From the IMG/VR virus record IMGVR_UViG_2529292889_000013: a DNA stretch of 13,795 nucleotides; one strand, 5' to 3'. Made by a program: the position numbers and the translations under genes. The stretch comes from a virus (taxonomy: Duplodnaviria; Heunggongvirae; Uroviricota; Caudoviricetes). The notes beneath the pieces were generated by a model, which ran no database searches, had not been told where the DNA came from, and saw nothing but the letters and a program-made list of their open reading frames with translations. Of the stretch, positions 1 through 13,795 are shown one piece after another. The first letter of the stretch is position 1. Each line of letters begins with the position of its first letter.

Positions 1-1074
1 TCATTTGTTGATTTCAATTTTGTCCCATTCTCTCCCTCGGCTGTCCCTATACTGCGCCGCCATTGAATCTGATTTATGTCCGAGAAGACGTTGAGCAAAC
101 TTATCGCCAATCTGATTGCGGTATAGTCTCGCCGACAGGCTACGCAGTTCATGGAATGTTGGCGGGTCTCCATCAAATGAGAGTCCAGATGCATTTCTCG
201 CCTTTGTAAAATACTTCGATACTGTTTTCGGGGAAAGTGGTTCGTGATGCGTTGATGCAATTATAGTGTCACTGCCGCTGGCCTCCCTGCATTTCTGTAG
301 TATATCAGCCAATGAGATATTGAGCGCGTCAATCGTTAGCGTCAGCGGAATGGCGAGCTTAGCCCCTGTTTTACCCTGTTCAATGTGAAGATGGTTGTCG
401 TTTATGTCTGACCATTTCATTTTGCACAAATCGCCGACTCTCTGACCTGTAACGACGGCCAAATCCATCGCAAGCCTCAGCCAGATTGGGAGAGGTTCGG
501 CTGCATGGTGAATCGCGACATACTCATTAGCTGTCAGCCTTGAGCGCCTTACTTCTGACTTTGCTGTGCGGGTTACTGTTACCGGATTCGTAGCCACATG
601 CCCCTCGGCTATTGCCTCACGAAAAACGTCAACAAGGGTTGACCTGATTAATTTTGCGGAAGCCGTTTTACCTTCTGCTACGTAGGTGTTTAGCATTGCT
701 GCCACCTCTTTCGTTGATATGTCAGCGAGCGGTTTGTCCGGCAATTTTCTTCGGATTGCCCTGATTTTGCTGGCGTAGTCGAGTAGAGTTTTCGGCCTGA
801 TACCCCTCTCGCTGAGGATTGTTTCATATCGGTCAAGCCACGCATGAAGAGTGATTGCGTCAGCGCCTTTAATTCTGTCTATCAGTGACTCACGCCTGCT
901 CCCGGATAGCAACTCAATATTGGCCTGTATTGCTTCAGTGATTGCTATCCTCCTGTCTCGGCCTAATCCAAACTCTTTACCCGTCCTTGGGTCCCTGTAG
1001 CAGTAATATCCATTGTTTCTTATATAAAGGTTAGGGGGTAAATCCCGGCGCTCATGACTTCGCCTTCTTCCCAT
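1..1074 (-). CDS. int: Lambda-type phage integrase (tyrosine recombinase), complete
   Basis: 357-aa ORF. N-terminus MGRRRSHERRDLPPNLYIRNNGYYCYRDPRTGKEFGLGRDRR and C-terminal HELRSLSARLY...LLGHKSD...AAQYRD...REWDKIEI match lambda Int as I remember it. ATG at 1072-1074 overlaps the xis stop, as in lambda. Confidence 0.95.
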   Translation of the reverse strand: MGRRRSHERRDLPPNLYIRNNGYYCYRDPRTGKEFGLGRDRRIAITEAIQANIELLSGSRRESLIDRIKGADAITLHAWLDRYETILSERGIRPKTLLDYASKIRAIRRKLPDKPLADISTKEVAAMLNTYVAEGKTASAKLIRSTLVDVFREAIAEGHVATNPVTVTRTAKSEVRRSRLTANEYVAIHHAAEPLPIWLRLAMDLAVVTGQRVGDLCKMKWSDINDNHLHIEQGKTGAKLAIPLTLTIDALNISLADILQKCREASGSDTIIASTHHEPLSPKTVSKYFTKARNASGLSFDGDPPTFHELRSLSARLYRNQIGDKFAQRLLGHKSDSMAAQYRDSRGREWDKIEINK

Positions 1075-1270
1075 TTCTGATCCTCTTCAAAAGGCTACCT
1101 GTTACTGGTCGATTTAAGTCAACCTTTACCGCTGATTCGTGGAACAGATACTCTCTTCCATCCTTAACAGGAGGAGGGAATATCCTGCATTCGCGCACCC
1201 ATCGACGAACTGTTTCAAGGCTTCTTGGGCGTCGCTGGCGTGCGTTCCACTCCTGAAGTGTCAAGTACAT
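1052..1270 (-). CDS. xis: Excisionase
   Basis: 72-aa ORF MYLTLQEWNARQRRPRSLETVRRWVRECRIFPPPVKDGREYLF..., essentially lambda Xis in sequence and length. ATG at 1268-1270; 3' end overlaps int start. Confidence 0.92.
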   Translation of the reverse strand: MYLTLQEWNARQRRPRSLETVRRWVRECRIFPPPVKDGREYLFHESAVKVDLNRPVTGSLLKRIRNGKKAKS

Positions 1271-1296
1271 CGCAAAGTCTCCGCAATTACACGCAA

Positions 1297-1317
1297 GAAA
1301 AAACCGCCATCAGGCGG
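1297..1317 (-). terminator. Putative intrinsic terminator between the Zn-ribbon gene and xis
   Basis: Minus-strand RNA forms CCGCC-UGAU-GGCGG followed by UUUUUUCUU (plus strand aaaaaaCCGCCatcaGGCGG). The U-tract follows the hairpin only in the minus direction. Confidence 0.5.
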
Positions 1318-1360
1318 CTTGGTGTTCTTTCAGTTCTTCAATTCGAATATTGGTTACGTC

Positions 1361-1660
1361 TTATTCGATGCGCACTCCTGGTATTTCGCCTTTTGATATT
1401 GCTAAGTCATAAATTTGCGCGGCACTATACCCATCTCGCATCCATGAATCTAAGGCGCGAACAGCCTCGCTACGCTTTTTATCTTCTCTCTCATTTTTGA
1501 TATCAACGAGGACATCAACGCAATTAAGGCAAATGTGGATTTTGTCCTTACATTCGATCATGGCGGCTTTGCCATGATTTCCGCCACACAGTGAGCATAA
1601 ATCTTCAGGGGCTGGCTGGTATTTCTGTAACGTTAGAGGGTTGAATGTTGAACAGGCCAT
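1361..1660 (-). CDS. Hypothetical Cys-rich (zinc-ribbon-like) protein, 99 aa
   Basis: ORF with a CxxC ... C ... CxxC cluster (CSLCGG...IECKDKIHICLNC). Start chosen at the third ATG (MACSTF, 1658-1660), which sits 6 nt after a GGAG; the upstream ATGs lack an SD. No family recognised. Confidence 0.55.
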   Translation of the reverse strand: MACSTFNPLTLQKYQPAPEDLCSLCGGNHGKAAMIECKDKIHICLNCVDVLVDIKNEREDKKRSEAVRALDSWMRDGYSAAQIYDLAISKGEIPGVRIE

Positions 1661-1664
1661 AATC

Positions 1665-1696
1665 ATCTCCATAAAACAAAACTCGCCGTAGCGAGT
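1665..1696 (-). terminator. Terminator-like or attenuator hairpin just upstream of the Zn-ribbon gene
   Basis: ACTCGC-CGTA-GCGAGT perfect 6-bp stem (1681-1696), followed on the minus strand by UUUUGUUUU that runs into the gene's RBS. Weak stem; function uncertain. Confidence 0.3.
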
Positions 1697-1855
1697 TCAG
1701 ATAAAAGAAATCCCCGCGAGTGCGAGGATAGTTATTCATTGTCGATATTTACATTTATTTCGAATATCTTTACTGGGTAATCGCCAAAGTCATATGTTTT
1801 TTATTCTGTTTTATAAGCACTACCAAGTACTGCTTATTACAAATAAGAAAAGGCT

Positions 1856-1886
1856 GAAAAAATATTTAAGGCCACAACTGTGGCCC
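1856..1886 (-). terminator. Putative intrinsic terminator for the secreted-protein gene
   Basis: Perfect inverted repeat GGCCACA/TGTGGCC (1870-1885) about 10 nt past the TAA at 1896-1898, followed on the minus strand by U-rich UUAAAUAUUUUUU. Confidence 0.55.
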
Positions 1887-1895
1887 TAAATTTAC

Positions 1896-2594
1896 TTACG
1901 GCACTGCGTTAATCAGATTACAAATACCTCTTTTGGCAGGGTCTGAATTCAACTTCTGAAAATTGGCGTTCAACATAGCCGTGTGTAAGTGATTCTCAAC
2001 CTCAAAGAATAAGTCGATTTTGCCCTCTTTGGCTGCCTGTTTCTTCCAAATATTCACTTGGTCATCAGCAATACGACTGGCGCAAGTGAACAAGAACGAA
2101 CTGCCTCTAGGAATGGATGTCGTGCTGTAATACTCACCATCTACTTCTACATATTTAGCTCGGAATGACTCTAAGGTTAGCTCATTGCCGTTCTTGACCG
2201 ACTTAGCTTCTGCCTTACTTGTTTCTTCCTGCTCTTCAGAATGTTTCTGCGCCGACGTGGGTATGTCATTGGCCGCTGTTACGCTGACTGAACTCCCCAA
2301 ACCTTTGAGGCCATTAATTTGGATAAGATAAGCCAGCTCCAGAGCCTTATTATCAGTGAGTTTTCCACGCATATTTACCCACTGACGTTGAACCATTTTT
2401 AGGGTGTCTGCGTTCTCTGGGTTTCCTTTGAGGGCACTAGAATAGGCAGAGCTAAGCTGTTCGTCTAATTTTGACAGACGTTCGTTATCGCAGATTTTAT
2501 GTTCGATTGCTGTCGAAGCCTTTTGGCAGTCAAAGCTGGCTGCAAATGCACCCGGCGATGCCACTAACAATGATGCCAGTAGGATATTTTTCAT
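1896..2594 (-). CDS. Secreted protein with N-terminal DUF1311 / LprI-like (lysozyme-inhibitor-like) domain; self-contained cargo gene
   Basis: Start ATG at 2592-2594 (MKNILLASLLVASPGAFAAS...) with a GGAG 6 nt upstream; the ORF-track start 27 nt further up has no SD. Clear signal peptide, then a Cys-containing SFDCQKAS...HKICDNERL...LDEQL region that I recall as typical of DUF1311. Own terminator; 130-bp intergenic region upstream. Confidence 0.7.
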   Translation of the reverse strand: MKNILLASLLVASPGAFAASFDCQKASTAIEHKICDNERLSKLDEQLSSAYSSALKGNPENADTLKMVQRQWVNMRGKLTDNKALELAYLIQINGLKGLGSSVSVTAANDIPTSAQKHSEEQEETSKAEAKSVKNGNELTLESFRAKYVEVDGEYYSTTSIPRGSSFLFTCASRIADDQVNIWKKQAAKEGKIDLFFEVENHLHTAMLNANFQKLNSDPAKRGICNLINAVP

Positions 2595-2724
2595 ATTCAC
2601 TCCATAAATACAAAAGCGCATTACTATAGCACTTAACCGATCGCTTATCTCGCCCGTTCGTCATTCTTATCTAACCAGAACATGCGACTGCCACAGCACA
2701 TGTCGAGGATTGCTGCATGTCCAG

Positions 2725-3162
2725 TCACTGGTTGCCTCCTTTGCGAAGCTGGGCGGCTAACTCATCACATATGTGCGTCAAAGAGCAAAGTTTGATTGAT
2801 GGGTGTTCGCGCATCATCTCAACCCCCTGCGCCCGCACTTCAGACAGGAAAGAGTCGGTGGCTGGGGTTTCAACACGGATGCTGTCGCGCAAGATGAAAA
2901 ATGCATTGAGCATTCCAGTCTCTGGCACTTCATCCTGATGCTTCTCATACTCATCAAGAGCCTTCATCATCTCTGCTCCGAATGGTTGAGGGTGCACAGA
3001 CTTCAGCTCCGCATTCTCCGCCGCCAGCGCCGCGCACTTGGCCTCCGCTTCAGCAAATTTGCGTACCAGATATTCAGCATTTGTTTCGTTAACCTTTAAA
3101 TCACATGGGATGCATTTACCTTTCAGAAATCCATCCATCTCAATTAGTGTCATTCGTTTCAT
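2725..3162 (-). CDS. Hypothetical early-region protein, 145 aa, possibly Ead/Ea22-like
   Basis: ORF in the xis-ssb accessory interval. ATG at 3160-3162 overlaps the stop of the upstream 54-aa ORF (ATGA). The track start at 3180 is a GTG without SD. The Ea22 resemblance is a weak recollection. Confidence 0.6.
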
Positions 3163-3323
3163 TTCTTCCCACTCCGCCACATCGCATTCAGATATTTGTT
3201 TTGATTCACTGACGGAGAAGAATTTCTCTTAAGCAATTCCTCTCTCGATGGCATTGGCTTTACGCGTTGGCGAATAATCATTTCTGCCGGAAGAATGCCG
3301 GGATTGTATGCAAGTCCTCTCAT
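3159..3323 (-). CDS. Hypothetical small protein, 54 aa
   Basis: Internal ATG of the 104-aa track ORF, preceded by GAGGA with a 7-nt spacer. Its stop overlaps the next gene's ATG. The longer 104-aa form overlaps the well-supported 97-aa gene and was not adopted. Confidence 0.4.
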
Positions 3324-3333
3324 GGTAAATTCC

Positions 3334-3627
3334 TCAGTCATTACTGATAGCGCCATAGCGTGATCGATAATTACGCAGGCGCGGGTCAATTTCAGGGAAG
3401 TGGGTATATGTGGCTTTGCGGAATGGTCGGATTGATGTCTGGTAAATTCGCTCGCGTTCTTCTTTCTCTGCAAGCCATATACAATGGCGAAATTCCTTTT
3501 CCTCTTTCGTTTCCTGCGGTAGCGACATTATCCGATCGTAGTTTTTTCTGAATTTATCCAGCACCTCCGATACGGAATTGCCGGAACAGCGGCGCGGGTC
3601 ATCCGCACCATACAGAGGCGCTGGCAT
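3334..3627 (-). CDS. Hypothetical protein, 97 aa
   Basis: ATG at 3625-3627 preceded by AGGAG with a 6-nt spacer, 14 nt downstream of the ssb stop. No family recognised. Confidence 0.65.
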
Positions 3628-3640
3628 GATTTTCTCCTGA

Positions 3641-4147
3641 TTAAATTGCGTGAATAGCGTGACGAGGGAAGGGGAGAGTTACTGGTGCAAAGGGTATATC
3701 GTCGTCAAAATCCATCGGAGGTTCGTTGTGTTGTGCTGGTGATGATTGCTGCTGTGGCTTCTGTGATTGCCTGCTGGCTGCTTGTTGTTTGCTGTCGCCA
3801 ATGCCGCCAAGCATTTGCATCACGCCATTAATTCCGACATGAACCTCGGTTGTGTAACGGTCTTGCCCTGACTGGTCTTTCCACTTTCTGGTTCTCAGCA
3901 TTCCCTCGAAATAAATCTGATCACCTTTTTTCACATACTGCCCCACGACCTCAGCCAGTTTCCCGGATACAGCAACACGATGCCATTCAGTCAATTCCTT
4001 TTGCTCGCCAGTATTTTTATCTCGCCATTGTTCTGACGTGGCTATTGTCAGGTTAGCGAACGCTGTTCCTGATGGTGAGTATCGAACTTCCGGGTCTTGT
4101 CCTACCCGACCAAGGATAATCACCTTATTTATCCCGCGAGAACTCAT
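3641..4147 (-). CDS. ssb: Single-stranded DNA-binding protein
   Basis: OB-fold N-terminus ([20 protein letters not shown]...TEWHRV...[18 protein letters not shown]), Gln/Pro-rich linker and the acidic [11 protein letters not shown] motif. Start taken at ATG 4145-4147 (SD AGGTGGAG upstream); the track start is a GTG 9 nt further up. The ORF continues 15 codons past DDDIPF. Confidence 0.9.
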
Positions 4148-4611
4148 TTGCTCCACCTCTTGCCAGTTTTTATGTTGCTTATAATTGATTGAGATACACC
4201 CATGTCTTTTGCTATCTTGTACTGACTCTCTTTTTCAGAGAGTCTTTTCCTAATTTCTATAACCTGCCACTCTGTTAATTTTGCACCATGATGAGCATGA
4301 CCTTTCTTGGCTCCACGATGCCTTCCTTTTGCTATCTTGTCGTCCATGTTTTCTTGCGCGCTACCTAAAAAGAGATGTTCAGGATTAACGCAGCATGGGT
4401 TATCGCATTTGTGGCAAACCATCTTCCCAGATGGAATGGGGGAGTGATAAAGCTCAAAAGCAACCCGATGAGAAAGCATTGTTACGCCAAAGGCTACAAA
4501 TTTTGTGTATCCTCCTTTGTTTTTTGAATAGGTAGACTCCCAGCAACCTGTTGTTTCATTAACTTTGTAGCTGGACTCGAATCTTTTAATAATTCCGTCC
4601 AAGTGAGACAT
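4144..4611 (-). CDS. HNH homing-type endonuclease
   Basis: 155-aa ORF with a Cys/His cluster [19 protein letters not shown]...HHGAKL typical of phage HNH nucleases, and a C-terminal helix-turn-helix-like tail. The ORF abuts the SSAP stop and overlaps the ssb start. Confidence 0.8.
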
Positions 4612-5319
4612 TTATGCCGCCTGTTTTAGTTCGTTAACTCTGATGTTCATTACCTGAACGCATTTAGCCTGCGCCTCCTCGTTGCCAGCCATTAATTGCC
4701 AGTCACGCTGATAACGCTCGATGAGTTTTTTCTTGTCAGTTTCTGTTGATGCATAATCGCTGAAGTCTTTCAGGATTTGTTCGCAGTCAACCGATGGAGA
4801 TTTCTGGTTGGTATTTTCTGGTGATGGTTTGTTATCTGATGCTGGGATTGCCCATCCCGGCAGCGATGGAGGGAGCCAGTAAAATCCTGTTCCATCCTTC
4901 AGTTTTGCCCTGTGCCACCCCTGCTTTTTATCGAGAGATGTTTGTGCGAAACCTTCCTCAAGGTTATACAGATACCGACCGATTCCCCACTGAACGGCAG
5001 CGCGCTTCATTGCGCCGGAACGACCACCTTTGACGGCTTCTACCTGCGTGTTTTCAGCAGCATCCCATTTGGTTACCCATTCGGAATCAATCCTGATTGA
5101 TATGCCGCATTCAACGCCTCCGTTGTTGGGAATATCGCGGTATTCATTGCGCCATCCTGCTTTGCCGCAAACATCGTCCAGGCGTTTCATGATTGCCCTG
5201 TTCGTGACATAAGCCAGCACCATAGCCCACACCTTGCCATCGCGTGTTTTACCGCTTTGCTGTATTCGCCATTCGATATTTTCAGGGCTGAATGGCTCAT
5301 CGAATTTATTCAAATCCAT
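4612..5319 (-). CDS. Single-strand annealing recombinase, Rad52/Sak-like
   Basis: 235-aa ORF in the lambda bet position next to ssb. Contains an AMKRAAVQWGIGRYLYN motif that I recall as characteristic of Rad52-family annealing proteins. SD GAGGTG 4 nt before the ATG at 5317-5319. Confidence 0.7.
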   Translation of the reverse strand: MDLNKFDEPFSPENIEWRIQQSGKTRDGKVWAMVLAYVTNRAIMKRLDDVCGKAGWRNEYRDIPNNGGVECGISIRIDSEWVTKWDAAENTQVEAVKGGRSGAMKRAAVQWGIGRYLYNLEEGFAQTSLDKKQGWHRAKLKDGTGFYWLPPSLPGWAIPASDNKPSPENTNQKSPSVDCEQILKDFSDYASTETDKKKLIERYQRDWQLMAGNEEAQAKCVQVMNIRVNELKQAA

Positions 5320-5406
5320 AATTCACCTCAGAATGGACATGGACCAAGGAAATAACGCTGATTTAATACTTCGGTCTTTGCCGCATTTAAAAAGACGCGA
5401 ACACCT

Positions 5407-5577
5407 TCACGATCTCCCTTCTGGCGATACATTAACGCCTGCTGCGTGTACATGCGTCTCTGTAACTTGCTCTCCTTCACGGTGGTTGCAAGTGACATGA
5501 ATATCTCCTTCGTTACCGATTAATTCTTTCATCTGACGAATGAATTCTTCGTCTGACCAGTTATCTGTAAAACTCAT
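5407..5577 (-). CDS. Hypothetical small acidic protein, 56 aa
   Basis: ATG at 5575-5577 overlaps the TGA of the upstream Kil-like ORF (ATGA). The track form starts at a GTG 15 nt further up. Sits where lambda has gam but is not Gam-like. Confidence 0.45.
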   Translation of the reverse strand: MSFTDNWSDEEFIRQMKELIGNEGDIHVTCNHREGEQVTETHVHAAGVNVSPEGRS

Positions 5578-5696
5578 TTCCTGCGATACCACGGAAGGTT
5601 GATAGCTGATTTCATCGCTTTATTTGCTTCAAGCCACATTTTGGAATCACCAATAAATCTGGCTATTACTGCTTTGTTTTGTGCTGCACGAAGCAT
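5574..5696 (-). CDS. Kil-like small protein, 40 aa
   Basis: Sub-threshold ORF MLRAAQNKAVIARFIGDSKMWLEANKAMKSAINLPWYRRK translated by hand, directly downstream of cIII as kil is in lambda. The FIGD-x-KM core matches my recollection of lambda Kil. No clear SD. Confidence 0.4.
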   Translation of the reverse strand: MLRAAQNKAVIARFIGDSKMWLEANKAMKSAINLPWYRRK

Positions 5697-5710
5697 CTGG
5701 TGATTGATGG

Positions 5711-5845
5711 TTATTTCATTGCGCATAACGCCTCCAGTTGTTTCTTTGCTGCTCTGATTAATTGTTTAACTCGGCGTGATAATTCAGATTCGAGCGGGTA
5801 GAAAGCGGACATGACGCCGCTACCCGCGAGCTGAAAGTGCATCAT
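5711..5845 (-). CDS. cIII-like protein, 44 aa
   Basis: Start moved to the internal ATG (MMHFQLAGSG..., 5843-5845) preceded by AAGGAG with a 6-nt spacer. Central PLESELSRRVKQLIRAAKKQL resembles the lambda cIII helix (PSESLLERITRKLRDGWKRLI). Position upstream of kil matches. Confidence 0.6.
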   Translation of the reverse strand: MMHFQLAGSGVMSAFYPLESELSRRVKQLIRAAKKQLEALCAMK

Positions 5846-5908
5846 GGGTAACTCCTTATATTTGATTGCATAACGAAAACGCCTCTCGTGAAGCGTTATT
5901 GGTATGCA

Positions 5909-5935
5909 TATAAAAAAGCCCTCACACTGGAGGGC
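5909..5935 (-). terminator. Intrinsic terminator between the 207-aa gene and cIII (tL-like)
   Basis: GCCCTC-ACACTG-GAGGGC 6-bp GC-rich stem (5918-5935) followed on the minus strand by UUUUUUAU. Confidence 0.55.
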
Positions 5936-6069
5936 AAAGAAGATTTCCAATAATCAGAACAAGTCGGCTCCTGTTTGGTTACGAGCGACATTGCTCCGTG
6001 TATTCACTCGTTGGAATGAATACACAGTGCAGTGTTTATTCTGTTGTTTATGCCAAAAATAAAGGACGA

Positions 6070-6693
6070 TTATGCGGCCTCGGAAGGAAGTCCAATCATC
6101 TTATTCAAATCTTCTACCCGTAAAGCAGGAAGTGCTGTACTTGCTTTATCTGCTTCTTTTGGTAGCAACTCTTTGCTTTCAGGCCAAACTTCAATAAGTC
6201 GCTTAACTGTTGTGACTGAGTTCAAAGCAGCCCATACATTTGATTCGATATCCTTTTTCTTTGCTTCAAGTTTTTGTTGCAATGCGCAGATTTCATCAAA
6301 CCTTTTTGTTATTTCGTGTTCTGCGCTAAACATGCATTTATCTTTGGTCGGAGTAGGGAGCAATATATCTTCGCCGTTGCCGTCTTTCCCATATGAATAC
6401 CAGCCAATCCTTCTGCCAGATACAGTCAGATAAATTGAAGTTGAACGGGCATCGCATGAGTAAAATGAACATCCCAGCTTTTCAAGTTCTTCGCTTATAG
6501 CCATTAACTTGGATGATAACTGATCCACTTCCTCAGTTTTCTTTTTACCGCCAAACGCAACAACTCTGGCGTCAAGTGCAAGCTGGTTCTTTAACTTTGT
6601 TACTTCTTCAAGCTCAGTGAAAACCCCAGATTTAATTAAAGCGTTACGAGCGATTTTCTCTTTCATTCTCGTAGTTAAGCGGATTGATGACAT
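6070..6693 (-). CDS. Hypothetical protein, 207 aa, in the N-cIII accessory slot
   Basis: Start at the internal ATG (MSSIRLTTRMKEKIARNALIKSG..., 6691-6693) preceded by GAGAGGAA, 11 nt below the N stop. Predicted soluble with several charged helical stretches. No family recognised. Confidence 0.7.
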   Translation of the reverse strand: MSSIRLTTRMKEKIARNALIKSGVFTELEEVTKLKNQLALDARVVAFGGKKKTEEVDQLSSKLMAISEELEKLGCSFYSCDARSTSIYLTVSGRRIGWYSYGKDGNGEDILLPTPTKDKCMFSAEHEITKRFDEICALQQKLEAKKKDIESNVWAALNSVTTVKRLIEVWPESKELLPKEADKASTALPALRVEDLNKMIGLPSEAA

Positions 6694-6704
6694 ATTAATT
6701 CCTC

Positions 6705-7004
6705 TCAAATAAGTGGTTTGCTGCCTAATTTCATTTTCTGGCGACCAACACAAGTCACACCCATTTCACTGCGTGGCTTGCGGTAGTAAATACGGTTCTG
6801 TTTACGCTCGACTTCTTCTGCCTTCTTGCAGCGAAGGCTTCCGAGTGATGCTGCTTTATCTGCTCTGACGCAACCAGAGAGCTTTAGCGCAATTTTTCGT
6901 GCTAGTCGCTGCTCTTGCATTGCCTGTTCACGTTGAGCCTGTCTGCGTGCTCTGCGGCGATTTCTGGTGTTATCGTCAGCCAGATATGTAATGACTACTG
7001 TCAT
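6705..7004 (-). CDS. N: Antitermination protein N
   Basis: 99-aa ORF with an N-terminal arginine-rich motif (NRRRARRQAQREQ) and C-terminal GVTCVGRQKMKLGSKPLI, matching lambda N's GITCSGRQKIKGKSIPLI. SD GGAGGT upstream; nutL and PL lie upstream. Confidence 0.88.
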   Translation of the reverse strand: MTVVITYLADDNTRNRRRARRQAQREQAMQEQRLARKIALKLSGCVRADKAASLGSLRCKKAEEVERKQNRIYYRKPRSEMGVTCVGRQKMKLGSKPLI

Positions 7005-7111
7005 GTTGACCTCCGATGATTGACTTTGGCGGTGACGCGCCGGGTGCTTATCTTCCAGTTGCCGTTGTGCAGCTGCACTTCACGTCACCCCAAAGCCAAC
7101 TACTCTTTGGT

Positions 7112-7153
7112 TCCCGCATTTCGGCGGGACAATCCCATCAATGTTAAAGAGCC
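7112..7153 (-). promoter_or_regulatory. nutL (boxA plus boxB hairpin)
   Basis: Minus-strand GGCTCTTTAA (boxA-like, cf. CGCTCTTA) followed about 17 nt later by the hairpin UCCCGC-CGAAAU-GCGGGA. The same 18-mer recurs at nutR. Confidence 0.7.
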
Positions 7154-7198
7154 TGCCAATCTGTTCCGTTTGGCTTCCAGCGTCCTGCTGATGGCTAA

Positions 7199-7285
7199 AG
7201 AATACTGCAGGTATTTTATTTTGTAAATACCCAAGGTATTTATTTTTGGTGAAATAATGATAAGCAAATGAATACAAAGGATATT
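7199..7285 (-). promoter_or_regulatory. PL promoter with OL operators
   Basis: Minus-strand -35 TTTACA (7222-7227), 17-bp spacer, -10 TATTCT (7199-7204). Three 15-bp palindromes of type AATACC-N3-GGTATT: AATACTGCAGGTATT 7201-7215, AATACCCAAGGTATT 7226-7240, and weaker AATACAAAGGATATT 7271-7285. Confidence 0.65.
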
Positions 7286-7498
7286 TATTTTTTTGGCGCC
7301 TGCTTGTTCAGTGCTTTTTATGCGGGATATGTGAAGTGGATCCCGATAGCTATTGCTGCCGGGATTATGGGTTAGTCAGCGAAGGTTAAGACGAGAATTA
7401 CCTTAATGATGTCTGCTACAACAGATACGGCCATAGATAAACCAAAGACGATCCAAGCCATAGAGATGTCTTCACTACCATCGTATAGAGTTCCGTAA

Positions 7499-7741
7499 TC
7501 ACTGGTGAAAGGCGTAAATGTCGCGCCTTGATACAACAGGTATAAGCTTGATCCATAGAGGATAAATGCAGATAATCCCTTGTATTGCTATGATCACTAG
7601 AATCATGAAACGAGCTGATCTATGCGCCCAAGCCTGGCTTATTTTTTCTGATAGAGATTTCGCAATAAAAGCATGCGCTAAGCCGTAAATTGTCGAGATT
7701 GCCAACATCCCAAAAAAGCTTGCTATAGCGGTTCCAACCAT
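7499..7741 (-). CDS. Small two-helix membrane protein, about 80 aa, downstream of cI
   Basis: Two hydrophobic stretches (VGTAIASFFGMLAISTIYGLAHAFIA and FMILVIIAIQGIICIYPLWIKLIPVV). Begins just after the cI stop: ATG at 7739-7741, or a TTG at 7760-7762 giving the 87-aa track form. Occupies the position of rexAB in lambda. Confidence 0.5.
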   Translation of the reverse strand: MVGTAIASFFGMLAISTIYGLAHAFIAKSLSEKISQAWAHRSARFMILVIIAIQGIICIYPLWIKLIPVVSRRDIYAFHQ

Positions 7742-7758
7742 AATCGCCCGTTGCGTGA

Positions 7759-8475
7759 TCAAACCAGCCTTAGTTTTGTCTCAATTGCAACGCCTATAAT
7801 CTTACAGTTTCCATTGATTGGCACGAGAGGCCATGCAGGGTTAAGTCCCTTGAGGTATTTATTTCCGCCGTCAATTATCAGCTTCTTGAATGTTGCTTCG
7901 TTAGAGTCAGAAAGTTTTGCTATGACCAAGCTGCCGTTGATCGCCTCCCTTCCGGTATCGAAAAGAACGAATGTTCCCTCTGGAATGCTTAACCCAACCG
8001 GTGCCGTCATTGAATCACCTTCCACTTTAAGCCAGAACGCATTACCTTGAATATGCGCGTCAGACTCAAGCCAAACATCTATGTCTTTAATGGTGTATGG
8101 TTCGCATGCTTCACACCACGAACCAGCCTGGATACTGCTTAACACCGGATACCTCTTTCCTGCTCTGTATTCCCCTGCATACCTTACGTTGGCATCGCTC
8201 TTAAGGCTTTCTGCCTGTTCTGCAACCTTGGCAGCAATTGACTGGCTAAAATCAGCAATTGAGACTTGCAACAATCGTGCAAAACCAGATGCAACCTCAA
8301 CGTTTAGCGCGTTTCTGCCATTAAGATAATGCCCTACCGCTCCTTGGGTGATACCCAGTTCATCAGCGATTGAGTATTGGGTTATTCCCAATTCTTTCTT
8401 TTTTGACTCATACAAAGCCTTAAGCCGCTTAGCGTCTTCGAGCTGTTCTGTCGTCAGTGATTTTTTATTTTCCAT
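7759..8475 (-). CDS. cI: CI repressor (HTH DNA-binding domain plus LexA/S24-like autocleavage domain)
   Basis: 238-aa ORF. N-terminal LTTEQLEDAKRLKALYESKKKELGITQYSIADELGITQGAVGHYLNGRNALN parallels lambda cI; C-terminal AFWLKVEGDSMTAP...FKKLI matches the S24 peptidase domain. Confidence 0.95.
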   Translation of the reverse strand: MENKKSLTTEQLEDAKRLKALYESKKKELGITQYSIADELGITQGAVGHYLNGRNALNVEVASGFARLLQVSIADFSQSIAAKVAEQAESLKSDANVRYAGEYRAGKRYPVLSSIQAGSWCEACEPYTIKDIDVWLESDAHIQGNAFWLKVEGDSMTAPVGLSIPEGTFVLFDTGREAINGSLVIAKLSDSNEATFKKLIIDGGNKYLKGLNPAWPLVPINGNCKIIGVAIETKLRLV

Positions 8476-8481
8476 AGCTTA

Positions 8482-8552
8482 ATTCTAATAGCTAAGGTAC
8501 TTAAACTAAAAATACCCTGGGTATTGATTGCTTTGAATACCTGTAGTATTCT
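8482..8552. promoter_or_regulatory. OR operators with divergent PRM and PR promoters
   Basis: Palindromes AATACCCTGGGTATT (8511-8525), AATACCTGTAGTATT (8536-8550) and weaker AATAGCTAAGGTACT (8487-8501). PR: -35 TTGATT 8524-8529, 17-bp spacer, -10 TATTCT 8547-8552. PRM on the minus strand: -10 TAGAAT (plus 8482-8487) about 6 nt before the cI ATG. Confidence 0.65.
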
Positions 8553-8581
8553 TTGTTCATGGTTAATAACGGAGAGTGCAT

Positions 8582-8776
8582 ATGATTCGAATGACACTTG
8601 CCGATTACGCCAAAATCCATGGACAGGCTAAAGCAGCCAGTGACTTTGGTGTAATCCAGTGCGCTATCAGCAAGGCCATTCTGGCAGGCCGTAACATCAT
8701 GGTTACGGTAAAGCCTGATGGCAGTGTGATTGGAGAGGAAGTTCGTCCTTTCCCAAGCAACAAGAAAAACAAATAG
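8582..8776 (+). CDS. cro: Cro repressor
   Basis: 64-aa ORF from ATG 8582 (SD GGAGAG 5 nt upstream; the track start is a GTG 6 nt earlier). [33 protein letters not shown]...DGSV..EEV.PFPSNKK aligns with lambda Cro. Confidence 0.9.
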
Positions 8777-8782
8777 TAACAC

Positions 8783-8826
8783 CGCTCTTTAACAGTCATG
8801 GTCCTCATTCCCGCCGAAATGCGGGA
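8783..8826 (+). promoter_or_regulatory. nutR (boxA plus boxB hairpin)
   Basis: CGCTCTTTAA (8783-8792) followed by TCCCGC-CGAAAT-GCGGGA (8809-8826), identical to the nutL boxB, in the cro-cII interval. Confidence 0.75.
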
Positions 8827-8833
8827 ATACAAC

Positions 8834-8868
8834 GCGCATAAGTTGATGCGCATAACTTCTTATTTGTT
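8834..8868 (+). terminator. Possible tR1-like terminator or pause hairpin
   Basis: GCGCAT-AAGTTG-ATGCGC hairpin (8834-8851) followed by ATAACTTCTTATTTGTT. The U-tract is imperfect; lambda tR1 is Rho-dependent, so this is tentative. Confidence 0.3.
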
Positions 8869-8884
8869 AAGGAAATACTTACAT

Positions 8885-9163
8885 ATGGAACTTACAAGTA
8901 CTCGCAAGAAAGCGAATGCAATTACAAGCAACATCCTGAATCGAATTGCTGTACGTGGTCAGCGAAAGGTTGCCGACGCGTTAGGGATTAATGAATCGCA
9001 AATTTCGCGATGGAAAGACAGCTTCATCCCAAAAATGGGAATGCTTCTGGCTGTTCTTGAATGGGGTGTTGAAGACGAGGAGTTGGCGGAACTGGCTAAG
9101 AAAGTAGCCAGAATGCTGACAAAAGAAAAAGCCCCGAAGAACGGCGAATTCTTCGAGGCCTGA
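8885..9163 (+). CDS. cII: Transcriptional activator CII
   Basis: Start at ATG 8885 preceded by TAAGGAAATACTTACAT, which matches the lambda cII initiation region as I remember it. The protein contains SQISRWK..IPK..MLLAVLEWGV as in lambda CII. The track ORF starts 87 nt upstream without support. Confidence 0.9.
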   Translation: MELTSTRKKANAITSNILNRIAVRGQRKVADALGINESQISRWKDSFIPKMGMLLAVLEWGVEDEELAELAKKVARMLTKEKAPKNGEFFEA

Positions 9164-9198
9164 TGTAGAAAGACTGGATCAATCCACAGGAGTCATTA

Positions 9199-9360
9199 TG
9201 ACAAAACGTCGTAAGAAATACCAGGAAAAAGAAGAGATTCGACACCCTGATTCACCTGAGGGATTAGTGGTAGCCGCAGCAAATAACAGGGCGTTCGCAG
9301 AGCGCCTTGTTGGTGTTTACAGACTAGCCAAAGCAGGAGTGAAACATGGGCGTCGTTAAG
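9199..9360 (+). CDS. Hypothetical small basic protein, 53 aa
   Basis: Sub-threshold [56 protein letters not shown] translated by hand. AGGAG 6 nt before the ATG; the 3' end overlaps the O start by 15 nt. Confidence 0.4.
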
Positions 9361-10167
9361 TTAGCTGATTACAGGCCTCAACTGGAGGTCGTGGAGCATC
9401 GCGTGGCAGATACCGAAGATGGTTTCATGCGCGTTGCTAACGAGATTACCGACAGTCTGCTGATGGCTGATTTAACCGTCCGGCAGTTGAAGGTGATGCT
9501 CGCTATCATGCGCAAGACATACGGATTCAATAAGCCGATGGATCAACTCACAAACACGCAGATAGCAGCCATGACAGGTATTCATCACACTCATGTTTGC
9601 GCTGCCAAGCGCCAGCTTATCGAGCGTAAATTCCTCATTGCTGATGGCGTGAAAATCGGAGTGAACAAGGTGGTTTCGCAGTGGATTAGCCAGGACAGCT
9701 TAACATTAGCTAAAACAGCTAATAAAACATTAGCCGAGTCGGCTAATGGGTATAAGCCAAGTCAGCTAAACACAAAAGACAATATACAAAAGACAATAAA
9801 TACAAATACCCCCTTACCCCCTAACGGGGGCGGCGATGGGCAGGTTAAACCTGAACGTCGCAAGGCAGAACGAATCGACTACGAATCCTTCCTGAACGCC
9901 TACAACACCGAAGTCGGTGACAGACTTCCACACGCTGTTGCGGTCAACGAGAAACGCAAACGTCGCCTGAAGAAAATCATCCCGCAACTGAAAACGCCAA
10001 ACGTGGACGGTTTCAGAGCGTATGTCAGGGCGTTTGTGCATCAGGCCAAGCCGTTTTACTTCGGAGACAACGACACGGGCTGGACGGCTGATTTTGATTA
10101 CCTGCTGAGAGAAGATTCGTTAACGGGAGTTCGGGAAGGGAAGTTTGCAGACAGGGGGATTGCATGA
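9346..10167 (+). CDS. O: Replication initiator, O-like (origin-binding N-terminal domain)
   Basis: 273-aa ORF. N-terminal [37 protein letters not shown] parallels lambda O (ADLTKRQFKVLLAILRKTYGWNKPMDRITDSQLSEIT). The C-terminal half differs from lambda O. Stop overlaps the helicase ATG (ATGA). SD AGGAG upstream. Confidence 0.88.
9700..9830 (+). repeat. Putative replication origin inside the O-like gene: iteron-like repeats, AT-rich tract, GC-rich clamp
   Basis: Repeated TTAGC/GCTAA motifs (CATTAGCTAA, CAGCTAAT, inverted repeat CATTAGCC-GAGTC-GGCTAATG, TCAGCTAAA) at about 9701-9772; AT-rich AAAAGACAATA x2 at 9773-9808; then CCCCCTTACCCCCTAACGGGGG. Layout resembles ori-lambda. Confidence 0.45.
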
Positions 10168-11540
10168 GACAGGATATCGAAGCGAGCGTTATCGGCGGTC
10201 TGCTGATTGGTGGATTAACGCCAACCGCCAGCGACGTTCTGGCAACGCTTGAGCCGGAAGCGTTTTCAATTCCGCTCTACCGGAAAGCCTTCGAGGTTAT
10301 CCGCAAGCAGGCGCGAAACAGAAACCTAATCGACGCGCTGATGGTTGTCGAGGCGTGCGGAGAGGAGCATTTCACGTCAATCCTGATGACCAGCAAAAAC
10401 TGCCCGAGCGCCGCAAACCTGAAGGGATATGCCGGAATGGTCGCGGATAACTATCACCGCCGACTGGTGCTGAAAATCATGGATGAAATGCGTGAACCAA
10501 TTCAGAGCGGAACCATCGACGCATCGAGTCAGGCGATGGATGAACTTGTAAAGCGTCTTTCAGCCATCAGAAAGCCCCGTGACGAGGTTAAACCTGTGCG
10601 GTTAGGGGAAATCATCACTGACTACACTGACACGCTTGACAGGCGTCTGAGGAACGGAGAAGAGTCAGATACCCTGAAGACCGGAATCGAAGAACTTGAT
10701 GCCATCACCGGAGGGATGAACGCAGAAGACCTGGTGATAATCGCTGCTCGTCCTGGTATGGGGAAAACCGAGCTGGCGCTGAAGATTGCCGAAGGTGTTG
10801 CAAGCCGCGTTATTCCTGGTTCTGACGTCCGGCGCGGAGTATTGATTTTCTCAATGGAAATGAGCGCATTGCAGATTGCAGAGCGAAGTATTGCCAACGC
10901 CGGGAGGATGTCGGTTAGCGTACTGCGAAATCCTGCATCGATGGATGACGAGGGCTGGGCACGTGTTGCTAACGGCATGAGTCAGCTTGCAGATCTGGAT
11001 GTATGGGTAGTCGATGCCTCGCGGTTATCGGTCGAAGAAATACGCTCAATCGCAGAACGGCACAAACAGGAAAATCCAAACCTGTCACTCATCATGGCGG
11101 ATTATCTTGGCCTGATTGAGAAGCCGAAAGCAGACCGCGACGACCTCGCAATTGCTCACATCTCAGGAAGCCTGAAGGCGATGGCGAAAGACCTGAAAAC
11201 ACCTGTTATCTCCCTGAGTCAGCTTTCGCGCGATGTTGAGAAGCGACCAAACAAACGCCCGACAAACGCAGATTTGCGTGATTCAGGAAGCATTGAGCAG
11301 GACGCAGACTCAATCATCATGCTCTATCGGGAAGCGGTATATGACGAGAACAGTAGCGCCGCGCCATTTGCTGAAATCATCGTGACGAAAAACCGTTTTG
11401 GCTCACTTGGTACGGTTTACCAGCGGTTCTGCAACGGACACTTTGTTGCGTGTGACCAGGATGAAGCCAGACAGATTTGCACAGCATCAAATGCACCTGC
11501 TGCGCGTGGCAGACGATATGCACAAGGGGCTGACGTATGA
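10164..11540 (+). CDS. DnaB-family replicative helicase (P22 gp12-like)
   Basis: 458-aa ORF with Walker A ARPGMGKT, and the helicase motifs ADYLGLI and [20 protein letters not shown]. Confidence 0.93.
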
Positions 11541-11565
11541 CCATCTACATCACTGAGCTAATAAC

Positions 11566-11597
11566 AGGCCTGCTGGTAATCGCAGGCTTTTTTATTT
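11566..11597 (+). terminator. Intrinsic terminator after the replication genes (tR2-like)
   Basis: AGGCCTGC-TGGTAATC-GCAGGCTT stem-loop followed by TTTTTTATTT, starting about 26 nt past the helicase stop. Confidence 0.6.
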
Positions 11598-11612
11598 GGG
11601 GGAGAGTAAATC

Positions 11613-11819
11613 GTGGCTGAGTTAATTTTCTCTGCATTGAGGATTCTCGGTGCTATGTGGATGGTGTCGACGTTCATTGTGGTTGTCGGAAGTTTTGTCC
11701 GGTTGGTAGGCGAAGGTAAAGACCTGGTGGGTGTGCTTTTCGGTAGCATTCTCCTGTGGGTGATTATCGGTGTTGCGCCTGTCGCTGTAGCAAAAATGGC
11801 GTGGCGTTTTGTGAGTTGA
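11613..11819 (+). CDS. Small two-helix membrane protein, 68 aa
   Basis: GTG start at 11613 preceded by GGGGGAGAG with a 6-nt spacer. Two hydrophobic stretches (ALRILGAMWMVSTFIVVVGSFV and VLFGSILLWVIIGVAPVAVA). Confidence 0.5.
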   Translation: MAELIFSALRILGAMWMVSTFIVVVGSFVRLVGEGKDLVGVLFGSILLWVIIGVAPVAVAKMAWRFVS

Positions 11820-11836
11820 ACTGATGGTAAGTACCG

Positions 11837-12169
11837 ATGGACGAATCAAGAAAGCAGTTTGAAGAAAGTTGGTTGCGACGTGGGGGCGAATCTTCAGACC
11901 TTATCCGTTACCCTGAAAATCACCATGAAATTGGCAGCGGTAATATTGGTGGTCAATACGTGATGAACGATGTTCAAGGCCACTGGCAAACGTGGCAGGC
12001 ATCGCGAGCAGCTATTGAACTGGATATCGACTGGCCCGAATCGAATGACAACTTTTGGAAAGGTGGCGAAGAAGGCGCTTATGCGATGGGGCATGAGGAT
12101 GGGAAGGACAAAACGGTAATTGCAGTGATGAAAGCCATCATAGCCGCTGAAGTCAAAGTGAAGGAGTAA
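11837..12169 (+). CDS. Hypothetical protein, 110 aa
   Basis: ORF ending 2 nt before the ninB start codon. Acidic, Trp-rich. No family recognised. Weak SD. Confidence 0.55.
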   Translation: MDESRKQFEESWLRRGGESSDLIRYPENHHEIGSGNIGGQYVMNDVQGHWQTWQASRAAIELDIDWPESNDNFWKGGEEGAYAMGHEDGKDKTVIAVMKAIIAAEVKVKE

Positions 12170-12171
12170 CG

Positions 12172-12582
12172 ATGAAGCAAACAATCTTCCTCCGAACTAA
12201 GCAACAACAGCAAGCCGCAATCAACGCCATCCTCTCAGCTCCTCTCGATAAAGACAAGCCAGTCACCATCCGCATTACTGACTACAAGCGCAACCTTGAC
12301 CAGAACGCAAAATTTCACGCGATGGTCGCAGATATCGCTAGGCAAGTTCAGTGGCGCGATAAATGGTTAAAACCAGAACAATGGAAGGTTTTGTTGATAA
12401 GCGGTCATGCAGTGGCAACGAAACAGGAAGCTGATGTTTTACCCGGGCTTGAAGGCGAATGCGTCAACATTCGCGAAAGCAGCGCGCAGATGAGTGTGAA
12501 GCGTATGGCAAGTCTGATTGAGTACACGACAGCATGGGCTATTGGTCAGGGTGTCAGATTTACCGACAGGAGGTACGAATGA
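12172..12582 (+). CDS. ninB: NinB recombination protein (Orf family)
   Basis: 136-aa ORF; its pattern (..IRIT...[21 protein letters not shown]...WL.PE.WK...) parallels lambda NinB. SD AAGGAG upstream. Confidence 0.8.
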
Positions 12583-12755
12583 GACGACAGCGACGAAGTT
12601 TCACCGACATCATCTGCGAAAACTGCAAATACCTTCCAACGAAACGCTACAGAAATAAACGCAAGCCAATCCCAAAAGAATCTGACGTAAAAACCTTCAA
12701 TTACACGGCTCACCTGTGGGATATCCGGTGGCTAAGACATCGTGCGAGGAAATGA
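12579..12755 (+). CDS. Hypothetical small basic nin-region protein, 58 aa
   Basis: ATG at 12579 overlaps the ninB stop (ATGA) and follows AGGAGG with a 5-nt spacer. The track ORF begins 45 nt upstream without support. Very basic; one CxxC. Confidence 0.5.
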
Positions 12756-12757
12756 CA

Positions 12758-13117
12758 ATGGATTATTCACAGTTAAGTGATTTTGAAATTAACGTGGCGG
12801 TATTCGAAGCCATTCATAACGGATCACCGGATTATAAGGAAGGTGAGAATGGCGATATGGTGTTTGTCTCATTTGAGGGAGACATTGTAAACGGAGACGC
12901 AGTCGAAGTAGAAGTTGAGCGCGGTTCCTTTAACCCATGCGCAAACCCAGCAGACGCATGGCCGATTATTGAAAAATACAGGATTAGCATTATCAATCTC
13001 GATGAAGACGAGTGGGGTGCACGTGGTGTGGCCTACTGTAAATCTAAGCGAGCTATACATGAAAATCCCCTCCGCGCCGCCATGATTGTCTTTCTCATGA
13101 TGCAGAGAATCCAATAA
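12758..13117 (+). CDS. Hypothetical nin-region protein, about 120 aa
   Basis: ATG at 12758, 7 nt after GAGGA. An alternative ATG at 12752 overlaps the upstream stop. Acidic protein. No family recognised. Confidence 0.6.
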   Translation: MDYSQLSDFEINVAVFEAIHNGSPDYKEGENGDMVFVSFEGDIVNGDAVEVEVERGSFNPCANPADAWPIIEKYRISIINLDEDEWGARGVAYCKSKRAIHENPLRAAMIVFLMMQRIQ

Positions 13118-13293
13118 TGCTTAGCCCATCCCAATCCATTCAATACCAGAAAGAAAGCGTCGAGCGGGCTTTAACGTGCGCTAACTGCGGTCAGAAGCTG
13201 CATGTGCTGGAAGTTCACGTGTGTGAGCACTGTTGCGCAGAACTTATGAGCGTTCCGAATAGCTCAATGTACGAGGAAGAAGACGATGAATGA
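13117..13293 (+). CDS. ninF: NinF-like small zinc-ribbon protein, 58 aa
   Basis: Sub-threshold ORF MLSPSQSIQYQKESVERALTCANCGQKLHVLEVHVCEHCCAELMSVPNSSMYEEEDDE translated by hand. CxxC...CxxCC motif; start overlaps the previous stop (TAATG). The NinF assignment is from memory. Confidence 0.55.
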   Translation: MLSPSQSIQYQKESVERALTCANCGQKLHVLEVHVCEHCCAELMSVPNSSMYEEEDDE

Positions 13294-13795
13294 GTTAATA
13301 AATGGCAATGCCATAAAAATGACAAGCATTGAAATCGCTGAGTTGGTTGGTAAGCGTCATGACAATGTGAAACGTACCATCGAAACGCTGGCTAAAAATG
13401 GTGTTATCCGGCTTCCTCAAATTGAGGATTGTGGAAGAATCAATGGGTTAGGCTTAAATCAAAGTTTTTGTGTGTATGTATTCGAAGGCGAACAAGGAAA
13501 GCGAGACAGTATTGTCGTTGTAGCCCAGTTGTCGCCGGAATTCACGGCTCGCCTTGTTGACCGTTGGCGAGAGCTTGAAGAAGCTGCGGTTAATATCCCA
13601 AAAACGCTACCAGAAGCGTTGCGCCTTGCTGCTGACCTTGCTGAGCAGAAAATGCAACTGGAAAACCAGCTCGCAATTGCCGCACCTAAAGTTGAGTTTG
13701 CCGATCGCGTTGGCGAGGCCAGCGGAATTTTGATTAGAAACTTTGCAAAGGTTGTTGGAATTGGTCCAAACAAACTGTTTGCGTGGATGCGCGAT
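13286..13795 (+). CDS. Phage antirepressor / regulatory protein, Rha-type N-terminus (3'-truncated by window edge)
   Basis: Open frame from ATG 13286 (SD GAGGAA, 8-nt spacer) to the end of the window, 170 codons with no stop. MTSIEIAELVGKRHDNVKRTIETL matches my recollection of the Rha N-terminal signature. Absent from the ORF track because it has no stop in the window. Confidence 0.7.
   Translation, partial: MNELINGNAIKMTSIEIAELVGKRHDNVKRTIETLAKNGVIRLPQIEDCGRINGLGLNQSFCVYVFEGEQGKRDSIVVVAQLSPEFTARLVDRWRELEEAAVNIPKTLPEALRLAADLAEQKMQLENQLAIAAPKVEFADRVGEASGILIRNFAKVVGIGPNKLFAWMRD

What the first reader, a model, noticed from the sequence alone, without database searches (positions are those of the whole stretch)
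3641..4147. Phage SSB whose conserved acidic tip DDDIPF is not C-terminal
The ORF carries the canonical [11 protein letters not shown] motif but reads on for 15 more codons ([15 protein letters not shown]) before TAA. In bacterial SSBs this motif is the extreme C-terminus and mediates partner-protein binding, so an extension would be expected to alter those interactions. At least two base changes separate the codon after Phe (GCA) from any stop, so this is not a simple single-substitution loss of the stop codon.
Basis: partly seen in the sequence, partly recalled or inferred. Interest (0 to 1): 0.5.

Follow-up and report, generated by a model that had tools for sequence, protein, structure and literature searches.

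The report
Phage SSB with capped acidic tail
A prophage single-stranded-DNA-binding protein carries the host-like docking motif DDDIPF followed by 15 more residues; this add-on is not damage but a conserved motif found on many unrelated phage ssDNA-binding proteins, and no partner or function is known for it.

Summary
Window 3641-4147 encodes a 168-aa bacterial-type SSB that ends ...[29 protein letters not shown].

It is not a stop-codon lesion or a sequencing error.
- The identical 15-aa extension is in phages HK75, epsilon34 and ECP1.
- It is in 111 of the 120 closest SSB clusters.
- About 300 complete E. coli genomes hold most of the gene, and at least 120 IMG/VR contigs hold its exact last 45 nt.

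A looser form, acidic-IPF-AP[VI][GT]L[PQM][FYH]-x7-8-hydrophobic end, always closes the protein. It sits on unrelated carriers: Vibrio phage OB-fold proteins, the ~400-aa SSB-like proteins of rV5-type phages, a DUF669 protein and several PHROGs of unknown function. Conserved residues use different codons, so selection acts on the protein. AlphaFold2 predicts the tail to be disordered.

Close relatives differ in having it (ES18 versus epsilon34; Bas52 versus rV5). Homing-endonuclease genes sit exactly at the IPF|AP junction.

My inference: it is a portable short linear motif that buries the terminal Phe carboxylate needed by host SSB clients and adds a second docking unit, changing which partners the phage SSB recruits. 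The partner is unknown. I found no description of the motif in the searchable literature.

The parts
3641..4147 (-). ssb coding sequence (168 codons plus TAA)
   Evidence: Translation. PF00436 E=1.7e-36. TIGR00621 E=6.7e-49. 99% identical to HK75 SSB. PGAP annotates it as ssb in E. coli genomes.
3803..4147 (-). OB-fold DNA-binding/tetramerisation domain (residues 1-115)
   Evidence: AlphaFold2 block-mean pLDDT is 90-96 over residues 11-110, with strands E9-114. Aligns to PDB 1eyg/1eqq residues 1-115.
3722..3802 (-). Q/S/P-rich disordered linker (residues 116-142)
   Evidence: pLDDT below 50 from residue 119. Poorly conserved among homologues.
3689..3721 (-). Host-like SSB-Ct motif [11 protein letters not shown] (residues 143-153), here internal
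   Evidence: Identical to the last 11 residues of E. coli SSB. Between phages it differs mostly by synonymous changes; rV5 is the exception, with four amino-acid changes.
3644..3688 (-). 15-codon extension [15 protein letters not shown] (residues 154-168)
   Evidence: 15/15 identical in HK75, epsilon34 and ECP1. Motif AP[VI][GT]L[PQM][FYH]..[ILM]-COOH in 104 distinct extensions. 53 clusters in 1.84e9 representatives, essentially all at the extreme C-terminus. Codon evidence for protein-level selection.
3334..3627 (-). abc2 (anti-RecBCD), next gene downstream, 13 nt after the ssb stop
   Evidence: phrog_656 E=2.6e-55. Annotated as abc2 in HK75, epsilon34 and ES18.
4144..4611 (-). Free-standing HNH endonuclease gene wedged between erf and ssb; its stop overlaps the ssb ATG (ATGA)
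   Evidence: phrog_59/6254 HNH, E down to 1.8e-33. Absent from HK75, where erf abuts ssb. In the listed hits, records without an HNH under the match align to this ssb only from nt 17.
4612..5319 (-). erf (Erf/Rad52-like ssDNA annealing protein), upstream member of the recombination module
   Evidence: phrog_1097 E=2.1e-129. Same order erf-ssb-abc2 in HK75 and ECP1; in epsilon34 and ES18 another gene sits between ssb and abc2.

Best explanation
The gene is an intact bacterial-type SSB of the erf-ssb-abc2 recombination module of a lambdoid/P22-like prophage.

Its disordered C-terminal tail is a two-part short linear motif. The first part is the host-identical acidic tip [11 protein letters not shown]. 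The second is a conserved 15-residue add-on, A-P-[VI]-[GT]-L-[PQM]-[FYH]-x-[RNK]-x-x-[IL]-[HYN]-x-[ILM]-COOH. The add-on repeats the 'aliphatic-x-aromatic' unit of IPF seven residues later and ends in a non-polar C-terminus.

Shown:
- The add-on is translated and under purifying selection.
- It always closes the protein.
- It occurs on several families of phage ssDNA-binding proteins that share no family-level sequence match.
- It is present or absent between close relatives.

Inferred:
- Canonical SSB clients (ExoI, chi, RecQ, PriA, RecG and others) anchor the free alpha-carboxyl of the terminal Phe. The add-on should therefore stop the phage SSB from recruiting them in the normal way, for example by keeping ExoI off the 3' ssDNA tails used by Erf.
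- The second hydrophobic unit provides a new or tighter docking surface for an unidentified partner.
- That partner is probably a host protein, because the carriers come from phages with different replication and recombination machinery (see full report).
For: Conservation and spread:
- Identical in HK75, epsilon34 and ECP1, although the ECP1 SSB is only 70% identical overall.
- 111 of the 120 nearest SSB clusters have a 15-aa extension.
- 166 phage records cover at least 80% of the tip-plus-extension query.
- 302 E. coli genomes hold most of the gene.
- At least 120 IMG/VR contigs hold the exact 45 nt.
- 53 representative clusters match, essentially all at the extreme C-terminus.

Portability:
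- It sits on PF00436 SSBs, DUF669, phrog_44/7364 SSBs and the unknown-function PHROGs 4477, 2544, 3284 and 32668.

Protein-level selection:
- Conserved Ala, Pro and Leu residues use different codons in Proteus, Klebsiella, Vibrio and rV5 phages.

Disorder:
- pLDDT is below 50 for residues 119-168.

Need for a free C-terminus:
- PMC10164576 and PMC7293020.

Other pointers:
- A 51-aa ORF with no OB fold, consisting only of a linker plus this tail, sits after recT in two metagenome contigs. This fits a tail that acts by docking rather than through DNA binding.
- An rV5-family SSB-like protein is functionally tied to ExoI and the DRT10 defence system (bioRxiv 10.64898/2026.04.29.721553). That orthologue lacks the extension.
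Against: - No partner was identified and nothing biochemical was tested here.
- The add-on is dispensable in nature. ES18, Yersinia phage 06.16-1, C130_2 and Bas52 end at IPF.
- If the aim were only to avoid host clients, deleting the tip would be simpler. Keeping the tip intact is not explained by pure capping.
- Among lambdoid phages the extension DNA is nearly invariant, with 0-2 synonymous changes. Within that group, conservation reflects recent recombination rather than independent selection.
- The tail-only ORF is seen in only two contigs and could be a deletion remnant.
Confidence: 0.55

Rival explanations
1. The extension is a lesion of this copy: stop-codon loss, an indel or a sequencing error in an otherwise canonical ssb.
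For: The canonical motif is terminal in host SSBs and in some phage SSBs.
Against: The same reading frame and the same 15 residues occur in independent phage isolates, in about 300 complete E. coli genomes and in at least 120 viral contigs. Diverged versions occur in Vibrio, Proteus, Klebsiella and rV5-type phages.
Confidence: 0.01
2. The extension is functionless read-through spread by mosaic recombination or by homing-endonuclease traffic at the conserved tip-coding DNA. It would be a tolerated passenger rather than a selected motif.
For: - The extension DNA is almost invariant among lambdoid phages even where the ssb body has diverged.
- Homing-endonuclease genes sit at the IPF|AP junction in 27 of 120 viral contigs and in rV5.
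- The extension is gained or lost between close relatives.
Against: - Across distant carriers the nucleotides diverge (14-26 of 45 differ) while A, P, [VI], [GT], L, the aromatic residue and the hydrophobic end are kept, with different codons.
- A passenger would not keep a 14-16-residue length.
- It would not keep a motif on carrier families with no sequence match to each other.
Confidence: 0.1
3. The add-on is a C-terminal degradation tag. Its non-polar last five residues, with a basic residue upstream, resemble ClpX C-motif 2 (MuA ...RRKKAI) and the non-polar C-terminus rule for E. coli cytosolic proteolysis. It would keep the phage SSB short-lived or allow ClpX remodelling.
For: The last five residues are non-polar in all variants (AIHAI, AIYVI, FMHVI, LLNCM, LLLCI), and R/K/N is common at +9. 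The resemblance to MuA and to the non-polar rule comes from my own knowledge; it was not tested here.
Against: This does not explain the invariant AP[VI][GT]L.[FYH] half, nor why the tag must directly follow IPF. The 16-residue variant ends in Ser (AIYAIS).
Confidence: 0.12
4. The add-on is a beta-sliding-clamp-binding motif. P-[VI]-[GT]-L-x-[FY] resembles the hexapeptide QLxLxL/F (for example Hda QLSLPL). The phage SSB would then tether the host clamp or polymerase to phage ssDNA.
For: Hydrophobic residues at positions 2, 4 and 6 match the hexapeptide pattern. The motif is in a disordered tail, as clamp-binding motifs usually are. The consensus is recalled from my own knowledge.
Against: The nearly universal Gln at position 1 is replaced by a near-invariant Pro. 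The related 16-residue variant [LIM]G[HFL]GYG does not fit the pattern.
Confidence: 0.07
5. The add-on docks a phage-encoded partner of the same module (Erf or Abc2). This would be analogous to the HK620 SSB tail NDYPPF, which is needed to stimulate its cognate Sak4 annealase.
For: ssb lies between erf and abc2 here. Several other carriers lie beside exonuclease or annealase genes. Precedent: PMC5928155.
Against: The same motif is on rV5-type, Klebsiella KB57 and Vibrio K360 proteins with unrelated neighbours. ES18 has erf and abc2 but no extension.
Confidence: 0.1

Closest known systems
E. coli SSB and its C-terminal tip (SSB-Ct, ...[15 protein letters not shown])
   Same: OB fold, disordered linker and an 11-residue tip identical in sequence. 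PDB 1eqq and 7f2n align over residues 1-153.
   Different: In the host protein Phe is the last residue, and its alpha-carboxyl is a main contact for clients (PMC10164576). Here 15 more residues follow.
Phage SSBs with a terminal tip: ES18 gp48, Yersinia phage vB_YenM_06.16-1 and Escherichia phage C130_2 SSBs
   Same: ES18 and the Yersinia phage have the same position after erf or a recombinase. ES18 gp48 is 71% identical to the window SSB.
   Different: They end at ...IPF. In ES18 an HNH endonuclease gene follows the stop codon directly.
rV5 gp209 and Bas52_0087 (phrog_4477), the SSB-like trigger of the DRT10 defence system
   Same: rV5 gp209 ends ...[23 protein letters not shown], the same two-part tail. 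The family is described as having two OB folds with an SSB-like C-tip and is linked to host ExoI/SbcB (bioRxiv 10.64898/2026.04.29.721553).
   Different: The body is ~410 aa with no PF00436 match. The studied protein, Bas52_0087, ends at IPF without the extension. The paper does not mention an extension.
HK620 SSB (tail ...NDYPPF), partner of the Sak4 annealase
   Same: A phage SSB in a recombination module whose last residues are needed for partner stimulation (PMC5928155).
   Different: Different SSB family and a different, terminal tail. No add-on after the aromatic residue.
Engineered SSB with GFP fused to its C-terminus
   Same: The tip is present but not terminal.
   Different: It is artificial. 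[quoted passage not shown] The natural add-on is a short conserved peptide, not a bulky domain.

Membership tests
Bacterial-type SSB (Pfam PF00436 / TIGR00621) | N-terminal OB-fold domain matching the family profile | tested here: met
   PF00436 E=1.7e-36, residues 6-104. TIGR00621 166 bits against a cut-off of 54. High-confidence AlphaFold2 OB fold.
Bacterial-type SSB (Pfam PF00436 / TIGR00621) | Disordered linker followed by the acidic motif D-D-D-I-P-F | tested here: met
   pLDDT below 50 from residue 119. [11 protein letters not shown] at residues 143-153.
Bacterial-type SSB (Pfam PF00436 / TIGR00621) | The motif is the extreme C-terminus, with the free alpha-carboxyl of Phe | tested here: not met
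   15 residues follow Phe153. Curated profiles and PDB chains end at residue 153.
Bacterial-type SSB (Pfam PF00436 / TIGR00621) | Homotetramer that binds ssDNA | not testable with these tools
   Only inferred from close similarity to E. coli SSB over the OB domain.
Extended-tail phage ssDNA-binding proteins (group defined here) | Acidic-IPF immediately followed by A-P-[VI]-[GT]-L-x-[FYH] | tested here: met
   APVTLPF at residues 154-160. Position table from 104 distinct extensions.
Extended-tail phage ssDNA-binding proteins (group defined here) | The extension is 14-16 residues, ends the protein and has a non-polar C-terminus | tested here: met
   15 residues ending AIHAI-stop. In essentially all 53 representative hits the match reaches the last one to three residues of the protein.
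Beta-clamp-binding motif (QL[SD]LF / QLxLxL) | Gln at position 1 with hydrophobic residues at positions 2, 4 and 5/6 | tested here: not met
   Position 1 is a near-invariant Pro. The hydrophobic pattern alone fits. The consensus is recalled from my own knowledge.
C-terminal degron (ClpX C-motif 2 / non-polar C-terminus rule) | Non-polar last residues with upstream basic residues, and ClpXP-dependent turnover | tested here: inconclusive
   The sequence pattern is compatible. Turnover cannot be tested with these tools.

The most novel reading that the evidence does not exclude
The extended tail is a phage counter-measure module. By presenting the host SSB tip in a capped, two-unit form, it acts as a high-affinity decoy or selective filter for one or more host SSB-client proteins, ExoI/SbcB being the leading candidate. 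This would protect phage recombination and replication intermediates or change what ssDNA-sensing defence systems such as DRT10 or Retron-Eco8 detect. Because it works as a plug-in peptide, it has been moved between unrelated phage ssDNA-binding proteins. It may even exist as a stand-alone 51-aa tail-only protein.
Probability: 0.3. Interest if true: 0.7.

Novelty: new variant of a known kind. Interest (0 to 1): 0.5.

Why it matters
The SSB C-terminal tip is the hub through which more than a dozen bacterial genome-maintenance enzymes are recruited, and its free terminal Phe is treated as a defining feature.

A natural, conserved and portable peptide that caps this tip in many phages would show that phages tune, rather than simply copy, the host SSB interaction code.

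It also offers a ready-made probe for which clients tolerate an internal tip. It may explain why closely related phages differ in their interaction with ExoI-linked or SSB-sensing defence systems.

Lab phages with the identical tail (HK75, mEp235, mEpX2) make the question directly testable.

If the add-on turns out to be neutral, the finding reduces to an annotation footnote plus an example of homing endonucleases targeting conserved tip-coding DNA.

Tried and rejected
- **Abc1 remnant.** I first thought the tail might be left over from P22 abc1, which occupies the same slot between erf and abc2. I dropped the idea without checking P22. The tail stays with ssb when the downstream gene changes (exonuclease in epsilon34, abc2 in HK75). 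It also occurs on unrelated proteins.
- **Tail-profile search of the 5.8-billion protein set.** The second returned almost only short fragments of 80 aa or less. These were useful as tail sequences but not for protein architectures. The exhaustive representative search did that job.
- **Literature string search.** DDIPFAP, IPFAPV, IPFAPI, LPFPRH and DIPFSP returned nothing relevant. A search for 'SSB-Ct / phage SSB / extension' found no description of the add-on.
- **PDB search with the tail profile.** Only canonical tips matched, including SSB-tail-tagged myosin constructs. None had the extension.
- **DNA-level role for the 45 nt.** The scan found no promoter-like or terminator-like site there, and counts were at shuffle level.
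- **Pfam on non-SSB carriers.** No families matched. PHROGs gave only 'unknown function' families.
- **Cluster-member names.** Nearly all unnamed; the one named member is from Pseudoalteromonas.
- **'Mini-protein' P0124.** This is a gene-calling artefact of a longer ORF.
- **Clamp-binding motif.** Considered and down-weighted because Pro replaces the key Gln.
- **PxxP (PFAP) reading.** Noted but not pursued, because the PxxP model for SSB is itself disputed (PMC10164576).

Full report
**1. What is in the window**

The finding's coordinates hold an ORF on the minus strand.
- The ATG is at 4147 and the TAA at 3643-3641, giving 168 codons.
- The protein reads [23 protein letters not shown]...[28 protein letters not shown].
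- [11 protein letters not shown] is residues 143-153 (window 3689-3721). The 15-residue extension is residues 154-168 (window 3644-3688).
- The codon after Phe is GCA.
- Fifteen stop-free codons are not unlikely by chance (about 0.49). Only conservation can show the extension is meaningful.

The gene sits in the early-left recombination module of a lambdoid/P22-like prophage.
- Upstream is erf (4612-5319, phrog_1097).
- Then comes a free-standing HNH endonuclease gene (4144-4611). Its stop overlaps the ssb start as ATGA.
- Then ssb, followed 13 nt later by abc2 anti-RecBCD (3334-3627, phrog_656).
- Integrase and excisionase lie at the left end. cI, cro, cII, replication-initiator-like and DnaB-like genes lie to the right (names assigned by eye from the translations and from the annotated homologous loci).

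**2. It is a genuine SSB**

- Pfam PF00436 matches at E=1.7e-36.
- TIGR00621 scores 166 bits against a cut-off of 54.
- PDB SSBs (1eqq from E. coli; 7f2n) align from residue 1 to 153.
- AlphaFold2 with a 49-sequence alignment gives a confident OB fold (block-mean pLDDT 90-96 over residues 11-110) and a disordered remainder (pLDDT below 50 for residues 119-168).
- Every curated SSB profile that reaches its own last position does so at residue 153. This holds for TIGR00621, NF004972, NF005170, phrog_18154, phrog_7364 and phrog_2544. The one exception is the broad phrog_44 profile, whose match runs to residue 167.
- E. coli SSB chain 1eqq_A ends exactly at ...DDDIPF. The extension therefore lies outside what these models and structures describe as an SSB.

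**3. The extension is not a lesion**

- Phages HK75, epsilon34 and ECP1 have SSBs 99%, 91% and 70% identical to the window protein. All three carry the identical 15 residues. ES18 (71% identical) ends at ...DDEIPF.
- Of the 120 closest protein clusters in the 5.8-billion set, 111 have a 15-residue extension, one has 12 residues and seven end at the tip.
- In complete E. coli genomes, 408 of 5426 have a match and 302 hold most of the gene. In the listed hits PGAP annotates it as ssb, and only one 5'-truncated copy is flagged as a pseudogene.
- At least 120 IMG/VR contigs hold the exact last 45 nt.

**4. The extension is a portable motif**

A 28-residue tip-plus-extension query found 166 phage records covering at least 80% of it. 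The carriers include proteins from families with no sequence match to each other:

| Carrier | Tail |
|---|---|
| Proteus phage V3 SSB | ...[21 protein letters not shown] |
| Vibrio phage K360 OB-fold protein | ...APVGLQFGKKFMHVI |
| Vibrio phage 1.036.O OB-fold protein | ...APIGLMHNNNFMHCI |
| Klebsiella KB57_040 (406 aa) | ...APIGLPYGRNFIHCI |
| rV5 gp209 (423 aa) | ...[21 protein letters not shown] |

- The last four have no significant Pfam match (KB57_040 was not scanned itself).
- A 29-position tail profile was searched against all 1.84 billion cluster representatives. It found 53 clusters at E<=1e-3 and 13 at E<=1e-10. In essentially all of them the match reaches the last one to three residues of the protein.
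- These carriers are 50-480 aa long. They fall into PF00436, DUF669, phrog_44/7364 (SSB) and the unknown-function PHROGs 4477, 2544, 3284 and 32668.
- From 104 distinct extensions the 15-residue consensus is:
  - +1 A, +2 P, +3 V/I, +4 G/T, +5 L, +6 P/Q/M, +7 F/Y/H, +8 P/G
  - +9 R/N/K, +10 H, +12 I/L, +13 H/Y/N, +14 A/V/C, +15 I/L/M-COOH
- There is also a 14-residue form (APIGLQYP.LL.C[MI]).
- A 16-residue form ([LIM]G[HFL]GYG[VIM]CR[KQ]AI[YH]AIS) aligns position for position with the 15-residue form.
- The motif repeats the aliphatic-x-aromatic unit of IPF seven residues later.

**5. Selection acts on the protein**

- Between the window and the Proteus, Klebsiella, Vibrio and rV5 versions, 14-26 of the 45 nucleotides differ. 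The conserved residues are kept with different codons: Ala GCA/GCC/GCT/GCG, Pro CCA/CCT/CCG, Leu CTC/CTG/TTA/TTG.
- Among the lambdoid phages the 45 nt are nearly invariant, with 0-2 synonymous changes, even where the ssb body is 30% diverged. That points to recent recombination within this group.
- No promoter-like or terminator-like site lies in the 45 nt.

**6. Presence/absence polymorphism and homing endonucleases**

- Close relatives differ: ES18 versus epsilon34, and Bas52_0087 (ends ...SFDDDIPF) versus its rV5 orthologue gp209 (extended).
- In rV5 the indel relative to Bas52 starts right after the Phe codon. It contains the extension plus an endonuclease gene, gp208, that overlaps the extension.
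- In 27 of the 120 IMG/VR contigs with the exact 45 nt, and in E. coli prophages such as strain EC45, ssb ends ...NFDDSDIPF-stop. An HNH endonuclease ORF of about 158 aa, intact in most of these contigs, follows at once. That ORF reads out through the old ssb 3' end...[26 protein letters not shown]-stop.
- In ES18 a different HNH gene follows the IPF stop.
- In the window itself another HNH gene sits at the 5' edge of ssb. In the listed E. coli hits, records without an HNH under the match align to the window gene only from nt 17.
- The conserved tip-coding DNA therefore looks like a hot spot for homing-endonuclease insertion. Such insertions convert an extended tail into a canonical one.
- The extension occurs on Vibrio, Klebsiella and Proteus phage proteins with no endonuclease annotated beside them. 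This argues that the extension belongs to the SSB tails and that the HNH fusions are secondary.

**7. Mechanism (inference)**

- Published work shows that SSB-Ct pockets have a 'basic lip' that anchors the alpha-carboxyl of the terminal Phe. This is among the most important contacts (PMC10164576).
[quoted passage not shown] The fusion is also dominant-negative from a plasmid (PMC7293020).
- The natural add-on should likewise prevent canonical docking.
- Its own strong conservation, and the retention of a host-identical tip, indicate a positive docking function as a two-unit peptide.
- The carriers come from phages with different replication and recombination machinery. The named ones are overwhelmingly Enterobacterales and Vibrio phages, plus a Pseudoalteromonas genome. 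A host partner is therefore more likely than a phage one.
- In a module whose other members are Erf and anti-RecBCD Abc2, shielding 3' ssDNA from SSB-stimulated ExoI is an attractive specific role.
- A 2026 preprint links an rV5-family SSB-like protein, host ExoI/SbcB and the DRT10 defence system. It does not mention any extension, and the protein it studied lacks one.
- A 51-aa ORF made only of a linker plus this tail sits after recT in two metagenome contigs. It has its own ribosome-binding site. This hints that the tail can act without a DNA-binding domain.
- None of this identifies the partner.

**8. Rivals**

- Lesion or sequencing error: refuted by the distribution.
- Neutral passenger of recombination or endonuclease traffic: unlikely given the codon evidence.
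- C-terminal degron: the non-polar end fits, but the AP[VI]GL.[FY] half is not explained.
- Beta-clamp motif: the hydrophobic pattern fits, but Pro replaces the key Gln.
- Phage partner such as Erf or Abc2: contradicted by carriers without those genes and by ES18.

**9. Novelty and verdict**

- The protein family is known and routinely annotated.
- The capped, two-part tail was not found in any curated model that ends at the tip, in any PDB entry or in the searchable literature.
- I rate it a new variant of a known kind, of moderate interest. It is a clear, testable feature of phage-host SSB biology whose function remains to be shown.

Noticed in passing
L013 1584-2546 (E. coli EC45 prophage); L028 and 26 other IMG/VR loci among L018 onwards: An HNH endonuclease ORF of about 158 aa (MK[IV]CSRCHQQKEE...), intact in most of these contigs, sits exactly between the IPF codon and the extension. 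As a result ssb ends ...NFDDSDIPF-stop and the HNH protein ends ...[18 protein letters not shown]. This is seen in 27 of 120 viral contigs holding the exact 45 nt. In EC45 the ORF has an internal stop and is unannotated.
   Followed up: partly
window 4144-4611 (minus strand): A free-standing HNH endonuclease gene is inserted between erf and ssb, with an ATGA stop/start overlap. HK75 lacks it (erf abuts ssb). In the listed E. coli hits, records without an HNH under the match align to the window ssb only from nt 17, and the first residues differ (MSSRGI versus MASRGV), as expected of a co-conversion tract.
   Followed up: partly
L011 2043-2682 versus L017 2290-2370: rV5 gp209 carries the extension and is overlapped by an endonuclease gene, gp208. 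The closely related Bas52 (RudolfGeigy) lacks both, and its gp209 orthologue Bas52_0087, the published DRT10 trigger, ends at ...DDDIPF. The indel begins right after the Phe codon.
   Followed up: partly
L138 3001-3156 and L139 776-931: A 51-aa ORF ([51 protein letters not shown]) has no OB fold. It follows recT in a GamL / DUF3799 / RecT module, after a terminator-like hairpin, and has its own ribosome-binding site. It may be a stand-alone SSB-tail mimic or a deletion remnant.
   Followed up: partly
P0165, P0180, P0182, P0188, P0217, P0229, P0230, P0156 (fragments): A second extension type, DDDIPF-[LIM]G[HFL]GYG[VIM]CR[KQ]AI[YH]AIS, aligns position for position with the 15-residue form and shares its ...R.AI[YH]AI end. 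Its carriers and distribution were not examined.
   Followed up: no
PHROGs 2544, 3284 and 32668 (P0260, P0263, P0269, P0271, P0250): Several phage protein families of 270-480 aa annotated 'unknown function' end in the SSB tip plus extension. They are therefore likely to be unrecognised ssDNA-binding proteins.
   Followed up: no
window 1896-2621 (minus strand): A 241-aa ORF with a signal-peptide-like N-terminus lies between the integrase/excisionase genes and the early genes. A 'lysozyme inhibitor LprI family protein' is annotated in a comparable position of a related E. coli prophage (L015). It is probably a moron gene.
   Followed up: no
P0243 (120 aa) and P0242 (89 aa): These proteins have a non-SSB N-terminus (a phrog_1138-like, unknown-function region in P0243) joined to the last ~30 residues of this very ssb, including the extension. 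They are probably deletion fusions in E. coli prophages.
   Followed up: no

Follow-up and report, generated by a model that had tools for sequence, protein, structure and literature searches.

What does a phage gain from the one gene that fills the interval between the antiterminator gene N and cIII in its early-left operon? We addressed this question for a window of 13,795 nucleotides, which covers the early part of a prophage of the P22-like/lambdoid kind. It carries int, xis and the early-left set (minus strand) and, after these, cI, cro, cII, O, the gene for a DnaB-like helicase and nin genes. The gene between N and cIII (6070-6693, minus strand) encodes a protein of 207 aa. It is already known, in the sense that its product belongs to a curated family, Nmad5, and that public annotation names it as such. 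The family itself is notable: it comprises about 2,300 clusters at 50% identity, is confined to phages, has a confidently predicted fold without a solved relative and has one experimental link, to the defence system Tmn. The lambdoid copy stands alone behind N and ahead of the first terminator, and it is found in the tractable phages Kapi1, mEp235 and HK542, which makes it a convenient place to learn what Nmad5 proteins do. It could further reveal if those members that have no modification genes nearby are rightly given the 'nucleotide modification' label, which is spreading through RefSeq.

Organization of the gene and its operon

The coding sequence of the Nmad5 gene runs on the minus strand from an ATG at 6693-6691 to a stop codon at 6072-6070. 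Immediately upstream in the same operon lies a gene for an N-like antiterminator of the phage 21 type (6705-7004, minus strand; phrog_271, 'anti-termination protein N-like', E=8.5e-36), the TGA of which (6707-6705) is separated from the ATG by 11 nt. The Shine-Dalgarno sequence GAGAGG (6701-6706, minus strand), which can be read directly, overlaps this TGA and is located 7 nt before the ATG. On the other side, a tL1-like hairpin that resembles an intrinsic terminator (5918-5935, minus strand; GCCCTC-CAGTGT-GAGGGC followed by TTTTTT) was found 134 nt past the stop codon. Transcription from PL through N and the Nmad5 gene would meet it as the first terminator. The slot is closed by cIII, the next gene downstream (5711-5845, minus strand; phrog_550, E=2.8e-12), and kil is likewise located downstream of the terminator. 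An initial annotation of the locus had described the reading frame with this Shine-Dalgarno sequence, its start 11 nt after the N stop and the terminator behind it, and had assigned the gene to an accessory slot between N and cIII; all of these elements were confirmed in the sequence, the slot being that of a lambdoid (P22-like) early-left operon with N upstream and cIII downstream. The operon also encodes Kil, Erf, an HNH endonuclease, SSB and Abc2 (3334-3627; phrog_656, E=2.6e-55). Recognisable DNA-modification genes were absent from the 13.8-kb window.

A longer version of the open reading frame, starting at a TTG at 6753 and encoding 227 aa, was rejected: it would overlap N by 49 nt, and the ATG is where both the Pfam model and the N-terminus conserved in the family (M-x-x-R-L-T) start. 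The gene is real and not a chance open reading frame, as follows from the signature of purifying selection (a median pairwise dN/dS of 0.27 among 67 distinct alleles) and from the presence of homologues in the roughly 2,300 clusters mentioned above.

A consensus scan yielded a single promoter-like site upstream of N and the Nmad5 gene on the minus strand (7199-7227; TTTACA, a 17-nt spacer and TATTCT), and no such site between this one and the Nmad5 gene. Given its position downstream of cI, we infer that this candidate promoter is PL. Since no promoter-like site follows it, and since the first terminator lies past the Nmad5 gene, N and the Nmad5 protein would be the two immediate-early products of PL, and the Nmad5 gene would stay unexpressed in the lysogen.

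Between the Nmad5 stop codon and the terminator, the 3' untranslated region is predicted to be structured. It holds a 14-bp hairpin (5996-6027, minus strand), and folding of the RNA from 6075 to 5900 gave a free energy of -52.9 kcal/mol (z = -5.6 relative to shuffled sequences), with the 14-bp hairpin and further stems. A search of Rfam returned zero family matches in the window, this hairpin included. The structure could be an element for RNA processing or stability, or it could be part of a compound terminator.

Membership of the Nmad5 family

The initial annotation could not place the product in any family. This view cannot be maintained, as residues 4-203 match the complete model (positions 1-206 of 206) of the Pfam family PF18757 (Nmad5) with 239.5 bits, against a gathering cut-off of 27 (E=5e-71), and the protein also matches PHROG 1965 (function unknown; E=1.5e-81). 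Nmad5 stands for nucleotide modification associated domain 5 (InterPro IPR040835), and the copies of E. coli appear in RefSeq as 'Nmad5 family putative nucleotide modification protein'. Apart from Nmad5 and phrog_1965 there was no Pfam or PHROG match, NCBIfam gave zero matches, and a Pfam scan of 56 members (E<=1) revealed no second recurrent Pfam family. The search of PADLOC-DB v2, a library of defence proteins in which anti-defence proteins are not included, resulted in 0 families at E<=1. The protein was thus already catalogued, as a full-length, stand-alone, single-domain member of the Nmad5 family.

The gene is carried by 211 of the 5426 complete E. coli genomes and is contained in 341 phage records; the plasmid records with the gene number only 6, all of them non-mobilizable. 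When a profile was searched against 1.84 billion representatives, 2,297 clusters were retrieved at E<=1e-3 and 700 at E<=1e-10. Among the best 150 of the 2,297 representatives nearly all have a length of 190-220 aa and a single matched stretch.

The name Nmad5 is based on a gene-neighbourhood link to genes for the modification of nucleotides or DNA bases, and reportedly goes back to Iyer et al. 2013. Such a neighbourhood is a contextual feature and not a sequence criterion for membership. It is present for members in Yuavirus, Pam3 and PurZ phages and absent for the gene in the window; the 'nucleotide modification' label is backed by the neighbourhood for a subset of the members only. A literature search under PF18757, IPR040835 and phrog_1965 found nothing, and a defined biochemical activity is not on record for any Nmad5 protein. 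The NMAD domain that occurs in a validated DefensePredictor defence system was considered as well, and proved to be Nmad2, not Nmad5.

The slot between N and cIII in close relatives

The composition of the slot was compared among 85 close relatives (the window, 80 loci from IMG/VR and 4 genomes). The 700 nt upstream of the Nmad5 gene fell into 29 sequence clusters, and the 500 nt downstream, which include the structured 3' untranslated region, into one dominant cluster with 61 of the 85 loci. The terminator hairpin and its T-run were found at a fixed distance of +134 nt from the stop codon in at least 53 of the 85 loci, with substitutions in the loop, and in 67 of the 85 an N frame of the lambda/21 type ends with ...GSKPLI* 11 nt before the Nmad5 start. 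The many upstream clusters and the one dominant downstream cluster, together with the fixed terminator and the retained end of N, indicate that the 3' end of N, the Nmad5 gene, the structured 3' untranslated region and the terminator travel as a unit. The immunity and N module would be exchanged to the left of this unit.

In some of these 67 loci the N end is a remnant, and the intact upstream gene encodes an N of the P22/HK97 type (ending 61 nt upstream) or a Nun of the HK022 type (136 nt upstream). Remnants of N beside another N or Nun were found in, for instance, the related loci L014, L016, L019, L024 and L036, and mark a recurrent recombination junction inside N.

The gene ral precedes the Nmad5 gene in 9 of the 85 loci, ending 36 nt before it, and RefSeq also annotates Ral adjacent to the Nmad5 gene. 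Ral of lambda is encoded in the same operon interval, but the two proteins have no sequence relationship (Ral is phrog_1055, 66 aa), and the genes co-occur rather than replace each other.

The product of the gene is 98% identical to gp018 of Escherichia phage vB_EcoP_Kapi1 (QOC59536.1), which was already tagged with the Nmad5 motif. In Kapi1 the gene is located between the immunity region and cIII/kil; the record names no N gene, and it starts the Nmad5 gene at the upstream TTG discussed above (227 aa). No modification gene was found in the 13.7 kb of Kapi1 around its copy. Copies with 93-96% identity are present in mEp235, HK542, HK244, PhiR12 phages and Stx1a phages. The orthologues in Kapi1, mEp235, HK542, HK244 and the Stx1a phages differ from the one in the window in the immunity/N modules upstream.

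A separate observation concerns the Stx2a phages of the O157 type, for which 47 records matched; among the matches listed (31), all cover only residues 34-207. In these phages, for instance in Stx2_13518 (LC616077.1; L105:196-1504), a 1309-bp element of the IS3 family interrupts the Nmad5 gene after about codon 36. We take this element to be IS629-like on account of its length. The split implies that the gene is inactivated, and dispensable, in those O157 Stx2a phages.

Conserved motifs and predicted structure

Alignments of 56 and of 147 diverse members revealed that conservation is concentrated at both ends of the protein, the middle being variable, with insertions in some members. The N-terminal motifs are M-x-R-L-T-x-x-[RK]-x-x-I-x-x-N-A-x-x-K-x-G and L-A-E-x-V-R...G-G, and the C-terminal motifs are V-x-A-x-L-x-x-V-x-T-x-K-[KR]-L-L-x-x-W-P-E-x-x-E-L-L-P and L-P-x-x-x-V-x-x-L-N-x-x-I-G-L-P. 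The protein encoded in the window has all hallmarks, including the N-terminal R-L-T..I..N-A..K-x-G, the G48-G49 turn, G93, TxK[KR]LLxxWPE and the C-terminal L-P...I-G-L-P. The positions that are nearly invariant among the 147 members are mostly Gly, Pro, Leu and Trp; polar residues among them are only R5, R43, T162, E172 and N197.

An AlphaFold2 model based on the 147 sequences reached a pLDDT of 91.6 and a pTM of 0.82. In this model three long helices (8-72) are followed by a beta-hairpin region (86-122) and by another long helix (127-158); the WPE sequence is borne by short helices, and the tail is less confident. The highest Kyte-Doolittle value over a 19-residue window is 0.6, which implies that a transmembrane segment is absent. 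The expectation in the initial annotation of a soluble protein with helical stretches is in line with both the hydropathy and the model. A Foldseek search against BFVD retrieved only other Nmad5 proteins (E down to 2.6e-12, TM 0.74, probability 1.0). When the PDB was searched by sequence, with the single protein and with the 56-sequence profile, nothing was found below E=0.4, and a search by fold gave no match in the PDB either, enzymes and characterised anti-restriction proteins included.

Pfam, NCBIfam and PADLOC indicated no catalytic domain, and we recognised no cofactor-binding or catalytic motif. The lack of such a motif does not prove that the protein is not an enzyme, as the five conserved polar residues could form an active site of an unrecognised kind. 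A reading of the C-terminal tail as a beta-clamp-binding or helix-hairpin-helix element was discarded, there being, by eye, no convincing match to either consensus.

Gene context in distant relatives

Judged from gene order, modules for replication and nucleotide metabolism dominate the contexts in distant phages, mostly without modification genes. In Acinetobacter phage Scuro, for instance, the order is DUF2800/PDDEXK nuclease, Enc34-type SSB, Nmad5 and DNA polymerase A, and in a further locus (L100) it is SNF2 helicase, Nmad5, DUF2800, SSB and polymerase A; elsewhere (L104) Nmad5 is followed by a directly adjoining polymerase A gene. An N4-like Salmonella phage has the order polymerase I, ThyX, Nmad5, PDDEXK nuclease and primase, and in phage eiAU Nmad5 comes after the helicase-primase gene. 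Temperate early operons form another group of contexts. Besides the N-cIII slot, this group includes the nin region of SPN3UB, an early operon in L098, in which Nmad5 is the first gene, beside a ParB-like gene and a helicase gene, and an early-left operon in L101, in which Nmad5 lies together with an SSB gene and two genes from an MT-A70 methylase gene.

Inserts in structural modules were also found. The gene is located on the opposite strand within the head module of Dhillonvirus and of L103, and in the tail module of a Vibrio phage. The initial annotation had considered that occurrence of the gene at unrelated positions, with a known function, would speak against a role in defence. The family indeed occurs at unrelated positions (nin, replication and head/tail modules), but a function has been established for it at none of them.

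The order aGPT-Pplase1, Nmad5 and a thymidylate-synthase/hydroxymethylase homologue is the same in the Sphaerotilus/Pseudomonas Yuavirus SN1 (L004:4683-7448) and in cyanophage Pam3 (L106:2620-5319), and in both phages Nmad5 is also near polymerase A. This order is the strongest neighbourhood evidence for what may be a link between one branch of the family and thymidine hypermodification.

In two unrelated metagenomic phages (L095:5001-6373 and L097:5001-6205) the Nmad5 stop codon overlaps the start of a gene for a DEDD-type 3'-5' exonuclease (RNase_T-like or Rv2179c-like) by 4 nt. The overlap suggests translational coupling of the two genes and possibly a complex of their products. The first of these two is a PurZ/DatZ phage, in which Nmad5 adjoins 2-aminoadenine genes of the PurZ/DatZ type.

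Escape from Tmn in Dhillonvirus

The only family members for which experimental data are available are those of Dhillonvirus, and the experiments were genetic (PMC11846954). Mutants that escape Tmn carried the nmad5 substitutions K216E in SM_A8 and K296E in SM_S22 (Yamashita et al. 2025, PMC11846954). Reversion of the nmad5 mutation restored sensitivity, and the mutation alone was sufficient for escape; a phage with an nmad5 deletion was viable and remained sensitive to Tmn (PMC11846954). Cloning of the Dhillonvirus gene failed, apparently owing to its toxicity (PMC11846954).

We found in the genomes of SM_A8 and SM_S22 that K216 and K296 are the second K of 'NTDKKLIKAWPE', and that this residue aligns with R165 in 'TTVKRLIEVWPE' of the protein encoded in the window. 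The equivalent position is occupied by K in 28, by R in 13 and by Q in 11 of the 56 members. The K-to-E substitution is, by this alignment, a charge reversal within the hallmark motif TxK[KR]LLxxWPE. The Nmad5 proteins of Dhillonvirus (SM_A8 XEC67403.1; SM_S22 CDS6) belong to the same family over their full length (BF9 orthologue, E=1.3e-54), although they share about 22% identity with the protein from the window and have some 50 aa of insertions in the middle, and although the gene is that of a lytic phage, in which it sits in the head module.

In addition, T2 RIIB, called an early phage replisome factor, was reported to trigger Tmn (2026 preprint, PMC13001434). This report agrees with a replication-associated role of Nmad5 and does not prove it.

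Possible function of Nmad5

We tentatively favour, as a plausible account that still falls somewhat short of probable, a role in phage DNA metabolism: Nmad5 would be an immediate-early accessory without catalytic activity that binds DNA intermediates or the proteins that process them via its two conserved blocks and that is dispensable in the laboratory and exposed to host surveillance. With N and the Nmad5 gene both read from PL before the first terminator is reached, the Nmad5 protein would be made right after infection or induction, and its expression would not depend on antitermination. It would act by binding, as an accessory or adaptor, and its partner would be replicating or recombining phage DNA or the proteins that handle this DNA. 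One part of the binding surface would be the basic N-terminal helix region (R5, K/R11, N17, K21 and R43), and the other part T162-x-K164-[K/R]165-L-L-x-x-W170-P-E172-x-x-E-L-L-P178 with the tail L-P-x-x-x-V-x-x-L-N197-x-x-I-G-L-P. The protein would not be needed for plaques to form, but its surface would be visible to host immunity, as in Dhillonvirus, where the charge reversal at the equivalent of R165 alters the outcome with Tmn.

A connection to DNA metabolism is suggested by the genes that surround Nmad5 in distant phages (those for polymerase A, exonuclease, SSB, helicase-primase and thymidylate synthase) and by Erf, SSB and Abc2 in its own operon. The near absence of the gene from plasmids (the 6 non-mobilizable records) also seems to point in this direction. 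That the protein is not an enzyme is suggested by the lack of a catalytic domain and by the predominance of Gly, Pro, Leu and Trp at the invariant positions. As lambdoid phages rely on the polymerase of the host for replication, the association with polymerase A cannot be literal in the phage of the window. Two observations speak against a role in DNA metabolism: the three inserts in head or tail modules and the copy in the nin region form a pattern that would also be expected of a mobile 'moron' gene, and the interruption by the IS3-family element means that the gene is not needed in the O157 Stx2a phages concerned. Small host-takeover proteins, too, are typically encoded among replication genes, and this synteny does not separate the DNA-metabolism reading from one in which Nmad5 counters a host defence.

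The latter is the alternative that survives best, and we consider it possible though rather unlikely. Nmad5 would in that case be a dedicated immediate-early inhibitor that neutralises an immune or nuclease system of the host, in a way similar to anti-restriction by Ral or by Ocr of T7. Its gene is ahead of the first terminator, as for a protein that is needed on DNA entry, and shares the N-cIII slot with ral; moreover, its mobile distribution over accessory slots and inserts in structural modules and its lack of an enzyme signature would fit such a role. The Dhillonvirus gene can be dispensed with and its cloning seems to be toxic, and one surface substitution in its product alters the outcome with Tmn, but the wild-type gene gives no protection against Tmn and its deletion is without effect (PMC11846954). 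The allele that allows escape resembles one with a gained or altered function. Length and motifs are unusually uniform across phages of Proteobacteria and cyanobacteria, as would be expected of a protein with a conserved target more than of an immune protein that evolves fast, and the commonest distant neighbours are genes for replication and nucleotide metabolism and not anti-defence genes. The gene is also absent from conjugative plasmids, on which many anti-restriction genes occur. The absence of a PADLOC match weighs little in this respect, given that the library covers defence and not anti-defence.

Two more specific proposals were rejected. An inhibitor of RecBCD like Gam or Abc2 is not indicated, as there is no similarity to either and a gene for Abc2 is already present in the window; gam is carried as well by those HK97-like and Stx phages that have the Nmad5 gene. 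An anti-defence gene of the leading region of plasmids does not fit with only 6 plasmid records, all non-mobilizable.

A factor in DNA or nucleotide modification, be it an enzyme or a subunit that confers specificity or serves as a scaffold in modifying the bases of phage DNA, is what the Pfam and RefSeq names imply, and it appears improbable to us. The gene order kept in SN1 and Pam3, the PurZ/DatZ-type neighbours in L095 and the MT-A70 methylase gene two genes away in L101 all point to it. Against these stand the window and the 13.7 kb of Kapi1, both devoid of modification genes, the majority of contexts, in which replication genes occur without modification genes, and the lack of a cofactor or catalytic motif and of a fold match to any enzyme. 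Published reconstitutions of thymidine hypermodification are not known to have required Nmad5, and support for this reading comes from the hypermodifying phages only.

Very improbable, finally, is the leading idea of the initial annotation, namely that the prophage expresses Nmad5 for superinfection exclusion or as a defence factor. In its favour, the interval is hypervariable (upstream sequences in 29 clusters for the 85 loci) and in lambda holds sieB. SieB, however, is an inner-membrane protein with its own promoter in the lysogen, whereas Nmad5 is soluble, lacks a membrane segment and has no PADLOC match, and its gene should be repressed with PL in the lysogen given the 11-nt gap to N and no promoter-like site after the PL-like one. 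Moreover, many members of the family come from phages that are strictly lytic (N4-like, Dhillonvirus, Yuavirus), for which defence by a prophage would be senseless. The probability that remains after these readings goes to an explanation outside them.

Returning to a role in phage DNA metabolism, we also considered a more far-reaching version of it. In that version Nmad5 is a widespread, non-enzymatic, immediate-early factor with a new fold, which docks on the machinery or the intermediates of replication and recombination, and the surface of which around TxK[KR]LLxxWPE is read by membrane NTPases of the Tmn type and perhaps by other defences. We regard this combination as unlikely. If it were true, the lambdoid copy between N and cIII would offer the easiest genetic access to a function common to thousands of phages.

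Other genes in the window

Three further genes in the window deserve mention. The gene for the HNH endonuclease, which has a C-terminal HTH-like region, is located at 4144-4611 (minus strand), between erf (4612-5319) and ssb (3641-4156), and looks like a homing-type insertion in the recombination module. An open reading frame for a hydrophobic protein of 87 aa (7499-7762, minus strand; phrog_6534) is located between cI, with the end of which it shares 4 nt, and the PL-like site. In lambda the position between cI and PL is that of rexAB. By its position, the 87-aa reading frame would be a better candidate for an exclusion factor expressed in the lysogen than the Nmad5 gene. Another open reading frame (1896-2621, minus strand), located between the end of int-xis and the early-left genes, encodes 241 aa with an apparent signal peptide, MKNILLASLLVASPGAFA, and its product is possibly a secreted or periplasmic moron product.

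Follow-up and report, generated by a model that had tools for sequence, protein, structure and literature searches.

What does the DNA between the cI repressor gene and the leftward operators encode in the viral record IMGVR_UViG_2529292889_000013, where hydrophobic coding is spread over two overlapping reading frames? The original prediction, made from the letters of the window (by which we mean the whole 13,795-nt stretch of DNA analysed), described a short membrane ORF directly behind the cI stop and a second frame that stays open past the end of the first. It read the pair either as a multi-pass membrane protein of about 150 residues split by a frameshift or as two small membrane peptides. 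An ORF and sequence check bore out the coordinates given for both frames, their stops and the internal ATG, and the downstream frame, put at about 70 codons, measured 71 and is indeed hydrophobic (Table 1). The two frames are jointly open for about 28 codons (7502-7587). The second contains an ATG at 7459-7461, followed by MAWIVFGLSMAVSVVADIIKVILVLTFAD, and Kyte-Doolittle windows place hydrophobic segments in either frame's part.

Table 1. Positions of the immunity operon, its broken distal gene and the flanking operators in the window.
Feature	Position	Strand	Remarks
cI repressor, 238 aa, HTH_3 + Peptidase_S24, HK620 immunity type	7759-8475	-	99.6% identity to HK620 cI
ORF next after cI	7499-7762	-	87 aa from TTG at 7760-7762; TTG overlaps cI stop
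hkaS RBS	7747-7752	-	AACGGG in window; AAGGGG in 92/92 relatives
hkaS homologue with +1 insertion	7372-7741	-	370 nt versus 369; alignment with HK620, HF4s and phi296
Truncated product, 80 aa	7499-7741	-	ATG 7739-7741, stop TGA 7499-7501
Frameshift site, one extra T	7574/7575	-	GGGATTATC versus GGGATATC; after codon 56, within second membrane helix
Second frame, 71 codons	7372-7587	-	between stop 7588-7590 and TAA 7372-7374
Candidate 3' end hairpin of cI-hkaS transcript	7340-7365	-	ATCCCGG...TCGGGAT, 7 nt past hkaS stop
OL operators and pL, bounding the immunity operon	7199-7292	-	HK620 annotation; conserved across lineages
OL operators, AATAC-N5-GTATT type	7201-7215, 7226-7240, 7271-7285	-	
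pL	-35 at 7227-7222, -10 at 7204-7199	-	

Comparison with sequenced phages identified the gene. At 95-99% identity, a 601-nt query of the region matched 147 records of E. coli, from 146 genomes, and 16 of phages, namely HK620, HK140, mEpX2, HK630, HF4s, phi296/phi367, 611R6, HZ41 and two Stx2c phages; to the immunity regions of HK620, HK140, mEpX2, HK630, HF4s and phi296, the window DNA is 97-98% identical. The HK620 record has one CDS between cI and OL3, named hkaS and labelled 'unknown', which is 369 nt long and encodes 122 residues from an ATG, and a 369-nt CDS of this kind is present in phi296 as well. No gene other than hkaS lies between cI and OL, either in the window or in any related locus. 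A four-way alignment of the window, HK620, HF4s and phi296 revealed a single additional minus-strand T in the window, and conceptual repair by deleting one base at 7575 turns the two frames into one ORF that encodes a protein of 122 aa. This repaired protein matches PHROG 6534, a family listed as 'unknown function', over the full profile (1-122 of 122, E = 1.2e-78), and is 97-98% identical to database members of phrog_6534. Because the removal of one base gives an end-to-end match to the family, the overlapping frames did not arise by chance.

The window copy lies where members of phrog_6534 do, starting 17-20 nt past an HK620-type cI and ahead of OL, pL and N; the uninterrupted 122-codon ORF of the family is missing, which makes it a disrupted member. 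We conclude, with a probability of about 0.88, that the minus-strand stretch 7372-7741 represents a broken version of hkaS, which closes the cI immunity operon in phages of HK620-type immunity. Unless the break reflects a sequencing error, which is possible, this copy is a pseudogene. The gene it derives from is catalogued without an assigned function, its database entries being GenBank AAK28867, PHROG 6534 and RefSeq WP_000233129 ('hypothetical protein'). Its 80-aa product comprises 56 native residues (predicted helix 1, the cytoplasmic loop and the first half of helix 2) followed by 24 out-of-frame residues. The second frame carries native HkaS residues 57-122, corresponding to the end of helix 2, an acidic periplasmic loop and helix 3 (7381-7461). 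Of the two readings originally offered, the split membrane protein is thus the right one, with a length of 122 rather than about 150 residues and three predicted helices in its intact form.

The insertion is a singleton. The extra base was absent in 92 of the 92 IMG/VR relatives compared. Nor did the insertion allele turn up in the 16 phage records or in 142 E. coli genomes, in which matches to a 61-nt query all spanned 60 nt or less and none was 100% identical. The insertion-bearing 30-mer had no exact match in species-representative genomes, IMG/VR or JGI metagenome contigs; in a control search, the wild-type 29-mer was present in 101 IMG/VR contigs, of which 95 were analysable. Likewise, the window's exact 87-, 80- and 54-aa products were missing from a collection of about 15 billion proteins. 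Such isolation, together with an otherwise intact operon, is in keeping with an error of sequencing or assembly, in which case the real phage would carry an intact 122-aa hkaS with no biological split.

We consider such an error less likely than a real insertion on three grounds. First, the insertion (T to TT) does not lie in a homopolymer run. Second, hkaS carries two more damaging private changes. Comparing the window with the 92 IMG/VR relatives over cI, hkaS and OL, we found three private or near-private substitutions in cI, all at third codon positions as judged from their coordinates, and four private changes in hkaS: G to C at 7750, the insertion at 7575, A to T at 7508 and a synonymous change at 7426. 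The change at 7750 alters the conserved ribosome-binding site, from AAGGGG to AACGGG, and that at 7508 replaces Tyr78, a residue invariant in six intact aligned family members, with Phe. Third, alleles broken independently of this one are known from nature or from databases. In HF4s (locus L002, 1673-1906), hkaS is broken by a deletion that shortens A6 to A5; the IMG/VR locus L101 has lost one base close to the equivalent of 7666; and three database proteins (P0005, P0007 and P0009) contain out-of-frame N-terminal stretches. The gene is therefore occasionally lost or mis-sequenced, never at the window's site.

Set beside HK620, the window copy has the same DNA position, after cI and before OL3, OL2, OL1 and pL, and differs by the insertion, the weakened ribosome-binding site and Phe78. 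The occurrence of the frameshift together with a weakened ribosome-binding site and a substitution at an otherwise invariant residue favours genuine decay, and the hkaS of the window would then be a truly decaying gene rather than the site of a lone base-calling error. The pattern of private changes suggests relaxed constraint on a truly inactive gene, although the events are few and the pattern is not statistically strong. With helix 3, the periplasmic loop and the motif at the predicted periplasmic end of helix 2 all missing from the 80-aa fragment, the allele has most probably lost its function; a truncated two-helix product could retain some activity.

Intact relatives show what the gene looks like elsewhere. 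Alignment to related prophages recovered a single ORF in HK620 and phi296, an intact 122-aa HkaS in 93 of the 95 analysable IMG/VR loci, and a 369-nt span annotated 'hypothetical protein' (WP_000233129, for example) in 60 of 60 sampled E. coli matches. Across five lineages at 52-82% identity, intact HkaS always has 122 codons and zero indels; the relatives at 82% (Hafnia-type and metagenomes), 60% (Salmonella), 54% and 52% identity are each exactly 122 residues long. Pairwise pN/pS ranges from 0.16 to 0.5 and is alike for codons 1-56 and 57-122, which indicates that the part lying in the window's second frame is protein-coding and constrained. Protein-level conservation of this downstream part is present in relatives of 52-60% identity. 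Intact hkaS is thus a single conserved 122-codon ORF under purifying selection.

These comparisons bear directly on the other half of the original prediction, that the locus encodes two separate functional membrane peptides, one of 80-87 aa and another of 29-54 aa from the second frame. Both ORFs are hydrophobic, and the second could start at the ATG at 7459-7461. Yet the split arrangement is unique to the window, and relatives encode both parts as one ORF without indels. Nor do relatives share Met94, the residue encoded by that ATG, as a start, the position being occupied by Val in HK620 and by Thr or Tyr in others. With the split being a singleton, we reject the two-peptide reading as very improbable. 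A programmed +1 ribosomal frameshift restoring full-length HkaS, for which the 28-codon overlap of the frames leaves room, has a negligible probability, since the insertion is a singleton and no relative requires such a shift, slippery or repeat sequence is absent at the site, and the other broken alleles are interrupted at different places, which also argues against a recurrent event at 7575.

The family is narrow and tightly bound to one immunity type. A word-indexed search gave twelve HkaS clusters at 90% identity, and a profile search of 1.84 billion representatives returned one full-length 50%-identity representative and a 44-aa fragment, that is, the family itself only. In every recovered locus, hkaS begins 17-20 nt past a repressor of the same type (238-240 aa, HTH_3 + Peptidase_S24) and is followed by three operators, pL and the N gene. 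The cI and hkaS genes each occur in 146 of 5426 complete E. coli genomes, at 147 places each, and co-occur in 146 of 146; the HK620-type repressor is thus present in 2.7% of complete E. coli genomes, Stx prophages included. HkaS diverges faster than the repressor, with identities of 52-82% against 85-95% to the window's cI across the recovered loci. In single loci, the identities to the window of HkaS and of the adjacent repressor are 60 and 86% (L004), 52 and 88% (L008), and 82 and 95% (L010). Despite this unequal divergence, the two genes were never found apart in the 146 E. coli genomes.

The signals around hkaS are those of a distal operon gene. An AGGA/GGGA ribosome-binding site 7-10 nt ahead of the ATG is conserved in all lineages, and this ATG is the native start, as divergent relatives have no in-frame start upstream of it. 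In the window, hkaS starts 17 nt past cI, and we found no consensus promoter or terminator on the minus strand between the two genes. A hairpin lies shortly past the hkaS stop in every lineage, its sequence differing from lineage to lineage (the window, L004, L008 and L010); no clear U-tract accompanies it in any lineage examined. Given the 17-nt gap, the lack of a detectable promoter or terminator, the conserved ribosome-binding site and the hairpin, hkaS most likely forms the distal part of the pRM/pRE repressor transcript; judging from this layout, intact HkaS would be made in lysogens.

Several further features of the region deserve mention. The HK620 record places 'tIMM' on OL3 (about 7260-7290 in the window), where we saw no hairpin. 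The final 25 nt or so of hkaS are unusually conserved as DNA across lineages; TIMM function in lambda reportedly requires the distal end of rexB. At the centre of OL1 (7208), the window has a private substitution (AATACTGCAGGTATT), with another base in 92 of 92 relatives. On the plus strand, a convergent hydrophobic ORF of 35 aa (7268-7375; MNTKDIYFFGACLFSAFYAGYVKWIPIAIAAGIMG) overlaps the hkaS stop; its ATG adjoins OL3, and it is annotated as a protein in HF4s. We considered it as a possible type I toxin antisense to the 3' end of the operon and rejected this reading because the frame is not conserved: 27 of 95 close relatives have it altered or shortened, and the lineages at 82%, 60% and 52% identity lack the ORF altogether. 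The ORF is probably not a gene. An Rfam scan of 6900-8000 gave chance-level matches only.

For the intact protein, sequence analysis predicts a three-helix inner-membrane protein. Hydropathy of HkaS shows three hydrophobic segments, and an AlphaFold2 model, computed from a shallow alignment of six sequences (mean pLDDT 87), has helices at residues 2-29, 41-74 and 89-121; residues 31-38 form a further, short helix, and the loop at 75-88 includes a small hairpin. The loop at 27-44 contains four Lys/Arg residues, and that at 71-93 four Asp/Glu and zero basic residues. By the positive-inside rule, this charge distribution would place the N-terminus outside and the C-terminus inside. Conservation is concentrated in three places: the putatively cytoplasmic loop, with the pattern LS.KI.Q.W.H..ARF (L30, S31, K33, I34, Q36, W38, H40, A43, R44 and F45); the predicted periplasmic end of helix 2, with S.YLLYQGATF.PY (S65, Y67-Y70, T74, F75 and Y78); and the C-terminal ILVLT.A. 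The window product would retain everything from helix 1 through the cytoplasmic loop to the middle of helix 2, and lose the periplasmic motif and helix 3.

Searches for a function gave little to build on. In remote-homology searches with HkaS, Pfam yielded only a sub-threshold match to TssN (E = 0.05), and NCBIfam and PDB sequences yielded nothing. Among the PADLOC-DB defence-system models, no family matched with E <= 1, and fold searches with the HkaS model returned generic helical bundles only. A literature search for hkaS, with HK620 and the accession numbers, found no paper on the gene, and hkaS goes unmentioned in the excerpt of the SieA paper available to us (PMC10883804).

The position of the gene, between cI and OL/pL, had suggested the lambda rexAB slot. 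This much is correct, and a true homologue of lambda rex encoding a RexB-type abortive-infection channel would fit the shared slot and the small, multi-pass inner-membrane product. RexB has four transmembrane segments with both termini in the cytoplasm, and by depolarising the membrane it excludes T4 rII among other phages. HkaS, with three predicted helices versus four, aligned with lambda RexB by hhalign at a probability of only 0.6% (E = 0.099). Furthermore, no locus contained a RexA-like second gene, and PADLOC gave no match. Homology to rex is accordingly highly doubtful, and the analogy is positional only, there being neither RexB homology nor a RexA-like partner gene.

As an analogue, the lambda system remains instructive. 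RexB, too, is a small protein of the inner membrane; it is produced in lysogens, from the same slot and presumably the same kind of transcript (bioRxiv 10.1101/2021.04.19.439022). Beyond phage exclusion, RexAB acts as a modulator of the lysogenic switch, and two-hybrid tests show an interaction of RexB with CI (bioRxiv 10.1101/2021.04.19.439022). The hkaS locus differs in comprising a single gene, whose product has three helices rather than four, and in having no internal pLIT-like promoter on the coding strand.

Phage 434 Hex offers a second comparison. Encoded in the order pRM-cI-hex, it excludes P22 and stabilises lysogeny by blocking the RecA-stimulated cleavage of its cognate repressor (PMC3564112). 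Like hkaS, hex is a lone accessory gene straight after a 434-like repressor; it lies on the repressor transcript, as hkaS probably does too, and the cI of HK620 is annotated as 434 cI-like. Judged from its published sequence (PMC3564112), Hex has one hydrophobic N-terminal segment and a soluble part, whereas HkaS consists almost entirely of predicted membrane helices. The two sequences are unrelated: hhalign of HkaS against the Hex sequence taken from that paper gave a probability of 0.08%. P22 SieA and similar superinfection-exclusion proteins provide a third point of reference, being prophage-encoded and located at the inner membrane (PMC10883804). An action of HkaS against the DNA-delivery machinery of an incoming phage would be compatible with the conserved motif on its predicted periplasmic face. 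HkaS has no PADLOC or PHROGs homology to these proteins, and hkaS travels with the immunity cassette, not with the virion type: its spread over P22-like, lambda-like and Stx-type phages is unlike what would be expected of an injection-specific blocker.

On the basis of position and by analogy with these systems, HkaS at the inner membrane might exclude superinfecting phages or modulate the stability of the lysogenic switch, and we regard the two roles as about equally likely. The strict linkage to one repressor type across phage types, together with the conserved, putatively cytoplasmic loop, points to the switch; the conserved motif predicted to face the periplasm and the evolution of HkaS at a faster rate than cI point to exclusion. 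We tentatively suggest, as a possibility we do not favour over others, that intact HkaS is a single-protein, lysogen-expressed inner-membrane factor that acts either in exclusion or, through its cytoplasmic loop, on repressor stability or induction, with the window as a natural null allele.

For the window itself, the finding matters little: the feature is real but ordinary. It is a defective form of a gene that has stood in the annotation since the HK620 genome record and is catalogued as a PHROG with no function assigned, and so is of low novelty. The intact gene is of more use, belonging to a very narrow family that is selectively maintained and inseparable from one repressor type. If the role suggested here is true, HkaS would be a third, unrelated answer to the slot for a gene after cI, beside RexAB and Hex. 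It makes a cheap, well-defined candidate for a knock-out addressing exclusion and lysogen stability, for which the window supplies a natural loss-of-function allele for comparison.
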